DNA from: Glycera tridactyla | Taxonomy: Eukaryota | DNA length: 64,000 bases | NCBI GenBank assembly: GCA_965644265.1 | Contig: OZ286472.1 | Span: 53,382,001-53,446,000, forward strand | Direction: 5' to 3' | Part shown: positions 1-64,000 of the stretch, piece by piece | Numbering within the stretch: position 1 is the first letter of the stretch | Layout: the number at the start of each line of letters is the position of its first letter | Made by a program: the position numbers and the translations under genes | The notes under the pieces: model-generated | The model's database searches: none | The model's input: only the letters and a program-made list of their open reading frames with translations | What the model was told of the DNA's origin: nothing

Positions 1-649
1 ACAGAAATAGCATCACCTTCGACATATGTAAAGAGTACACTCTTCACAAATGATCACCACAACAAAATACTAGCCTTTGTGGTGAATTTTGAGTAGGATT
101 CTACAGGACAATTAGCTGTGAACACATTTGTCATCCTGTCTTTTGTGGTGAGATGAGGTTCTCAAAAATATGTGATAGCATGGTGGCACATATTTGACCT
201 CTTCCCCGGTGATGATGGTAAAATTGATAGAATAGATTTGCAATACCACCATCTTGGGATAATCCACAACAGTGATGTTATGGAATCTCCCAACACAATC
301 TGTTCATGCTTCTCCTGAGGGTCTTCTGCACTTGTTCAATAGGAAAGCAAAACTTACACCGATATAGTAATCTCCATTGGATTCCAATTGTCTAGGGTCT
401 TTTTGTAGTAAACAGACTAGTATTCAAAATGTTTTTTTCAGAATGACAGAGTTGTCCGGTCAAACTCGAAAATGACCCACTGGTTTGAAGTAATGTGGGT
501 CGATTTCCTCATCCCCCCTGTATTCAAGAAAGTTTCGAAGTTCTTTTCATCGAAGGCAAACAGCCCCCCCCCCCCCCCCCCCCCGCATCAAACTATAATT
601 CACCCGATGATTTGTAGCAATGTGGGTCATTTGTCTCATTTCTGTCTCT

Positions 650-2730
650 ACTCAAAAGAGTTTCCATGTACATCAATATGATGTAGCATGCATTGAGGAC
701 ATGATGCAACATTTCTCTTAGAGGTACATTTCTTCGGCATTCATCAACAAGACTTCCTAACATGCCAAACATGATGCATATCAAAGGATCTCCTCGGCGT
801 ACTCACAGAAAATGTTAATATTCCACCTGTGGGACACACATATGTCACATCTGATACAATACTCCATTACTGCATGCAATGAGTAATCACTACACATAGG
901 ACATGGACCATTTTCAGGGGAATAAATTTCTCATGATCATTCCACATTTCATGCAACAGAGGGTGGAAAATATGAGACAAATCTCAGAATTGCATATCCA
1001 GACAGAATAAAATATAAAAAGTTGATGAATACATTCACATCACCACCTGGGTGAACATTCTTCAGTGCTCAGTTTATATTTAGGGTTGTGAACTGGGAAT
1101 GGAAGAGGATGCAATATGGTAGCCAAAAAAAGTCATTTCTACTCAGTTAAGAATATTGTTGGGTGCACATATTCAAACAAGCCATATCAAATGCAACTCC
1201 ATCGTCGAGGAATTATATTTCATCAAATTGATAAAAGGTATGTCACCATCAGACTTCCCCCAATATCTGGCATTACAAGCCAACTGGGCTGATATCACAA
1301 TGTGTTGATCACATTTATTTCATCTGTCCAGCTTCAGAGTGCCGAAAATCTAGTGAACATGATCATCTTTTCGTCTTGAAATACCACTGTGAGTCAAAGG
1401 AGCAAGGCAAAAAAATACCACCAATGACCACACAATTAGTTAGTGATGAGAATGAAAAATATTGTTTGATTTTTAGCGGCCGGTGTCAGAATCAGCCTGC
1501 GCGTCACATAACAAAATGGTCACTGAAGAAAGTGGAGTCATCCTAGTTCCGATCAGGTTGTATAGGAAGATTACCGCAGTGATTCATAGAAATGAACGCA
1601 GGATCTGCGATGAATTATTGATTAATCAATGGCGAGGCTTGAACTCTTTTTTGCTGTCAGGTGGTGACAGTCATCCTGGTCGCATAAGAAAACCAGCCCA
1701 CTGAATGATATATCAGCTAAGCTATGTGCTCCTCCTAAATCACAAATGCATATGGTTCCCCATATCATGTGAATGAACTTACTTCACCAATGCCAACAAA
1801 TAAGGTTACAAAGGAACTACATGTATTATAAGTCAGAGCCCCGCATTTAAAGTACGGTACTACATACACATCAGGTGACCCCCATTTGACCTGTGGATAA
1901 ATCTCATGATCCTCCATAGCTAGAAACATGCACACCCTGGCTTTGTCCAATACCATATGACAAAATATCTCAAATTTGACAAGTACTTCCAAAAGAATTA
2001 AAAGTTCAGTTCAAGATTCTAGATATATTTGGGATCATTCAGAAAAAAGGCATCATCAATGTACTACCACAATTAGCAAGGTGAGCTTAACTGTTTGTTT
2101 TGTTCGTTGTTTGTTTACATTCCATCATTCCATCATTCAATGCATTCATTACCCACCAAACTATTCCTTCAAATCACACAGTCCTCATCATAAGCGCAGC
2201 GCAATGCCTAAAAAATCGCAGCATTTCAAGTATCTCTGCCAATTACAGTGATCATTATTGACAGGTTTTCCAATGACATCTAGAAGCAACTGTGCCAGTT
2301 TCCATGCTGTTGCTAAAAATCAATGACAACCAAGAGTAACTATGCCGAACTCTAGCTTCTAAGTCCAAGTGCTTATGATACATTCGCTTCGTGACTTGTG
2401 CAGAAATGACAATAAGACTACATCTAAATATGTTGTACCAGCAATAAGCATAGATGCTAACCTCTGATGGACAAATTTTAGAGTATCTGCCCGTATTTGC
2501 AGAGGAATAATAAGAGTGGCATCTTCTGTATGATGCAAGAATATTGGCCCGAAAACAGCTGCTACTCCCAAAGTGTAGCAGTCGGCATCTCTGAATAAGG
2601 CAGAGTATTCATAATAGCCAGCAACAGTTAGAATAAGCAGCCACCCTTGATAAGGGCAAAAAACAGTGGCTGCAATGAGCAGGTTGATTATAATGAAAAC
2701 CTCCCGCTGGTAGTGCAAATGTGGCAAGTT
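650..2730 (-). pseudogene. Highly decayed piggyBac-like transposase fossil
   Basis: Broken-frame motifs occur in piggyBac order: HMVLDKARV (~1959-1935, cf. SxDESM), PQVKWG (~1896-1881, cf. KPxKWG), VVFQDEKMIMFT (~1385-1350, cf. WxDxKxV), KYNSSTM (~1220-1200, cf. YNxxMGGVD) and Cys-rich SCPQCMLHH (~705-680). Many stops and frameshifts; no TTAA ends found. Confidence 0.4.
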
Positions 2731-4436
2731 AAAGCAGATTTGACTGCATTAGGAGTGCCTGCCCCTTTTGACTGCTTTGGCTGCAGCAATCTTTGATACC
2801 TTACACTGATACATGTGGAAAAAAAAAACAATGATGGAGTGAAACCTGCATGATGAAATTCTACCCTTGATTAAAAAAATAGGGTTTTCAGGATACTTTA
2901 GTTAAAAACCTGATTTCTGCTCAGAGCTGTTTGAATCACTACATACAGGTTCTAGCATATAACAAGTGATAATATGAGACTTCTGACACTGATATCAGCA
3001 GTAAACTGGATGCATATGTTCTGCTCGAGACAATATTGATTACAATATTCATGATTTACTCAATATGACACTCTAAAGCACACCAGAGGGGTGTAAAAAT
3101 CGATCACAAGGGAGCTTGCTTGTTGTATCTAGGTGCAAATGGCACTTGTGACTTCGAAAGGTCTGGGCTCCATCCTGACAGTATTCAATGAAGGAGTTTG
3201 TGATTTTTTCATTCACACTGATAACAAAAGACCCAGAAATACTGTTTCTCATCGTGAGCAGAAATCAGACGGGGGGGGGGGGGGGGGGGGGGGAAGAGAG
3301 AGACTTCCATTAAACATTTGAAAAAACCAGGTAATCCCTCTACAGGATGGAGTATCTCATAACAGATTTCATTAAATCATCAACACATCATGGGAATGAA
3401 CTGTCAAAAAATACACACAAAAGTAAATCTGCATCTGACATTGTGCATAACAACATGAAAATATAATGTCTAGGCAAGTACAAGAAATCAAATAACACAA
3501 CTTACCTCTCCGATTCCTCGGTGCAACGTTTAAGTACTCACACATAAAGAACAAATTTCATCCATCCAATACCATGATAGCACCAAATGACTTGATGACC
3601 AAGATGCATTTAAATTAAATTTCTTTTCAGAAGATCAGTTTTGGTACAATTCACTTGGAAACACTAAGACAAAACTAGCATGCAACGACAACACCAGCCA
3701 CCAAGAAAAACAAATCTAGCACACAATGACAAAAAATCCATACAGTCAAGCAACTGAGAAGCAATAAGACTAGCTGAAACCAATTAAACATCATGGAAAA
3801 AGACTAGATGAAACACAGCAAATTCTGTACTAGGCAGCGTTTGACGATATGATACATGTCTATAATGACATATACCAGGTAATTCAATCTCATTCATGGA
3901 TCTATTAAAAATCTGAATAGAAATCTAACCTTCCTGTACACCCATCTTTTTGAGTGCTTTTTAAAAAGATGAACATGCATTTTTTCTCAAATATATACCA
4001 TCAAGATCCAAAGAAATGGATACAACATGTGATGTGATCTTGACAAATAAAATCAAGCTAAAGTCAATTGCAATGTCAAGAAAAAAAATGTCTACATATT
4101 AGAAAATGGACAAATTGTACTGACAAGCATGCAATAAACGTACCACCACAACTGAGTGAAAAACATCAAGATATGAACACTACCAGGACTCAAAACAACA
4201 TATCTACAAAACAAGTGCCTAAAATGGACTCCAATCAAGCTGATCAGACAAGAAGGTCAACTTACCGAAAAATAAACCACATTCTGCAAGATGCTGAAAA
4301 TCTCAAGACAGGCTCATGTGAACTCGAGCAAACAGTGAAGATTATTAGTCAGATGCAGTCATATCAAAGATGAGGGACAACATATTGAACATATTGAAGT
4401 GGCATGAGACTGGACTGTACTGTTTTTCCCCCTTAA

Positions 4437-4712
4437 AGCCGCGAACACACCTGTCCGTTTTTTGACATCCGACTTCGGACAGCCATCAGAAAAATCGCTC
4501 TTGTATGTTTGAACCAGACACACCTGTCCGAATCCGAATCTGCATCGGAATCATTCAAACTGGGAGTGACTTTGACGGACTTCGGACGCGGATAAACAGG
4601 CACTTCTGGATGAGACAAGGGTGTCGGTGCGATTCTGACTCGCTGAAAAACTGATGTGTTCACTTTAGTCAGAATTCTGACGTCGAAAAAACGGACAGGT
4701 GTGTTCGCGGCT
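4437..4712. mobile_element. PIF/Harbinger-type MITE
   Basis: ~30-bp terminal inverted repeat (TIR) AGCCGCGAACACACCTGTCCGTTTTTT at both ends, with TAA direct repeats on both flanks. A degenerate sister copy lies at ~4755-5003. Confidence 0.85.
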
Positions 4713-5129
4713 TAATAATTTGGATCAGGATTCAAATAGCCCTCCCAATTCTGATGAAAGCAAACACCACTTGTCAGTTTCAAGCAGTTTCTCCCTATTG
4801 AAAACCACATCCAACACACTTGCTTGAATCAGTAGTGACTGCAGATTGGTGCCAAAATCCATCAAAATTGCTCAGTTTGTATGATATGCAAGCAGATTCA
4901 GATTTGGACAGGTTCAAACCTACAAGAGCTTTTTTTCCTGATGGCCGTCAGAATTTTGATCCAAATTCTGATGGCAAAAAATGATAGGTGTGTTTGTGGC
5001 TTGATACTTCCTCTCTTATCATCTCACCGCCACCGGGCAAGACAATTCCTGTACATCATATCATAGTCCCTGCAGGCATCACTCACAAGATTGTTTAGTT
5101 CACAGATACTCAAGGTATCATCTCTTGTA

Positions 5130-5288
5130 CAGTGGAACCTGTGATGAGACTCCCTGATGAAAGACCACCTCCAATGAGAGATCGCTTCATCATAACCACT
5201 TTTCTCTCCGACAGAGTCAAATATACCACTTCTGACAAGACACCACATTTTGCTGAAGATAACGAGTCGCTCATCACAGGTTTCACTG
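5130..5288. mobile_element. pogo/Tigger-type MITE
   Basis: TA|CAGTGGAACCTGTGATGAG ... CTCATCACAGGTTTCACTG|TG. Confidence 0.75.
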
Positions 5289-5589
5289 TGTCACGGATGT
5301 TCACCACTGCACTGCTAACCCTGTGAAAATGGAATTGATACCAATGGCTTCCACTAGGTCAGTCATTTTTGGATATGATGCTCTGGCCGGGTGATTCGCA
5401 GCATTAGAGCAAGAATAATATTGCCTGTAGCAATTTAGGCAGATCCAACGATGTCACTGACTGGAGGCTGACTCTCAAGCCTGTGAGCAGTGATTTCATT
5501 TCAAGCAGAGCAGATGCTCTATGCATCTCCTTGGTTTGGGTAACCTGCAGTTCAATGGTATGTACCAACCGAGAAGATTATGTACGATG

Positions 5590-5795
5590 CAGGTTGCATC
5601 CAGGGTTTCTCAAATTGGGTCATTTGCCCCCTCGATTTCAAGGAAAGGGGGCATTTCTTCACAAAATTTCCTGAAATGGATTCAATTATCAGGAAATGCA
5701 ACCTCTGTGTTGACATAGGGCACTGTGGCCCCTGATTGCCTTGAAAAGGGCCCTCGTAAAAAAAATGTGAAATGCCCCCTATGGATGCAACCATG
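5590..5795. mobile_element. CAGGGTTGCATCCAG-family MITE (degenerate copy)
   Basis: CAGGTTGCATCCAG ... GGATGCAACCATG; body shared with copies at 7527, 8349, 16743, 20207 and 30358. TSD not resolved. Confidence 0.7.
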
Positions 5796-6199
5796 TATGC
5801 TGTGTATTTCTAGATGTGCTGTCCCCTGCAGGCGTCAATTTCAAAACCCCGAACACAGAATGATGGGAACCATAAAGGTTGACAAATGCACTAGTTCTGA
5901 AGAATACATGAAGCCAGTGTGTTTATTGACAAGCTGTCAACTTCAGAAGGTAGTATCAACATCATACCATATGTATGAAGAGTTTATCAGATAGATTAGG
6001 GACTTGACCACATATTTAAACACAAGAATTATGTTTGGTGCAGCGTATCTGACACAGTGAAATATATTCTATTCATAGAATACAAAAGTGAAACATTTTA
6101 GTAAGTTAACCATCTTTTTCAAGTAGAACATATATCCTACCAAGCAAGATCCAGTGAAAGATTGCAGGCGAATATTACTGGATGGCATTGTGGTGTTGG

Positions 6200-6365
6200 T
6201 TAGTTGGTTGGTTGGTTGGTTGGTTGGTTGGTTGGTTGGTTGCTTGCTTGCTTGGTATGTCTCAACCCAAATAATCATGTACACTGTAGGTTCGTGATCA
6301 ACGAAAGCTGGATGTTCTGTCCCCTGCAGCATCACTCTCACAAACAATGACAGAGAACCAGAGAT
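6200..6365 (-). mobile_element. SINE-like repeat with (AACC/AAAC)n tail
   Basis: (GTTG)n tract followed by GAAAGCTGGATGTTCT..CCCTGCAG..ATCACTCTCACAAAC, shared with 18319-18480 and partly with 5805-5900. Confidence 0.35.
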
Positions 6366-6699
6366 TGTCAAGTGGAAGTAAACTTACATCCACACAATTG
6401 TGAATCTGAATACATCCATCACCAGGTAAGTGACAATATGGCATAGTATCAGAGCAACAACAAACTCCTCACTTGATTCGACACAGATCATTTATTCACC
6501 TCTAAGAGTTTCTGGGACATTTACATATCAAGCAACAATATATATCCTTTTCTCTGGGTCATTCTCACCTCCATTGTACAGATATCAAATTAGATATCAT
6601 TACAATATTACATGTACATGAAATCAAATTATCAAAAGTAAGATTCTGAATTCTCACATTCCTTCGAAAGTGCTCATAATCTACATCATACAGACAATA

Positions 6700-7190
6700 T
6701 GGAGTTTGAAAACCCTCTTTCGAGATTCATTATCACACGGAATACATTCAGATTTCGAATACTCACACATAGACAAGATCAAATGATAACTTATACATTC
6801 ACCGTCCTTGAAAAGATTCATTTCAATTTTTTCACGTGATATCATCACCATAAAGAAAATTGGAAATACAAAGCAGTGATGCCAATGAGATGCAATAAAA
6901 TTTTCAGAAATATTGATTTTTCTAAACAATACCCCATATGCCATATATCCGCTAAAGTATACCGGTATGTCTTGAAAATATTCAGCCAGATTGCATTGAC
7001 TTCTCAATCTGGAATCTCCATCCGATTTTTTGATCTCCAAAGAGTTTTGGAAGCTTGGCATCACTAGCAAAGAGTAAACATTTATTTTCCGACCAGTTGA
7101 CATGAAATGTATCAGCGAATGATTTTTGTGTGATACTCTTGGCATACATGTTTGCACAAAATAATCTTCCAGTAGAAAGGTGCATCGCTT
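6700..7190 (-). pseudogene. Decayed L1/Tx1-type LINE ORF2 C-terminal fragment
   Basis: Broken frames read CQEYHTKIIRxYI ... TLCxxCQASKTL ... EVNAIWLNIF ... ISYHLILSMCEYSKSECI, resembling the Tx1 C-terminal zinc-knuckle region. Confidence 0.45.
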
Positions 7191-7526
7191 TAATCATTTA
7201 TAACATATTTCAAATTTGATCATGGCATAAAGTGTAGAATGAATGTTGGATTAATACACAAATTGTACATCTAGATTAGTAAGAGATGAGCCCTCCCTGG
7301 TGTAACAATAGTAACTTACATTACTTAAATACAGAAAAATCCAGCATGGCAACTTGTGGGAACCACAGTCAATTCCACTGTTCTAATGACCCTTGATTTT
7401 TCACTGCGAAACCTGTGACTAGAAAGAACCTATATAATGGACAAGGTGATGATCATTCAATATCATTGTAGGTGCGGTACTTGCACTGATCCTATCTGGA
7501 ATGTTGAATTTGAGCTTTGAAAAGTG

Positions 7527-7746
7527 CAGGGTTGCAGGATTTCTCATAATTGGGGCATTTGCACCCTAAAATTTCAGAAAAGGGGGTATGTTCTGACAAA
7601 TTCTTTCAAATTTGGTTCACTCAATAATGAGTAAGAGCAACTTTCAAACTTATTCAGGGGGCAATGTGGCCCCTGAATGTCCCCAAAAGGAGCCCACACT
7701 CAACAGAATGTGTGAAATGCCCACATGCCCCTTCTGGGTAACCCTG
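7527..7746. mobile_element. CAGGGTTGC-family MITE, 6-bp TSD
   Basis: AAAGTG|CAGGGTTGC ... GTAACCCTG|CAAGTG (5/6 TSD match). Confidence 0.7.
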
Positions 7747-8348
7747 CAAGTGCCAGCAGTCCTGAGATGTGGGGATACAAAGGACTTGATACTGGTAGCC
7801 ACACAACTATCAATCATGACATCACCTGTCATATCACATACATCATCTGCCCATGAATGAAGCTCCTCAAAGTTGAAATCTAGGCAATACAAATGCTGTC
7901 TCTCCTCAAACTTTCCAGGCTACACAAGAAATCCATGTTTCTGAAGAGCTCTCTCACAAGAAGTGAGTGAAAGAAATGACTTATGAAGCAAGTGGAATTG
8001 ACTGTTGGTTCTCTGTTCTGTAAGCAATAAGTGAATATTCATGAATAACTTGTCACAGACCTGCTATCTATAATGACCATACATCAACTCCCTTGACTTT
8101 GCACAGGTTTGTAACCAGAATGTTCTATCTTCCCCTCTAACGGTCAAGAAGAACCCCGTATTTTAATACTTTTTTTAATTTGTACACGATAAAAGCAGAA
8201 TAAAGAGATTCATACAATCAATCGCTGCTGATCTGTTTAGTCATCAGATGAAAATCCTTCTCAGTTCATACAAACATCCATCTACCCACACCATATTTTT
8301 CATCAGGCAAACCCCAACAGAGGTTTATTTTCCAACATTTTGACACTG

Positions 8349-8594
8349 CATGGTTGCACCTTGGATTCGGGCATTTGCTCCCTCAGATTCGAAAAAAGGG
8401 TCATTTCTTCACATGATTTTCAAAATGGCCCTCTTGTTTTTTTGTTTGTTTTTTTTTTGCTTGTTTTTCTTTTTTTTTTTGGGGGGGGGGAGCATTGTTA
8501 TGAAAGTTTGCTATGAAAGGGTGCCGACAGTTGTTTTAATGTGTGAAAATCCCCCCCCCCCCCCCCCCCCCCCCCTTATCTGAATGCAACCCTG
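8349..8594. mobile_element. CAGGGTTGC-family MITE
   Basis: CATGGTTGCACC ... GAATGCAACCCTG; flanks ACACTG/ACATTA (4/6 match); family body present. Confidence 0.6.
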
Positions 8595-11195
8595 ACATTA
8601 TGCTCCCGGTCATTCGCCCAGTCACAATGCATCAAGAAAAAGATGCTGGATAATGCTGGATGCAGGTCACTATATGAATAGCAGGTCAGCTAATTCAAGT
8701 ATCCTCGAACAAAAATGATGGACTAGCAACATAGCATAAGCAGTTCTTGGTAATAATTTATACCATACATACATAGATACAAACATACAAGTACTCAAGT
8801 CTGTCAACTCAAAACCTGATGGCTACCTTTTCTATTCATCTCTGCGACTAGGTATCCTCTACAGATTAGCGTTTTACCTATAACTAATTAATAAAGACAA
8901 ATGGTGAGGAAAAATTTCATTTGCTTAAATGTTTTCTGCTGAAATAATGTTCATTTCTGAGGGCACAAAGGCGCCTGTGATGGTTTATTGTCGGTGGACA
9001 TTCACCAAATATCATTTGATTTGGTGACAAAATGCATTAGAAATTGATATGGTATTAGAATGTCATCACTTTTTCATTTGGGTGAACTGTTTCGATGAGC
9101 TGCTTTCTGATTTTGAGACAGTGCTTTCTCGATTGGTAAAATTGTGTCCATTTTGCGGAAATTATTTGATAAAAGGTTTTCCATCCTAGAGGGATCCCAG
9201 GTAGGTGATTGAGATGCAGCTCATCAAATATTCAACCATAGTACACCAAACTCGTAGGTTCTATTAAATTTTCAGCAATTTCTCTGTTTTTTCAATCAAA
9301 AATATCAGCCGATAATATTGGTAGGTTTGTCATATAAATGTGAAAAAATCAAGAAGAATTCTTGTCATAAGCACACACTGCCTGAAATCACGTTTGATTG
9401 TTGGACATTCTGTAAAGGTTAATCGTGCCATCAAGTCTCAAATCGGATAGGATTTTGCGACATGAGCATGTGACAGGTACCCTCATATTTTGATTTGACA
9501 TACTCCAGAGATATACTTGCAAAACCCTCAGTATCATAATAACGAAACAAATACCAATACAGCACAATCAGATCTATGCCCTAAAATACATATTCATAAA
9601 GAAAGCCCCTCACATGAATCATCCAGTAAGAATTGACAATACTGCGTTAGAATGGGACCCATACTTGACAACATATGTGGAATGCGCCCATGCCCCTGTC
9701 AACCCTGATAAGAAGAGATAGAGAAGTAAAAGTACAAGATGTGTTTGCTCTTCAAATCAAACGTGAAGAGCTCTGGAGATTCAAAGGATATCAAGGCACC
9801 TGATTTTTCATGCTCGATGCCACCCTGCAGAGCAGTAAAACAGGTCTTATTACTAATGTCCTGATTTAATGGAAATTGTAAGAAGTCATTCAGTCTAATA
9901 TGAAAAAATTGAATCCAGCTGTAAAATCTAGGTGGCCATCATTCAAATTGGCTGAGTACAGGTAAAGTCTGGATGAACATCGCACACCTTGACCACCTGG
10001 TTTGATAAGAAAGATCACAAAGTGTACCCCCATATATTGGGTATACTGACATAACCTAAAGACAATATACTCATTCACAAGTATGCATTCATCACCAACA
10101 AGGTGATACCTGGAGAAAGGTCGACATCGGCCATTTCTGTGACCCAATGTATGCAAGAATTCAGATGAATACATGTTAGGAGAGCTATATCAATAATAAG
10201 CCTAAGGCATATCAACAGAACAATATACATATATAGCCATAACCTGCAGCACAAAACACAATATTTGTTCATAAATCTGAATCATGAACCTGCCATGAAG
10301 CATTCCTGATACTATTTGCCATGGATGTGCTATAATGCAAAATGTATTTAACCCTTCAGCCCTGGTATTTGATCACTACCAATCCCTTCCAGCCTTCCCA
10401 TAAAATTCCTGTAAATAGATATTCGTTGGGTAATTTTTAGATTTTGTTCCGAGCCAACTTCTTGAATTAGAAAGTAAATTTCAACATCGGACTATTCTTC
10501 TTGTTATTACGCAATGATGGAATCTGTTTTAATCCATCCCCAATTATATTGCACCATAAACGGAGTTATGGTGTACACATCTTAATGCCAGATTTTGTAG
10601 GCCATGTGTTCCTTATCTATCAAACCTGGAGGAACCACTATCACAAACCCCACACACAAGATGATGGGAAACTAGGAAGGTTGCAAACTTGATGTAGCTG
10701 ACAGTTCACATTTGAAAGCAGGAAAATTTCTCATAATATCTCTGCCAGTACCATCTGGAATGTCTTTCTCACACACTAACAGCTGACATGACATACAAAT
10801 AAATACAATATATCTTAAATAACTATACTACAAGACATGTAAGGATTCAAATTGGCACTCTCTGTTTGACAAGTGTTGACCAATAATGATCTCCAGTGAA
10901 TCTATAAAGTACTGTTGGACACAATGAATGTTGAGTACTAACTGAGCTTAGCTGAGAATGCATCTAGCAGATGTTTTCCATACAACTCAAAAGTACCGAA
11001 TTCCTGCAATTTCACCGTAAGTTGGGGGAACCAAATCAAAAAATTCATCGAAGTCATTCAATGAGTGAAATTGCAAATTGTACATATTCACCTGAATTTC
11101 AATTTTAGGAGGTATACCTGATGAAGTATCAATCATTACACAACTTTGAAGCAGCATTGGCAAATATAATATTTAGATGTGTTTGAGCGTTAATA

Positions 11196-11373
11196 CAGTC
11201 AAACCTGCTCTAAAGACCACCTCTCTATAGAGACCACCTCTCTATAAAGACCACCCTGAGCTGTGACTGTGGTGGTATTTTCAATAGTAAATGACCTCCC
11301 TATGAATATCACCTGCCTATAAAGACCACTTTTTGAAGCGACCGAAGGTGGTCTTCATAGACAGGTTCGACTG
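11196..11373. mobile_element. pogo/Tigger-type MITE
   Basis: TA|CAGTCAAACCTG..AAGACCAC ... GTGGTCTTCATAGACAGGTTCGACTG, with internal AGACCACC repeats. Confidence 0.8.
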
Positions 11374-12544
11374 TCTCATTCCCTTCGATTCACAGTCACA
11401 ACACCCACCCATGCACGCAGCACTGCTCTCATTCCCCATGCCTTTACCATCTACATACATGAATAACATTCTCAAGGGTCCATACAGAAACTCTTCCAAG
11501 ATATGAAACTGAGCTTTCTATGAGCGCTTTGTTGGGACATTTCAAGAATTTGACAGGAAAAAATCAGCCAATCAGTTGGCCTGAAAATCCATGTAGGATC
11601 AGGACCAAAATATCAACCTATGAAATATGTCCAGGAATGACTTTTTAAGACAACCAGGAACAATCCAATGCAAATGCTGCATCCATCTCAGCAGTTCTCC
11701 AAAACTTCAAAGTGTATCATTTGATCAATGGTGAAGATATGAGCTTTGGCGACTGATCAAAGTGTTCTGCCACAAAGGTGCTTCATTTGGTTGGCTAGAT
11801 ACAATCATTTGAGAAGTGTTGATATAACTCCAGTCAGAAAGATGGCAGTCAGTGCAAGGAATCACATAATTCAATTTGTTTGCATGTTCAAGTTAATCAT
11901 ATCTCAAAATGTTCTAGTTTCATTCAAGATATCAACTGTCACCACTGTTTGACTTGAGACAAATCTATTCTTAGACGACTGCACATCTACTCACTGCATT
12001 CATCAACATCCGATTCATGAACATATTTTAAAGATATTCTGGGCATATAATTCACCAGCCTGAATTAGCCAAAGAATAGGATAAGTCAGTTATATTATTC
12101 AACAGAATGAAGCAGTGATTCCTGATGGAATGTGGGCTTCATTTGACTTATTTCACTTCCAATGTTCAAATGTCAATATACCTGAGTGTCGTTTGGGACA
12201 AAATCTGCAAATGTGACAACAGAACCTCAACTCAACTATGTATGAACCCTTGATAATGATACAAAATTACACAACAACAGCAGAATTGATTGGATTTCCA
12301 GATTATACAAACATCAAACATTTTTGTTTCACAGAGGATAGATCACGAGTTGAATCCTATGGAGATTTGGGAGGATGTCCTGGTGGTGCCGGTGCAGGAT
12401 TACAGAGACCCAGTAGGAGGAAGAGGAGTGCAGGTATCATGAAGGTTAACAAGCAGTGTCAATATACATGTAATTGATTACCAACAGACTCGTGTAGATC
12501 ATACAGAGAAGAGAAGTCACTAATAGCATATGTATCTCCACAGC

Positions 12545-12800
12545 ACGGTTGGTTAGTTGCTACCTGTGGGTAGCCAATGGCTACCAAATTAACCCTCTGG
12601 CTACCAAATTTACCCTCTGGCTACCAAATTTACCCTCTGGCTACCATATTTTAAAAGTTAGGAGCCAGCCGCCCCAAAATTTTGAGAGGTTGTAATTGGC
12701 ATTGTATTTTGGCTGGCTACCAAAATTTTGCACTGGCTGCCAAAAATTTCAACTAAGGAGCCAGTTGGCTCCTAAATATTTTGGCCGATGTAGAGCCTTG
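12545..12800. mobile_element. GGCTACCAAA-repeat hAT-like MITE
   Basis: Same body and right end (GTAGAGCCTTG) as 27352-27566; internal 20-bp tandem repeats GCTACCAAATTTACCCTCTG. Left end uncertain. Confidence 0.6.
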
Positions 12801-13826
12801 TGGGCATCAATTTGGCATTATTGAGATGCTCAAGGACGATCTGATGCTTGACAGTATTGCATAGTTGCTACAACATTATTTTCTCTCACAAATATAGTTC
12901 TAGCAGCTAGTTCACTTTTAGCCAAGTCATTCAAGTATGAGCCAAAATCATTGTGGGATTGCTTCGAATTTGGCATCACTTTAATTTCAAACTTGTGGTC
13001 CATACATGAGAAATGTGTTTTCCAGCCTAAAAATCATATATGATACACAAATTTCTCGTGAGTAAATGAGCTGTACATGAGGAAATAATCATCTCGGTAT
13101 TCGCTCCTAGCAGATTTTCTTTGAACAGTTTTGCCAAAAACAGATTTTTTTCAGCCAGATGCGGGAAGCTTTAGCCCCTGGCTAATTATTGGCTGATGGC
13201 CAGAGAGCATAAATGACTCCAGCCTCATGGTAAGTTCTCATCATATCACATCTGATAGATGCTTGATGTTGCTATGATATCAGGTGAGAATGCCAGTTCC
13301 TCATTGCAAAAGCGCTCTAATAACACAGGTATTATTTCCAGTCAAACCATAGATCCAGTAAGTGAACTGTCATGTATATATGCTATGAATGAAATCTAGT
13401 TTGCCATGCTCCACTTTGCACTTATCTAACAGGTCTCCAGATAGGGGACAGAGTGAGACTTTTTGGAAGGGAATGTTATGCTTTCTGTGATTATGAAGCA
13501 GACTATAGTGAGCACAGAGTGCAACAAGGCAAACTTAAATTTGACAGTACAACCATGATTGTGCAGAGAACAAGACTCTTGACAGGTGTTGGTTAGGTAA
13601 ATGTATCGAGAAGAGGAAAACCATTGAAGACAGTAGCGAAGGAGGAACGGCCTTACAGTGACCTAGTAGAATGCAGCAGGGTTTCCAGATGGCTTGCCAT
13701 CGGGGATGAGGGGCCAGTTGCTATGGCAACTGGCATCTGGAGGAAGCGGGTGATGCTATTGGTGGTGGTAGTGGTGATGGTAGTAGTGGCCCCTCCCCTG
13801 GGAACAGTCGGCAAGCGTGGAAGTAT

Positions 13827-13871
13827 TCAACCGAGCCCATGGTCCTCAAAGAAACCCTGAGGTGTCTCCTC
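13827..13871 (-). CDS. AP1S2: AP-1 complex sigma subunit, distal terminal exon (EETPQGFFEDHGLG*)
   Basis: Acceptor ttgttacccaaacag; phase 0, matching the phase-0 donor at 25679; 14 codons + TGA; acidic tail ending in GLx like other sigma-1 proteins. Confidence 0.88.
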   Translation of the reverse strand, partial: EETPQGFFEDHGLG

Positions 13872-16209
13872 CTGTTTGGGTAACAAACAAAATACAGACG
13901 ACGCTGTCAGCACGCATTCCTGGTTAGTTGGTCAAACATGCCAAGCCTCAAGTTAGTTCAGCCTCCACCAGAAATGATTAATAACCAGAACATATCATGA
14001 GACCGTGATGTCAATGAAGCAATGCAATTTTTTTGGAAATATGGATTTTTCTTCTCAAACTACCCCAACATATACTCAAATGTATCTCTTCTGAAACATC
14101 CAGCAATTTCCCAACTTCAGTTTTGCACCCAATTTTCAGAATTCCCGACTTTTTTTTTGAAACTTGGCACCACTAATGAGATCATGCATGGTTAGAAATT
14201 CACATTCCCCATCCACCCGGCGATGAATATGTCGAAAACGAGAACTTTCCCTGGAAGTTTATGTGTCATTATGTTTGATAAATCATTCAAGTAAACACAC
14301 AACCTGATGTACCACATGTATCCCCTAGAAAATCTGGGATGTATTTCTGTGCAACTGAGGAAAAAAGCTCTAATTCTTTCTGTACTAGGAATTTGCAAAT
14401 CCTCAATGAAGGTTATACTGAATTTGCTTCCATGTTCTTTCTATGTTTGTTCTATATCACTGTATACAAAAATATCCCACACATATCTCAGATATGAACT
14501 TTCTAGTTTCTAATGGCAGTGTTTGCAAGATCATCTACAGTCAACAGCAACCCCCTGACAGGCCACCATCTCTCTTGAACTACCAACTTTTTCCAAAATA
14601 CCGAATCCCACAAGAAACTATCTTATTTCGGGCAAATAGCTGTATTTTTGCATGAATATATTGTTTTTTATTAAAGGAGTCAACATACATTGATTTTGCA
14701 CCATTTCAATGCATAATATATTGGCAAATATTGATATTCATACTGCGAGAGAATCGCAAGGAGTTTCTCTGTGAAAGGTGAGTCCAACATGTAGGCGCAA
14801 AAGAACGGACAATAGGCTATAGTTCTTCTCCAATGGAGCTCTCACCGCACAGTAACAAGGATCGATGTCCAAACCTCCACCGAATGACCCGTCTTGAACG
14901 AGCACTTTTCCGTCCGTTCTAGGGTGGTCGCTTGCAACAGGTTTTACTGTATGACTGTTTGATATGTCAGAGAAAGCTAATCTACGATCAGATGGAAATC
15001 TGGAAATCTGTTAGACAAACTGGTAAGAAATGATGGAGAAAATTCAACAAATAGTCTGGTGAAGTGTCAGACATGAACACGTAATTGTTTATGTCGGACA
15101 AACTGTCTGACAAGACTTGGAACTTTCTGCAAATCTTGTAAATGCCCAATTTATCATCAAAATGCCTCATCAAAAATCTAAATTCTACCAAATACTCTTC
15201 AGCCCCCTTCGAGCATTAGAAAATAGACAATACATCATGACATATGTATGAATGAAGACTGTCACTGCTATAGAGCTAGTCAGCATGAACTTGTCCTATC
15301 AGAAACCTATGACAGATGATCTTAACGTACAGGGGAAACAAACTTAGTCTCCTCAATTCTTGAGCGCCTATAAATCACACTGTGTAAAAGCATTCCATCA
15401 ATCACTACAGTCAATGAAGGCAAGCTGAATTTAATGAATGTATCCAGGAGCTAGTCTGAGGAACTGGTGGAAACATTACTCAGGGGGACACAGAGGAAGA
15501 AATGGTGAATTAGGACAGGTCCCCAGGTGGGGGTACTGATTGATCAGTTTGTCTAATAAAAAAACATTTCTCAGTTGTCATGCAATATTACCATGGAGCA
15601 GTCTTTGATAAGAAATGGTTTCAAATCAAAGGTGCATTTGACTGACTCATCTATCAAAGTTGGATTGTGCATCTCCCTTTAGTTCAGTCTTCGGTCAGGT
15701 TTCACTTGATTCTTATTCAATCATCTAGTGTTTATTCACTAGTGCCATAGGATATAAAAGATGAAAAGAGAAGCAAGGAAGCAGGGATTAAGCAGAGAAA
15801 CAGTCAAACATGCATCAGACATAGCCACATCAACAAATTGTGTGAAACAACCAGACCACCCTCTGTGATATCTGCTTGAAAATGGGGCAAAAATGTCTCA
15901 AGGACCAATTAAAGCTGTCATGTCCTTTCACTATTTTTCTGATTCATAAAGAGCACCTGAGGTATACACACCTATCAAGGTCTTTCTTTTTCAGGTTCAC
16001 CCAAATCACATTCTCAAATGTTCCACTTGTCTTGAAGTACTCGGCTCTGATCAGAAGTCCGACAGATGCCAGAAATTCATTGACTTCAAGCTACTTCCAA
16101 GAATACTGTCAAAGAAGAATTGTCACTTATACTATTGTCTGTTTCCTGTGAGAAACTACATTTTGAGCTTTTTCTTCAGCCTGCACACTACAGCGTGGAA
16201 CATCCAGTA

Positions 16210-16386
16210 CAGTGAAATCTGCTTGAGTGTAAACCTGCGCAAGGCAAAATCCTGTCTTAAGCACATACCCCACGGGCTGCCCGGATGTTTTTTTCTCACT
16301 ATAATTGTCCTGCGCTAAGCAAAATCCTGTCTTGAGTGAAAGAAAAATTTGGTCCCGTGACTTTTCACTTAGGACAGGTTTTACTG
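16210..16386. mobile_element. pogo/Tigger-type MITE
   Basis: TA|CAGTGAAATCTG ... GGTCCCGTGAC ... CAGGTTTTACTG|TA. Confidence 0.8.
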
Positions 16387-16742
16387 TATTTTGTTCCTGG
16401 TGATTGAGAAATTGTCTTATCCTGTTCAGTATTGTCCCATTCGTTAGAGGTTAATGGGAAATGTCTCATTAAATTCTTTACTTAGGGATTTCCCCGCAAT
16501 ATACATCCAAAGAAACAACCCCTAGTGGTGCTGTTGAAAGCATGAAAATGTCTGACAAGATGGACAGAAAGCAAGAAGCAGAGATCTGGCAAAGGAAATG
16601 TGGGAGGATCAGATGAGACATTAATCAGAGCTGATCAAGCAAATCTGGACACTTCACTGATACAACACACCATATGACAATGACCCCAGAGTAGGCACAT
16701 GCTGTACAGGCTTCAGTCAGTCTCAGTCAAATGACAACCATA

Positions 16743-16927
16743 CAGGGATGCATCCAGGATTCTGGACAAATAACAATGACAATAAGAATGAAGCTCATTT
16801 CTCTTTGTGATGTATGCCTCGGTAAGGGGCCCGCAATCAACAAATTGTGTGAAATGCATCCTGGATGCGTCCCTGAATGTGGAAAATGCCCACATGCCCC
16901 CCCCCCCCCCCACTAAATGCAACCCTG
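16743..16927. mobile_element. CAGGGTTGCATCCAG-family MITE
   Basis: CAGGGATGCATCCAG ... AATGCAACCCTG; TSD not matched. Confidence 0.6.
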
Positions 16928-17117
16928 ATATTGATGATGCCACAGTTATGAAACAAAGGATAGAAGAATGAGGCTAGTCATTAGCTGTACTTCTGTCATG
17001 GCTTTGTAGGGCATAATCAACATACAACAAACCTCGTCTGGGCTGGACTAATACATATGCATGCAAGTGCAAAAACAAGCATGCATGTACATATGCAATC
17101 ATGCACGCATGCATGCA

Positions 17118-17291
17118 NNNNNNNNNNNNNNNNNNNNNNNNNNNNNNNNNNNNNNNNNNNNNNNNNNNNNNNNNNNNNNNNNNNNNNNNNNNNNNNNNNN
17201 NNNNNNNNNNNNNNNNNNNNNNNNNNNNNNNNNNNNNNNNNNNNNNNNNNNNNNNNNNNNNNNNNNNNNNNNNNNNNNNNNNNNNNNNNNN
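17118..17291. other. Assembly gap (N run)
   Basis: 174 consecutive N. Confidence 1.
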
Positions 17292-18123
17292 AATATGGCA
17301 GTGATACTAGGGTAACCTAGCAATCTGGCACAAATGTGGCACACTAAAGGACCAACCAAAAGTCGAGCCAAAATCTGCAAGTGCAACATGATTTTCAAAC
17401 TCTTGTGTGCCAAAATCATGGTTCAAATTTTAATTCCCAAGTCTTTGATAATAATAACAATAAAGATTTCGTGGTAAGCACAGACAGGAGCCTCACAAAA
17501 GCTATAACCAATAACAATACAAATTTGGACTTTCCATAGTTAAGGCACAGTTTAAATTTTCCCATGTTGCACACTCTTGTTTTAACAAGGGAAACCCCAG
17601 CTTTTGAAAAGGCCAAATATTACATCACATTCCATAATTCATCAACATACAAAAGTATCATTTTTCCTTTGGATCATCACACCTTCTGGTCCCACTTTGG
17701 ACTCTCTCTCACTTGAAAATCAATACTTTCATCGTACTAATTCTCAAAAGAGGCAGGGGTTAGATTGACCACAGACCCAATAAGTGACATCGAAGGTTAG
17801 AGGGGGGAATGATCCTAAATATCTTTCCGATCTTCTTGGTCATAACTGGTGTCATCAGATGGCTAACATTTCAATCATTATCATTATTGTCTTTCTCGAT
17901 GTGAAATGAAAGCCATATGGTAATTATGCGTCAATATCAGAGAAGAGGAAATTGTAGGGGCATGCTACGGGAGGTTATCGCTGTTAGAAATCCTTGATGT
18001 TAGGTGGCAACACAGGATGAAGGCAGTTAGTGGGTGATCGTACGTCAGCTACGGCGATGGTACACTGTAACATGCTCCTTATGTCATAGCAAGTCACTGA
18101 CGGTAAGTCAGCCAGCCAGCCCC

Positions 18124-18168
18124 CTATGTCAGACCAAACTCCCGAAGGGCCACCTCCACTGCTTCATC
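18124..18168 (-). CDS. AP1S2: AP-1 complex sigma subunit, proximal alternative terminal exon (DEAVEVALREFGLT*)
   Basis: Acceptor ttttatgtttcacctgtaag; phase 0; 14 codons + TAG; resembles the vertebrate sigma-1 tail (..VLEEIGLT). Confidence 0.8.
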   Translation of the reverse strand, partial: DEAVEVALREFGLT

Positions 18169-18933
18169 CTTACAGGTGAAACATAAAATTAAAGCATGAA
18201 ATGAACAAATGAAGCAAATAAATAGTGAAAATAACAAGTGTGCTTGAAGTCTCTAAGTTTATTAGGCAGCATCCCAGTATGGAACTCACTTGTAGATAAT
18301 TTACTATGGATCTGAACATTAGACTAGTTTTGTTTGTTTGACGTTTAACGGCATGTATCAACCCGTGGGTTATGTATGCCGTGTGTTCCTGGTTAATGAA
18401 AGCTAGATGTTCTCTACCCTGCAGAAATCACTCTCACAAACCCTGAACACAAGTTGATGGGAAGCTGAAAGGTTGTCAGTTCAGACACACCTCTACCTAA
18501 TCTGAACACACATAATAGACCTTTGATGGCATATCTAAATATGTAGAACATCGGACTAGAAATTATCCCGAGACAAATACATGTACAACATTTTTCATAC
18601 CAACTCTGTCAGATGAGAATCATTAATTTCATTGGGCCATTGATAGATATAACTTTATTTTGTTTCGTCACAACAAATTACCCCAATCAACTGGGGCTTT
18701 TCTGTGTGGACGAAAATTGAATGATATAGATATGCGATAATTTGATAAAATCCCTTCAATACATAGAATATCTAGTTTATCAGCACCCTTATACTAGAGA
18801 TTATTGCGCCAAAAGACAACAAAGATTTGACAGTTCCAAGAATGAAAACTGACATCTTAAAAATATTTTGAGAAATCATTACATTACAGTGAATCTCCTA
18901 ATTATCTGCACTGTCAGGCCACAAATAAATATA

Positions 18934-19102
18934 CAGTCGAACCTGCTTGAGAGACTACCTCTACTCTATAAAGGCCACCCTGACACGACCTGCGATCATA
19001 ATAGTATTACCAACAGTGAATGACCTCTCTTTAAAGACCAGCTGTCTATGTAGGCCACCTTTTTATGAGACAGGAGTTGCCGTCTATAGATAGGTTTGAC
19101 TG
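18934..19102. mobile_element. pogo/Tigger-type MITE
   Basis: TA|CAGTCGAACCTG ... TAGGTTTGACTG|TA. Confidence 0.82.
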
Positions 19103-20206
19103 TACATTGCCTCATGATTCAATAGTTGCAAGAGATAGATGACCATTTACATCAGATGACTGGCTGTAAAACAAACTAAAACACCGCACAACTGAGTAAT
19201 ATAAAAGGCTTTGGTAGAATATATACAAGTTAATTGTTTCCAAGCTTTTGTACGTAAGGCCGCATATGACTAGTTGGGTAGTTGGTTGGTTGGTTGGTTA
19301 CTTGGTTGGTTGGTTGGTTGGTTGGTTGGTTAGTCAATAGATTATCATTACAATGGGTTAAACCTGTACAATCAGTGTCTAGAATAGAATCACTCTAGAA
19401 ACTCCCGAACTCGAAAGAAGGACTTCAGGGGCCCAGAAGGTATCCGGAATATTGGAGAGCTGGAGTGGCTGCAAAGAGTAGCGCAGATCTATCATTGTAC
19501 TCTTTAATAACATTAGGCATCAGTTGTTTTCCATAACTGGATTATTTGTGACAGGCAAAATAAAATGTATATGTTTACTACACTACCAAATAAAAAATGC
19601 TGGATACAATATGCACAAAGTCAGACACAAAAATGAAATCTGGCGAGGGAACCCACGCAATAGCAAAATAGAGTGTAAATGCATTGAGTAAACTGAGGAG
19701 TTGTTCGAAATTAGAAACAAGCAAGTCAGGCAGGTTGAGGCATGGCTGGAAAAGAAAGAACGTAAATGCAACAAAGACATCTTGTGACATAAAGCTCAGA
19801 GAAAAGAAAATTGCGCTGTTCACAAGCGAGCATCGTGACTGTAGGCTCTCCAGGGTGTTACTTTTGTCTCATTTCTTGGGGTTCACTCATCACATTCACA
19901 AGCTGTATTTGGTCTGGTTAATGTCCGGAAGATTATATGTTCAGCCAGCCATACAGTAAAACCTGTCCTAAGCATGGGACAAAATGGATGGACAAAACTA
20001 CATACAACTTCATAATCTGTGCTAATGAAATAATATGAAAAATACTCTGATGTGAGAACAGGTTTAGCTGCGCAAAAAAATTGACTGTATTTCCTGCTAT
20101 CCAACGTCTAATTGGTGAAATGTGCATGATAAAAATATGAACTTCCAGCTGGGATCACCAGGATGATTAATCATACTGGTGAAAACACATGACTGTTGGT
20201 GAGCAG

Positions 20207-20748
20207 CAGGATTGCATCCATCCCTTAAATTAGAGAAAAGGGTGCATTTCTCCATGAAAATCCCCCAACAAAAGAGTGCAACGATATTGATTGATTGAAG
20301 GGGCATTGCGGCTAGTGTTAAGACGATTCGCTCAGAAATCGATTCAATGGATGTTACTTTGTCAGAATTGACTTCATTTTCAGCGGGAAAATTTCATCAT
20401 CAAACGTATTTTTTTCTAGAATAATCAGGATCTTGTTATAATTATTCAAGATTTATTAGTCTATCTTTCACTCTCCAGCATCTTTTGACTCTTTTTACAG
20501 ATGAACTCTTGCCTTCTCACTTCTCAAGTCATGTCAGTCACCATCCTCCATGCACCAAATCAAGACTTTGACACTTGACTAAACATCGATTATAATCGAT
20601 TAATCGATCGAAATATATTCCGATTAATCAATTCCCAAAATAGGTACTGATTCCTAACACTAATTGCCGCCCCTGATTGCCTTGAAATGGGCCCACAACA
20701 AATAGCATGTGGTCAATGTCCCCGTGACGCCCTCCTGATGCAACCCTA
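20207..20748. mobile_element. CAGGGTTGCATCC-family MITE, 6-bp TSD, hosting a nested hAT MITE
   Basis: GAGCAG|CAGGATTGCATCCA ... TGATGCAACCCTA|CAGCAG (5/6). Removing the insert restores GGGCATTGCGGCCCCTGATTGCC, as in the 5590 copy. Confidence 0.7.
20313..20662. mobile_element. hAT-type MITE, 8-bp TSD
   Basis: ATTGCGGC|TAGTGTTAAG ... CCTAACACTA|ATTGCCGC (7/8). Confidence 0.75.
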
Positions 20749-20802
20749 CAGCAGCAATTCAGTACCATGAAAACTGCAGCGTTTTCGGCCGCATCAAACT
20801 AA

Positions 20803-21473
20803 CTGCGTAAAACCATCTTTTTTTTTGAGGGAACACCTCATTAAGCATAATTTATGCGGCTATCCCCGGTCGCCAACAATATCAATAATAACAAATCTAC
20901 AATCGAAACATTGAATCCGCAAAGAAATATCATCATAGAACGAAAGGCTATCATAAACTGTGCTGGAAAAACGTCTTTATCGATAAAAAATATGTGTTTC
21001 TGAAGCCGATGGGGACGATTTTGAATCCCGCCATTTTTCTTCATTCTCCTTATGGGCCCTCGAGTTTCGTCACGTGTTCGGTGATACTGCTGCTTGCTAC
21101 GCAATAAACAATGGATAAATGGTTATGTAGAAGTGTTTTCGCAACGACACCGACTTCTCAGATGTTTCTTTGTGATGCGCAAACGACCGGACAATAGCCC
21201 TTTGTCTTCTTGCAGTGAAGCATGAAGTTGTGAATTTGTGAGTACTTCGTTCATACACGGTGATCTGATTATCGCCCATGTTTACGATGCCGATTCACCT
21301 CAAGTGGTCGTTCGTCGCAGGTAATCTGTACAATTTCGGCCGGTAGCTGGTCGAGTTAGACAGGTGGTCGCTCGTCAGAGGTGATTTTAGAAGTATTTGG
21401 TTTTTTGGCGGGAAAAATGGTCATTCAAGACAGGTGGTCGCTGGTCAGGGGTCGCTCGTGACAGGTTTCACTG
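20803..21473. mobile_element. pogo/Tigger-type non-autonomous element
   Basis: Clear right end GGTGGTCGCT..ACAGGTTTCACTG|TA with repeated CAGGTGGTCG units; left end degenerate and approximate. Confidence 0.5.
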
Positions 21474-23475
21474 TATGTCTGAACCACTGAGTTTTCTGAA
21501 ATTCTCCATGATGATGGTGATCACGATTTTTCATGTGCACATCTTGGAGGTCATCAGAACTATTGATGTCTACAGTGTGCACTGTCAATCAGCAAAAATG
21601 ATTGAAATTACTAGGTTTTTGCTGAACTCCAGAACATAGGTATGAGTTCCAGAGTGCAAATCTCAAAATTCCAGTATTTTTCCAGAACAATAAAGTGAAA
21701 AACATGTTTTCCACAACATTTCAGGTATAGGTAATGAATTCCAGAACATTTCCAGAGTCTGTGCAAACCCTGAGGCAGGAGGCAGAAAGAGTGTATTTGA
21801 TAGCAATATCGTACATAGGAAATTCTATAAAAATGTCTCTTGAACGCAATGTTGATCCCTCCTTTTAAGAATAGACCTGATACATGGGATGGAATCAAAC
21901 ATCCAAGAATTGAAGCATGGGGAGACCATTGCCATCATTACATTTTTGTGCAGGAGCAATGAAACAAAAGATTGCACACAAACAATGGAAAAGAAAATGT
22001 GAAATCCTTGTCAAAATAGAGAGCAAGTCAGTGGGGTGAACCATGAAAACGAAGACTGAAAGACATCCACACATTTATTGAGTCAACCTGAGTGTGATTT
22101 CTGGTACTTTCAACAGTCAAGTGCTAACAACCAGTTGTTAAAATTAAGAGTGTAGAGAGATCTCAGGGAACACAGTAGAGGGGTCACTAATTGTAGCTGA
22201 TGATTCTTTGAAATAGATCAAGAAACCGATCATTGATTACAGATCTAGTGAAATCTGTGACGAGTGATTGCCCTAAATGTGAACAAAAAGTGCTATAAGA
22301 AAACGGAGGCATGGTATGACAGAGAAGTGACATGGAACTTTCGGCTTAATGCCAAAATAATTCACTTGTCCACACCCAATGATTCAGAGAAACCTGCGAT
22401 GAGAGACCACATTAAATGACACCGAAATATAGTTTCAGAGGTGGTCTCTTATCTGAGGTACAGTATACGTCAAATAAAAAAGCTGCCCCAGGGAAGCGTT
22501 CTCTTGTCAAAGGTGGACTTTCATCACAAATTCAAACAAAATAGTAATCCTGAGAAATTGATCTATTGAAGGTGGTGTTTTTAGAGGTCTCTTACACATT
22601 TCACTGTATCTGGCTACATGGGTATCAACACATAACAGGATGGGAGGAGGCAGATGAAAAAAAGGTGGGAAAAAATAAGATGCAAATGAATCACATCACA
22701 CCAACAAGATATTCATCCAAAAGAATATACACAGAAGTATACATCCCACGATGAAACAATTTTGCAACTTCAGTGAAGAAAGAACGGAAAGCTCGTCAAA
22801 TCTCAACAGAGGATCCAATTAGGAAAATCTCCCAATAAGAAAATGGAAAAACAAATTTGAGGGATGAGTCCCGGATTTAGTTGGCTGGAACCAATCAGCC
22901 GACAGTGCAATATCACAGAATTCAGTCAAAACATGAGTTGAACACTAATTCATGGATACTCAATCTGACCACCATACCAGTTGATAATACTGGAAGATCA
23001 AGTCCACATCAGCAGAATCCTTGTAAACAGCCCCTGTGATGGGCAAGCACCATACATTCTTCACAACTTTGTCTCAAGAGAGATGCATGCAAGTCACGGC
23101 TGTATTTGTAAAGGTATGACGAGAGAATGTTCTTGAAAGAAAGCTTGATTATCACAGGTACAGTAATTTCCACTATTTTTGTGACCCTCGTTTTTTTGTG
23201 ATCTTATCGGCCAGAACGTGAACATGGCTCATTATTTAGAGTGAAGGACATGTGCTATCAACTTTCGCTACTGTTGGTCATATACACAGCCGTCATCATA
23301 TAGAGCTCTGTGAAGACTGCAGACTGTACTTATTAATACTGGCGACATTACCTTCAAAGCACGACTTCCAACCATACACAATGTAACCAGTGTAGGGGAT
23401 TCTTCATATGTGAGGAATCACAATTGCGTCATCAAAGGAAAGTGTTCTCACACAGAGCGACTTGTGTCTTTCTTA

Positions 23476-24477
23476 GGGCTATTCCATTTATTAAGGAGTG
23501 GGGGGGCCGGTCTGGAACCGAAATGAAAAAGCGGGGGTGGGGGGGTCTCTGAAAAATCGAAAGCGGGGGTGGGGGGGGGGGGGGTCTCAGAAAAATCGAA
23601 AGCGGGGGCGATATTAGGTGAAAATCGAAAGCGGGGGGCGATATTAGGGGAAAATCCGGAAGCGGGGGTTGGTGATGATCGGAAAAATTGGGAAGCGGGG
23701 GAGAGGCGGAAATCAGAACTTTCGTGTTGAAAACCGACCAAAAACACCAAATCCGGCGACTATTAGTCAATATATTGCCGTCTCTTCGACGTGGCTCGTG
23801 TTCGTCATGGGCGCCGCCATCTTGGTTATCAAATCCAAGTCGGCAAACCGTGACATTTTTTCGATGGGCACATGAATAATGCGATAAAATGCCCGCAAAA
23901 TGGCGGATCCTCTTGTAAATGGCGATTAAGTGACAGAAAAATGTCCAAAATCGAAAAATGCGATGAATATCAACGAAAGGAACCGAAAATAATTTGTCAC
24001 GCTGGCGGCCACGTCTTCTGTGTATCACAGGCGCTGGCGGATTCGGCCGCCATCTACCGGCGGAACCCGGAGTTGTCGACGCGAAACACGAGATGGCGGG
24101 TCGAATTATTCGAGAAACACGTGTTCGGCACGCAGACCGCCATCTTGAATGCAAGCACGATTCTAGCGCGATTTTTTTCATTAATCATGGATTCTTGGGA
24201 TAAAACGCTGACAGATTCCAGATCATCCTTGTAAATTGCGATTGATCATCAGAATAATGTCAATTATCATGAAATTTGACGTATTTGTCATCTCAGCCTC
24301 GTTTTCGGGAAGCGGGGGGGGGGGGGGGGGGGGTGTCGCTTTCGGAAACCAGCGGCGAAAAATTAAAAAGCGGGGGTGGGGGAGGGTCAGAATAATCAAA
24401 AAGCAGGGGTGGGGGGGGGGGTGTAATTTTTTTTGGCTGACCGGCCCCCCCCCCACCCTTTTTAAATGGAATAGCCC
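23476..24477. mobile_element. PIF/Harbinger-type MITE (~1 kb)
   Basis: TTA|GGGCTATTCCATTTA ... TAAATGGAATAGCCC|TTA; perfect 15-bp TIR and 3-bp TSD; subterminal AAAATCGAAAGCGGGGG tandem repeats. Confidence 0.9.
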
Positions 24478-25678
24478 TTAGCCGATGATAGAATCATGGT
24501 CTTAAATACATCGGCTCTCAAAATATCTCCCGATAAACAAGAGTCACAAGAAGAGTGGAATCAACTGTGATTGCCCATTGCAGGCTTCCTCATTAAGGGT
24601 TTCACTCGAGGTGGACACCAGCATCCAAATCTGATGAATCATCATCGCACATGTATGGTTCAATGAAAGTGAAAAAGGACAAGCCATTGGTTACTTTCAT
24701 TTTTGAGAAATACATAAACCAAAACTGAGGTGTTCATCTTTTATTTTGACCCACAAACAAAGGCCCAAAATAAGGAATGAATGGAACGAAGTCTACCTCT
24801 ATAATTTCACTGTATGTCATCTACTCATCAATGACATAGTTCCACACAATGCTTCGAAAATTTTTTGTGATTTCACAAGATGTTTGAAAATCTATACACT
24901 GGTCCACTTAAGTGTATCAGAAATGCCAACCTTTTAATTCGAGTAATGATCAAATAAGATGAGTTGGCTGCCTCAAAGTAATGATACGTGTAGAATGCCA
25001 AAATGTAATGAATCATTACTCCAAAATTGTAATGGTTGGCATCACTGGAGAATTTACAAAAAACTTACCTCAAGACATCAACAAATTCTCCTTTTTTCCA
25101 CATACTTGCCCTCAGGTTAATTCATTCAAAATAATTTAAATATCAATGCCGTCTAGCTTGCCATTCAAGTTCAAGGTGACAATCGGATACTGTTTCAAAT
25201 TCAGGGGTATCCAGAATTCTGGGGTGAAAAATTTGCCAATACTCTGAATTCTAGAGTAGGAAACCCCTGCAAAGTATCGGGGGTGTCTCAGAGGTGTACC
25301 AAATAACTGAAAATATGGGATGGGGTGAGAAATTCTCCTCATTGGTCTCCTGCCCTATTGTCAAATGGGATAGCCCTTACAAAAGATGTGACAAATAATT
25401 TGTAGGTCTACATCTATACCAAACTGAAATTTCAATTTTCATACTTTTTCTTCATAGCTGGAAAAAGATATGCTTGAATTCCATTTTCATTCTTCATCTC
25501 TGCAAACCCCTTTTTTATACTGCTCGATCACCAGTTGTCTTCCTGAACATTAGATAAGAATCCAGCCATAAAACAACCTGAGGGCAAATATATGGATAAG
25601 ATCCGGTCGTCTTGTGACCCAGATATCAATGACCTTGACCCCCACTGTTAGTAACAGAATAATAGGCGACAATCTTAC

Positions 25679-25816
25679 CTCCTGCAACAGATCCTGCGCA
25701 GCGATGGCCTTCAGAACATTCTTCTTGCTGGTTTCTTGCACTTCTCCGCCCAGAAGTAATTCATCTAACATGAAGAAGGCTTTCTCAAAGTTGAAGATGA
25801 TGTCTAATTCACACAC
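25679..25816 (-). CDS. AP1S2: AP-1 complex sigma subunit, coding exon ([46 protein letters not shown])
   Basis: ttgcag| ... GAG|gtaaga; 138 nt, phase 0/0; near-identical to known sigma-1 sequence. Confidence 0.97.
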
Positions 25817-26899
25817 CTGCAATATTGCAAGATACATACCGGTATCTCATCAATTTCAAACCATTCCTGAGGTCCTTTGAGCTAACCCATCATTTCAGGA
25901 AACAGACTGTACTAGAGGGCAAGCATTTCTCCTTCAACAACACTTGTCCCTCGTAGCCACTGTGCTACACACACAACATTATGAGAGCGAAACTTGTCAC
26001 AGTAAAAACGAATGAGAGAAGCGAAATATATGAACATATGATATGGTTTCACACTCAATGACCTTGAGATTCAAGATGGCCATCCCAAAATCAGAATGTA
26101 ATTTGCTAGACCCTAGGAGAGTTCATGCTCCAAGTTTCAGATGACTTACCATGAAAGTTTTCGAATTATTGGCCAAAAAACATTTCAACATTTTTGCACT
26201 TGGTGACCTTGAAATTCAAGACAGCTGCCTCAAATCAATGGGTCTCTTGCCATGACCTAAGGGAGTCAGTACATCAAGTATGAGGAGGCTAGCCCTGAAA
26301 CTTTTGAATATATTGTCCACAAACTGCTTTGCTCTTTATACAGTCAATGACCTAGAATTCATGATGGTCGCCCCAAAATCAATATGTGTCTTGCCATAGC
26401 CTAGAAGAGTCCGTAAGTATCAAGTATGAAATGGCTAGCCCTGGAACTTCTTTGAGTTATCGTCCGGAAACCATCATTCACCCAGTCACACCGGGGTCGA
26501 TTAAAAAACTTAAATGCCCTTTCGGTGTTTCAGTATTTTCCAACTTGTCATTGACTCGATATTGCCCTGCTACTCAGTTTGTGATGAGTACAATTACACT
26601 CCTGTCATCTGTTCATTCAAATATGTGATTTAATTTTAAGGGCTCTGTTCAGTTTTACTTGTGTTTTTTGCCCCGTTTCTGCAACACATAGCAACTCCAT
26701 GTCAAGATTATAATTTCAGTACATGTACCTCAAACTAGTGGTAGAAATCGCTTTTGAGTTCTAAATCAATCATTGGTTTGACCTATCCAACCAATCATCA
26801 GTTTAAATTGGTTGTGGAAAAAGTTGGAATTTTCCAACTAAGCTTGAACTTCAAAGCTTGGAATATGGTTTCAAACTCGAACTAAGCTTGAGATAAAAT

Positions 26900-27111
26900 N
26901 NNNNNNNNNNNNNNNNNNNNNNNNNNNNNNNNNNNNNNNNNNNNNNNNNNNNNNNNNNNNNNNNNNNNNNNNNNNNNNNNNNNNNNNNNNNNNNNNNNNN
27001 NNNNNNNNNNNNNNNNNNNNNNNNNNNNNNNNNNNNNNNNNNNNNNNNNNNNNNNNNNNNNNNNNNNNNNNNNNNNNNNNNNNNNNNNNNNNNNNNNNNN
27101 NNNNNNNNNNN
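26900..27111. other. Assembly gap (N run)
   Basis: 212 consecutive N. Confidence 1.
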
Positions 27112-27351
27112 CTCCCTCCACCACAGTCCACTGTCAGTGCAAGGTAGAACAGGCACTTGTGGAGGGATGGGCCCTGAACCATTTGCCACATTGAAATTTG
27201 AATTGGCCTACTGAGAGATGATGCAATGGGCCACATGACCCACTCTGAACAATGAACGCAGGGACGTGCAGATGATTTTTCAGAGAATTGTTGAGTTTAC
27301 AAGGTTAACCCTGATTCTCTGAGGGGCTAGGTGGTACTGGATCATTTTAAT

Positions 27352-27566
27352 CAGGCCTCTAACTTGCTACCTGTGGGTAGCCAATTGCTACCAAATTCAC
27401 CCTCTGGCTACCACATTTTAAAAGTTAGGAGCCAGCCACCCCTAAAATTTTTAGAGCTTGTAATTGGCAATGTATTGATTGGCTACCAAAATTTTGCACT
27501 TGCTACTAAAAATTTCAATTTAGGGGCCAGCTGGCCCCTAAATATTCGGGCCAACGTAGAGCCCTG
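27352..27566. mobile_element. hAT-like MITE, 5-bp TSD
   Basis: TTAAT|CAGGCCTCTA ... TAGAGCCCTG|TTAAT. Confidence 0.75.
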
Positions 27567-28327
27567 TTAATGAATTCAACTTCAAAGGCTCCAATCAGCA
27601 ATTCTAGATTCAAAGAACAATGAATATGATGGATGCGCTCAACAAATATGATTGTAAGAACACAGGAAACCATAGCATTTTGGGTTAATTAGGCTTCTTT
27701 CAGAGAAAGTGGCTTAGGTGGTGAAGAAAAAGGCTCAGGTGGGCAGCCGAAGACTTTCATTGAACATTTCTCTGCCAAAGAATGGCCCACTCGAATCCAA
27801 AATGACCCACTGAGTTCCATGTGATTGGGTCATTTGACACATCAGGTTTGTTCTCTGCACATCCCTGATAAAGGAGGTCATGTTGCCTAATAACCAGCAG
27901 GCTCGTGGAGGGGAGAGGGCCCACAGTTGGCTGGGATGGAGCCGGGGACAAAAATCCATTGGTAGCACTAGGCAATTGACCAACTCCACTCATTCCCCAT
28001 GATCATAATGTCAAAAGGCCAGCCTATTTCGTGCCATATCTCACCTAATATTTTTCTGATTTTCACAATCTACACACCAAAATCCTCAATGGAGTGGGAT
28101 ATCATTGATTTTCATGCGTCTTCAAATTTCAAATTGTCAGCACAACAATCAACTGACTTTTGACTACATTCGATCATCATTCCACCACTAGCTCAAACAA
28201 CAGCGGAATATGTGGGATTTTATTCGGAAGTTTCGCACAATCTATGTTCCTGCATTCAGTGATGACAAATATTTGTGAGGTTGAATCCTGATACTTAGAA
28301 ATGTGGAATAGCGAATGAAATACTCAC

Positions 28328-28436
28328 GCTTCCAAAGTATTTGTCAAGAAGTTCCACATAACGATGTATGATCTCAAGTGTGAGCAGTTCATTGTCTTTT
28401 GGTTCAATGGCACAGCAGAAGTACAGACTGGCATAT
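28328..28436 (-). CDS. AP1S2: AP-1 complex sigma subunit, coding exon ([36 protein letters not shown])
   Basis: ttccag| ... AGC|gtgagt; 109 nt, phase 2/0. Too short for the ORF track; found by manual translation. Confidence 0.97.
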
Positions 28437-28480
28437 CTGGAATAGAAAACATAATGTCAGATATACAGGCTATGTGAAAT

Positions 28481-28939
28481 CAGGGTTCCTGCACCTTCAG
28501 CCAAATCCAATATAAGACCTTTATAAGATATTTGTAAGACCTTCCCTCCCCCCCCCCCCCCCAAAAAAAATAAAAAAAATAACACCTACAGACTCACAAA
28601 GAACAAAGAAGAATAATACAAGTCTGCAATTCATGGCTGGTGTAAGCCACCCCTTATAGTTGTCATCTTCCAGCCACTTGTCACTGAACACGCACTAGCT
28701 CATTTTTTTTCTAATTTAGTACCCCCTAATACACATCAGATTACCACTCGCGCAACTAGTATCTCGACAGTGATTGGCGCCCATGTGTGTGTGTTGGATA
28801 CTCTCAAATGACTGCTGAGCTTGGTAAATAAGACCTTTGTAAGACCTTGCAACAATAAATGCCCAGAATAAGACCTTTGTAAGACCTTGATTTTGTCAGC
28901 TGCCCATATAAGACTTTATAAGGACCCGCGGGAAGCCTG
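28481..28939. mobile_element. hAT-like MITE, 5-bp TSD
   Basis: GAAAT|CAGGGTTCCTGC ... GCGGGAAGCCTG|GAAAT; internal ATAAGACCTTT repeats. Confidence 0.75.
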
Positions 28940-29498
28940 GAAATAGAATAGTAGACAACTTGTTGACATCCAAAAATCAGGTATACAACCTTTGATGACC
29001 AAAATCAGTAATGATGCCAATTTTCAAAAGTAATGATGGCAGTATTTGCAATGAACAAATAGGGGCTATTGGATTTTTAAACTAGAGCTTTCTCCCCCCC
29101 CCCCCCCCTTGACCTTTGACCTAGTGAAACCAAAATCGATTGGGTTCTTTCACTTAGTATGGGTAATGTGTGCCTGCAATATGAAATCGATAAGGGAAGG
29201 CAAACTCAAGATATCATCTGGAAACCATTCCGCCTACACACAGGCAGCTTATAGATACATGGGTTGTGACATGATGCCAAAAGTAACGATCGCACCATAA
29301 AACCCGGAACTTATGTGGAATAGATAGCGACACACTGCTCACATACCAAATATCAAAGCGATAGCTCAAGAATTGAGGTCAGGGGAGCTGAAAATGTGAT
29401 TTCCAGTGATGTGACCTCCCGTGACCTTGACCTTTGACCTAGTGACACCAAAATCTATGGGGTTCTTTTGATTAGTATGGGTAATGTGTCCCTGTAAT

Positions 29499-30174
29499 CA
29501 GGGCTCCCACACTTTTGGACAAATGAAATTCAAGGGCTTTTCCCGGGCTAGAATGGACATTTTTCCCGGGCGTTCATGATAGCATTCAAATTTTCGCGCC
29601 AAAACGTAAGCTGCTGATAGTTCGCATCGATCTCACTACGTGAAGAGTGGCGCTGCGATTGACTCGCGAACAGCGCCACATGACGGAATTATCGGCAACT
29701 AATGAGCGGCTCTTGCCTCCTCACAGATGCGAACGCTGGTTGAGCGCTTGGTGCACGTGCTTTCTAACATGGTCATATAGCAAATTAAAAAGCGTCTGTC
29801 ATAGAGGCTGGTCGAACCGGGTAACCCGTTCACCGATTGCAATCATTGATAGGATTATCTTCCAATCTAATGGTAATACACAGCCGTCTTTGTTCATGTT
29901 ACTCCCCCGAGACGTTCTTTATTCATCACTCATCCCCGGGGTCGTAATAGGACACCAGGCATTGCTCGAATGTTTGTGTTTCGTTTCGGATTGCGCGCAA
30001 TCAAAGTGATGATTGAATCCATGATATGCATGATAAAGGCGCCGATTTCATCGAGTTTCACACAATTTTAGTGATTTTCCCAGGATTTTGAGGGTTTTCC
30101 CCGGCAATTTAGCAAAAACGCCGATTTGCCGATTCCCAGGCTTTTCCCAGTTTCCCGGGCGCATGGGAGCCCTG
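29499..30174. mobile_element. hAT-like MITE, 6-bp TSD
   Basis: TGTAAT|CAGGGCTCCCA ... TGGGAGCCCTG|AGTAAT. The empty site is seen in the sister unit at ~29170 (CCTGCAATATGAAATC). Confidence 0.85.
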
Positions 30175-30357
30175 AGTAATATGGAATCAATAAGCCAAGG
30201 CAAACTTGAGAAATCACCCAGAAACCATTCTGCCTACACACTGGCAGCTTGTCTATACATGGGTTGTATTAGTGACCTTAACATTCAGCCCCAGGCAAAC
30301 TTGAGATATCATCCGGAAACGACTCCGTCTACAGACAGACGGACGGGGTGATTCCAG

Positions 30358-30582
30358 CAGGGTTGCATCCAGGATTTTCTGAAATGGGGGCATTGGGCCC
30401 CTTGAATTTCAGAAAAGGGGGCATCTCTTCAAAGAATGTCCCAAAATGGGTTCACTCAACATGTCATAGTGCAACCCTATTCTGAATTTGGGGGGCATCG
30501 TGGCCCCTGATTTCCTTGAAAAGGGGCCCACACTGGAAAAATGTGTGAAATGCCCCCATGCCCCCCTCTGGATGCAACCCTG
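30358..30582. mobile_element. CAGGGTTGCATCCAG-family MITE, 6-bp TSD
   Basis: TTCCAG|CAGGGTTGCATCCAG ... CTGGATGCAACCCTG|TTCCAG; perfect 15-bp TIR and TSD. Confidence 0.9.
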
Positions 30583-30898
30583 TTCCAGTATACCCCCCGC
30601 CCCTAACTTCATGGGGGGGGGGGGGTATAAAACATGGGGGGAGCCAGTCAGCCCCGCTTTCTAATTCTTCACCCCCGCTCTCGGGAAACACCCACTTCAC
30701 CCCTGCTTTCCGACTATTTGCTATCCTGCTTTTGATAGTGTGCCAGTGAGAGTTGAGAAGCGGTTGTAAACACAATGGTGAGGAGGCCAACGAATTTCAG
30801 ATTTTGCAAATTATCAGGACTGTCAAGAACCCTGAGACTGGAAAGTGAAATCTTATGTCCATTATTCATTACTATTTGGGCATTGTTTGTGTACTCAC

Positions 30899-31077
30899 CG
30901 CTTATAGACAATCTTGAGATCCTTCCACTCCAGGAAACTGCACATTTTCGGTTTGCGTGCAAGAATGGTTGTGATGAGTTCTCTGGTTATCTTCTTCTTT
31001 ACTTTATCTGGATGCGCGACATACCACTTCTGAAGTCGCAGCTTCCCTTGCCGACTGAACAATAACATGAACTCCAT
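30899..31077 (-). CDS. AP1S2: AP-1 complex sigma subunit, first located coding exon ([60 protein letters not shown])
   Basis: cctttccag|ATG ... CG|gtgagt; 179 nt; hallmark [15 protein letters not shown]. The spliced protein from this ATG is 156 aa. Confidence 0.97.
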
Positions 31078-32621
31078 CTGGAAAGGGGGAACAAAACATT
31101 AACTGATCAGAAACTACCAAATTGCTCAACCAACTGAGGAAACTGATGACAACAAAATACCATGCTCCAGTGCAGATGAATATAAATTATGGGCAATATC
31201 AAACTGTAGTCAGAGTTGGTGGAATTTTTCACAACTGAAATCCAGATGGACCGAACCAACCATGATCAATTCCACTTTGGTTGTTTCTCGCATCTACAAC
31301 TGCTGATTCAACCTCCAATATGTTGAGAAGACATCAAATCAGTCCATTTATCATGACCAGGTAGATCTCAAATCAACCTACCCATCTATGAAAAATCAGC
31401 CTGCCCTGTTTATTCATGCAAAGTACATGTAGGCCTACAGGGATAACTGTGATGAAAGACCCCTGATGAGACCATCTCCAATGCAGGCCTCCATCTGGAT
31501 ATTTTTTCTAGGAGCCAACTGGCTTGAAAGAAGTTCTCAATTTGGTAGCCACCAATCAGATTTGGAAGCCAGAAGATTTTTCTAGTCACCAGTCAGCACT
31601 ACCAAATTGGCATATTGTGGACAAACCCATCTTGGGGTACGCGAGGGGACTGCAGTTTCTCAACTAGGATCAGCCCTACTATATCTGGGTTTGCATTCTA
31701 GGCCCAGCCTATCATATTATCTCTATGTTGCCTCTATAGGCAGGTGCCCTCTTTCTGGAGCTGGTCTGAGCAGGTTCAACTTTGCCTCAGAAGTGACTTT
31801 GACATCATTTCACTGCATCCTTTATGACAATATGAGAATTGCATCATGCCTGAGCCGTATATTGAACGAGTTTCCTTCAAAAAGGAAGCCGTCATGAAGT
31901 TGGATGATGGCTGTGCCTGGGAGGAGTATGATGCCCATGCAATGGGCATGGGGAGGATCAGTCTCGATCAATGGGAATCGCCATTCTTATAAGCAGCGAT
32001 CTCGGCTTACAGTGGTCAGTGAAGGTACAATCAATAATTCGTTGAATTTACAAATAGTTGCCAGGGTGTGTGTGTGGAATTAATTGGAGCGCTCACTCTT
32101 TCCAGTTGCGGTGGGGCAAACTAGCATACACAAAAATGGCTGACATTAATGTGAGCTTCTGCAGTGGAGGTCCTGCGATATTTCGTGATCACATGGAATG
32201 GATGATCAATAGGAAGCCGGCCAGCTGAAACACTCTCTCCCACCAAGAGACTCTGAACTAAATGAGTCTGCACCCAAAGGCACTGACTAAGATTCTTGAC
32301 ATATTTGGTGAATCCGGTTAGAGTATACCATGGATTTTTCAGCTCACATTCCTTGAACAAAAGCCATGTTTGTCCAACTTGGATTTTGAATAGGTGTGAA
32401 TTCAACTTGCCAAGTATACGACAGTCAGATCTGCACTTTGATCCTATGTCACTAGGGATGATGAGTGCAGACTGCATTTCTTCACGGATCTTTACATGAG
32501 GACAGATGGCTCATTTCTCAGAAGTAAACAAACCTACTGTAGCAAAAATGGATGGCGCACATTTCTCAAATTGTGAATAACAGCAAACATAGTGAGCACC
32601 ATAGTCGATGTGTGTGTGCGC

Positions 32622-33026
32622 TAGTGTTGGGAATCGGTTGCAAATTTACCATTGACGATTGGTTGGACTGAACCAACCGATGATTGGTTGCAATCGGTTC
32701 GGCCATCCTGCATTCCATCAGTCACTGGGGTGATTGGAGACCTGGTTTTGGTAATCCTCACTTGAGTGGAAGAAGAATGCAACACTTAGTTTCTGCACAT
32801 TTGCCCATACTAGTGCACCCAACACTGGAATTATCAAAGTGATGAGCCTGAATGCTCACATTGTAATTTAACAGAATATCCAATTTTCTAGCATTCGCAT
32901 GCATGAAGATTGATCTCATATATCCTGAACCGATTGTAATCAATTGCGAATTTTCCAACCAATCATCAGAATTGGTACTGATTCCAATCGATCATCGGTT
33001 ATTTTCCAATCATCAGCCCAACACTA
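32622..33026. mobile_element. hAT-type MITE, 8-bp TSD
   Basis: GTGTGCGC|TAGTGTTGGG ... CCCAACACTA|GTGTGCGC. Confidence 0.9.
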
Positions 33027-33823
33027 GTGTGCGCGTGTGCGTGCGTTCGTGTGTGAAGTATGTAGCGGTGTTTAGTGAAGAAACAAGCTGGATTTATTCT
33101 AATCTGATTCCAGACTATCAAACTCCAAAAGAAAGTTGACCCCGTGCGCCACCGTCTTGGATGACCGCTTCTGTTAACATTCCTTCTTGTTATTTTTGTT
33201 TGAATTCCTCACGAGAAATTATATAAATATATTCAACAAGACTGTGTCAGTTTCACACTTAAATTCGCGGGAATACAGATTTTGTGTCAAAAAATCCCTG
33301 AAAATTAGCATTGTGCGCCAGTTGACGCACGAACATGAAGGACGAGCAGGAATCGTGCACTCTGATGGCTATGCCGCTTTTTGCCAGGTTCCCACAGGCG
33401 CACACTGGCACTTGTAGCACTCCTCAAGGAGGGACATTTTCGGTGAGTCCGCCCATCAGTAGATCTGCGTTCGCATTCTAGGCACGGCATGATCATATCA
33501 TCTCCTGGTCACATTCTTCCTGATAAAATTGTGAACAAAACAAGTGTCACAAGAGAAGTGGGACTGACAGAATCAGGACAACTCGTGGCCGGGACCACTC
33601 GTACCCGGGATTTGAGACAGGTTGTAACCCGTACGTAACAAGTATGTGGAAGCACTTGTACCCTCGGCGATCATGAGTTCACGGGGAGGCTGATTGACAC
33701 CTTGCGGTCTCGTGACACGAGTCGTGAGTCCCGTACTCAGAACTCAGAATCTTCATTTAAACGATGTTTGAAGCAACAAAAATCGCCTAAATTTCACTGA
33801 TAGTTAGTTATGCTTATTGGTAA

Positions 33824-34423
33824 TGTTACGCGCCAACGGCCGATCAGCGCAATCGGCCTATAGCGCTGCGCCAACGGCGGACCGCTTGTTGGCACCATGA
33901 TCGATCGATCGCGGAACAATCAATGGATGGCAAGCCAATTGACATATTTCATTCGCTAAATACATTGAGATATGAAGAAAACTAAATTCCCCATCGATTG
34001 GATGACCAACGTTTTGATTTCAATGTATTTATGACGTTAAATCTTGGCCGGAAGTGGGCGATATCGGATGTAAACAATTGCCGCCATCTTGTTTTTTCAC
34101 TCGCCGATCTCTCACTTTGATGCTGGATATTTCAGCAGCTGCTCAATATACAGCAAAAGCAAAATATGGGGTACTATAGGCATGAGCTATAAGATTATTT
34201 GTTCGAAGTTTCATAATTTTCCAATGTGTTTATCCTCTCCAAATACGAGTGCAAAGTTACCATTCACGGCAAACTTTCGTAATTGTGCCATGCTATGTGC
34301 GCCAAACCTCCTGCACGGCTGTCGATAGCGCAGCGCCATCGACCGATTCCTGCGCCAACAAGCGATCGGCCGTTGGCGCAGCGCCATCGGCCGATCGCGC
34401 AGATCCGTCGATGGCGCGTAACA
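33824..34423. mobile_element. Ginger-like (TGT...ACA) MITE, 4-bp TSD
   Basis: GTAA|TGTTACGCGCCAACGGCCGATC ... GATCCGTCGATGGCGCGTAACA|GTAA; ~35-bp imperfect TIR. Confidence 0.7.
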
Positions 34424-34611
34424 GTAATAATCGCTAGAATGATCATCCAAGAATTTCCAAAAGTTTTCCGATAATCAACTGATAATCAGAAAACCGCCGC
34501 TGTTACGACTTGTCCCGGAGATAGGCGGGGTACGAGCAGTCTCGGTTACAAGCTGTCCGACATTCGGAACTGACTGTATGGGTGTGTCATCAGGTCGCGG
34601 ACGTCTCCATT

Positions 34612-35495
34612 GGGCTACGTAGCTTATTTGGAGGGCGTTAGCCAATTAACGGACGCCTCGCAATTGACGGACGCTTAAAAAACCACAGATTCTCGCCATT
34701 ATATGTGGACTTTCATTAAAAATCCCACACAAACTGATGAAAGGCATAATAACCATCAAACGTGAGAAGTTTGGAGGTGATCGGCCACGTTTCCGATCGC
34801 TGGTGACGAATTTTCTGAGTAACAATGATCCCGAATCTCAACCTTCCTCCAGTTTATCCTCGACGCGCAAAATTGAGAAAGCCGTCGCAACGAGATTTTC
34901 CTCATGTACAAAGAAAACAAAATTCCCCAACGATTGTATGTATTACATTTTGAATCCTATGTATTACTTTTTTTATATCGTGGCCGAAAGTCGGCGATAT
35001 CGGATGTAAACAATCGCCGCCATCTTGGTTTTTCACTCGCCGACTTCCCAACTTTGAAGCTGGATATCTCAGCGACTAGCCAATATAGAATGAAACCGAA
35101 TACAGGATTCTAAAAAGGAGAGTTGGGAGATGACTCGCTCGAAGTTTCATTTTTTTTCAACGAGTTTATCCCCTCCAAATACGAGTGCCAAGTAACGACT
35201 TCACGGCAAACTTTCGCCATTGCGAATCACGCGCTCCCGCCACTCCTTGGTGGTGACACCTGGCGGCGATCACCCGTTATGGATTCCCACACAGAACGCC
35301 GCCATTTGCCGTTATTTCTTCTCTAAATCCAAACAAACTATGGTTTTCTGACATATTAGTATGGTTACTGGTGATACTTTGACTATTTATGGCCGTATAT
35401 CGCTAATATTCGTAATTTTCCGAAATCGTGATGACGTCATCGGAAAACCCCCGTCCGTCAAATTACTAGCGCCCTCCAATTAAGCTACGTAGCCC
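34612..35495. mobile_element. PIF/Harbinger-type MITE, 3-bp TSD, nested in a TIR
   Basis: ATT|GGGCTACGTAGCTTATTTGGAGGGCG ... CGCCCTCCAATTAAGCTACGTAGCCC|ATT. Confidence 0.82.
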
Positions 35496-36774
35496 ATTTC
35501 AGATAGCTAGTTTGGTCAATTTTCATATTTCATCAATGCTTCCTCTTATTGAACCCATCTTATGGTACATACTGTAAGAATTCTAACAAAGAAAAGATGA
35601 TGAAAATCGGTTCAACGGTTTCCGCGTTATTGCAGTTTTACTCATGCTAATTTCCACATTTCGTGAGAACCTGAAACATGTTGCTCAGGCAAGCGTACAA
35701 AACTGGTCAAGAACCCATCTTCAAACCTTCACTGTGTAGATAATAATGCATTTAGAGATGATTCTCAAGGCAAATCTTTTTCTTCTCAACACAGACTTGA
35801 GAAGATTGAACGGAAACTTGGTGTGGATCAAGCCGTAGAGAGAATAATTGACTTCAAAACTAGGTTTTTGTTCACTTTGACCAAGTGGACTTTGTCATTT
35901 TCAGGATCCGGCATGCCAAAGGGCTGAAAATGTACTTTTTTCCCAATATCTTCATGAATAAAGGTGATAGAGACTTCATTTTTCCTTCAAATTGAAGATC
36001 CTCCAGAGGAGTATTTGCAGAGTGAGAATTAGGAACAGTTATCCTAGGTGATCATCAGCAAAAAATTCACAAAATTAAATTTTCAACGGCAAGAATGTAA
36101 CATACAGGAGCATCATACATGTACATGTATATGTATATTTTTCCTTTGAACCTTGGGCATGATGAGCAAAGAAAATCTATTTTGTTATCTAAAAAACGAA
36201 GATTATGAGAAGCAATCATTTTCAAAATTAAAAAATTTAATATTCAAAATTTCATTTCAATGATTTGACTATGTGAGAGGCTGGGAATGTACATTCCTTC
36301 TGCTCCATTCACATCTTGATGGGTACTTTTGCAATATTACAAGAAGCAATCATGTTCAAAATTCAAAAGATTGAAATTTGAAATTTGAAATTTTGAAATT
36401 TGAAATTCGAAATTAAAAAATTTGAAATTCAAGATTTGAAAATTTGGGATTAAAAATTAAAAAATTTATTTTAGTGATTTGAACCCCACACGTGGATTTC
36501 AATATTTCAAAGGTGATCGATTGTCATCCAAGTGAGCAGATGTCAAGGCTCAGCCCACCATCTGAATACCTGATCACAGGCTCTCCTAATTGCAATTGAC
36601 TTCTGCTCACTTCCCACCCCCCCCCCCCCCTTACCCCTTCCCCGCTCATTGCTCAACACTTCCCATCACACACTCTCATGCACAATAATATTGTATTGGC
36701 CATGAATATTGTTCTCCAAAAACATGAGAAAGAGAGGAATGCTGAAAAATGATGATTGCCACAAATTTACACTC

Positions 36775-37331
36775 GTTGCAAAATATTGACTTTGAGCATG
36801 AAAAAAATGATGAAAATTGTATAAAATTAGGCATCCCGTGTTTTGAATAAAGTCATTTTGTTTACATAATGAGTAACTTTTTGCAACATTTTAGGTGGGA
36901 GAATGAAGAATAATAGGTATATCCTCGATACAAGTTTACTTTTGTTGCAAAATATTGACTTTGAGCATGAAAAAAATGATGAAAATTGTATAAAATTAGG
37001 CATCCTGTTTTTTGAAAAAAGTCATTTTTTTCACATTATGATTCACTTTTTGCAACATTTCAGGTGGGAGAATGATGAATTATAGGTATATCCTTGATAC
37101 AAATTTACTTTTGTTGCAAAATATTTACTTTGAGCATGAAAAAATGATGAAAATTGTATAAAATTAGGCATCCCGTTTTTTGAATAAAGTCATTTTTTTT
37201 TTCATAATGAGTGACTTTTTGCAACATTTTAGGTGGGAGAATGAAGAATAATAGATATATCCTCGATACAAATTCACTTTTGTTGCAAAATATTGACTTT
37301 GAGCATGAAAAAATAATGAAAATTGTATAAA
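36775..37331. repeat. 169-bp tandem repeat, ~3.3 units
   Basis: GTTGCAAAATATT(G/T)ACTTTGAGCATG recurs at 36775, 36944, 37113 and 37282. Confidence 0.95.
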
Positions 37332-37662
37332 GTTCATTTCAACTCTCAGTCAAGTATAGCTCTGCTCATACTGGCCCGATCTGTGATAAACAAAAAGCAC
37401 AAGAAAATTCAGGAAAAACATGACAAACTGTGAAAATGTGAAGTTTCTATCCCTACTGGCTCAGTGCGGAAATAGCTACCAAATCGGAGGTGTCAACATA
37501 GCATGCTTTCTGAGATATGATCGACGGCGAGCGGAGCATCTGCTGGACTGCTAATGCAACACTTGACAAGCTGTAAGCAGTCTCTCCCATCTACAACCAC
37601 TTTTTCAAAGTGCAAACCCGCAGTGAGCCACTCCACTTACAAAGGTGATCTATATACCAATG

Positions 37663-38429
37663 CAGGGTGTTAGCCAGCCAGCCAAAACAGGGTGTCCAAA
37701 TATTTCCCAAAGCCAGAAAAATAGCGCGGACGACATTTTCTGAAAATGAGAAAAATAACGCGGACGGGTAGTTTCAGCATGCCCTGAAATAATATTACAA
37801 TTCTTTCCTGGATATCTTATATTGATTTATAAATGACCTTCATTCAACTTAGTTTTCCTATCACAGGAGTTATTGCTAGCTGTCTCTTAGTCAGTTTCAA
37901 AATTTGAGCTTCACTTGAAGACAGGAAATATCTGAAATGCTGCAATTCATCATCAAGCACTGGTCTTGATCCATTATATGAATCTGTTCTGTTATAGAAC
38001 ACAATTTTATATTCTAAAGTTGAATCTTGACTGTAGTAATGCCAATAAACCAATCAGGCTTTATAGTGGCAGTGATGTAATCAAGCATTTTAGGCAATGA
38101 AAACAGATCAGATTATTTGTGAGCAGGCTATCAGGTAGCAGTATGATTACCTCAATGAGGTTGGGATGACCACTGGCTCGACCCTCCACAAAGTTTGAGG
38201 TGGAAGGTAATGAGCACTGACTAATTAGGCAGGGATTAACTGTCTTGTGTTTGATTACCAAATTTGATGCTCTGGAGAGCAACTGGTATTGTTTGTAGTA
38301 CTATTGTCATAGTATTGACTAAGGGGATTGATGGACGCCCTACTGGGCACCCTGTTGATTTAAGAGGCCGTCCAATATCAAGATAGGGGGTCCAAATGAC
38401 GGCTGGACGTATGGCTGGCTAACACCCTG
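37663..38429. mobile_element. hAT-type MITE, 8-bp TSD
   Basis: TACCAATG|CAGGGTGTTAGCCAGCC ... GGCTGGCTAACACCCTG|TACCAATG; perfect 17-bp TIR and TSD. Confidence 0.93.
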
Positions 38430-39184
38430 TACCAATGGATTCATCATGAACTGAGGTTTCAAGTGCAAATTGTCTATTCAGGGGTTAATAAGACGATATT
38501 TCGAGTAAAATGGGTTTGAAATTTATTTCGACATTCACTCGAATGTATCTCCACTCCTACTCGTCAGATCGACTTTGTACAAGTAGCCCAGGAAAATTTA
38601 GGAAATGGAGGACAAACTGTGAAAGTATGAACTTTCTATGCCTACTGGCTCAGTGCGGAAATGGCCATTAAATCGGAGGTGTCAACATCGTGTTCACGGC
38701 GGATTTTTCAGTAGCACTCAGCTCGCTGAGCATGAGTGAACAAATCAAGATGGCTGTGTTCACATCTGCGCCATATCGTCGGTTCTTCACCAAATCCTTC
38801 TCAACTTTGGAATGGAATAGAGAAGGAGTTCGTGCATCTGTCCTCCAATTCTGAGCGAAAAATATTGGAAACTTTCTGAGATATGATCAGGGGAAGCTCG
38901 AAATCTCGGCTCGGCGCTCTCGGCGAGCATGATTCGCATGGCGAGCGGAGCAGGGGCCGGACTAGCTATTTCAGACGTTGTCCGCGACCTGGTCATACCC
39001 TGGATTCCAGGCTTGAAGAAAGCGGGGGGTTGTGTTTGGGGTCTGATTTGGTCGATGAGGCATACGAGGGACTAAGGGACAGAGATTCCCCCATGATCCC
39101 AGGCCATGATCTCATTGAATGGCTCCCATCGTACCTGCATGATTACATGGCAATTTCTGACACATGACACGAGCAACCTGTCAG

Positions 39185-40127
39185 CAGGTCGCGGACGACG
39201 TCCGTATTGGCCAACGTTGGCCAATTGAGCAGCGTTGGCCAATTGACGGACGGGAAATACCCTGATCACGTGACCGCGCTAAAAATAGATTTCGATAAAA
39301 TCGCGAATATTCGCAAATAGCAGCCATAAACTGATGACTACTCCAACTTCCATCAACAAACATCATCTTTTGTTGAAGAGCGATCGTTTTCATTGACTTT
39401 GAGATGCAAAAAGCGGCATTCTGAGCGAGAATCCATTGCCCGGCGATCTCCGCCAGATGTTAACAACATGGGATGGCAGGAGCATGTCATTCGCCATGGC
39501 AAAAGTTTGCCGTAAAATCGTAACTTTGCACTCGTATTTGGAGTTGATATACATCTTGAAAAATTATGAAACTTTGATCGGGACATCTCCTACCCATGTT
39601 CCTTACACCCCCATGGTCGCTTTTGCTGTAAGACATGCGGTTGGTGAAATATCCAGCATCAAAGTTGTGAAGTCGGCGAGTGAAAAACAAGATGGCGGCG
39701 ATTGTTCACATCCGAAACCGCCGACTTTCGGCCACAATATCAGAAAATGAGGACATAGGATTCGAAATGTAGTACATACAATCGATGGGAAATTTTGTTT
39801 TCTTTATACATACGAAAAATCTCATTGCGCCGGCTTTCTCAATTTTGCGCGCAGAGGAATTACCGCAGGAAGGTTGAGATTCGGGATCGTTGTCACTTAG
39901 AAAATTCGTCACCAGCGCTCAGAAACGAGACCCGTATCCTCGAAACTTCTCATGTTCAAAGATTATCATACATTCTATTTGATGGTGTACGCTTTTGAGT
40001 GAAAATTTACTTCTAATGGCGAGAATATGTGCTTTCTCAAGCGTCCGTTAATTGGCAGACGTTGGTCAATTGGCCAACGCTGCTCAATTGGCAAGCGTTG
40101 GCCAATTTGGACGTCGTCCGCGACCTG
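39185..40127. mobile_element. CAGG-ended MITE, 5-bp TSD
   Basis: GTCAG|CAGGTCGCGGACGACGTCC ... GGACGTCGTCCGCGACCTG|GTCAG; 70-85 bp TIR built of TTGGCCAA repeats. Confidence 0.9.
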
Positions 40128-41062
40128 GTCAGTGTCACGGTCGATCCAGTTCCGGGGAGTGGCAAACTGCGGTCGGCAAAAACTATCTCAGAACGCGATA
40201 TTCCCAACAATTATATCGATCAGAACCAGCCTATGGAAGCTAGAGATACTTGCCATTTTGTCGGTTCTTGATTTATAGGCGCACCAGGATTCAACAGTGT
40301 TCAAAACGGTAATTAAACAGAATAAATACGGGATCGCCTACCACACAACCGGATTCCTGAGTACTACGTCACGGAAAATGGGGCACTTCTAGTTCTCCTT
40401 ATTGACGCGCAGGGGCGCTAGGCGAGCGTATTCGAGATCGATCATTGTGTTTCCCCGAGTGCGCTAGATTTAGTCATTCAAGAGCGGTTTGTTTGATTGT
40501 TTGTTTGAGTTTAACATCACTTAAACCAGCATGGGTTATATCGGACTGAAAAAAAAACCTGAAAATGCTGAAGAATAGAGTCACTGGCCTGCCGGGGGCC
40601 GTCCACACTCTTTGCGAAAGAATGTCCCGAGTGTCATGTACGTTGAGAGCGTATGCGTCAAGTAGCTAGGTCACGGGGACACACGAGTGGCCTCGCCACG
40701 AGACGCATACGCTCTCAACGTACACAACACGAGAAATATTCTGTATTTATCATCCGGTTATTGGATAGAAGAATGTATTACGTTAAATTTGCCATTTAGA
40801 TTGTGAAAAACGGACCAGCAGTTCATGAGCTACAGCGATTTTTCTAGAGGCATCTTTCCCAGTTAGTCCCGTGACGCTATACACAAATTGAATGCGCGAC
40901 ACTGCCAGTTGACCCTTGACCTCGATTGTTCTATGGTTACATGACGCGCAATGTAACCTCAAAAATTACACAATCCATACGTACATGCATGCTGCGCAGC
41001 GATTACATGCACGCTACAAGCGGCATCGGATGATAAAGCAGTGGATCTTTAACGTGTGTCAA

Positions 41063-41735
41063 CAGGTCAGGCTCCGCACATAGATTTACGTGCCGAGATA
41101 TTTCTAGTTCCTCCTCCGGTGTAACGTAGTGCAAGCGGACACGTTTTTCTTTGTATCGCGGTTGTCAGCATAAACTGATGGGCGTACTGTGTGAACAAGC
41201 GGGCGCTGCCGGATTCGGCCCTCCATCTACCGGCGAACCCTGGAGTTGTAGACGCAAAACACAAGATGGCGGGTCGAAATACGCTCAAAATTCGGACATG
41301 CTGATCTAAATCCTCATTTGCTCAAAAATGGCACATAGGATCGAAAATCGGCACATGGAATCGATAGAAAACAACCTAATGTACATATAGTCACATTGAA
41401 TACAACCGCCAGACTAATAGCAACAATTGTGCAGGGGTTGGAAGGTCTAGTTTCAGCCAGTTTGTTTACCTCTGCTTGACTTTGAACCCTACTCACTTCG
41501 CACAGGTGAGAGGAATCGGTATCGTTTTGATCTAGTGGACAGGGGACGAGCATGAATAAATTATAAATCAACTAATCAGAAGTGGCGTTATAAATCATAC
41601 TTGGAGAGAGGACGAAATGTAACACGAATTTGAATTGGCCGGACCCACTTCCGGTTCCTGATTTCGGCACGTAAATTTACGTGCCGCACATATTTTTACG
41701 CGCGGCACGTATTTTTACGCGTGGAGCCTGGCCTG
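41063..41735. mobile_element. CAGG-ended MITE, 5-bp TSD
   Basis: GTCAA|CAGGTCAGGCTCCGCAC..TTTACGTGCCG ... CGGCACGTATTTTTACGCGTGGAGCCTGGCCTG|GTCAA. Confidence 0.85.
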
Positions 41736-42203
41736 GTCAAGGAAGAGATTCCTATCAACACAGCCCGCCTTTGATATCCCAGTCGGCGTGCACTGGGCTC
41801 AGAATAGCCAACTTAAGAGAAGGCCGGTGGCGACATCCAGCGGCAGCGGATGCGTTTCTAACAAGACAAACAAACGACCACGCCATATTGAACCGTATTC
41901 ATTGCCATCGAGAGTCACTTCAAATTTTAGGTTTTCATATTCAATTCGATATACATGCATATACAAATATGAATATGGAAACTGTCATCACCATGGTAGT
42001 GGGCAAGGTTGCAGCTGTCGCAACCACCATCGTCTGCATGATAAGTTTAAGAAGCCTTTTATGAAAAGATTGAAAGTACATGTATATTCCAGAATATCGT
42101 GATATGAATTGTCCTTCAGTGATTACAAAGTCCCATCAGTGTGTGTGTGTGGGAGGGAGGGGGGTGTTGGCTGGGTGGATGGATGACTACCATTATTGTT
42201 TTA

Positions 42204-42204
<1 letters not shown>

Positions 42205-42262
<58 letters not shown>

Positions 42263-42275
42263 ACACACACACACA
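42205..42275. repeat. (CA)n microsatellite
   Basis: Direct reading. Confidence 0.98.
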
Positions 42276-42597
42276 CTGATAAGACTTCGTAGTCACTGAA
42301 GCATGATAGCTTGTGCAGCTGTATTCCAGATGTTTTTTACACATCCCCACCCGACAACCGGGACTGTCTTTCTTTGCTTTTTGAATTTACTGTTCCCTTC
42401 GGAAATCAAACTTTCACCTTCTTTTAGCACTTTCAAGTCCGGACTCAAGACCAACTTGCTCACTCTCGCATTCCCAACATGACCATATGATTCAAGGTCT
42501 GTCTGCATGTTCACAAGTATACGATGTCAACGACAAAGGAGACGATGACGATGATGATTATCATAGTAGTAGCCATTGTCGTCATCGTAATCGTAAT

Positions 42598-42647
42598 CCT
42601 CCTCCTCCTCCTCCTCCTCCTCCTCCTCCTCCTCCTCCTCCTCCTCC
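42598..42647. repeat. (CCT)n microsatellite
   Basis: Direct reading, ~17 units. Confidence 0.98.
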
Positions 42648-44539
42648 TTCTCCCGCTTGTCGTCCTCCTTCTCGTCTGCTTCCTATATCTGGGGTAAGTC
42701 ATACAGTGTGTCTTTGGACATTTCCTCTCTAACAACAACAATAACAATATTGATAATATTAATAATATAATTGATGATGATAATATTATCAATATTGATA
42801 CCAATGATAAAGATGGTCAAATGAAAATTCGGTTGAGAGAGGGTCATTCCCTACTTCTTGTCTCACACAAAGTTCTGTTTGATGTAATGATGAAACAATC
42901 AAACATCGCCGACATTTGTGTGATGTTTCAATCAAAGCGAACGGTTGTAGTGGGTGGTGGGTGTGAACAATGGTACCAGAAAAGGTCACTTATTTTGTGA
43001 TTAACTGTAATCGTTCGTTTTAAAATAAAGATTTATTACAATTACAATTAAACCTCTTTTACCCCCACATTGAGCCTGCATTTTTGTGCCCTCCCTGCCT
43101 GCCTCCTGACTTCATCACAATCACATCATCATTCCTCTTCATGTCCACTTCTGCAACCATAAATTACTCAAACATAGCAACTCAACAGGCTCTGATAAAA
43201 GTCACACATGAGCTATGATGGTGTGGAAGCCATTGCTCAACGGTACGCTATGATTCTGTGCAGGCCACAACCCAAAACATGTCCGAAATACTTTGCTGAT
43301 TGTGGGTTCCCCACTGGTACCAATGCTCATCAATAGCCAGTGACAGAAGCACTTGCTCAGGGTCACTCAGTTGCTAGGGATGGTTACCGCGGTGCCCCCG
43401 TTCGCGACGCTCACCGTACCTTCTTGCAAGAGGTCTATTGCGCACTGACACGTAGGTAGTCGTGCTCGGACTCGGTTTCAAATGTTATGATCAATTAATC
43501 AGACTCGCCAGTGATTGATTATCGACTAAATAATCGGAGTTAAGATTCATGTAGCTGACCTCACAATGCTGAAGATTCGCTATGAAATCATAGATTTGTA
43601 ACCATAATTTAGTGTATTAACAATGACTCCCCTAGTAAACATGACCGAAATGGGCCATTTCTGGTTTTATTCTGGCATTGTATGGCAGAAATGACTTATT
43701 GTTTGCCATTTAGTGCCTCAAATGGCCCATTTTTGGCTGTCATTCTCAAGCCAGATATGGCTTGCCATAAGTCAGCCTGAACTGAGCCATTTCGCAAGCT
43801 TCAACGCCATCTATTGACTGCCAGTGAAAAACACTAGTTCAGTGGATATGGCACATGGTGCTGCTCATGCATTCATTTGGGCAGTTGGGTCTGCATTGCT
43901 GGTTTGCATGAGGATGTATCAACAACAGGAGAGAAGTTCTCAAGACACATCAGGCATAACAGTAGGTATCAAAGACATTGGAGCCAATTATATCTGTCTG
44001 AAGTTAAATATTATGATCATGTTTGTGATAACTGACAGTAGATTGTGATGCACAGTTGCCTCATCTTGGCGGATGTATTGACGATGTGGTTCGAAATGGC
44101 AAGCCATATCAGAAGCATTTCCATACCATTTCAATGTCTTGCCTTTTCTACTGACACTATGTCTGACACATGTTGTGCTCTGAACAGTCATGATGGGATT
44201 CTGCTTAATACTGGGCATGGTTGAAGCAATGTTGACTACTTTATTCATAGATTGTTCTGTATCTGGAGGTTCCATTGTAAGATATTGTAAGCTCAGATTA
44301 TTTGTAATACATTGTATATCAAGCACATGTCAGTGTTCTTTGATAAAAACTTACTTCCCTATACTGTATTTTTGTTTGTGTTTATGCTGTGAATATGCTT
44401 CGAAAACAAACCTATGATGACAGGCTGATTGGGTAATGGATCTTCTATGGTTTGGGGAAAGAAAGCTAAATTGATATCATCTGGCCCATATCTGGCCCAG
44501 TTATGGCTGACCAAGCTGGCCTATTTCAGGAATGGATAT

Positions 44540-45168
44540 GGCAATGAAATGACTTGCCACAAATGGCGCTCCTGCCGCCGGCTCCCCGATCCCAGCTCGA
44601 GTATCACATACGCATGTCGTTCTGTTGATTTCTCCCGAGTAATCGAATGCTACCCTGAATCGTGCACGAAACTGAGTGACGTTTTACGCAAAACATACAT
44701 TGACAGGTACTTCTTCTGCTGTTTTTTCCTTGCAAAAGTCGTCTTTGGCGACTGGTCAGGGCAAAATACGTGGATAATTTTCTCTCTAACTCTGCTTTCT
44801 GTTTGAGCCTGAATAAATATCCGAGTGTGATGAATGAGTTTTCGCGATCGCCTTGCGTTTTCCAACCGGTGTTTACATAAGCAGGGGCCGGCTAGACGGG
44901 TTACGTAACCCGCAAGTTGACGCTTGTATGCGCAGTGCGAGTTGTTTCCTCGGACTGACCCGCCCACTTCTTATCGATCGGGAACACGGAGTCATATGAC
45001 CTTTTGACTGCTGTAATCAGCAGTTGCTTTTTCTATCTCATGGACACCTGTTGACGACATTTTTGACTAGACACTGATTTGATATTTGTTCTAGCCTCAC
45101 CGATATTGATACCAGTCGCTTGTGTTGCACAACGTATTCAATAGCCAGCGGTGGGTGGAAGCGTGACA
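44540..45168. promoter_or_regulatory. Putative CpG-rich promoter / 5-prime region of DHRS12, possibly bidirectional
   Basis: Local CpG enrichment without a TIR/TSD pair, immediately upstream of the DHRS12 start exon; palindrome GTTACGTAAC; acceptor-like atttgttctag at 45094. Confidence 0.4.
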
Positions 45169-45230
45169 ATGTCGACATCTAACTACAGAAAAGTTGTCTG
45201 GTATATGAAGGGGCGCAAGGAATACACAAA
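45169..45230 (+). CDS. DHRS12: DHRS12 first coding exon (MSTSNYRKVVWYMKGRKEYTK)
   Basis: ATG at 45169; AA|gtaagt; phase 2 joins 55613; resembles the human N-terminus MSLYRSVVWFAKGLREYTK. Confidence 0.92.
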
Positions 45231-45334
45231 GTAAGTAGGTTAGCCAAGCATAACCACCCAACACACCAAGGAAGATGATTAATTCTGTTGTCCACGCTCC
45301 ATTCCAGCATTGCACTCTCATCTTCAAATGCCGT

Positions 45335-46375
45335 CACTCACTCATTCCTCCACTCTCCCCTTATCTCCTTCACTCACTCACCCACTCCTTCTCTCACTCA
45401 TTTCTCATTTCCTCCACTCACTCACTCGTCCACTCAGTTACTCACTCACCCAACAACCCACTGACTCACAGGTACTTCACTCACTCCTTATCTCTTTCAC
45501 TCACTCCTTATCTTCTTCACTCACTCACTCCTTATCTCACTCATCTCTTCACTCACTTACTCCTTCTTATCTTCTTCACTCAGTCACTCACTCATACCTT
45601 CACTCAGTCACTCTTCATACTTCACCCACTCACACATTCACCCTCTCAATCAATCAATCAATCAATCAGTCTGTTACTCACGCACCCAACAACCTACTCA
45701 CTCACTCCTTATCTCTTTCACTCACTTCTTATCACCTTCACTCCCTTCTCTCACTCATCCCTTCACTCACTCCTTATCTCCTTCACTGAGTCTCTCACTC
45801 ATACCTTCACTCACTCACCCCTTCACACTTTCACTCTGTCAATCAATCAATCAGTCAGTTACTCTCACACCCAACCACCTACTCACTCACTACTTATCTC
45901 TTTCACTCACTCCTTCACTCACTTCTTCTCTCACTCATCCCTTCACTCACTCCTTATCTCCTTCACCCAGTCTCTTCCTCATACCTTCACTCACTCACCC
46001 CTTCACTCATGCACCCCCTCACCCAACCAATCATTCAATCAACCACTCCTCCTCTCTTTCACTCACTCTCTCCTTCACTCATTCATTCCTCCACTCAGTC
46101 AGTTACTCACTCACCCAACCACCCACTCACTCACTCACTCACTCTTTCACTCACTTCTCAACTCTTTCACTCACACTTTTTCTCCTTCACTCACTCCTCC
46201 ACTAACTTACTCTTTCACTCACTCCTTATCTCCTTCACTCAGTCACTCACTCATCCCTTCACTCATTCACCCTTTCACTCACTCACTTACTCACTCACTC
46301 ACTCACTTATTCACTCACTCACTCACTCACTCACTCACTCACTCACTCACTCACTCACTCACCCCTTCACTCAGT
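45335..46375. repeat. Degenerate (TCAC)n low-complexity array with higher-order units
   Basis: CACTCACTC repeats; CTCACCCAAC..CTCCTTATCTCTTTCACTCAC blocks recur about every 190-240 bp. Confidence 0.95.
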
Positions 46376-47307
46376 CAGAATAGATCTTGGGCAGTATTTG
46401 CTTGCTGGGTGAGACGTTCATTCGGAAATGACAAAACATTATCAAAATACAGTAACTACTTCCTACATGTACAATACATTTGATATAGTTGTATGTCACT
46501 GATCAAGTAAAGTGGTAAATGCTTAAGCTGTTTGAGAGGTAAGTACAGATGATATCAAGGGAACTATCTTATGTAGAAATGAAATTCACAGGAACTAAAT
46601 ACTCAAAAACAATAGTCAATGTGTTCAAGCTATGTGATTTTTACCTCGCCTCGACGAAGTCGAAGAGAGGTAATGTCCTCGCATCAGCGTCCGCGTCTGC
46701 GTCCGCGTCCGCACTGCTGCAATGTTTTGTGTCAAAGTTTTACGTCAATGTTTTTTTCAAAGTTTTTCTCTAACCCTTCTACCATCATCAGATCTTGTGC
46801 ACATGTGCTATAATACCTCAGGAATGATATAAAGAGGGCACTTTTACCACAGTCCACTGCATCAAAGTTTTACGTCAAAGTTTTTCATGGGAGTCTCTAG
46901 CTCAGCAACTATGGCCCCGACCACCACCAGATTTCAGACACACATACTCCTGAGTATTGGGAAAAGTGTCCATCCATTCAGCCAGCATTATACCAGTTTT
47001 ATATCATATTTTTGGCTGAAAAATGCATATTTTTGGGGTATGGACTTGCGTCAAAGTTTTAAGTCAAAGTGTTTCATGGAAGTCTCTAGCTCAGGAACTA
47101 TGGCCCCTACAAGCACCAGATTTCATACACACATACTCCTGAGTATTGGGAAAAGCGCCCATCCATCCATCTAGCATTTTACCAGGTTTATACCATATTT
47201 TTGGCTGAAAAATGCATATTATTGGGGATATGGACTTCATGTCAAGAGTCTGTTAGAGTCAGGTAACTCCACAACTGTGGCCCCTACCATCACCAGTTTT
47301 CATACAC

Positions 47308-50300
47308 GATTGACGGACGTTTCGGCCAACGGCGTTTCGGCTTCGTAAGTTTCGGCCGGCGGACGTTTCGGCCAACGGCGATTCGGCCAACGGCGCCGGA
47401 CAATTCGGCCAGCGCTGTCTCTCTTCCTCTCTCTCTCTTTGCTGGCTGGTAGCCTATCAGACCTGTTGTAGTAATCAGAATACATGTGCTCATGATCTGT
47501 TGGTTCCTGTGTTTACTTGTGTAACGCCACGTTTTTGAACATGTGACGTTTGTTAGAATAACATGAACAATATAGGGATTTCTGGTAGCGGAATTCGCGG
47601 AATTCCTCTTTTGAGGCCCGCGGCACTAGTTTAACGCTACTAGATTGATAATTATTTCTTCCTACTCCAGAAGCATGAGATAGTTTCACTTCTATTAGTT
47701 GAAAAACAGTTGCAATCCTGTTAGTTTTCTAATATTAGGAGTTTCACCTATCTGGTTGTTGGTGTGGCAACTAGAGTTCGAGTTACACGCAGTGTACTCG
47801 CCGTTCGCGGCGGGTGCCCAGCTTGCAGTGTTTCTAGGGTGAAACAGTAAAAATGCGATATCTCCATGAATAATGGACGTAGGAAGACCATATTTTTACA
47901 CGATACGTATCTGTATTAGGGCTAAAGATATCCCGAAGATGGGAAGTGTATCTTTTGAGGCAAAATTGTTAGTCCGTGGGATAGACCGTTTATCGGACGG
48001 TTTTTTGCCAACATAGTTGATCACACAGTATAGTGAACGACTCCCTGAGCAGGAGGAGCTCGGAGTCGCGCAGGAGGAAAGTGATCTGCAATGTACATGC
48101 AATGTACATGTTTTCTCAGAAAATCTTCTGTAATTGATCTAGAAAAGTCTCGAGCGAATACTTTCGAGGTAGCTGACTCGAGGAGCTTGACATCGCTTCT
48201 CCCGCTCTTTTTTCCCGCTCTTTGCTGGCTCTTCAGGACGGATACATAAAAGTATTCCAGACAGGAGTTCTGGCACTTGGAAATTCTGTCCTGAAGAGTA
48301 CGCACCGGAGCTGAGGGAGTCGGGAGCAGAGAACATCTTGCTTCTCCAGTATCGCTGCACTGGAATAGAAACTATGGACTCCACTATATCGTCCTGAGCT
48401 CTACTACATCCAGTAAGTGTTCATGAGATTTAGAAATGTTTTAGGATCCTTTTAGGAGGCTTTATTAGGAGTCATTTTCCCCATTTGCCCAAATGGCCAT
48501 TTTTAGTATCATGCCATTTCATGTCATCGGATCTTCCGTGTTTTGTATTGAATGTACCATCTTTCGAGCATACGTGGTCAAAATCTAGAATTTGCATGTT
48601 TTTGGATGATTTTGGATCATTTTGGATGATAGGATTTTGTTCCATAAATGCCGTCCTGATCCAAACAACTAGCTGATAATTCTCGCGGATATTGGTAGTT
48701 CTATCTGTTTCTGTTAATTCCCTGTGCTGTTCTGGTGATTTTGGAACAAGTGGAACTGCGTGGAACTATGCCGTGTTCCTCCTGCGTTGTTCCCGGTGCA
48801 GTACGCCTGTTTGGGTGGAACAGGGCTATGCAGGAATTCGTAATATAGTATTTAACGCTTGGACTCACTGAATCCTCCGGGTGAGGGAAGCTGTGTGTAT
48901 GAACTGCTAACACGTCTCAATATAGCTCCTACCGATCAGATTCTGATCATCTGTGTAATATATCGGATTTCTGTGTGAATTAGATGATTGAATCATTCAA
49001 AATTCAATTATATTCACGGGATTTCTTTATAGGAATAATATTGTGAAAGGAATATTTCTGTAAGATCATTTTCAGTTGAAATATCAGCAGAGACGACTGT
49101 GTCTTTTCTCTCTGAATCTGTGTGTTTTTAGACCCGGCTACTCTACCAGTCCATGTGGGCTGAGTTGAAATGAACATGCCTATCTCGGTATGACAATGGC
49201 AGCTCGCTGTCATGTGTACTAACCAGGTCACCGCTAAGGTGAACTCTGCTGCTGGTTTCGTAAATAGCACACACAGCTGATCTGTTTTCTTTAGCTCCCT
49301 GATCATATGAATAGAGATCCAGTCAATCTTTTCTTTTCCGAATGAAATTCTTTATTGAAAAACGTATTTTCATTGAAACGGCTTGTTTTGAGAAGGTAAT
49401 AATCTAACGTCGTTCATATGGTGTGAAAATCTGGAATTCTTTGACGGTTAACCGATCGATTAATCGATTAATCGACCGATCAAATATGCTTCAATTTCAG
49501 TATTCTGAATTAATTTCGGCTTGCAAAAAGCTTGTTTATAAACGATCAAGTGCTAGGTTGATGGTATTTCAATTTTAATGACCACAACTGTCGTATTTGT
49601 CAATTGAAGATCCGGTGAAATGTTTTTGGTGCTCGTACTTGTAATAGACATGTAGGGGAGACGACAAACCGAGACTTGTTTTGTTTACACGTAGTGCCTG
49701 CTTGTGATTCATGTGCCCGGCCTGAATTTAGACTTTTTCAGAGGAGGTCCACTCTGATAAGCTTGATTCTGTCCTAAGCGCCGTATATCCTAAGCACGGA
49801 CCCGTCCTAAGCTTGCTTAGTCTTGTGTAATGTCCATGAGTCCCGTGACCTACTTTTTGAGGAAACCTCCGTATTGAGACCAACCTGTCACATGTGACCA
49901 CCTTGAGATTTTTAGTCTATATGATCTGCGACATCACGTTGGACTGTATTTTCGAAGGAAAATTCTTTTGGATTGATTTTAGACCTTCAAAATGCTGCAT
50001 TTGTAATTGTTTAGCTCTCGTAATGAATAAGCTGTTATACGCTGTCATTTGAGCTCCGAAATACTTTCTGAGCGATCTGGAATGAACAGCTGTTTCTGAC
50101 TGATCGGTCAGATGTAAACAATCCGCCATTTTGGATTTCCATCCGCCACATGTATGAGCCTCACTTTGAGCCTCCGATCCACTTTACACTTTTCAACATG
50201 TTTGAAACTTTTTCACTTTTGGATAAAAGCTTTTAGATGCTTTAGAATTGATCGGAATTGTTTCTCGTCGTGTGCGGATTGCTTTTATAGAACTTCAGTG

Positions 50301-53300
50301 TGCTGGCTTTAGCGCTATTTGTGATTTGACAGCGCGGACTTAGCGCGTTGACTGGAACTTCGCACGGTGCTTACCAGACTTACTCATGGTCTTACCCAGT
50401 AAGCACATTTGTGTTTGAGGGTTGTGACATATGGGACTGCATGTAATTGCATTTCGTTCTTATATTTCTTGAATTACATGACTAATTTCGACTTTAGACA
50501 TTACCAAATGGCTTGAAATGAGTTGAAATTGGGATTTGGTGAATTTTAGAATTCGAACTTAGCACGGACTTGGTAGATCGGAACTTAGACCCCGCTGCTG
50601 TTGCAGCTGTGACTTAGTTCTTTCCGGTCTATGTTAGGTAGGTCATACTCATAGTGTAAGGGAGGGGGAACTTGGGTTGATTTCAGATCTTGCCTCTTGC
50701 TTCGGTGAGTGGTGACTTTATCTGATACTGTCTACAAAGACCACCTGTTCTGAATAGATTGATTTCTCTATCTTGGATTCTTAACTTAGAATTTATTCAA
50801 ATTTTTGAATTTGATTTGATGAGGACTTAACTATTTTTGATTTTGAAAAGCGTGCTTGCTCTTTTCATGCAGACAGTTGGACTTCAACTTTTTCGCTGTA
50901 TTGCTGCTGCATCATGATCCCAGCTGACTGAGAGAGGACTTGGTGTGTTCACCTTTCTAGTTCATTCCCCGTGAACTTAGCTCTCTCTGATACAGCTGAT
51001 GATATTTTAATGCCTTGTTCATTGATAGATTAACTTAGTTGGCTCAGTGCCTGCTCCGTTGATAATGGCTTAAGTGCATTGAGATTTCTTTTCAACGGTG
51101 ATACTTGCTGATTGTCTTTTGACAATCTCTTCAACTGAATGTTGAAATATTTCTAGTAACTCGATCAATGGTAACTTGTAAGTTAAATTCTTATGCTATT
51201 TAGTTAGTGGGGAATAGAGTGGGATCCTGCCTTCCCACTATAATAGATCTGGCAACTGCAAGTAACTAAGTGCACGCAACAAACATAAAATAAAACTTAG
51301 AGTTGTTTAAAGATACTTTTTGAATTAAAACTTTTCTTTATGATACTTGGACAAGTTGGTAGGAGACTTTTTTTATCTTCTTGCAGCGACCAGCGCGTCT
51401 GAGATGTCGTAAATTGAAGAGGTGCGTACTCTTCAGGCCACTCCATTCCCACGTCGCCTCCCAGGCTTATGGGAATCTACTAATATAGGCGGATATGCCT
51501 AGCCGTCGTCTGCACAGTCTTTAGTGTGTTAAACGCACTATACACATGGGAGATGTGTAGGACATAATCTCTTCACACGGTGAGATGCTGTTAGCTATCT
51601 TTACGAGATAAGCTACTTCACTCGAGAGGAATGATGTCTCCTCTTTACTTCTACTTCCATCAATGATACGCGTTCTAGTATCAGCTATCATCATTCTCTA
51701 GCTGATATGGATATATAACCAGAGTTCGTCATCACATGTGCAACTAGGTGGCCACCACTATATTAACTTTTAAAGTCGGTCTTGCATCGTGGGTCTTTAA
51801 CCCAAACTTTTAAAGTCAAATATCTAAAGTGCACTAACTATCTAGACACCGTGTCTTTGACTTTGTTTATATTTCTAGCTAGCTGCAGTGGCCACTTCTC
51901 AAGCGCCCAAGTCAACGATGGAACAAGAAAGAAGATAGTACTATAAAAGGGTTTGAGCTCAAGTGTGTGATTGTTTGAGTGTGTACTTGTATAACTCATA
52001 GAGGTACCTCACTTTGTCATTCGGCCATGAATATCTTGTGTATGAGTATGTCGTGAGTTGAACAATTCTGGTATACCACTGGTATTTATGTAACACGAGT
52101 TCATCCATATTTGTCATATTTGTATATGATTCAGATCTGAATATTTGAAATGAAATTATTCATTACATCATGAGTATAACTGACATTTTGTCTACTTGAT
52201 ACTGTGATAATTTATATTGCTTCATTCAATTTATGATCTACCATTTACAATCTACCTACTATGTGAACTTATACAAATTAAAATATGTATCTACAACTCT
52301 ATTTATGTGTCATCTTATACTTTTGAACCAACAATTGAGTTCCCTGTGTGATGAAAGAGATGTCTTCATAGATTTATGGTTTCATTAGAGCTGGCAAACA
52401 ATGGGATTCAACATGTAATACTGATCGCGCATTTTAACATCTTTTAGTACAACGTATATATTTTTGTGAACATCGATCCACAGGAGCAATGCCATTTATT
52501 TTGACATTGGGATAAATGGGGTAAAAGCCCGGTTAACCTTTACATTGCTTCCTGCTGTTCTTGATAATGGTAATTTAATCAGATATAAGCTTCTTGCCAA
52601 GGTTGCATCTTAAGGAAGAGGAGGGAATACTCCTACAAGCCTGTCGGATGACTGGTTCAATTCCATTGTCATATTGGAAGGATTACACTTGGTTTCCTGC
52701 TCACATACATTAGAGAGCACTGGTGCTTCCTGTTTCCATTGTTGCTCTGGTAATAAAGATAAACCTATTATTTATCATTCACCCGCCTCAAATGTAGAAA
52801 AAAAAAACGATTTATTAGGTGATAAAAATGACTTTAATCAAAAACGGTGACCCCTTATTTTATGTTATTTTCATCAAATAGGCATGTTCAAAGTCAATAT
52901 TTTTAATGAAGATATACTTATTATCCATCATTCACACAACAGGCATGTTCAAAGTCAGTTGGTAATTTTGTCACCTCTGTCAGCTGTGAGTTGTTCATTT
53001 TGCCACCTCTGACAGTTTTGCCACCTCCGTCAGCTGTGAAAGTATGACCTAGCAACTGGTGTTGGAAAAGGGTTAATTCTTCATTTTGACACCTATGACA
53101 GTGGTGAAAGTGTTGATTGTCAAGCTAAGAAAGTCAAACATATGTATACTTGAAAAGTGCCCCCTCTCTTGGAAAGTCATTGATTGGTTGCATGATGACA
53201 CTGCCCCCTCTCCTGGAGTAAGTGTTGAACTACAACAGTAAACAATCTTTCAAACTGAGCAGAAGACTATCATGTCAAACACAAGCCGTTGCTTCAAGAA

Positions 53301-53528
53301 TTCTCATCAGAAATGCATGATTCTTATATGTCTATACAGGTAAGAGAATTCCCCAGACACATGTGAAAACGGCATGATGATATTCGTGATAGTTTATTCA
53401 CAAATTTATGTCAAAGTTCCGATGGCCGAAACGGTTTTGGTACCGTGGCCGAGACGGTCAGGGTGCGCGCCCACGGAGGCCGATTTCGCCGTGGCCGAAA
53501 TGTACCGTGGGCGAAACGTCCGTACATC
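47308..53528. mobile_element. 6.2-kb Mutator-like (MULE) non-autonomous element, 9-bp TSD
   Basis: TTCATACAC|GATTGACGGACGTTTCGGCCAACGG ... CCGTGGGCGAAACGTCCGTACATC|TTCATACAC; ~110-bp imperfect TIRs of TTTCGGCCA sub-repeats; no transposase ORF. Confidence 0.85.
51415..52368 (+). mobile_element. Candidate solo LTR
   Basis: TAAAT|TGAAGA ... TCTTCA|TAGAT (6-bp inverted ends, 4/5 TSD); TATAAAA at ~51942; ATTAAA at ~52277. Confidence 0.5.
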
Positions 53529-55612
53529 TTCATACACACATGCTCCATTGTATTACAGGTGATGGTAACCCTTCACATCAGCAGTATCCCAGTTTGGGGT
53601 AGTGATTTCGGGGTAGTGATTTTGGGGTGAACGTGCTCATTTGGGGGAAAAGTTGAGGTCATGTAATTCCTCAACAAAGGCCCCTACCTCCACCAGATTT
53701 GATGTACACATGCTCCAGTGTATTCTGGGGGCATCCAACCATCACTGCAGCAGTATGCAAGCCAGTTACATGATTTATCGGAGATTCGGGATAAAACCTC
53801 ACTTTTTTTTAATGACTGGACTCTTGACATTTTTGGTGATTTTTGTGTACCCGGCCACACCAAACTCAACACAGATGCATTTCATCACATTTCTTGATGA
53901 ATGCCAGCCATGAATGGGGTCTCCCAACATGCTTCATAGATTTTGGGGATATTGTTTTTCCAGAAATGGATTTTCATAATGTAGATCACTGTTCCTAGCC
54001 ACAACAAACTCGTCATGGAGGAAATTCGCTGCATTGCCAGCCAGGAGTGGGGACTTCTAACAACCCTGATTGAGTTCTTGCACAAAATTGGATTTTTAGA
54101 AATGCATTTTTCCAAATTTGATGGCTGTCCTCAGCGATACCCACCTTGACACAGATGCATTCCATAGGATTTCCTATCGAATGCTGGCCATATATTTGGT
54201 CTTCTGATGAGCCTAGTTGATTTCGGGGACAAAATTGGGGTTCTAGAATTGGATTTTTCTAAAGATGGTGGCTATCCCTAGTCACACCAGACTTGATGCG
54301 GATCTCTTTCATAGCAATCCACAATGAATGCCTGCCATGGATGGGGTCCTCTGACAACCCTGATTGATTTTGGGGACAAAATTGTTTTTTCAGAACTGGA
54401 CTTTTCACGTGATGGTTCCTGTTCATAGCCTCACCAGACTTGACACAAATGCCTTTCATAGCATCCCTCAATGATTCTCAGCGAAGTATGGGATCTTCCC
54501 ATCAGCCCTACCTATATTTGAGACAGAAATACTTTTTCAAAACCAGAAATTGAGCAAAGGTGCCTTTTCCAAGCCATTGGAAGCTTGACACCGATATGTT
54601 CATCACATTCCCTCATGGATGTTATGCAATGGATTGGGACTTCTCACATCTTTGGTTTTTCAGAAATAGATCTTTTTGAGACATGATGCATAATCATGTA
54701 TTCGGTATTCCTACACAATCAGGAACAGTATGCACCCATCATTGAAGCAGCACAGTTATGTTTGTGTTTAAGTTTTAGATATGAATAGTTTTCTTGAAGC
54801 GGCGTGTTGTGTAGCTTCACCAAGGCGAGGTCCGCCTTAAGTCAAGGCTATGTTTATGTACATCCATTGATTACTGAATATGTAAACACAGAATTAGAGA
54901 ACATCGGTATCAATTGGAGTTGTGGTCGAAGCCACTCCATTGATTACTCTCTCATGCTCACAGTCCGTCACCTCCATCAGATGCTCAAAAGCAGGCAATG
55001 GCCATGCTTCTATCCATATCATCAGTTATTTACTAGTAATAGAAAGCATTGCCAACTATCCAGTCAATCAATTGAACAATCATTCACTTTTACAGTCAGT
55101 CAGAATCATTTGACCCTCTCCCTTCCTCTCACCTTGCCTTTTGCACTTCCCCATCTCACTCTGACTGAAATTGGTTTTTTCACCTTTTTTTGTGTTGATA
55201 ACATATCTCTCTCCATTTCTGCCCCCTTTCCTCCTGCCCTCTATCTCTTTTCTACATATGAATTTTGAATAAATGAGAGCTTTCATCTCAGTTTCATCCT
55301 ATCTATCATGTAGTGCGATTGTACTTGAATTGGAGAGCTCAGAGCCGAATATCTATGTGACTATTAAGTTCACCATTTGTGCAAAGTTTTTCTGCAGATG
55401 TCACTTCCATTTCCAAGTACCAGTATGATATTACCGGGGAAACATCTTGATAATGGCAGCATCTGTTTTTTTATTGTTGAGAATGCATGCTGCCAAAGTT
55501 TGTGTATCCCCAAAAGAGGGTTTGCACGCTTTTCAGGAAATTTGGTTGCAACTCACTTTTTACTGCTTTTGAAATTATAAACCTAATCATTGATTCTACT
55601 CTCGATTTTCAG

Positions 55613-55746
55613 GAGTGGATTTCTCGCAGCGAGTAAACTCTTTACAGCGGGTGATGTTGATGTTAACTGTTCTGGGCGTAGTTACATGATCACAGGTGCC
55701 AACAGTGGCATCGGCAAAGAGACAGCTCTGGAGATTGCAAAAAGAG
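55613..55746 (+). CDS. DHRS12: DHRS12 coding exon 2 (SGFLAASKLFTAGDVDVNCSGRSYMITGANSGIGKETALEIAKR)
   Basis: attttcag| ... G|gtgagc; 134 nt, phase 2/1; SDR cofactor motif TGxxxGxG. Confidence 0.96.
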
Positions 55747-56692
55747 GTGAGCATGAGCATGGGAATTGACCTAGTCAGTAACATTCGAGGACTAGTGGGA
55801 GTCACTGGCTGGCCCAAACAAGTTGCTTTCTGAAGGGAGGTGATACCCAGTGACAAAGGTATTGCTATTGTGGTCCCAGCTATGGGTGGCTTGTGAATAG
55901 AGCCAGGGGACAAGAATGCTAAGCTCACCATGATAGATTCATTGAGCCCTCAAGTCTTCATAGCATGGGATGACCTTCAAGTTTCTCAGCAAAACCAAGT
56001 AACATGCAGCGCAGCTCAGTGATGTATTTCCACCAGAATGATGGTGCATCCCGGGGACCCCAACTGACTGTTCAGAGTGGGTCCTGTGATGCATCACGTG
56101 AGTCCTGATGTGGATAATAGGGCACCAGAAATACATTTCATACCATATAACCATATCATTCTCGAAAACATGTTCATGAAGTAATGTTAATATTCATCAG
56201 TTTTAACATCACAGTTCACCAGAGAGCATAGGAACTGCCTAATCCTTTTGCATCTCAGGGACTCATCACTGACTTGACTAATGAGTCCTCCTTCATTTAG
56301 AGTGCATGAAATAAGCAGGATGCGCCCGAAAATGCATACCTGAGCGCTGTGTGGCTAACTTAAGTATTGAGGGAAGTGAATGTAGAATTTGCACCACAGC
56401 AAAATATTATCCAGCAACTCATCCAGAGAGTAGATGCTTCAATTTACCTCTGTCTCAGATATTCCTGTATATTTGATCCTCTACCATCTGACATCTGCAA
56501 TTGCGGGATGATTTCGAGCTTCAGAATCACATTTTCAACTAAAACACAGGTGGATTTAGCTAAAAGTTGAGTTACTGCTTCAACCAAGTTCATCACAGAA
56601 AATAATGTTCCAGCACTAATGCAGCTCTGGTCAAGCAAAGCTGATGACATTGAATTGGTCAGCAACTAGTGTTTCATAAAATCGATTTTCAG

Positions 56693-56775
56693 GAGGATGT
56701 GTTCATCTGGTTTGCCGCAGTAAAGAAAGAGGTGAAGCTGCAGTGGCAGAAATCAAAGGAGCAACAGGGAATGAG
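56693..56775 (+). CDS. DHRS12: DHRS12 coding exon 3 (GGCVHLVCRSKERGEAAVAEIKGATGNE)
   Basis: attttcag| ... GAG|gtaagc; 83 nt, phase 1/0. Confidence 0.96.
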
Positions 56776-56856
56776 GTAAGCTCGATTTATCAGGATCGAC
56801 TGGTGTCTGCAATAATCCCAATATTTGATGATTGGGTGAAATATTCAGAATATAGT

Positions 56857-57030
56857 CAGTGAAACCTGTGATGATAGATTGCGCTAAATGTCCCCAGAAT
56901 GTGCTCTCTTTAGAGAAGTGTTCTCTCATCTGGGGTTTATTTGATTATGCCAAATAGACAACCTACCTCGTGGAAGTGGTTCCCATTGTAGGTGGTCTCT
57001 TGTAGGGATCTCCCATTGCAGGTTTCACTG
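56857..57030. mobile_element. pogo/Tigger-type MITE
   Basis: CAGTGAAACCTG ... CAGGTTTCACTG|TA. Confidence 0.75.
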
Positions 57031-57776
57031 TACTGATCATCAATTACAAATGTTTACACTAGAGTCAGGGCTTCTGTAATAGCAAATAATTCTTTCACCG
57101 GACATTAAAAATTTAGGGGAAAGCTTGGATTTCTTATTTCTCCGGATACTGACAACTGGGTCGTATACCAAGTAGGCCATACATGTACTTGAAATTTTGC
57201 CATCCCAGATGACCTGCATCACTACAAGAATAACATAATCAGCTCATTTATGTAACTCAGATAGTGCATGATCAGAGTTTGAGAAATTCAGCTGAATCAT
57301 ACTCATAGAAATAGACAGCTGTTTGGGATTCATACTTTGTGATTTTGGCATAACCAAAGCTGCAATTGTGAGGTTGCAACTGATTCCCAACGCTACCCTT
57401 GAAATTTCATCCTAGGAATACATGATGGAGAGATCGGAATATGGAAATCACAAGGCTCAAATGAAAGCCTTACTAATGTCTTTGTACATCACTGTTGTTT
57501 CATAGTTCCACTCAGATTTCCAGTTTAAAGCACCTGTGCCATTTTGTGGTGGTATATCATCCAGTTATAACTTTTTTTTTTGGGGGGGGGGGGGGGGAGT
57601 TCATACGCGTACAATGATGCTGGAACTTGCTGTAAGGATGTCCCATTTGTTGGAGTAACAGTTGTATTTTGTGACCAAAAACCTTCCAAATTTGACAGGG
57701 ATGAATGGCTGAAATGAATACAATCACTCAAAGCGGTCAAATAAATGAAATAATCAATCCACTTTCATTGTTTCAG

Positions 57777-57872
57777 AATGTTCACCTACATTTACTCGAC
57801 ATGTCAAACCCAAGAGGTGTTGCCACGTTTGCTGATGAGTTTGCAAAATCTGATAAACCATTACATGTCTTG
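57777..57872 (+). CDS. DHRS12: DHRS12 coding exon 4 (NVHLHLLDMSNPRGVATFADEFAKSDKPLHVL)
   Basis: ttgtttcag| ... TTG|gtgagt; 96 nt, phase 0/0. Confidence 0.96.
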
Positions 57873-58769
57873 GTGAGTATGATTTTTGCATTATTATGAA
57901 AACTAAGATGTGTACTTGTTTCTCCTGTTTTGGCCCATGATGAGACACTCTGATGAGGAATAACATGTCAAGACACCCTATTTTGGAATTCCCTGTCTCA
58001 TTTATCATAGTTAGGATATGCAGTTGAACCTGTCTGCAAAGGCCATCCTTGTTCGCAAACGAAGATGAGATGCGCATTTCAGAGAAAATCTGTGACATGG
58101 CGGAGTTTCATCGTATTTTTGCAGCACCACATGGTGGCTAAAGATGGAACAAGATGCGCCAAAGACCTTATCACAGGTGGTTGCACAGGATCAGTCTCAG
58201 CGAGAAAGCCAAGTTGTTGACATGGATACGCAAGATAAATTAAAATATTAATTGGTACTGTAGAGGGTTTCTCGACTATGATTGATCTGTCATGGAGATC
58301 GGCGACGAGAGAGAGAAAGGTTTATTCTACCAATAACCTCATCACTACTGGCCACATGTATGATTCCGAGCGCCTGTTGACGTCTTGTGTCTGATAGGCT
58401 GATATTTGCATATTCACTCTAATTTTACACACAAAAAAACAATTAAACCACGATGAAGATGTTTTGTTGCATTTTATCTCAAGCTTAGTCCAAGCTTGAT
58501 ATGGTATTCCAAGCTTAGTTGGAAAGTTCAACCTTTTCCCCAACCAATTTCAACCGATGATCATGCTCATGCTCACAGATTATGGTGGCCTTTGTATAGA
58601 GGTAGTCTTTCGAGCAGGTTCAACTTCACCTCCTATGAGGAAAGGACTGTTTAATGAGAACTTTTTTTCCTTTAGCATGATTCAATGGCCATAAAAGGTC
58701 TCATTTTGTAATCATTTTCAAATGAATGTTTCCTTTCAATGTTTGATGTTTGTTTGACATGAATTATAG

Positions 58770-58851
58770 GTCAACAATGCCGGCTGTATGGTGAATACTC
58801 GAGAAGTCACAGAAGATGGACTGGAGAAAAACTTTGCCACAAACACATTAG
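58770..58851 (+). CDS. DHRS12: DHRS12 coding exon 5 (VNNAGCMVNTREVTEDGLEKNFATNTL)
   Basis: ttatag| ... G|gtgagt; 82 nt; NNAG motif. Later exons, including the catalytic YxxxK, are not in the window. Confidence 0.96.
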
Positions 58852-59269
58852 GTGAGTAGCAGTCAGGATTTTCTCAGTGTGTCTATTGAGAAATGCTTAC
58901 ATCCATATCACCACCATATAGAAATTATTTCAGGCAGAAATTTCTTATATTGATCAAGGTTTTGCTAAAGAATGTACTTGGCAGAAGGTTTGATTTAATT
59001 CTTCCCTATAAGAATTGTTGTTAAAGGAATGGCTCTGAAGCGTCAAATTTTTCCGACATCATAATGTCTCAGGTCTGTGAATTGCAGATCATATACAGTC
59101 AAACCTGTCTATGTAGACCACTTTTGGTGTTATTATAAGTTTGTAGTGAGGTGATCTTCATAGCAAGATTGGTAACTGGAAAATTCTATCACAAACACAG
59201 CTAGGGTGGCCTTTGCAGACAGGTCACCTCTGTAAGAGTTGATTGGTGGTCCTAATATAAATATATATA

Positions 59270-59430
59270 CAGTCCAACCTCCTCCAGAGACCACCTCCCT
59301 ATAAAGACTACCCTGAGCTGCGACCGTGGTAGTATTTTTAACAGTAAATGACCTCTCTATAGAGACCACCTCCCTATAAAGGCCACTATTGGATGTGACC
59401 AAAGGCGGTCTTTATATAGAGGTTTGACTG
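59270..59430. mobile_element. pogo/Tigger-type MITE
   Basis: TA|CAGTCCAACCTC ... GAGGTTTGACTG|TA. A further decayed copy starts at 59096. Confidence 0.8.
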
Positions 59431-59535
59431 TACATGAATAATGGTGCAGTGTTGATTGGTGAGCCTTGCCAATTTTGGTCTCAGAAGCTATATGTTGTCT
59501 TAGCCACATTCGTTGACTCACAAGTTTGGGAAGTA

Positions 59536-59714
59536 CAGTCAAACCTCTCTATAAAGACCGCCTCTGGTTGCATAACAAAATTGGCCTTTATAGGGAGGTG
59601 GTCTTTATAAAGAGGTCATTTACTGTTGGAAATACTACCACAGTCGAAGCTCAGAATGGTCTCTATGGAGAGGTGATCTTTATAAGCAGGTGGTCTTTAG
59701 AGCAGGTTTGACTG
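59536..59714. mobile_element. pogo/Tigger-type MITE
   Basis: TA|CAGTCAAACCTC ... CAGGTTTGACTG|TA. Confidence 0.85.
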
Positions 59715-60410
59715 TAATTGATGGACATTCTTGTGATGGACAACTGGACCCACAACAGATCGTCTGATGAGAATGATCTAACTAGGATTGACTGAATACA
59801 ACGCTGCTGTAGATGGATGTGAATTATGCGATAAAGATTTTGAAGATTTATGGGGATTTTTACAATGAACAGTGATGCATCATCTCCAGAATGATGATGC
59901 ATCCCGGGGACCCTGACTGACTGTTCAGAGTAGGTCATGTGATGCATCACGTGAGTCCAGATATAGAAATACAGTGTCAAAAGTGCTTTTCATATATCAA
60001 ATAGCTATGTCATTCACATGTAATAATAATAATAATAATAATTCACACTTCTTTATTCCACGCTTCAAATTTCTGAGACCTCTCTAATCTTCAGATTTCC
60101 AGAGGCCGCGTGGCAACAGCCACTGTTCATTCGCTAGGGTGCCACTAGTTACAATGTCTTGATCATATGTAGTATGACAGAGATACCTTATCTCGGGAGT
60201 ACTAGACAAAATTGAGAAGGATTAGTACAAACAAACAAAATAGTGTCAAAAGACCAGATGGGTTACATTCATGTTACCTCCAATTTCTTTCAGGTCAGTC
60301 GTTACTAAAAATATACACAGTCCAGTGACTGCCAATTATGGAAATGATTGATTCTGATGAAAATATTGAGATAGCAATGAAATTGCCAGATTTTACAAAA
60401 AGGACAGGAG

Positions 60411-63392
60411 TTATACGAAACCATAGATTGTCAAATATGACCTTTTGAAAGCTTTCGTGTCATCAATCGTACGCAGCTGGTCTGGTAGGCTATTCCAGGT
60501 TTCTGGGGCACAAACATAGAAGGATCTTCTTGCAAACTCTGTGCGTGCAAAGGGTACATGAAGATTCTGCCGCGATATTGATCTAGTTGCCCGATCAGAT
60601 GTGTGGCCAGTCAGTAATAATTTTGAACAGATTGAATTGGGTAATTTATTTTTGATAGCATTGAAAACCATGGTTGCAAAATGAAAATCTCTTCTTTTTT
60701 CTAATGTCATGAGTTTGGTTGTATTTAGCAATTGATGAGTAGGTGTCAGTCGGGGTGCCTTGAGAATATAGCGACAGAATTTGTTTTGCAGCACTTTGAG
60801 AATAGTAAGATTTTCGGTCGATGCATTTCGATATAAAACATCTCCATAATCAAATACTGGAAGTACTATACTCTTATATAGAACAATACATTGGGGAATA
60901 GTCAGATATTTTCTCGCTGTCTTAATAATTCCTAGACGTCGATTGAGTTTCGTGCTGATCTTTGCAATATGTTCCCCAAATGTTAGTTGTGAATCTAACC
61001 AAATTCCCAAATACTTGTACGTACTGACCTCCTCTACGAGTTCGCCATTGATCCTCAGTTCAAGGTCTGTAAATCTATAGCGATGAGTGAGAGTACAGAA
61101 CCTCATGACCTTGCATTTTGCTACATTGAGTGTTAACAAGTTTATCCGGAGCCAGTTGACAACCCTGTTCACATCAGAAGTAAGCTTATACATTGCTTCA
61201 TCGACAGTAGGAGCACTGAAATAGAGAGCCGTATCATCGGCGTATAATGAGATTTTGCAGTATTCTAATATTGAAGGCAGATCATTCATATATAGTATGA
61301 ATAATAAGGGCCCAAGGATTGAGCCTTGGGGCACCCCAAATTCAATCACAGATAGGTCTGATAATACGCCATTCACCTTAGTGCGTTGTTTCCTTTCACA
61401 TAAATACGATTGGAACCATTTCAAAGCAGAGGCTGAAAGACCAAGTCTTTTCAGTTTGGAGAGGAGGTGCACACGATCAACCGTATCGAACGCCTTTTTT
61501 AAATCTAAAAATAGGACTATTGTTATGGAACCTTCATCCGTAGCAGCATAAATGTTGTCTGTTAGTTCTATGTTCGAAGTCATAGTCGAGTGTTTCTTTC
61601 GAAAACCAGATTGAAATGGTGTAATTTGATGATTATCTTCCACGTATCGATACAGCTGATCATGTACACCTCTCTCGAGCATTTTGAGAGGTAGCGGTAA
61701 CACTGAGATTGGTCTATAGTTGGACGGTAAAGTCGGTACCCCTTCTTTAAAAAGAGGTGTTACCAAAGCAACCTTCCAGGATTCAGGGATGACTGAGTGC
61801 TCGATAGTAAGATTAATAATGTATAAAAAAATCGGGCCTAGAATTGCTGCAGAGCATCTCAGTATTCATGCATTAACACCTTCTATTCCCGTGTTTTTAT
61901 GAATGGGCAAAGTATTGAGGGTCTTTATAATATCATCCAAAGAAATTCCTTGTAATATAAGAGGATCAGCCCCTCCTATAATAGGTGTTCGAGCTAGTGG
62001 ATCATCAGGTTGAGGGACCAATTTTGCCAGTTTTGAGCCGGTAGCACAGAAGCATTCATTGAAATAATTTGCAGTTTCTTTGGCTGATTTCCCTTCCGTA
62101 GGAATATCTCCTTGATCTCTAGTCTTAGGAAGAAATTCTCGTATGGCTTTCCAGAGTCCATCAGGGTTACCGGTGTTTGACGATATCTCGTGTTGATCGA
62201 AATCTCTTTTAAGTGATGCTGCCATTGTGTTTGCTAAATTGCGGAAATAACACATTCTGACACGGTCTTCCAGTTCATGTTTGCGTCTGAATTTTTTAGT
62301 GAAGTGGTCATGATCATGGGCTACGGCGATATATTCATCATTTATCCACTTGGCATTCTCTTCTCTAGCGTACATTTTTTTCATGGGTGCATGAAAATCT
62401 ATAATCGGTAACAGTAAATCGAGGAAACAATTCCAGGCTTCAGTTGGGTTCATAGTCTCATAAATTTTGTCCCAGTTTACTTGCCCAAGATGTGCGGAAA
62501 AGCTTCTCTGATCGAAATTCTTGAAGGATCTGGCATAGATTGGTCTTTTCTTAATCTTGGGTCGCGTGTGTTTTCGATTACATGCTATCAATGCGTGATC
62601 ACTCAGACCGATATGCGAAGTAGTTGCTGCTGTTACTATTTCAGTCCTATTCGTAAGGATGATGTCGAGGCTACTGCCAGAGTCATGTGTGGGTCCATGA
62701 ATCAAGTTTGTTAGTCTATTTACCATATTGAACTTATTTAGTTTCTTGGAATCTGCGGTGTTCGAGCGCATGGTATTTATATTAATATCGCCCATAATGT
62801 AGATTTCTGCATTTGAATGACTTGAATTTATTATATCTATAGTTTGATCAAGCAAGGCTAGGGCTTCATCAATGGACCCAGTTGGAGGGCGGTAAATATT
62901 GAGTATATAAATCGGTCTGGTGTGCGGAAGACTTATTCTTATAGTTTGCAGTTCAAGATTATTAGTTATGCAGCAATGCTCATGAAGAATATCATATGGA
63001 AGATCCCTATTGATGTACATGATTAGTCCCCCGCCCCTGTTCACATTTCTATCAAGTCTAAATATATTATAATTTTGTACCGAGATTATTTCATTGCAGA
63101 TTGTTTCGCCCAACCAAGTCTCACTGAGACCTAGTACACTGAATCTATTTGATAATAATAAGTGCTCTATTTCTTCAAATTTGGGTAACATGCTCCTTAT
63201 ATTCAGATGTCCAATATTAACTCCTCGATTTTTAAATATCATGGTTAGATTATCAGGACTCCCCCTGGAAAAAGTATGTTCCACTCTGTGTGGGCCTGGA
63301 TTTCTCTCAATGTCCCCAGATCTAAGTAATAATATGTCTAGAGATATCTTGGGTAGGCAATTCCAGTTTTGAAGCAGATATTTATTATCCAT
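60411..63392 (-). pseudogene. LINE ORF2 (2A-like peptide + APE endonuclease + reverse transcriptase) with one in-frame TGA
   Basis: EN motifs HLNIRS, LSETWL, IYRPP, GDIN, SDH. RT motifs NYRPIS, QSGFR, LDLKKAFDTV, GVPQGSILGP, YADD (61244-61233), YKYLG. The two track ORFs are in the same frame, separated only by TGA at 61866-68. Confidence 0.95.
63291..63338 (-). other. 2A-like StopGo ribosome-skipping motif (DILLLRSGDIERNPG/P)
   Basis: Matches the D(V/I)ExNPGP consensus directly before the endonuclease domain. Confidence 0.88.
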
Positions 63393-64000
63393 TTTCAAAG
63401 TATGGTTCGTATAATAGACCTGTTTCTAGTGTCAGTTGATATCGAATGTATTTAACCCATATTGTTAGTAGAACAAAAAACAAGTCAACTATGCAAATAC
63501 GGTGTGAGATATGTGCCATAGTTCAATCGATCTTGACGATTAGAGACACAAATTTTCATGAAAATAAATTGGCTCGTAAACAAGCAAAAAACTTCAAATT
63601 CTCAGTATGGATTTAAGTAATTCTAACATGTTCACATTGCAAGGAGAGACTATCAGGTGTCATAAATGGCTAGCATTCAAATAAAATGCAATCACGTAGA
63701 AACAAATAGTATAGTTTGGACTGCCTGACAGTGTATCTGCAATATCTAATATTTAGTAAGATGCCAAATTAAACACAATGTCAGGAAGCTTAATTCAAAA
63801 AGAGTCAACAACATCAACATCATCATCTGCAAATTAATAAGAGACATTGCAGGCTGACTCGGCTCACAACCAGTCAGCTGCTTCAAATATATTAGTAGCA
63901 AGTAATAAGGATTGCAGGTTGAATCGGCTCATAACCAGACAACTGCAAGATAATGGCGATGATATTACGTAGAGACTCGTCTCGCATCCAATGCTCTGCA

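What the first reader, a model, noticed from the sequence alone, without database searches (positions are those of the whole stretch)
13827..18168. One AP-1 sigma gene with two interchangeable C-terminal tails
Seen: two separate phase-0 terminal exons, each exactly 45 nt, encoding DEAVEVALREFGLT* and EETPQGFFEDHGLG*; both are acidic and end in GLx. Known: vertebrates diversify sigma-1 through paralogues (sigma1A/B/C) that differ mainly in the tail and are reported to bind different partners. I recall similar dual tails in insects but cannot verify that here. Inference: alternative last-exon choice produces paralogue-like adaptor isoforms from a single gene, possibly tissue-regulated, since the proximal acceptor (taag) is weaker.
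Basis: partly seen in the sequence, partly recalled or inferred. Interest (0 to 1): 0.7.

Follow-up and report, generated by a model that had tools for sequence, protein, structure and literature searches.

The report
AP-1 sigma gene, two alternative tails
This animal's single AP-1 sigma (vesicle-coat adaptor) gene carries two alternative final coding exons that give the protein two different 14-residue tails; the same pair, in the same order, is present and already annotated as isoforms in many other invertebrates, so it is real and ancient but not new.

Summary
On the minus strand lies an AP-1 sigma gene: exons 31077-30899, 28436-28328 and 25816-25679, the last ending in phase 0. It is followed by two self-contained 45-nt coding ends, DEAVEVALREFGLT* at 18168-18124 and EETPQGFFEDHGLG* at 13871-13827.

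The assembly gap (17118-17291) lies 833 nt past the proximal stop codon, in non-coding sequence. No reading frame crosses it.

Both tails are deeply conserved.
- The distal tail is identical at 14 of 14 residues in Daphnia, Chrysoperla, Mya, Lineus and others. All 14 third-codon positions vary and no first or second position does.
- The proximal tail is 11 of 14 identical to those of Daphnia, Chrysoperla and Lineus.
- In four other genomes the order (core exon, DEA exon, ETPQ exon) and the 45-nt coding length are the same.
- The proximal acceptor is the weak AAG in all five genomes.

Transcripts from two other organisms show the DEA tail with its own long 3'UTR, which makes it a true alternative last exon. 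Hemichordates and echinoderms also make two tails from one gene.

No RNA data could be obtained for this genome, so use of both junctions here is inferred. RefSeq already lists such isoforms in dozens of species, but I found no paper discussing them.

The parts
30899..31077 (-). AP-1 sigma coding exon A. It starts at an ATG that sits directly after a cag acceptor and encodes [10 protein letters not shown]...IVYK(R). An upstream exon ending in ATG may supply one more Met, as in the homologues that begin 'MMxF' (inference).
   Evidence: Sequence read. Pfam PF01217, E 2.3e-18, profile positions 2-60.
28328..28436 (-). Coding exon B, (R)YASLYFCC...KYFGS, with acceptor ccag and donor gtgagt.
   Evidence: Sequence read. 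PF01217, E 3e-12, profile positions 62-96.
25679..25816 (-). Coding exon [16 protein letters not shown]...AAQDLLQE. It carries the shared phase-0 donor GAG|gtaaga that both tail exons use, and it ends at the end of the conserved fold.
   Evidence: Sequence read. PF01217 profile positions 99-140 of 142. Aligns with sigma-1A residues 98-143.
18124..18168 (-). Proximal alternative last exon, coding part: DEAVEVALREFGLT plus TAG ('DEA class').
   Evidence: Sequence read. tblastn against the oyster isoform tail, E 0.005. 11 of 14 residues identical to Daphnia, Chrysoperla and Lineus, at only 25-32 of 42 nt identical.
18169..18171 (-). Weak AAG acceptor of the proximal exon, preceded by a T-rich tract.
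   Evidence: The acceptor reads aag|GA in the window, Daphnia, Chrysoperla, Lineus and Mya.
17292..18123 (-). Candidate 3'UTR of the proximal isoform. It contains ATTAAA at 17434-17429 and runs into the assembly gap.
   Evidence: Poly(A)-signal scan. This part is inferred; no RNA evidence.
17118..17291 (.). Assembly gap (N run) in non-coding sequence between the two tail exons.
13827..13871 (-). Distal alternative last exon, coding part: EETPQGFFEDHGLG plus TGA ('ETPQ class'), with a strong acag acceptor.
   Evidence: Sequence read. tblastn E 1.2e-9. 14 of 14 residues identical in four other genomes, with only third-codon positions varying.
12980..13826 (-). Candidate 3'UTR of the distal isoform, with the first ATTAAA at 12985-12980.
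   Evidence: Poly(A)-signal scan. This part is inferred.

Best explanation
The window holds the single-copy-type AP-1 sigma (sigma1 adaptin) gene of a protostome. After the last core exon, which ends exactly where the conserved sigma fold ends, the primary transcript can take one of two routes.

(a) It is spliced to a proximal terminal exon through a weak AAG acceptor and polyadenylated shortly after. This gives the tail DEAVEVALREFGLT.

(b) It skips that exon and is spliced to a distal terminal exon with a strong CAG acceptor. This gives the tail EETPQGFFEDHGLG.

The two exons are ancient tandem duplicates of one terminal exon, because both align with the vertebrate sigma-1A tail. Each has been kept by purifying selection across protostome phyla. 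The result is two AP-1 complexes that differ only in a 14-residue acidic C-terminal appendage of sigma1. This probably changes which accessory proteins or cargo the adaptor binds, as vertebrates do with the paralogues sigma1A, B and C.

Shown: the gene model, both exons, their homology, the conserved order, length, phase and acceptor type, and alternative-last-exon transcripts in other organisms.

Inferred: that both junctions are used in this animal, that the weak acceptor is what lets the distal exon compete, and that the tails bind different partners.
For: - Gene model and sigma1 identity: (the core is 92-95% identical to arthropod sigma1).
- Tail classes in homologues.
- Identical cores with different tails in one species: Ptychodera X1/X2, Amphiura X4/X5, Priapulus X1/X2/X3 and ticks.
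- Same exon order and 45-nt coding length in Daphnia, Chrysoperla, Lineus and Mya.
- ETPQ exon: 14 variable nucleotide sites, all at third-codon positions, and no amino-acid change among five genomes.
- DEA exon: 11 of 14 residues conserved at 25-32 of 42 nt identity.
- AAG acceptor in five of five genomes.
- Spliced DEA-tail transcripts L001-L007 carry their own 3'UTRs, up to about 3 kb, with no ETPQ exon in them.
- ETPQ-tail full-length products lie on contigs of about 1 kb, so they come from transcripts (P0069, P0196, P0197).
- Both tails align with the sigma-1A tail EDESPRSVLEEMGL.
- Sigma2 of AP-2 stops at residue 142, so the tail is an appendage to the fold.
- Tail-dependent partner choice in vertebrates: PMC4944158.
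Against: - There is no RNA evidence from this genome. The one sequencing-run search returned a single run of DNA-like contigs covering repeats and intron as well as exon.
- The poly(A) signals are only consensus matches, and the proximal 3' end may lie in the gap.
- The structure models say little about the tails. The DEA-class model was poor (pLDDT 54). The ETPQ tail was modelled as unstructured with pLDDT below 50.
- Many of the supporting isoforms are automatic RefSeq predictions.
Confidence: 0.85

Rival explanations
1. The proximal exon is used mainly as an internal cassette, not as a terminal exon. One route is a donor after its stop codon, which would give the same protein but the distal 3'UTR or nonsense-mediated decay. 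The other is the internal G|GT in its Gly-Leu codons: 34 nt are included, and the distal exon is then read in the +1 frame as ...REF-GGDTSGFL*.
For: - The window has TTTG|GTCTGA inside the exon, and the +1 frame of the distal exon reads GGDTSGFL*.
- Chrysoperla isoform X1 (...REIG-RNSSRIF) and a transcriptome protein, P0195 (...RDIG-GSTSRII), have exactly this structure.
- Lineus X1 reaches the same +1 frame through a separate 34-nt cassette with good splice sites.
Against: - DEA-tail transcripts in two organisms end in their own long 3'UTR without the distal exon.
- Third-codon positions of the distal exon vary freely, so the +1 frame is not under selection. In Mya the +1 stop is lost.
- Lineus lacks the internal GT (GGA TTA).
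Confidence: 0.08
2. Only the distal (ETPQ) tail is made in this species, and the proximal exon is a conserved-looking relic that is no longer used.
For: - There is no RNA evidence for either junction here.
- The proximal acceptor is weak.
Against: - The frame, stop, acceptor and T-rich tract are all intact.
- 11 of 14 residues are kept against Lineus at only 25 of 42 identical nucleotides, which is the signature of ongoing protein-level selection.
- The weak acceptor is itself conserved in all five genomes.
Confidence: 0.04
3. The gene has more than two tails. A third terminal exon of the ESEEPKGILEELGL type (the class closest to vertebrate tails) lies beyond the window's start or in unassembled sequence, so 'two interchangeable tails' is incomplete.
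For: - Lineus and Mya have such a third exon 5 kb and 8.5 kb downstream of the ETPQ exon.
- P0059, a transcript whose protein is 100% identical to the window over exon C, carries this tail.
Against: - No such exon was found in the 13.8 kb downstream of the distal exon, by tblastn or by pattern scan.
- Daphnia and Chrysoperla showed none within the loci read.
- P0059 is only about 80% identical at nucleotide level, so it is not a close relative.
Confidence: 0.3

Closest known systems
RefSeq/UniProt 'AP-1 complex subunit sigma-2 isoform X1..X5' of invertebrates (for example Lineus longissimus, oysters, Mya arenaria, ticks, Daphnia pulex, many insects, Priapulus caudatus)
   Same: - Same gene, with the same two tail classes. 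The ETPQ tail is identical and the DEA tail is 8-11 of 14 identical.
- Same exon order, 45-nt coding length, phase 0 and AAG acceptor.
   Different: - This species' own tail differs at a few residues (V6, F11, T14).
- Some relatives have extra tails not found in the window: ESEEPK...LEELGL, DEMLEAGVQD in ticks, a 34-nt frameshifting cassette in Lineus, and donor read-through tails in insects and Daphnia.
Vertebrate sigma1 paralogues AP1S1/AP1S2/AP1S3 (sigma1A, B, C)
   Same: - Same fold and same position of the variable part, after ...DLLQE, residue 143.
- The tails are homologous: EDESPRSVLEEMGLA and EAETPRSVLEEIGLT align with both window tails.
- Tail-region differences are linked to different partners (PMC4944158).
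   Different: Vertebrates get the diversity mainly from separate genes. Here it comes from alternative last exons of one gene. The ETPQ class was seen only in protostomes in my searches.
Two-tail sigma1 genes of invertebrate deuterostomes (Ptychodera flava X1/X2, Amphiura filiformis X4/X5)
   Same: One core with two alternative 15-residue tails ending in G-[LF]-x.
   Different: The tail classes differ: ...NRSVLEEIGLT and ...RNALEEMGFL. Orthology of either to the window's classes cannot be settled from 14-15 residues.
Mouse/human AP1S2 alternative 3' ends
   Same: A preprint reports coding changes through alternative 3' end usage, spatially variable in mouse brain (10.1101/2025.05.02.651907). 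Another reports a detected peptide from an AP1S2 cryptic last exon (10.64898/2026.01.30.702498).
   Different: I did not see the vertebrate alternative tail sequences, so homology to the exons here is untested.

Membership tests
AP-1 sigma subunit (sigma1 adaptin; Pfam Clat_adaptor_s PF01217) | Full-length match to the clathrin adaptor small-chain fold | tested here: met
   The three exons cover profile positions 2-140 of 142, with E 2e-18, 3e-12 and 2e-13.
AP-1 sigma subunit (sigma1 adaptin; Pfam Clat_adaptor_s PF01217) | Closer to sigma1 than to sigma2, sigma3 or sigma4 | tested here: met
   Exon C scores E 4.8e-18 against sigma-1A, 8e-9 against sigma2, 3e-5 against sigma3 (AP-3) and 6e-5 against sigma4. 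The assembled core is 92-95% identical to annotated arthropod AP-1 sigma.
AP-1 sigma subunit (sigma1 adaptin; Pfam Clat_adaptor_s PF01217) | Assembles into the AP-1 heterotetramer | not testable with these tools
   Inferred from sequence identity only.
Alternative last exon (ALE) pair | One shared upstream donor; each exon with its own in-phase acceptor and own stop codon | tested here: met
   Donor at 25679 in phase 0; acceptors at 18168 and 13871; stops ending at 18124 and 13827.
Alternative last exon (ALE) pair | The proximal exon has its own 3'UTR and poly(A) site | tested here: inconclusive
   ATTAAA at 17434, then the gap. In other organisms DEA-tail mRNAs do have their own 3'UTR without the distal exon.
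Alternative last exon (ALE) pair | Both junctions seen in RNA of this organism | tested here: inconclusive
   The only run found (X1) holds DNA-like contigs and no junction information.
Orthologue of the annotated invertebrate sigma1 tail isoforms | Tail sequence, exon order, coding length and acceptor type shared with annotated loci | tested here: met

The most novel reading that the evidence does not exclude
The alternative-tail system of sigma1 is an ancient device, at least bilaterian-wide, for making functionally distinct AP-1 complexes. One tail, EETPQGFFEDHGLG, was invariant at all 14 residues in every protostome genome read here, despite saturated synonymous change. That would imply a specific, still unidentified binding partner or intramolecular contact. 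A conserved weak AAG acceptor would set the isoform ratio. Vertebrates would have partitioned the same function among the paralogues sigma1A, B and C. No paper I could search describes this.
Probability: 0.45. Interest if true: 0.55.

Novelty: new member of a known kind. Interest (0 to 1): 0.35.

Why it matters
The sigma1 tail is the main place where vertebrate AP-1 variants differ, and sigma1A and sigma1B defects cause distinct human syndromes. What the tail does is still poorly defined. If animals with one sigma1 gene make the same kind of diversity by exon choice, and have kept one tail letter-perfect for more than half a billion years, then tail-specific AP-1 functions are old and strongly selected. 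They could then be dissected with simple exon-specific knockouts in flies, Daphnia or other invertebrates. For this window alone the result is an ordinary, well-conserved gene feature.

Tried and rejected
1. RNA evidence. My single sequencing-run run, on 13000-18400, found only run X1 (share 0.05). Laid on the stretch, it gave DNA-like contigs over repeats, intron and the distal exon region, with no informative joints. The joints listed there involve the high-copy repeat at 18249-18400 and are not splice junctions.

2. Third-class tail exon. tblastn and pattern scans found none in the gene region or downstream. The hits at 59287 and 58198 lie upstream of the gene in repeat-like sequence without exon features. 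The hit at 11502 has no acceptor or frame.

3. Structure prediction of the two isoform classes. The DEA-class model failed: pLDDT 54 and the wrong, all-helical fold. The ETPQ-class core was acceptable (pLDDT 77) but the tail was unstructured at pLDDT below 50. No structural conclusion is drawn.

4. Genomic loci for oyster X3 and Nematostella X2 were not on record, because only the longest isoform of a gene is indexed.

5. Exact look-up of this animal's two spliced proteins in the protein collections was left out. A spliced product has no reference, and I did not type long sequences.

6. The +1-frame reading of the distal exon as a selected coding frame is rejected, because all of its variation follows frame-0 third positions.

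7. Literature. Searches for sigma1 splice variants or alternative exons found only gene-paralogue descriptions in reviews.
Full report
**What is there**

Reading the minus strand gives a clean AP-1 sigma gene.
- Exon A is 31077-30899. Its ATG sits directly after a cag acceptor.
- Exon B is 28436-28328.
- Exon C is 25816-25679 and ends ...DLLQE|gtaaga in phase 0.

The three exons cover Pfam Clat_adaptor_s positions 2-140 of 142. Exon C matches solved sigma-1A (E 4.8e-18) far better than sigma2, sigma3 or sigma4.

- Proximal: tgtaag|GAT...TAG at 18168-18124, encoding DEAVEVALREFGLT.
- Distal: aaacag|GAG...TGA at 13871-13827, encoding EETPQGFFEDHGLG.

Each is 45 nt with its stop. That is the coding part; real terminal exons also include a 3'UTR. 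Joined to the core, either gives a 156-residue protein. It would be 157 residues if an upstream exon supplies a first Met, as the 'MMxF' starts of homologues suggest (inference).

**The gap**

The N run at 17118-17291 lies 833 nt after the proximal stop codon and 3.2 kb before the distal acceptor. Each tail exon joins exon C directly and ends at its own stop, so no frame is read across the gap and the finding does not depend on it. The gap does leave three things unknown: the intron length, the proximal poly(A) site (a candidate ATTAAA at 17434 precedes it), and any sequence hidden in it. In four other genomes the same interval has no gaps, and my pattern scan found no further tail-like exon in it. 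A second gap, 26900-27111, sits in the intron between exons B and C and is irrelevant to the tails.

**Are the exons real?**

To search full-length relatives by reference, I used the natural 98-codon open frame around exon C and scored only the exon part. I then searched with two hits as queries. The tails after ...DLLQE fall into a few classes.

- The distal tail, EETPQGFFEDHGLG, is identical in an annelid (Ridgeia), gastropods (Littorina, Elysia), Lepidoptera, a wasp, a spider, Ixodes and Priapulus.
- The proximal tail belongs to a class seen as DEAVEGALREIGLL (many insects, Daphnia), DEAVENALKEFGLI (ticks), DEAFETALKEHGLY (oysters) and DEALETALQEYGLT (a nemertean).

A permissive tblastn of such tails against the whole window hit only these two places inside the gene, at E 1.2e-9 and 0.005.

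**Conserved gene architecture**

I fetched four annotated loci: Daphnia pulex, Mya arenaria, Lineus longissimus and Chrysoperla carnea. I then mapped the exons.

- In all four, as in the window, the order is core exon, then DEA exon, then ETPQ exon.
- Both coding parts are exactly 45 nt.
- The DEA exon always has an AAG acceptor (cctaag, ttaaag, tctaag, tttaaag, and tgtaag here). The ETPQ exon has CAG or TAG.

A at position -3 is an unfavoured acceptor base (established knowledge). Its retention while the surrounding intron has diverged suggests selection for a weak site.

Among the five genomes, the ETPQ exon has 14 variable nucleotide sites, all at third-codon positions, and no amino-acid change. 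The DEA exon keeps 11 of 14 residues between the window and Lineus at only 25 of 42 identical nucleotides. Both exons are therefore translated in the stated frame and are under strong purifying selection.

**How the choice is made**

Seven spliced transcript contigs from two unidentified organisms encode DEA tails (L001-L007). Each is followed by its own 3'UTR, up to about 3 kb, that contains no ETPQ exon. In those organisms the DEA exon is a true alternative last exon with its own polyadenylation.

Full-length ETPQ-tail products lie on contigs of about 1 kb (P0069, P0196, P0197), so they come from transcripts that skip the DEA exon.

The likely mechanism here is competition. On one side is splicing to the early but weak proximal acceptor, followed by proximal polyadenylation. 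On the other is splicing to the later, strong distal acceptor. This is inference: I could not get RNA data for this genome.

**What the tails are**

Both tails align position for position with the sigma-1A tail EDESPRSVLEEMGL, so they are duplicates of one ancestral terminal exon. The tail begins where the conserved fold ends, and AP-2 sigma2 stops at residue 142. It is therefore an AP-1-specific appendage.

[quoted passage not shown] By analogy the two isoforms here probably recruit different partners. This is not shown.

My structure models did not help. One failed. The other left the ETPQ tail unstructured at low confidence.

**Breadth**

Identical cores with different tails occur in the following.
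- Ptychodera: EMDGNRSVLEEIGLT and EADAMRNALEEMGFL.
- Amphiura: the same two classes.
- Priapulus: three tails.
- Ticks: DEA, DEMLEAGVQD and ETPQ tails.

A Nematostella 'isoform X2' carries a DEA-like tail. Alternative sigma1 tails are thus at least bilaterian-wide. The ETPQ class appeared only in protostomes in my searches, which places this genome among protostomes.

Lineus and Mya have a third exon of the type closest to vertebrate tails (EDDEPKSILEEIGLIG and ESEEPKGLLEELGFTVGS), 5 kb and 8.5 kb beyond the ETPQ exon. I found none in the 13.8 kb available here, so 'two tails' means 'at least two'.

**Novelty**

RefSeq and UniProt already list these isoforms (X1 to X5) for dozens of invertebrates, so the window's gene is a further member of a known, annotated pattern. 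The reviews I read give only the gene-encoded sigma1A, B and C. The one general mention of alternative splicing of AP subunits is not specific to sigma1. Two preprints touch on AP1S2 alternative 3' ends in vertebrates. I found no paper on the invertebrate tails, on the invariance of the ETPQ tail, or on the conserved weak acceptor. The scan's own notes contain nothing on it.

**Verdict**

- The feature is ordinary and conserved, of moderate interest mainly as a lead for tail-specific AP-1 function.

Noticed in passing
L008:4375-4407 (Daphnia) and L011:12045-12077 (Chrysoperla); absent at window 25678-25640: In Daphnia and Chrysoperla the intron just after the core exon's donor reads in frame as a conserved 10-codon acidic peptide plus stop (VSNDANPVAL*, VSNGDSAIDL*). 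Many anonymous contigs give similar read-through ends (VSxxxxPIEL*), and mosquito RefSeq isoforms end VLDEDDYFWIY. This looks like a further tail made by not splicing the donor, or else a conserved splicing element. The window's read-through, [10 protein letters not shown]..., is not of this kind.
   Followed up: partly
window 13849-13872 (minus strand, +1 frame of the distal exon); L010:16100-16133: The distal exon read in the +1 frame gives GGDTSGFL*. Lineus isoform X1 reaches this frame through a 34-nt cassette exon (QSETDPIEPFQ, with good tag and gtaaac splice sites). Chrysoperla X1 and a transcriptome protein reach it through a G|GT donor inside the DEA exon. The window has the same internal TTTG|GTCTGA. 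Third-position variation argues against selection on this frame.
   Followed up: partly
window 16077-16438 and 18249-18400: Very high contig depth in run X1 (thousands-fold against about 10 elsewhere) marks two high-copy repeats within the introns of the gene.
   Followed up: no
window 23435-24184 (minus strand): A 250-codon open frame with proline-rich repeated segments (PPPPP...LFxFS) lies inside the intron between the core exon and the proximal tail exon. It looks like part of a repeat or mobile element and was not examined.
   Followed up: no
window 42119-42700: A (TG)n microsatellite and a long GAG/GAA (poly-Glu in one frame) simple repeat lie upstream of the gene.
   Followed up: no

What the first reader, a model, noticed from the sequence alone, without database searches (positions are those of the whole stretch)
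33824..40127. One internal core carried by three different kinds of transposon ends
Seen: three neighbouring elements share homologous interiors but have unrelated termini and TSD lengths. They are TGTTACG/4-bp (33824-34423, Ginger-like), GGGCTACG/3-bp (34612-35495, Harbinger-like) and CAGGTCG/5-bp (39185-40127, inverted). The last two align over essentially the whole body up to the inner TIR motif CAATTRACGGACG. The first shares ~320 bp (33970-34290 vs 34915-35225), including GGATGTAAACAAT.GCCGCCATCTTG.TTTTTCACTCGCCGA. Identity is roughly 70-80% by eye. Known: MITE interiors normally descend with their own ends. Inference: a non-coding passenger cassette has swapped or recruited termini from several transposase systems. 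ATTGACGGACG also starts the MULE TIR at 47308.
Basis: partly seen in the sequence, partly recalled or inferred. Interest (0 to 1): 0.8.

Follow-up and report, generated by a model that had tools for sequence, protein, structure and literature searches.

The report
Chimeric MITEs sharing one internal segment
A non-coding stretch of about 320-360 bases sits inside three abundant families of small cut-and-paste transposons with unrelated ends, most likely because it was copied from one family into the next on two rare occasions; this is a clear example of a phenomenon already known, not a new kind of element.

Summary
The shared core is real. E1 33971-34285, E2 34907-35222 and E3 39496-39808 are 76-78% identical.

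- E2 does not end in GGGCTACG with a 3-bp duplication. That motif lies inside a ~66-bp TIR.
- 23 genomic copies show the family ends in CAGGTCGCGGAC with a 5-bp TSD, the same as E3.
- The window's E2 copy spans 34591-35503 plus 38976-38991 (TSD GTCAT). It is split by a 3,464-bp insertion.

So the window holds two end types: E1 (TGTTACG, 4 bp, Ginger2-like) and E2/E3 (5 bp). A third carrier exists elsewhere in the genome: family D, with an 8-bp TSD and about 26 copies.

All 129 near-complete cores that I held lie inside one of these three carriers. None stands alone. The core tree follows the carrier type. D nests inside a young E1 subfamily (AU p=0.0018), and E1+D attaches among the E2-like copies.

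This fits two old segment captures, probably E2-like→E1 and then E1→D, followed by separate amplification. It does not fit ongoing end swapping or a separately mobile cassette.

Master lineages keep some blocks unchanged, while individual copies decay neutrally.

It is a new member of a known kind (chimeric MITEs; coral CMITEs). Interest is moderate.

The parts
33824..34423 (+). E1: a 600-bp non-autonomous element with termini TGTTACGC...GCGTAACA, 90-bp TIRs and a 4-bp TSD GTAA (33820-33823 and 34424-34427). It is Ginger2-like.
   Evidence: Family census: 15 of 22 copies have a perfect 4-bp TSD. A 97% identical copy is L002.
33971..34285 (+). The shared core inside E1, as supported by BLAST. 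Weaker homology to E2-like copies probably extends to about 33946-34303.
   Evidence: (3,667 first-look candidates).
34591..35503 (+). E2, main part: the left tip CAGGTCGCGG^ACG (with a 3-bp deletion) through to ...CCCATTTCAGA. The TSD GTCAT is at 34586-34590.
34907..35222 (+). The shared core inside E2.
35504..38967 (.). An unrelated 3,464-bp insertion that splits E2's right TIR. Its termini are TAGCTAGT.../...ACTAGCT(A), with a 7-8-bp TSD ATTTCAGA (35496-35503 and 38968-38975). It holds 169-bp internal tandem repeats and its longest ORF is 94 aa.
38976..38991 (+). E2, the displaced right tip CGTTGTCCGCGACCTG. The second copy of the TSD GTCAT is at 38992-38996.
39185..40127 (-). E3: a 943-bp element of the same CAGGTCGCGGAC / 5-bp-TSD kind, inverted relative to E2. 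Its TSD GTCAG is at 39180-39184 and 40128-40132.
39496..39808 (-). The shared core inside E3.
41063..41735 (-). F: a third CAGG-ended family (CAGGTCAGGCTCC...), 673 bp, with a 5-bp TSD GTCAA. It keeps a distant remnant of the left half of the core.
   Evidence: local alignment z=7.9, and two colinear HSPs of 77% over 44 bp and 94% over 16 bp.
47309..47319 (+). ATTGACGGACG at the tip of another element's TIR. It shares this 11-mer with the E2/E3 subterminal motif and nothing more.

Best explanation
What is shown: E1, E2/E3 and D are three families of non-coding, TIR-bounded cut-and-paste elements (MITEs). Their different tips and their 4-, 5- and 8-bp target duplications imply that they are moved by three different transposases. 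They share a ~320-360-bp internal segment.

What is inferred: the sharing arose through two rare, old segment transfers that produced chimeric elements. Each chimera then amplified under its own ends.

- The D capture from E1 is well supported. D's segment came from a young E1 subfamily, the one that contains the window's E1 copy.
- The direction of the E1-E2 event is a lean, about 65:35. E1 probably took its segment from an E2-like member of the CAGG-ended lineage, where the segment is part of a longer conserved body.
- The likeliest mechanism is template switching during repair of an excision gap (abortive gap repair) into a neighbouring element. The alternative is nested insertion followed by loss of the guest's ends. 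The dense nesting and adjacency of these families would favour either route.

The segment is not mobile on its own and encodes nothing detectable. Some of its blocks stay unchanged in the master lineages while individual copies decay neutrally. This suggests a cis effect on propagation rather than a host function.
For: - Family status and ends. TSD census: E1 15/22 perfect 4 bp, E2/E3 51/58 perfect 5 bp, D 4/5 perfect 8 bp.
- Abundance.
- No stand-alone core: all 129 near-complete cores in 349 kb sit in one of the three carriers, and the odd left flanks turned out to be old or nested E1 copies. The same holds for the 20 loci (L084-L103) fetched at core-motif sites taken in genome order.
- The core tree follows the carrier: 6 changes against 59.9 shuffled. 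D is one clade (99) and E1+D is one clade (100).
- D nests in E1: the clade of D 11 + E1 5 scores 96/86. The AU test rejects E1 monophyly without D (p=0.0018, delta lnL 25.9).
- Consensus K2P distances: E1-D 0.048, E1-E2 0.136, E2-E3 0.133, E1-E3 0.207. D copies are youngest, at 0.032 from their consensus.
- E1 and D share a 27-bp deletion relative to all E2/E3 lineages. D's homology stops 30 bp before E1's on the right.
- In E2/E3 the core is not a separate block: the body from 90 to 720 is 86-100% identical between the two consensuses.
- Family F keeps a distant remnant of the core.
- The D-type TIR motif has 282 genome hits against ~26 D copies, and L022 shows a D-like tip with another interior.
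- Rate heterogeneity between lineages is strong (chi-square p=4e-9), yet private mutations are equally frequent in conserved and variable columns (1.46 vs 1.57 per column, p=0.6).
- Physical proximity: E1 and E2 lie 168 bp apart in the window, and an E3 copy is inserted in an E1 tip in L034.
Against: - The tree is unrooted, so the E1-versus-E2/E3 direction rests on the weak family F remnant and on parsimony.
- D's left limit nearly coincides with the left limit of E1/E2 homology. Independent captures from E1 at a structural hot spot, or a common core-only intermediate, could also explain that.
- No junction microhomology could be demonstrated on the diverged consensus sequences.
- No autonomous partner was identified for any of the three end types, so 'three transposases' is inferred from tips and TSD lengths alone.
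- Sampling was limited to 349 kb. Only 20 loci were fetched at core-motif sites taken in genome order, and the motif variants with A or C could not be fetched, so further carriers may exist.
- The clade tested by the AU test was named after the tree had been seen.
Confidence: 0.72

Rival explanations
1. The segment is a portable cis-acting module, for example a binding platform for a host factor. It raises the amplification success of whichever MITE carries it, so the chimeras that acquired it were the ones that proliferated. This adds selection to the capture story; it does not replace it.
For: - Blocks such as GGATGTAAACAATCGCCGCCATCTTG.TTTTTCACTCGCCGA and GTTTATCCCCTCCAAATACGAGTGCAAAGTTACGATTT are invariant across the E1, D, E2, E2b, E2c and E3 consensuses, while neighbouring blocks differ by up to 85% of columns (chi-square p=4e-9).
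- Private mutations show no such contrast, so the constraint acts on the masters and not on resident copies.
- The segment prospered under three end types.
- The authors of the coral CMITE paper speculated the same for their conserved internal region (PMC2872659).
Against: - Parts of the E2/E3 body outside the shared segment are as well or better conserved, so the captured piece is not specially the conserved part.
- D has only ~26 copies, which is not a success story.
- There are only two capture events, so no statistics on selection are possible.
- No RNA structure covariation and no Rfam match.
- The YY1-like reading of AAGATGGCGGC rests on memory and was not tested.
Confidence: 0.15
2. The core is an independent small mobile element (a SINE or MITE) that inserted separately into an ancestor of each host family.
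For: - The core has roughly similar limits in all carriers: the left limit is near ATTTC(A/C), and the right limit falls within 30 bp.
- It is very abundant, with 3,667 first-look candidates.
Against: - None of the 129 near-complete copies stands alone.
- The core has no terminal repeats, no poly-A or tRNA-like head, and no flanking duplication inside the hosts.
- The right limits differ: D stops at GGCAAAC, while E1 and E2 continue for 30 bp or more.
- D's core nests inside E1's diversity, and E1 and D share a private 27-bp deletion. D therefore copied from E1, not from a free element.
- In E2/E3 the core is continuous with conserved flanks.
Confidence: 0.06
3. Each family independently captured the same host genomic sequence (transduplication, in the manner of Pack-MULEs).
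For: MITEs and MULEs are known to acquire host fragments, and the CMITE authors raised this possibility (PMC2872659).
Against: - No carrier-free copy was seen among the sampled sites.
- The hierarchical relationship among the cores (D inside E1, with E1+D attached among the E2-like copies) and the shared deletion argue for serial copying between elements.
- The longest ORF overlapping E1, E2 or E3 is 104 aa, and none is shared by the three cores.
Confidence: 0.04
4. It is a local rearrangement or assembly artefact confined to this window.
For: The three elements lie within 6.3 kb of each other.
Against: Every combination recurs on many chromosome-scale contigs with different TSDs.
Confidence: 0.01

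Closest known systems
CMITE families of Acropora corals (Wang, Zhang, Meyer & Matz 2010, PMC2872659)
   Same: Several MITE families share an internal region that is more conserved between families than their TIRs are. The origin of the internal region is unknown, and a role in transposition has been suspected. Full-size elements form head-to-tail arrays that share the TSD; here this is seen for E3 (L035, and the coordinates).
   Different: All CMITE families are piggyBac-type (TTAA, CCYT tips), so one superfamily is involved. Here the carriers have 4-, 5- and 8-bp TSDs and unrelated tips. The order of transfer can be partly read from the tree.
Chimeric non-autonomous DNA transposons formed by abortive gap repair or template switching (Rubin & Levy 1997 for Ds; discussed for MITE origins in PMC3814204); rice Kiddo/MDM-1 sharing an internal stretch despite different TIRs and TSDs (Yang et al. 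2001, recalled from memory and not re-read)
   Same: The recipient keeps its own ends and subterminal regions, while its interior is replaced by a stretch copied from another template. The result is a new family that is still mobilised by the recipient's transposase.
   Different: No microhomology or filler signature could be read at the junctions here. There are two successive transfers of the same segment, and two of the three resulting families reach roughly a thousand copies or more.
Ginger2 DNA transposons (Bao, Kapitonov & Jurka 2010, PMC2836005), for E1
   Same: TGTNR tip (TGTTA), long TIRs (90 bp, within the 50-180 bp range), a 4-bp TSD and AT-rich targets.
   Different: No integrase-like transposase gene with these TIRs was found or sought, and the RTATAY preference is only partly visible.
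hAT superfamily, 5-bp-TSD subgroup ('hAT5' in Repbase/RepeatMasker, from memory), for E2/E3 and F
   Same: CAG tips. The target is palindromic, with T at TSD position 2 and A at the last-but-one position (45/51 each), like the hAT consensus nTnnnnAn.
   Different: The TSD is 5 bp, not 8. No hAT transposase was found between long-range CAGGTCG tip pairs on contig C1.
Conserved central domains of SINE superfamilies (CORE-, V-, Deu-, Meta-SINEs; from general knowledge)
   Same: A conserved middle module is shared by families whose heads and tails differ and depend on different partners.
   Different: Those are retroposons with RNA intermediates. Here the carriers are cut-and-paste DNA elements.

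Membership tests
MITE (non-autonomous TIR element) | Small size, TIRs, TSDs that differ between loci, no coding capacity, many copies | tested here: met
   Sizes are 600, ~935, ~950 and 661 bp. TIRs are 90, ~66, 63 and ~60 bp. TSD census. The longest ORF is 104 aa.
Ginger2 (E1) | Termini TGTNR...YNACA | tested here: met
   TGTTACGC...GCGTAACA in the window and in 21 further paired copies. Criterion taken from PMC2836005.
Ginger2 (E1) | 4-bp TSD and TIRs of about 50-180 bp | tested here: met
   15/22 copies have a perfect 4-bp TSD. The TIR is 90 bp.
Ginger2 (E1) | AT-rich RTATAY target | tested here: inconclusive
   6 of 15 perfect TSDs are NATA (AATA x3, TATA x2, CATA). The others are AT-rich but varied.
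Ginger2 (E1) | Autonomous partner encoding a Gypsy-integrase-like transposase with the same TIRs | not tested
   The true ends are CAGGTCGCGGAC with 5-bp TSDs in 51/58 copies. 'ATT' is internal to the TIR.
hAT (E2/E3) | 8-bp TSD | tested here: not met
   The TSD is 5 bp in 51/58 copies. This is compatible only with the 5-bp subgroup, which I recall from memory.
hAT (E2/E3) | Target with T at position 2 and A at the last-but-one position; CAG/TAG tips | tested here: met
   T 45/51, A 45/51, C at the last position 29/51, and the tip is CAGG.
hAT (E2/E3) | Autonomous copy with a hAT transposase between the same TIRs | tested here: inconclusive
   There are 96 Dimer_Tnp_hAT matches genome-wide. 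None lies within the long CAGGTCG tip pairs listed on C1. The other contigs were not checked.
Transib (E2/E3) | 5-bp TSD plus CAC-type, RSS-heptamer-like tips | tested here: not met
   The TSD length fits, but the tips are CAGGTCG. The tip criterion is from memory.
CMITE-like 'conserved interior, divergent TIRs' | The internal region is more similar between families than the TIRs are | tested here: met
   Core consensus identity between carriers is 84-93%, while the arms show no significant similarity.
CMITE-like 'conserved interior, divergent TIRs' | All families belong to one superfamily (piggyBac, TTAA) | tested here: not met
   The TSDs are 4, 5 and 8 bp.
Independent nested element (core as its own transposon) | Own termini or TSD, and free-standing copies | tested here: not met
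   0 of 129 copies is free-standing. There is no flanking duplication, and the right limits are unequal.

The most novel reading that the evidence does not exclude
The shared segment is a transposase-independent 'amplification module'. On this reading its invariant blocks, including the ~45-bp stretch around AAGATGGCGGC, recruit a host factor or a chromatin state that raises excision, reinsertion or copy gain for any TIR pair placed around it. That would explain why the chimeras carrying it became dominant under a Ginger2-like system and a 5-bp-TSD system and then seeded a third family.
Probability: 0.12. Interest if true: 0.75.

Novelty: new member of a known kind. Interest (0 to 1): 0.4.

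Why it matters
This locus gives a well-documented animal example of how MITE families arise as chimeras. The same internal stretch was passed between elements that depend on different transposases, and the order of transfer is partly readable from the sequences.

There is a practical consequence for repeat annotation. Automatic repeat libraries will tend to merge or misclassify these families through the shared core, and inner TIR motifs can be mistaken for element ends, as happened here.

The contrast between constrained blocks in the master lineages and neutral decay of individual copies yields a testable question: do internal MITE sequences contribute to propagation independently of the transposase?

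Tried and rejected
- Rfam scan of 33000-41000: only sub-threshold chance hits.
- RNAalifold on 12 cores from all lineages: covariation term +0.52, with one compensatory pair in 31. No structured RNA.
- ORF scan: the longest ORF is 104 aa, and none is shared by the three cores.
- 'Odd' left flanks of some cores looked like further carriers. They proved to be old E1 subfamilies or E1 nested in E1.
- Two 'E1' cores that fell with E3 in the tree are old, long-branched E1 copies with the same core limits.
- Short extra matches between the E1 arms and the E2/E3 arms (GCCAATTGAC, and E1 58-101 against E2 655-698) are at chance level.
- The 11-mer shared with the MULE-like element does not extend.
- The search for a hAT transposase between distant CAGGTCG tips on C1 found nothing.
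- D-type tips outside D copies: one is D's own displaced end (L014). One is a true different element (L022).
- Literature searches for 'chimeric MITE' and the like returned mostly papers on mite allergens. The lotus TE paper was not relevant.


Full report
**Setting.** The window is G000:C34:53382001-53446000 of a 2.04-Gb, 207-contig animal genome. The finding concerns three small repeats at 33824-40127.

**Checking the observation.**
- E1 152-462 matches E2 300-611 at 77.3% and matches E3 (minus strand) at 76.5%.
- E2 and E3 match over ~700 bp at 78%.
- E1 has 90-bp TIRs (82%) and the TSD GTAA.
- E3 has 63-bp TIRs (94%) and the TSD GTCAG.

One detail did not fit.

**The true ends of E2.** A genome search with 34560-35545 returned at least 40 copies at 83-96% identity. 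All begin at query position 32, which is window 34591, and not at 34612.
- I fetched 23 of them. In the alignment every copy starts CAGGTCGCGGACAACGTCTCC-ATTGGGCTACGTAGC and ends GCTACGTAGCCCATTTCAGACGTTGTCCGCGACCTG, flanked by 5-bp TSDs (TCAAA, ATGAC, GTTAT, ATTAC and so on).
- The window copy appeared to lack its last 16 bases. A pattern search found them at 38976-38991.
- Between 35503 and 38968 lies a 3,464-bp element with TAGCTAGT tips and a 7-8-bp duplication ATTTCAGA.
- With that insertion removed, the E2 copy is complete and is flanked by GTCAT on both sides.

E2 and E3 are two subfamilies of one kind of element. At the consensus level they are 86% identical over their full length. The window therefore holds two end types, not three.

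**A third end type elsewhere.** Searching the genome with the E1 core gave 3,667 first-look candidates. Of the 30 best loci, two thirds are E1 copies. Ten are a different element, family D.
- D is 661 bp long, with ends GATCTATGGACGATTCACCGCCC... and ...GGGCGGTGAATCGTCCTGAGACC and 8-bp TSDs.
- D has only about 26 copies at 91-96% identity.
The three kinds are E1 (4 bp), E2/E3 (5 bp) and D (8 bp).

A census of paired ends in the held DNA gave these results:

| Family | Copies with a perfect TSD | TSD length |
|---|---|---|
| E1 | 15 of 22 | 4 bp |
| E2/E3 | 51 of 58 | 5 bp |
| D | 4 of 5 | 8 bp |

Genome-wide counts at up to 1 mismatch, against the backwards-read control:

| Pattern | Hits | Control |
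|---|---|---|
| 24-nt core motif | 944 | 0 |
| CAGGTCGCGGACRACGTC | 1,558 | 5 |
| E1 tip 22-mer | 1,079 | 0 |

**Is the core a separate element?** I held 349 kb in total: the window plus 103 loci. Twenty of those loci (L084-L103) were fetched at core-motif sites taken in genome order.
- This DNA contains 141 core hits, 129 of them near-complete.
- Clustering their flanks gave three groups: E2/E3, E1 and D.
- The few odd left flanks were old E1 subfamilies, or E1 nested in E1.
- No core stands alone. None has its own repeats or a flanking duplication.
- In E2/E3 the core is not a distinct block. The two consensuses are 86-100% identical from about position 90 to 720, and the core (317-635) is simply part of that body.

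**Limits of the shared stretch.** Consensus comparisons:

| Pair | Positions | Identity |
|---|---|---|
| E1 vs E2 | E1 145-461 vs E2 317-635 | 86.8% |
| E1 vs D | E1 123-450 vs D 79-414 | 92.6% |
| D vs E2 | D 113-414 vs E2 321-624 | 83.6% |

A multiple alignment with E2-like copies from the motif-sampled loci adds three points.
- The extra 22 bp shared by E1 and D on the left are also homologous to E2/E3, across a 27-bp deletion that only E1 and D carry.
- On the right, E1 stays similar to some E2-like copies up to about E1 position 478-480.
- D stops at GGCAAAC, 30 bp earlier.

**Phylogeny.** In a tree of 116 cores the carrier label needs 6 changes, where 3 is the minimum and shuffled labels need 59.9.
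- D is one clade (99). E1+D is one clade (100). That clade attaches next to the E2-like copies L095, L096 and L034.
- In a more careful tree of E1, D and outgroups, D (100/99) lies inside a supported set of 16 rows that includes the window's E1 copy (96/86).
- E1 was monophyletic in 0 of 200 bootstrap trees. The AU test rejects E1 monophyly without D (p=0.0018). The caveat is that this clade was named after the tree had been seen.
- K2P distances between core consensuses are E1-D 0.048, E1-E2 0.136, E2-E3 0.133 and E1-E3 0.207. D copies are only 0.032 from their consensus, against 0.08-0.09 for the other families.

The transfer from E1 to D is therefore well supported.

The direction between E1 and E2/E3 cannot be read from an unrooted tree. 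I lean towards E2-like→E1 for two reasons.
- In the CAGG-ended lineage the segment is embedded in a longer conserved body.
- A third, distantly related CAGG-ended family with a 5-bp TSD sits in the same window (F, 41063-41735, TSD GTCAA). It keeps a weak but colinear remnant of the core's left half: z=7.9 against shuffles, with HSPs of 77% over 44 bp and 94% over 16 bp.

Against this lean, D's left limit nearly coincides with the E1/E2 homology limit. Captures out of E1 at a structural hot spot would also explain that.

**Mechanism (inferred).**
- The recipients keep their TIRs plus about 30-250 bp of subterminal sequence, and have an interior copied from another element. Abortive gap repair with template switching produces exactly this pattern (reviewed for MITE origins in PMC3814204).
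- Nested insertion followed by loss of the guest's ends would give the same product.
- Opportunity is ample. These families are densely nested and adjacent: E1 and E2 lie 168 bp apart here, an E3 copy sits in an E1 tip in L034, and several loci hold three to five cores.
- D-type TIR motifs are about four times more frequent than D copies can account for (282 hits). One D-like tip with a different interior was seen (L022). Both observations fit a pre-existing recipient family.

**Constraint.**
- Across the lineage consensuses, variable columns are strongly clumped (chi-square 68 on 14 df, p=4e-9). Some 20-column windows have 0-5% variable columns and others up to 85%.
- Private, single-copy substitutions are equally frequent in invariant and variable columns (1.46 vs 1.57 per column, p=0.6, with or without CpG sites).
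- Resident copies therefore decay neutrally, but the lineages that kept amplifying kept certain blocks.
- This points to a cis role in propagation, not a host function. It does not show that the captured piece is special, because other parts of the E2/E3 body are equally conserved.
- No RNA family, no structural covariation and no coding capacity were found.

**Classification.**
- E1 meets the Ginger2 criteria that can be read from DNA (PMC2836005): a TGTNR tip, a 90-bp TIR, a 4-bp TSD and AT-rich targets. The RTATAY preference is only partly visible, and no transposase was sought.
- E2/E3 and F have CAG tips and a palindromic target, with T at TSD position 2 and A at position 4 in 45 of 51 sites each. 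That is the hAT pattern on a 5-bp duplication. No hAT transposase was found between distant tips on C1, so this remains a lead.
- D has an 8-bp TSD and atypical tips, and its superfamily is open.
- The Harbinger call for E2 fails.

**Comparison with what is known.**
- The closest published parallel is the coral CMITE group. [quoted passage not shown] All of those families are piggyBac-type.
- Sharing across superfamilies was, as I recall, reported for rice Kiddo and MDM-1. I could not re-read that paper.
- The present case is thus a new, well-resolved example of a known phenomenon. It has the added points of two serial transfers and three TSD classes.

**Earlier notes of this scan.** Another first-stage note (s1-335608) described three CAGG-ended elements at 34586-41740 that duplicate GTCAN. 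My results agree: the TSDs are GTCAT, GTCAG and GTCAA. Following that note's right-hand coordinate led me to family F.

**Limits.**
The A and C motif variants, the candidate autonomous copies and further F copies could not be read.
- Copy numbers are pattern counts, not curated counts.
- No stretch of N was touched, and nothing here looked human or viral.

Noticed in passing
window 35504-38967: A 3,464-bp non-coding element with TAGCTAGT tips and a 7-8-bp TSD (ATTTCAGA), inserted in E2's right TIR. It carries about four 169-bp tandem repeats at 36761-37440 and a 175-bp direct repeat at 37325 and 38514.
   Followed up: partly
L032-L083 (51 sites); window 34586-34590 and 39180-39184: The CAGGTCG elements have a strong palindromic target: C at -2, then a TSD of (G/A)-T-N-A-C, then G at +2/+3 after the TSD. 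ATTAC and GTAAC are the commonest TSDs.
   Followed up: yes
L035:1501-3390; also G000:C31:19508658-19510537, C4:105580693-105582027 and C11:46183008-46184897: Two E3-type copies of different subfamilies (72-80% identical) lie head to tail, exactly 5 bp apart, and share one TSD (ATTAC). This points to repeated insertion at the duplicated site beside a resident copy, like the CMITE tandem arrays.
   Followed up: partly
L060:2560-3276, L102:636-1541, L091, L093: E1 copies are repeatedly nested in other E1 copies at the same internal position (about E1 200-204, inside the core). This looks like an insertion hot spot.
   Followed up: partly
L034:~1496-1500: An E3 copy is inserted exactly in the GTAAC of an E1 terminus (ggcgcGTAAC|CAGG...). 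E1 tips contain the preferred target of the CAGG-ended family.
   Followed up: no
G000:C1:63658086, 63659746, 63661406: Three CAGGTCG tips in the same orientation, spaced exactly 1,660 bp apart. This suggests a tandem array whose unit includes an E3 end.
   Followed up: no
G000:C1:2035689-2049583 and C1:107128098-107138740: Inward-facing CAGGTCG tip pairs 13.9 kb and 10.6 kb apart. They could be autonomous or heavily interrupted copies. The sequence could not be fetched.
   Followed up: no
L022:2026-2060: A D-like terminus (GGTCTAATGACGATTCACCGCCCATGC) is followed by an interior unrelated to D. Genome-wide, the D TIR motif has 282 hits against about 26 D copies.
   Followed up: partly
No partner TIR is present in the window, and there is a 79% copy in L034. 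The heptamer GCCAACG occurs 13 times in the window against about 4 expected, 11 of them in the TIRs of E1, E3 and this element.
   Followed up: partly
window 41063-41735: Family F: 673 bp, tips CAGGTCAGGCTCC / GGAGCCTGGCCTG, TSD GTCAA, with subterminal TTTACGTGCCG repeats. An 80-bp piece at 87% identity also lies at window 24030-24108.
   Followed up: partly

What the first reader, a model, noticed from the sequence alone, without database searches (positions are those of the whole stretch)
34586..41740. Sequence-specific insertion: three CAGG-ended elements all duplicate GTCAN
Seen: TSDs are GTCAT (34591 element), GTCAG (39185) and GTCAA (41063). Each is preceded by T, all read the same way on the plus strand, and all lie within 7 kb, although sizes (4.4, 0.94, 0.67 kb) and sub-terminal sequences differ. 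Other 5-bp-TSD elements here (TTAAT, GAAAT) do not share it. Inference: an undescribed or poorly described cut-and-paste lineage with a non-palindromic TGTCAN target preference, which would be of interest for targeted integration.
Basis: partly seen in the sequence, partly recalled or inferred. Interest (0 to 1): 0.72.

Follow-up and report, generated by a model that had tools for sequence, protein, structure and literature searches.

The report
MITEs inserting at palindromic nTnAn sites
The three elements are old, non-coding cut-and-paste transposons (MITEs) whose families insert at a symmetric nTnAn site (best GTNAC) and duplicate 5 bp, most likely hAT-type elements of the described hAT5 kind; the shared "GTCAN" is a small-sample accident.

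Summary
Three CAGG…CCTG elements sit at 34591-38991, 39185-40127 and 41063-41735, with exact 5-bp duplications GTCAT, GTCAG and GTCAA.

- The CAGGTCGCGGAC family has 1526 exact termini in this 2.04-Gb animal genome. Of these, 72.8% are flanked by TNAN (8.7% expected by chance), 16.9% by the perfect palindrome GTNAC, and 5.8% by GTCAN.
- In 30 complete copies, T at position 2 is 30/30, A at position 4 is 26/30, position 1 is mostly G and position 5 mostly C. The centre is unconstrained (C 8/30). The base before the duplication is T in only 11/30.
- The second family (CAGGYCAGGCTCC, element 3) shows the same nTnAn bias: 51 of 100 listed termini.

The target is therefore two-fold symmetric, as expected for a transposase pair cutting with a 5-bp stagger. 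It parallels the hAT rule nTnnnnAn. CAG ends, short inverted repeats, subterminal repeats and a 5-bp duplication fit the described hAT5 group.

I found no autonomous copy, so superfamily membership is inferred. A different hAT family in the same genome (792-aa transposase) does make 5-bp duplications.

Earlier notes of this scan had already recorded 5-bp and 6-bp hAT elements on other DNA of this genome. Verdict: an ordinary new member of a known kind.

The parts
34586..34590 (.). Left copy of the 5-bp target-site duplication GTCAT of element 1
34591..35503 (-). Element 1, left part. It is a MITE of the CAGGTCGCGGAC family (the variant whose ends continue ...ACAACGTCTC), inverted relative to element 2. 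About 929 bp once the nested insert is removed.
   Evidence: (78% identity to element 2, reverse orientation)
35504..38968 (.). Nested 3465-bp insertion inside element 1. Ends TAGCTAGT...ACTAGCTA with a 7/8-bp duplication (A)TTTCAGA. It holds tandem ~170-bp repeats and a further 767-bp CAGGG-ended MITE at 37663-38429 (8-bp duplication TACCAATG). It is not part of the 5-bp family.
   Evidence: (I23)
38969..38991 (-). Element 1, right end: the second copy of the nested element's duplication, then the terminal inverted repeat ...GTCCGCGACCTG
38992..38996 (.). Right copy of the duplication GTCAT of element 1
39180..39184 (.). Left copy of the duplication GTCAG of element 2
39185..40127 (+). Element 2: a complete 943-bp MITE of the CAGGTCGCGGAC family (variant with ...ACGACGTCC ends). 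68-nt inverted terminal regions (91% complementary) hold repeated TTGGCCAA/GACGG motifs. No long ORF.
   Evidence: I5, I11
40128..40132 (.). Right copy of the duplication GTCAG of element 2
41058..41062 (.). Left copy of the duplication GTCAA of element 3
41063..41735 (+). Element 3: a complete 673-bp MITE of a second family (ends CAGGTCAGGCTCC / CAGGCCAGGCTCC), with 232 termini genome-wide
41736..41740 (.). Right copy of the duplication GTCAA of element 3

Best explanation
The three elements are old non-autonomous cut-and-paste DNA transposons (MITEs) of two families. Both families have CAGG...CCTG ends, short terminal inverted repeats and subterminal repeat motifs. A transposase supplied in trans excised and reinserted them. 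It attacked the two target strands 5 bp apart, and gap repair produced the 5-bp duplication. Each of the two active sites prefers the same half-site on its own strand: 5'-(G)T just inside the cut. On one strand this reads as the two-fold symmetric consensus nTnAn, with GTNAC as the optimum and a free centre. GTCAT, GTCAG and GTCAA are three ordinary draws from this distribution; each has a perfect left half-site (GT) and only the A of the right one. The shared central C, the common strand and the preceding T are coincidence. The families most probably belong to the hAT superfamily, in the hAT5 group, which is defined by 5-bp duplications. Their target rule is the 5-bp counterpart of the hAT rule nTnnnnAn. 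Shown here: the element boundaries, the 5-bp duplication, the genome-wide target logo and its symmetry, the lack of coding capacity, and the age of the copies. Inferred: the half-site mechanism and the hAT5 membership.
For: - Abundance: the end CAGGTCGCGGAC occurs 762+764 times against 16+18 for the reversed control.
- Complete copies: 30 inverted-repeat pairs all have exact 5-bp duplications (28 if one tandem array is counted once). T2 is 30/30, A4 26/30, G1 14/30 (C 1/30), C5 20/30. The centre is A10 C8 G3 T9.
- Genome-wide flanks: TNAN 1111/1526 = 72.8% against 8.7% expected. GTNAC 258 = 16.9%. GTCAN 88 = 5.8%, against about 105 expected from the family's own logo.
- Hand tally of the first 100 TNAN termini: centre C/G 37 and A/T 63; the base next to the end is C 51, A 22, T 20, G 7.
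- Symmetry: the logo oriented by element is symmetric, G1 15/26 and C5 13/26. Elements 1 and 2 are mutually inverted.
- Second family: 17/17 exact 5-bp duplications, T2 13/17, A4 15/17. In 100 listed termini, TNAN is 51, T at -4 is 68, A at -2 is 74 and GTCAN is 5 (tallied by hand).
- The outer bases are duplicated even when they are not complementary (ATAAA, TTCAC, GTAAG), so the duplication is 5 bp and not 3.
- No long ORF was found, and all long copies are MITEs with nested inserts.
- Copies are 86-97% alike, so they are old.
- hAT context: Hermes prefers nTnnnnAn (PMC10368747). hAT5, with 5-bp duplications, is a described group (PMC12730594). A resident hAT family with a 792-aa transposase (zf-C17orf113 and Dimer_Tnp_hAT domains) makes 5-bp duplications in 13 of 15 informative pairs, plus one autonomous copy.
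Against: - No autonomous copy with these ends was found, so no transposase is tied to the elements.
- The fifth base of the ends is T or C, not the G of the usual hAT motif YARNG.
- The one verified 5-bp hAT family in this genome shows no nTnAn bias, so the rule is not general for 5-bp hAT elements.
- All five close relatives of that family that I tested make 6-bp duplications.
- Counts use exact 12-13-nt ends only, and listings are capped at 100 places, so the logos come from well-preserved ends. The hand tallies come from the first chromosomes listed.
Confidence: 0.72

Rival explanations
1. One reading: a lineage whose transposase recognises the asymmetric word T-GTCA-N and inserts next to it in one orientation.
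For: Three of three local elements carry GTCAN on the same strand, each after a T. GTCAN is about 16 times more frequent beside the ends than base composition predicts, 88 against 5.6.
Against: - Only 5.8% of termini carry GTCAN.
- That number is no higher than predicted from independent G1, T2 and A4 preferences (about 105).
- GTNAC is three times commoner (258).
- The centre is unconstrained, and T at -1 is 11/30.
- The logo is symmetric after orienting by element.
- Elements 1 and 2 are inverted relative to each other, yet their duplications read the same way.
Confidence: 0.03
2. The elements belong to a superfamily other than hAT that also gives CA...TG ends and short duplications. This could be a Transib/Chapaev-type (CMCT) lineage or an undescribed one, with nTnAn as its own target rule.
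For: The CMCT clade is described as having 5'-CA..TG-3' ends and 2-5-bp duplications (PMC12730594). Transib makes 5-bp duplications (my own knowledge). No hAT transposase could be linked to these ends. The ends lack the G at position 5 of the usual hAT motif.
Against: - The ends start CAG, not the CAC that is usual for the CMCT/Transib heptamer (my own knowledge).
- T at the second and A at the penultimate position is the hAT signature.
- Subterminal short repeats and 12-20-nt inverted repeats are typical of hAT MITEs.
- hAT elements with 5- and 6-bp duplications are abundant in this genome.
- The 12-nt end matches 9 of 12 bases of the subterminal motif CAGGCCGCGGGA shared by the resident 6-bp hAT families. 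This is weak evidence.
Confidence: 0.2
3. GTCA, or part of it, is a fixed part of the element ends, or the true duplication is the 3-bp TNA (PIF/Harbinger-like) flanked by element bases.
For: In the commonest class, GTNAC, the outer G and C are complementary and could be read as an extension of the inverted repeat.
Against: The outer bases are copied directly even when they are not complementary (ATAAA, GTTTT, TTCAC, TTGAT, GTAAG, GTGAT, ATAAT; likewise). The flanks of the three window elements do not extend the inverted repeat. The centre is C/G in 37% of termini, not the W of TWA.
Confidence: 0.01

Closest known systems
hAT5 group of the hAT superfamily (hAT elements with 5-bp target-site duplications; Kapitonov & Jurka 2007, Repbase Reports 7:1188, as cited in PMC12730594)
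   Same: Cut-and-paste structure, ends beginning CAG...CTG, short terminal inverted repeats with subterminal repeat motifs, exact 5-bp duplications, animal host, and MITE derivatives in hundreds of copies.
   Different: No transposase gene is linked to these ends. The fifth base of the end is T or C rather than G. The strong nTnAn/GTNAC preference is not shared by the one transposase-encoding 5-bp hAT family checked in this genome (ends CAGAGACTGACATTTTG).
Ac/hobo/Hermes-type hAT elements (8-bp duplication, target nTnnnnAn)
   Same: The same half-site logic: T at the second and A at the penultimate position of the duplication, so two-fold symmetric target choice. CAG ends.
   Different: The stagger is 5 bp instead of 8 bp. 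There is an added G1/C5 preference.
Transib / CMCT clade (5'-CA..TG-3' ends, 2-5-bp duplications)
   Same: 5-bp duplication and CA...TG ends.
   Different: The ends are CAGG, not the CAC heptamer. The core of the target is A/T-anchored. No RAG1-like gene was examined or linked.
PIF/Harbinger (3-bp TWA duplication)
   Same: The central T-N-A of the target resembles TWA.
   Different: 5 bp are duplicated, including the outer bases. The centre is not restricted to A/T. The ends differ. A true PIF-like element with a TTA duplication lies at about 23474-24479 in the same window, for comparison.

Membership tests
hAT5 (hAT superfamily) | Target-site duplication of exactly 5 bp | tested here: met
   30/30 complete copies of family 1 and 17/17 of family 2 have exact 5-bp direct repeats and no 6th matching base.
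hAT5 (hAT superfamily) | Element encodes, or is mobilised by, a hAT transposase (RNase-H-like DDE core with C-terminal dimerisation domain PF05699) | tested here: inconclusive
   No autonomous copy was found among about 450 listed termini. The long copies L020, L028, L071, L074, L075, L076 and L091 are MITEs with nested inserts. Two co-locations with hAT genes proved to be juxtapositions: a 6-bp hAT nested beside a MITE, and a truncated mini-MITE end abutting a 5'-truncated hAT copy.
hAT5 (hAT superfamily) | Ends of the YARNG type (CAG/TAG...CTG/CTA) with short terminal inverted repeats | tested here: inconclusive
   CAG...CTG and 12-20-nt inverted repeats are present. The fifth base is T or C instead of G. 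Resident hAT families read CAGAG, CAGTG or CAGGG.
hAT5 (hAT superfamily) | Two-fold symmetric target with T at the second and A at the penultimate position (Ac-type hAT rule nTnnnnAn) | tested here: met
   T2 30/30 and A4 26/30. TNAN at 72.8% of 1526 termini and 51% in family 2. The rule itself is from PMC10368747.
Transib / CMCT clade | CAC-type heptamer ends and a RAG1-like transposase | tested here: not met
   The ends are CAGGTCG or CAGGYCA, with no CAC. The transposase could not be tested because no autonomous copy was found. The heptamer rule is from my own knowledge.
PIF/Harbinger | 3-bp TWA duplication | tested here: not met
   Five bases are duplicated, including non-complementary outer bases. 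The centre is C/G in 37% of termini.
MITE (non-autonomous DNA transposon) | Short (<1 kb), non-coding, inverted-repeat-bounded, flanked by a duplication, high copy number | tested here: met
   Lengths are 917-955 bp and 622-704 bp. There are 1526 and 232 termini. No long ORFs.

The most novel reading that the evidence does not exclude
The two MITE families were mobilised by a still unidentified transposase that is distinct from the resident 5-bp hAT family (which shows little target bias) and from the 6-bp families. This transposase would combine a 5-bp stagger with an unusually strict Ac-type half-site (T2 in all 30 sampled copies, optimum GTNAC). If it is a separate hAT branch or a new lineage, this genome would hold 5-, 6- and 8-bp hAT relatives side by side. 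That set could be compared to learn what fixes stagger length and half-site reading.
Probability: 0.25. Interest if true: 0.4.

Novelty: new member of a known kind. Interest (0 to 1): 0.2.

Why it matters
It matters little for targeted integration. The preference is a short, degenerate, symmetric motif (nTnAn) of the kind most DDE transposases show, not an asymmetric address. The useful points are modest:
- A clean genome-wide target logo for a 5-bp-duplicating CAG-ended family, showing that the hAT T/A half-site rule survives when the stagger shrinks from 8 to 5 bp.
- The observation that one animal genome carries hAT relatives making 5-, 6- and 8-bp duplications with different target strictness.
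- A caution that three neighbouring insertions are too few to infer a target motif.

Tried and rejected
Search for an autonomous copy of family 1:
- I fetched every long inverted-repeat pair I could see: L020 (3.5 kb), L028 (2.7 kb), L022, L019, L071 (3.2 kb) and L074 (5.5 kb). All are MITEs with nested MITEs, satellites or other inserts.

Search for an autonomous copy of family 2:
- L075 (3.6 kb) holds a nested IS1595/Merlin-like ORF. L076 (4.4 kb) has no ORF. L091 (5.5 kb) holds an expanded satellite.

Cross-referencing ends with hAT genes:
- I compared the places of 149 hAT dimerisation-domain matches and 64 transposase matches with all listed ends. Two co-locations turned up.
- C26:49.30 Mb is a 720-aa hAT with its own CAGTG ends and a 6-bp duplication, lying beside a MITE end.
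- C26:20.537 Mb is a 123-bp foldback remnant of a MITE end lacking its last 21 bp, joined to a 5'-truncated copy of an 830-aa hAT family. The four intact copies of that family share sequence only from the junction inward.
- Gap patterns linking the MITE end to that gene matched only the C26 copy. Part of this is uninformative, because my anchor word is not exact in the intact copies.
- The matching right end with duplication ATTAT is absent near C26.

Other checks:
- Scanning 30 hAT loci for the 12-nt end with up to 2 mismatches gave nothing convincing.
- HMMER against 1.8 billion representative proteins gave relatives at 54% identity or less. Their contigs were too short to show element ends, or, in the one long record (NCBI assembly GCA_902652985.1), showed a 6-bp duplication.
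- No sequencing run was listed for this genome.
- Earlier findings searched by sequence gave nothing.

Limits reached:
- I did not use long N-runs in patterns to read them out.
Full report
**What is there.**
The window is G000:C34:53382001-53446000 of a 2.04-Gb, 207-contig animal genome.
- Element 1 is 34591-38991, flanked by GTCAT.
- Element 2 is 39185-40127, flanked by GTCAG.
- Element 3 is 41063-41735, flanked by GTCAA.

Elements 1 and 2 have the exact 12-nt end CAGGTCGCGGAC on both sides. Element 3 has CAGGTCAGGCTCC at one end and CAGGCCAGGCTCC at the other. The flanking 5-mers are direct repeats and do not extend the inverted repeats, so they are target-site duplications and not element sequence. 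An unbiased scan of the whole window for a 5-bp duplication plus an inverted repeat (at least 12 of 14 matching) returns just these three CAGG elements.

**Element 1 is not a large element.**
BLAST within the window shows that 34591-35309 is 78% identical to element 2 in reverse orientation. A 3465-bp insertion at 35504-38968 interrupts it near one end. That insertion has ends TAGCTAGT...ACTAGCTA and a 7/8-bp duplication (A)TTTCAGA. It contains tandem repeats and a further 767-bp CAGGG-ended MITE at 37663-38429, with an 8-bp duplication TACCAATG. Without the insert, element 1 is about 929 bp, the normal size for its family. Elements 1 and 2 are therefore two copies of one family in opposite orientations, yet their duplications read the same way on the plus strand. 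That already argues against a target orientation coupled to the element.

**Genome-wide test, family 1.**
- CAGGTCGCGGAC occurs 762+764 times, against 16+18 for the reversed control. That corresponds to about 760 elements, mostly 917-955 bp.
- I fetched 40 stretches. Thirty inverted-repeat pairs all have exact 5-bp duplications (28 if one tandem array, L005, is counted once).

| Position | Counts in 30 copies |
|---|---|
| 1 | G14 A8 T7 C1 |
| 2 | T30 |
| 3 | A10 C8 G3 T9 |
| 4 | A26 |
| 5 | C20 T6 A2 G2 |
| Base before the duplication | T 11/30 |

- Whole-genome counts of flank-specific patterns agree. TNAN flanks 1111/1526 termini (72.8%; 8.7% expected from base composition).
- The perfect palindrome GTNAC flanks 258 termini (16.9%).
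- GTCAN flanks 88 termini (5.8%). This is sixteen-fold above random sequence. It is no more than the roughly 105 expected from the independent G1, T2 and A4 preferences.
- A hand tally of the first 100 TNAN termini listed gives C/G 37 and A/T 63 at the centre. The base next to the end is C 51, A 22, T 20, G 7.
- After orienting 26 copies by their internal sequence, the logo stays symmetric: G1 15 and C5 13.
- Non-palindromic 5-mers such as ATAAA, TTCAC and GTAAG are duplicated exactly, so the duplication is 5 bp and not a 3-bp TNA.

**Family 2 (element 3).**
- It has 232 termini, against 10 for the control.
- Seventeen complete copies all have exact 5-bp duplications. T2 is 13/17, A4 is 15/17, and GTCAN occurs in 2/17 including the window copy.
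- In 100 listed termini with visible flanks, I tallied by hand TNAN 51, T at -4 68, A at -2 74 and GTCAN 5.
- A second, independent family therefore shows the same, somewhat weaker, nTnAn rule.

**Reading.**
The target is two-fold symmetric. Each half reads 5'-(G)T just inside the cut on its own strand. This is what a pair of identical active sites cutting 5 bp apart would give. It is the 5-bp version of the hAT rule nTnnnnAn (Hermes; PMC10368747). The three window insertions each have a full left half-site (GT) and only the A of the right one. Their common central C and common strand are chance. Using the family frequencies, the chance that two further insertions repeat GTCAN on the same strand is about 0.5%. 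That is unremarkable for a scan that looks at very many windows.

**Nature and age.**
The elements have no long ORFs. Their ends carry repeated TTGGCCAA/GACGG-type motifs. Copies are 86-97% identical pairwise. They are old MITEs, not recently active elements.

**Superfamily.**
Features pointing to hAT:
- CAG...CTG ends, short inverted repeats, subterminal repeats, a 5-bp duplication and the T2/A(n-1) target point to hAT, specifically the described hAT5 group. PMC12730594 cites Kapitonov & Jurka 2007 and places hAT5 and hAT6 in an animal, Blackjack-related lineage.

I tried hard to find the autonomous partner and failed:
- All long copies are MITEs with nested inserts.
- Two places where an end lies next to a hAT gene are juxtapositions. 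At C26:49.30 Mb, a 720-aa hAT with its own CAGTG ends and a 6-bp duplication lies beside a MITE end.
- At C26:20.537 Mb, a 123-bp foldback remnant of a MITE end that lacks its last 21 bp abuts a 5'-truncated copy of an 830-aa hAT family (FAM200/ZBED5-like by its relatives). The four intact copies of that family share sequence only from the junction inward.

**What the genome does contain.**
- It has at least 149 hAT dimerisation-domain matches.
- By aligning two copies of each family, I determined ends and duplications for six related families.
- Five make 6-bp duplications. These are the 720-aa, 827-aa, 760-aa, a second 720-aa, and 746-aa families. A 734-aa family probably does too.
- One makes 5-bp duplications. 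It has a 792-aa transposase with zf-C17orf113 and Dimer_Tnp_hAT domains, ends CAGAGACTGACATTTTG, and at least 465 termini. The 5-bp duplication is seen in 13 of 15 informative pairs and in one autonomous copy (GTATC).
- hAT transposases with a 5-bp stagger therefore do exist here. But that family shows no nTnAn bias and has unrelated ends, so it is not the mobiliser of elements 1-3.
- The 6-bp families share a subterminal motif CAGGCCGCGGGA right after their 12-nt ends. It matches the MITE end at 9 of 12 positions. This is a weak hint of kinship and nothing more.

**Rivals.**
- A non-hAT lineage (the CMCT/Transib type also has CA..TG ends and 2-5-bp duplications) cannot be excluded without a transposase. 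It fits worse, because the ends are CAG rather than CAC and the target rule is of hAT type.
- The idea that GTCA or the outer bases belong to the element is refuted by the direct repeats of non-palindromic 5-mers.

**Limits.**
- Counts rest on exact 12-13-nt ends.
- Listings show only the first 100 places.
- Three tallies were made by hand from those listings.
No sequencing run was listed.
- Earlier first-stage notes of this scan had already recorded hAT elements with 5-bp and 6-bp duplications elsewhere in this genome. I used them as leads and checked the general point independently.

**Verdict.**
The target preference is real, but it is symmetric and of a known type. The lineage is most likely the already described hAT5 kind. 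Interest is low.

Noticed in passing
window:35504-38968: A 3465-bp element is nested in element 1. Its ends are TAGCTAGT...ACTAGCTA with a 7/8-bp duplication (A)TTTCAGA. It has ~170-bp tandem repeats around 36780-37330 and no obvious transposase.
   Followed up: partly
window:37663-38429: A 767-bp MITE with perfect 18-nt inverted repeats CAGGGTGTTAGCCAGCCA and an 8-bp duplication TACCAATG. It is a classical 8-bp hAT-type MITE, nested two levels deep.
   Followed up: partly
window:33816-34431: A third carrier of the ~300-bp internal core shared by elements 1 and 2 (core at 33971-34279, 77-78% identity). It has quite different ~98-nt inverted ends (GTTACGCGCCAACGGCCGATC...). The same end type flanks a MITE in L074. 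How one core came to sit between different ends is unexplained.
   Followed up: partly
window:28481-28939: A 459-bp CAGG-ended element (CAGGGTTCCTGC / CAGGCTTCCCGC) with the 5-bp duplication GAAAT. It is a further 5-bp family and does not follow T2.
   Followed up: no
window:23474-24479: A ~1-kb element with perfect ends GGGCTATTCCATTTA and a TTA duplication, which looks PIF/Harbinger-like. It shares 78 bp (90%) with the interior of element 3 (24030-24105).
   Followed up: no
L096+L108+L109 (G000:C39:87920600-87929950) and L097+L106+L107: A ~7.7-kb autonomous hAT element with an intact 792-aa ORF, ends CAGAGACTGACATTTTG, a long 5' tandem-repeat array and a 5-bp duplication (GTATC). At least 8 intact ORF copies and at least 465 termini exist genome-wide. 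Most MITE-size pairs have 5-bp duplications; two have 6 bp.
   Followed up: partly
L073:1600-4454, L092:798-3986, L094/L095, L100/L101, L098+L105 / L099+L104: Five related hAT families (720, 827, 760, 720 and 746 aa) all make 6-bp duplications: CGGAGG, GTGAAG, CTGGGA, CATGGT, CTTCAC, CTCATG, CAGGCA, TACAGT. The 746-aa family's end CAGGGATATTCCTGGA has about 1100 near-exact termini, so it is a large MITE family.
   Followed up: partly
L111 (G000:C26:20535495-20538512): A foldback remnant of a family-1 MITE end (123 bp, flank ATTAT) is joined directly to the 5' region of a decayed 830-aa hAT gene. Four intact 824-830-aa copies lie at C17:35.54, C34:24.38, C31:95.89 and C10:46.23 Mb. Their ends were not read.
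   Followed up: partly
L075:2280-3400: An ORF with an IS1595/Merlin-like motif (...IDESKFGK...) is nested inside a family-2 MITE copy.
   Followed up: no
L113:4697-8487 (NCBI GCA_902652985.1, LR736855.1): A relative (43% identity over the N-terminal fragment) in another animal assembly is a 3.8-kb hAT element. It has perfect 14-nt ends CAGACCTGCCAACC and a 6-bp duplication TATTCA.
   Followed up: partly
L040 (G000:C1:63657000-63661473): Family-1 ends recur every 1660 bp with the identical flank TTTAG, so a MITE has been carried along in a tandem duplication array.
   Followed up: no

Follow-up and report, generated by a model that had tools for sequence, protein, structure and literature searches.

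A 2A-like peptide at the start of ORF2 in an intron-bearing LINE family of Glycera tridactyla

A stretch of 64,000 nucleotides from Glycera tridactyla (contig OZ286472.1, positions 53,382,001 to 53,446,000; hereafter, the window) carries a retrotransposon ORF2 that opens with a peptide resembling the stop-go 2A peptides of viruses, and the locus raises the question of whether such a peptide would act in translation and why a LINE should carry it. The peptide is encoded on the minus strand from the ATG at 63392 to the end of the Pro codon at 63291, and the plus strand over the same region is interrupted by stops. The ATG is the first in-frame Met because an in-frame stop lies 11 codons upstream of it, and its context is strong, with A at −3 and G at +4. 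The leader consists of 33 residues up to the Gly, followed by the Pro. Residues 26–34 of ORF2 form the class A core G-D-(V/I)-E-x-N-P-G-P as GDIERNPGP (63317–63291), which places the Pro 28 residues ahead of the first strand of the endonuclease, and four Leu residues at positions −19 to −10 provide the Leu-rich run upstream of the core. The first-pass annotation had placed the peptide before the endonuclease, and this is borne out by the matches to PF03372 and PF14529, and then PF00078, found downstream in frame in the order APE endonuclease, then reverse transcriptase (RT). The peptide at this locus is a real, non-chance member of the class A 2A-like motifs. The features of the ORF2 region are as follows.

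60021–60410, minus strand: 3′ UTR, with AATAAA at 60057–60052 and an (ATT)n tail at 60042–60021, common to the siblings
60411–63392, minus strand: ORF2, 993 codons in intact siblings, with one in-frame stop in the window copy
60999–61727, minus strand: reverse transcriptase domain (PF00078)
61866–61868, minus strand: in-frame TGA that breaks ORF2, also present in one sibling, L023
62595–63206, minus strand: APE endonuclease domain (PF03372)
63291–63392, minus strand: ORF2 leader with the 2A-like peptide (Met plus 32 residues, then Pro)
63291–63317, minus strand: 2A core GDIERNPG/P, with the predicted skip site between 63294 and 63293

The copy in the window is dead, with a 5′ truncation and one stop codon. 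Its 5′ end lies near G000:C34:53447500, ~1.5 kb past the end of the window and inside the ORF1 intron region, and because the truncation falls after ORF1, the copy lacks both ORF1 and the splice donor. Beyond the window it keeps an esterase exon of 239 codons without a start codon of its own (G000:C34:53446446-53447167), together with the splice acceptor AG of that exon (G000:C34:53447168-53447169). The genome search returned at least 19 other long matches with 89–97% identity to this family. An unbroken ORF2 of 993–1003 codons is present in four of the 11 long copies, and the family therefore moved recently. An (ATT)n tail follows ten of these 11 copies, and 5′-truncated copies also occur. 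A microsatellite 3′ tail and 5′-truncated copies are traits of the CR1-group LINEs (CR1, L2, Crack, Daphne and Kiri), and the window family displays both; the nearest ORF2s from outside the genome are 24–40% identical and mostly unnamed. The sequence CATG occurs soon after the tail in four of ten copies (L021, L024, L027 and L028), a possible weak target preference, and no target-site duplication was seen at the 3′ junctions of these ten copies. Elsewhere in the window, the long open frames at 45254–46483 and 23432–24184 derive from simple or Pro-rich repeats and are probably not genes.

Full-length siblings of the window copy, ~7.55 kb in length (L027, 1952–9511), reveal the layout of the complete element: an ORF1 of 437 codons from its Met, a GDSL/SGNH esterase open frame of 256 codons, a spacer of ~1.05 kb and the 2A-bearing ORF2. 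Sequence searches with ORF1 against Pfam and the PDB gave nothing meaningful beyond weak coiled-coil matches. The structural model consists of a disordered stretch over the first 200 residues, a coiled coil, an RRM and a C-terminal domain, and the ten best matches in the fold search were all to human L1 ORF1p (E 3.8e-6). On the basis of the model, ORF1 conforms to a type II (L1-like) ORF1p. In a profile search, the esterase matched its counterpart in ZfL2-1 ORF1 (4c1b) with an E-value of 0.0018. The esterase of the window family keeps the catalytic Ser, Gly, Asn and Asp-x-x-His residues and is under purifying selection (pN 0.027 vs pS 0.129), yet no AUG precedes its catalytic Ser. Esterase homologues from outside the genome numbered only four, all without context. 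In three distant families (L137, L139 and L140) the catalytic Ser or the Asp-x-x-His has been lost and the splice acceptor has been kept, and the esterase folds of these families are likely to be non-catalytic. A related esterase frame at L135 (G000:C18:32646811) has an upstream Met and no in-register acceptor and lies beside a helicase-like frame; no ORF2 match was found within the 9.8 kb examined there.

The AUG-less esterase frame is joined to ORF1 by a GT-AG intron of 1.0–1.3 kb across families, whose removal fuses the first 134 ORF1 codons in frame with the esterase exon; in the window family the intron is 1283 nt long and the spliced frame comprises 373 codons. Similarity between the esterases of different families sets in with a pyrimidine tract and a YAG that lies two bases ahead of a Trp codon. 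This acceptor is in register in 31 of the 34 distinct esterase starts, at 29–100% protein identity, and the other three comprise one gap-shifted acceptor, one processed copy and one unexplained case (L135). In the genome-wide pattern of esterase starts, 64 have AG and three have another base before the G. The donor, a single phase-1 G|GTAAG, is present in all 12 of the intact ORF1s from esterase families and in none of the six ORF1s from esterase-less families, and its phase matches that of the acceptor. Two copies from different families, L116 (= L181) and L182, are missing precisely the stretch from GT to AG (1023 and 1196 nt), such that ORF1 is fused in frame to the esterase, and they therefore provide direct evidence that the RNA was spliced and copied back into the genome. 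Among the genome copies, only these two processed ones display the splice. The third non-AG start (L183) was rejected as a processed copy, as it aligns to neither reference and the control gave two chance matches, and a match between L156 and the 5′ portion of L124 was discarded, since no ORF1 lies in that portion. Thin contig cover of L027 from four sequencing runs, whose RNA origin is a guess, includes two contigs that cross the esterase acceptor unspliced, no splice joint, and two contigs that cross the ORF2 start.

Since the ORF1 stop lies inside the intron, the RRM protein and the esterase products are mutually exclusive, and a single gene is likely to make either one or the other. With two processed as opposed to 64 unspliced esterase starts, the main template would seem to be unspliced RNA. 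In the mechanism that we propose, the unspliced RNA would yield an L1-type RNA chaperone and would also serve as the replication template, and the spliced RNA would yield a 373-residue esterase isoform. Both RNA forms would keep ORF2 behind the 1-kb spacer, and ribosomes would reach it by restart or internal entry. The part of the spacer that falls in the window contains the following features.

63385–63519, minus strand: upstream ORF of 44 codons, its stop overlapping the start of ORF2 (ATG-GA-TAA); a stop-restart candidate
63393–64000, minus strand: the window part of the AU-rich spacer, which extends over ~1.05 kb in all between the esterase stop and the ORF2 start
63652–63729, minus strand: spacer element with invariant complementary ends, common to three families
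from about 63859 onward, minus strand: one unit of a 174-bp duplication

The spacer of the window family contains 25 AUGs. In 13 of the 15 copies checked, the 44-codon upstream ORF terminates across the AUG of ORF2, and its changes are five synonymous and four non-synonymous (p 0.04); it was not seen in the sister families and is specific to the window family. The element at 63652–63729 could serve as a signal for entry into ORF2 or for exporting the unspliced RNA. The length of its inner hairpin is highly variable among the three families, its stem displays no covariation or compensatory change and gives z-scores of −0.1 to −2.5, and we therefore do not claim it as a structure; an Rfam search of the retrotransposon returned nothing near a family threshold. 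The families L037–L040, L053, L056/L061 and L042 have no in-frame AUG before the 2A. Among them, L037 has GTG at the position where L034 has ATG, and a GUG start is plausible in this AUG-less family.

We searched the 2.04-Gb genome (207 contigs) with a coding pattern for GD(V/I)ExNPGP. The search yielded 608 exact matches in many codon variants, as opposed to none for the reversed control. Among the first 30 of these matches, 29 run straight into the first strand of the endonuclease, and the remaining one is a disrupted copy from one of the same families. Conservation across family copies had been set beforehand as a test of the motif, and of 20 loci taken from the window family, 17 extend to the motif and 16 of these have it intact. 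Between eight families, the 2A core exhibits saturated synonymous sites (pS 0.86) and no amino-acid change, a zero that arises partly by construction because the alignment rows were located via the motif. Outside the core, positions −10 to −1 are hydrophobic and 25% identical between the eight families, and identity falls to 8% at positions −25 to −11, where pN/pS is 0.99, so that neither identity nor pN/pS between families gives any sign of a role for the leader outside its last ~ten residues. In a comparison of the window copy with L027, the 25-codon leader has four non-synonymous and two synonymous changes and the core is unchanged. Leu at −19 to −10 is absent in two of 18 2A families, and ORF1-like frames lie upstream of ORF2 in most of the 2A families examined. 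Among 86 ORF2 homologues from outside the genome, four have the strict motif at the N-terminus, 19 have a looser motif and 63 have no 2A.

Two further arrangements of the motif were observed. In the family of L087 and L088 (G000:C1:110342847/110343177 and C4:5280046/5280376), a single ORF2 frame contains two 2A motifs spaced 330 nt apart, and the intervening stretch appears to hold an incomplete repeat of the beginning of the endonuclease. At L150–L155 and L167 (e.g. G000:C28:96634456), at least seven near-identical 2A copies have a frame of 183–186 codons that breaks early in the endonuclease, and this short-frame element is possibly a non-autonomous family.

The distribution of the 2A among related elements bears on its role. 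We constructed an RT tree of 35 rows from the best single alignment piece per locus, with five short rows omitted and a midpoint root without an outgroup; the rows without an esterase had been picked through the 2A motif. The esterase families join with a support of 99/97, and 12 esterase-less rows fall outside this group. Within it, a 2A clade of ten rows (support 100/99; seven canonical motifs, one with a Gly change, one remnant and one in which none was seen) is sister to a 2A-less clade of 13 rows (support 100/98). The simplest reading of these sequences would be a single loss of the 2A rather than two gains. The Pro lies 19–29 residues before the first strand of the endonuclease in 18 2A families (of 19 put in), and the leader that precedes it varies in length from 25 to 184 residues and lacks an in-frame AUG in four of these 18. 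In the 2A-less clade, a Met lies 18–26 residues before the first strand in ten of 11 loci (~7 families). The 2A-less sister clade thus starts ORF2 with a Met at the matching place, which makes it likely that the 2A trims variable leaders. Counting against trimming, many of the 2A-less ORF2 homologues from outside the genome have long N-terminal extensions, and the literature searched yielded no paper in which an N-terminal extension or tag harms a LINE endonuclease or ORF2p.

Taken together, we favour, with moderate confidence, a reading in which the window holds a 5′-truncated copy of a recently active LINE whose conserved 2A trims the leader and limits ORF2p, and whose ORF1 and esterase are switched by the intron. 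Some ribosomes would stall and skip at the Gly-Pro junction, cutting off the variable leader, and whichever point of the frame translation starts from, skipping would leave the endonuclease with the short N-terminus that 2A-less relatives obtain from their Met; a lower ORF2p yield would be a side effect of the 2A. Somewhat more tentatively, three proteins may come from one RNA, with the intron switching between RRM chaperone and esterase, the 2A fixing the N-terminus of ORF2p and one clade using a Met instead.

Whether the peptide would skip can be gauged from published activities. Snell and Matreyek (2026) tested 3,271 eukaryotic 2A-like peptides (PMC13405545), among which 34 LRSGD peptides comprise 24 non-skipping, seven skipping and three fall-off, and the six peptides closest to that of the window comprise two skipping and four not. 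Four of the 17 DIERNPGP peptides were classed as skipping. Several Leu residues at −19 to −10 are a trait of the active classes in that work, and the four Leu residues of the window peptide are within the active range; the Arg at −10, also present in the window peptide, is a mark of a mostly inactive subgroup. The exact window 20-mer was not found in the four text files of PMC13405545. Because these classes were machine-assigned from 20-mers in human cells, they lower the odds of skipping without settling them. In PMC3708506, active 2A peptides are reported in L2, CR1, Rex1 and Ingi elements, and several CR1 peptides with good motifs are nearly inactive. By analogy with these data, clear skipping of the exact window peptide in a standard reporter would be possible though somewhat doubtful, and skipping by the window peptide would probably be partial. 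The release of a 33-residue leader, a Pro-initiated ORF2p and a tuning of ORF2 yield, as proposed in the first-pass annotation, would be plausible outcomes. The window 2A adds one peptide to a known class, its own activity being uncertain, and the proposal in the first-pass annotation that it might furnish a new 2A tool is weak in view of the 24 of 34 published LRSGD peptides that do not skip; as a tool, it is a poor prospect.

An alternative, which we consider unlikely, is that the 2A acts only as a throttle, in which the Leu-rich helix and NPGP stall ribosomes or cut the yield, and selection acts on something other than the release of trimmed ORF2p. In PMC13405545, 59% of the tested ORF2p-linked peptides lowered protein levels and ten of the 17 DIERNPGP peptides are in reduced-protein classes, and down-regulation is the model of PMC3894237. 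These reduced classes hold only two of the 34 LRSGD peptides, however, and the model of PMC3894237 was built for elements without ORF1, whereas here ORF2 is already preceded by ORF1, an esterase exon and 25 spacer AUGs. A pure throttle also does not explain why the 2A-less clade has its Met where skipping would leave the Pro.

Still less probable is the absence of any recoding, with GDIExNPGP retained in a fused protein as a structural loop, a binding motif or a weak relic. The mostly non-skipping behaviour of the tested analogues (PMC13405545) and the 13-row clade that lacks the motif altogether would agree with this. Against it, the full viral consensus is accompanied in at least 18 families by a hydrophobic run ahead of it (positions −10 to −1, 25% identical), the peptides of L2, CR1, Rex1 and Ingi elements include active ones (PMC3708506), and the non-skipping calls carry the limits of 20-mers, human cells and machine-assigned classes.

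We attach very little probability to a role as polyprotein separator, in which a second splice would fuse the ORF1 N-terminus or the esterase to the 2A-ORF2 frame and the 2A would split the fusion, as in viruses. The element already splices, the AUG before the 2A is missing in four of 18 families and a phase-1 TAG located 68 nt before the core is common to two families. However, this shared acceptor was rejected with a matrix score below zero, and in-frame phase-1 acceptors score at most 7.2 in 26 loci vs 10.1–18.5 for the esterase acceptors, which formed the training set of the matrix and were thus scored in-sample. Moreover, of 52 candidate copies with no esterase close by, 51 lack the join (a weak test for families without a full-length reference), the processed copy L116 retains the entire spacer, and the longest ORF2 frame among 150 matches is at most 1082 codons. 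We know of no use for a secreted ORF2p, which counts against the least probable alternative, namely that on failed skipping the leader acts as a signal peptide that sends the fusion to the secretory path: the N-terminal place and the hydrophobic run would suit such a role, for which sea-urchin NLR 2A leaders provide a precedent (PMC4981915), but the run is short and broken by Asp and Arg and the leader varies widely in length.

The favoured reading, of a trimming 2A in an intron-switched LINE, combines features that are known from separate systems. That the class itself is known was already stated in the first-pass annotation and accords with PMC3708506, where 2A-like motifs are described in the ORF2s of APE-type non-LTR elements. 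As in the 2A-bearing APE-type elements L1Tc, Ingi, Rex1, L2, Crack and CR1, GD(V/I)ExNPGP lies at the N-terminus of ORF2, directly before the endonuclease. Odon et al. (2013; PMC3708506) described 2A-like peptides of varying activity in Rex1, L2, L2A, Crack, CR1 and Ingi elements, and as in that work, many 2A families occur within one animal genome; unlike its ~50 elements, which mostly lack ORF1, the window family has a 437-codon ORF1 and an esterase exon. Luke et al. (PMC3894237) proposed that the 2A takes over from ORF1 in restraining ORF2, elements with both being intermediates. A 2026 preprint reports 330 reverse-transcribing contigs with a class A 2A (10.64898/2026.09.24.754024). The peptide itself resembles those of PMC13405545 in its Leu-rich helix followed by GDxExNPGP and in its ORF2p context, and its C-terminal 14–15 residues are near-identical to those of tested peptides.

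The proteins encoded upstream of ORF2 also have counterparts. Like the type IV ORF1p of ZfL2-1 (PMC3905857, PDB 4c1b), the window family has an SGNH esterase with its catalytic set. Type IV ORF1p is a single ORF with the esterase behind a coiled coil (PMC3905857), whereas here the esterase is an AUG-less exon and the spliced form has no coiled coil. According to Schneider et al. (2013; PMC3905857), no Repbase esterase ORF1p has an RRM, and the two are suggested to exclude each other; unlike those elements, the window family also encodes an RRM ORF1p. This ORF1p resembles the human LINE-1 type II ORF1p (PDB 2ykp and 2yko) in its disordered N-terminus, coiled coil, RRM and C-terminal domain, and differs from it in that the disordered part carries a conserved splice donor, which appears as a Gly-Lys island when the sequences are aligned. 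Spliced retrotransposon RNA has been copied back to the genome here as in human L1 SpIREs, which are dead ends that encode a non-functional ORF1p (PMC5860796); unlike in SpIREs, the splice is in frame, persists among families with as little as 29% protein identity and contributes a coding exon under selection. The family also resembles the intron-bearing Penelope-like elements, which are copied from RNA, contain a spliceosomal intron and have been called exceptional for retaining introns (PMC4209133), although Penelope elements are not LINEs. No mention of splicing was found in the available text of Metcalfe and Casane (PMC4120745) or of a 2026 survey of the CR1 group (PMC13343379), and the available parts of PMC11203168 and PMC4091050 contributed nothing further. 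The full-text literature searched, which did not extend to Repbase Reports and most subscription journals, contained no description of this layout of a LINE intron, splicing and an esterase. The family is a new LINE variant that bears an intron, probably has alternative ORF1 products and retains a 2A alongside ORF1.

LINEs replicate via RNA, and introns are therefore expected to be lost from them. Against this expectation, the family keeps an in-frame coding intron across members that are only 29% alike. Alternative splice products offer a possible answer to why the esterase and the RRM are never found in one ORF1p, and mutation of a single splice site would be a direct way to test the function of a LINE esterase. 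The sister clades with and without the 2A offer a natural comparison for asking why LINEs have a 2A at all. The coexistence of the 2A and ORF1 speaks against the 2A as a substitute for a lost ORF1, contrary to the published correlation, and the family context matters more than the 2A peptide alone.
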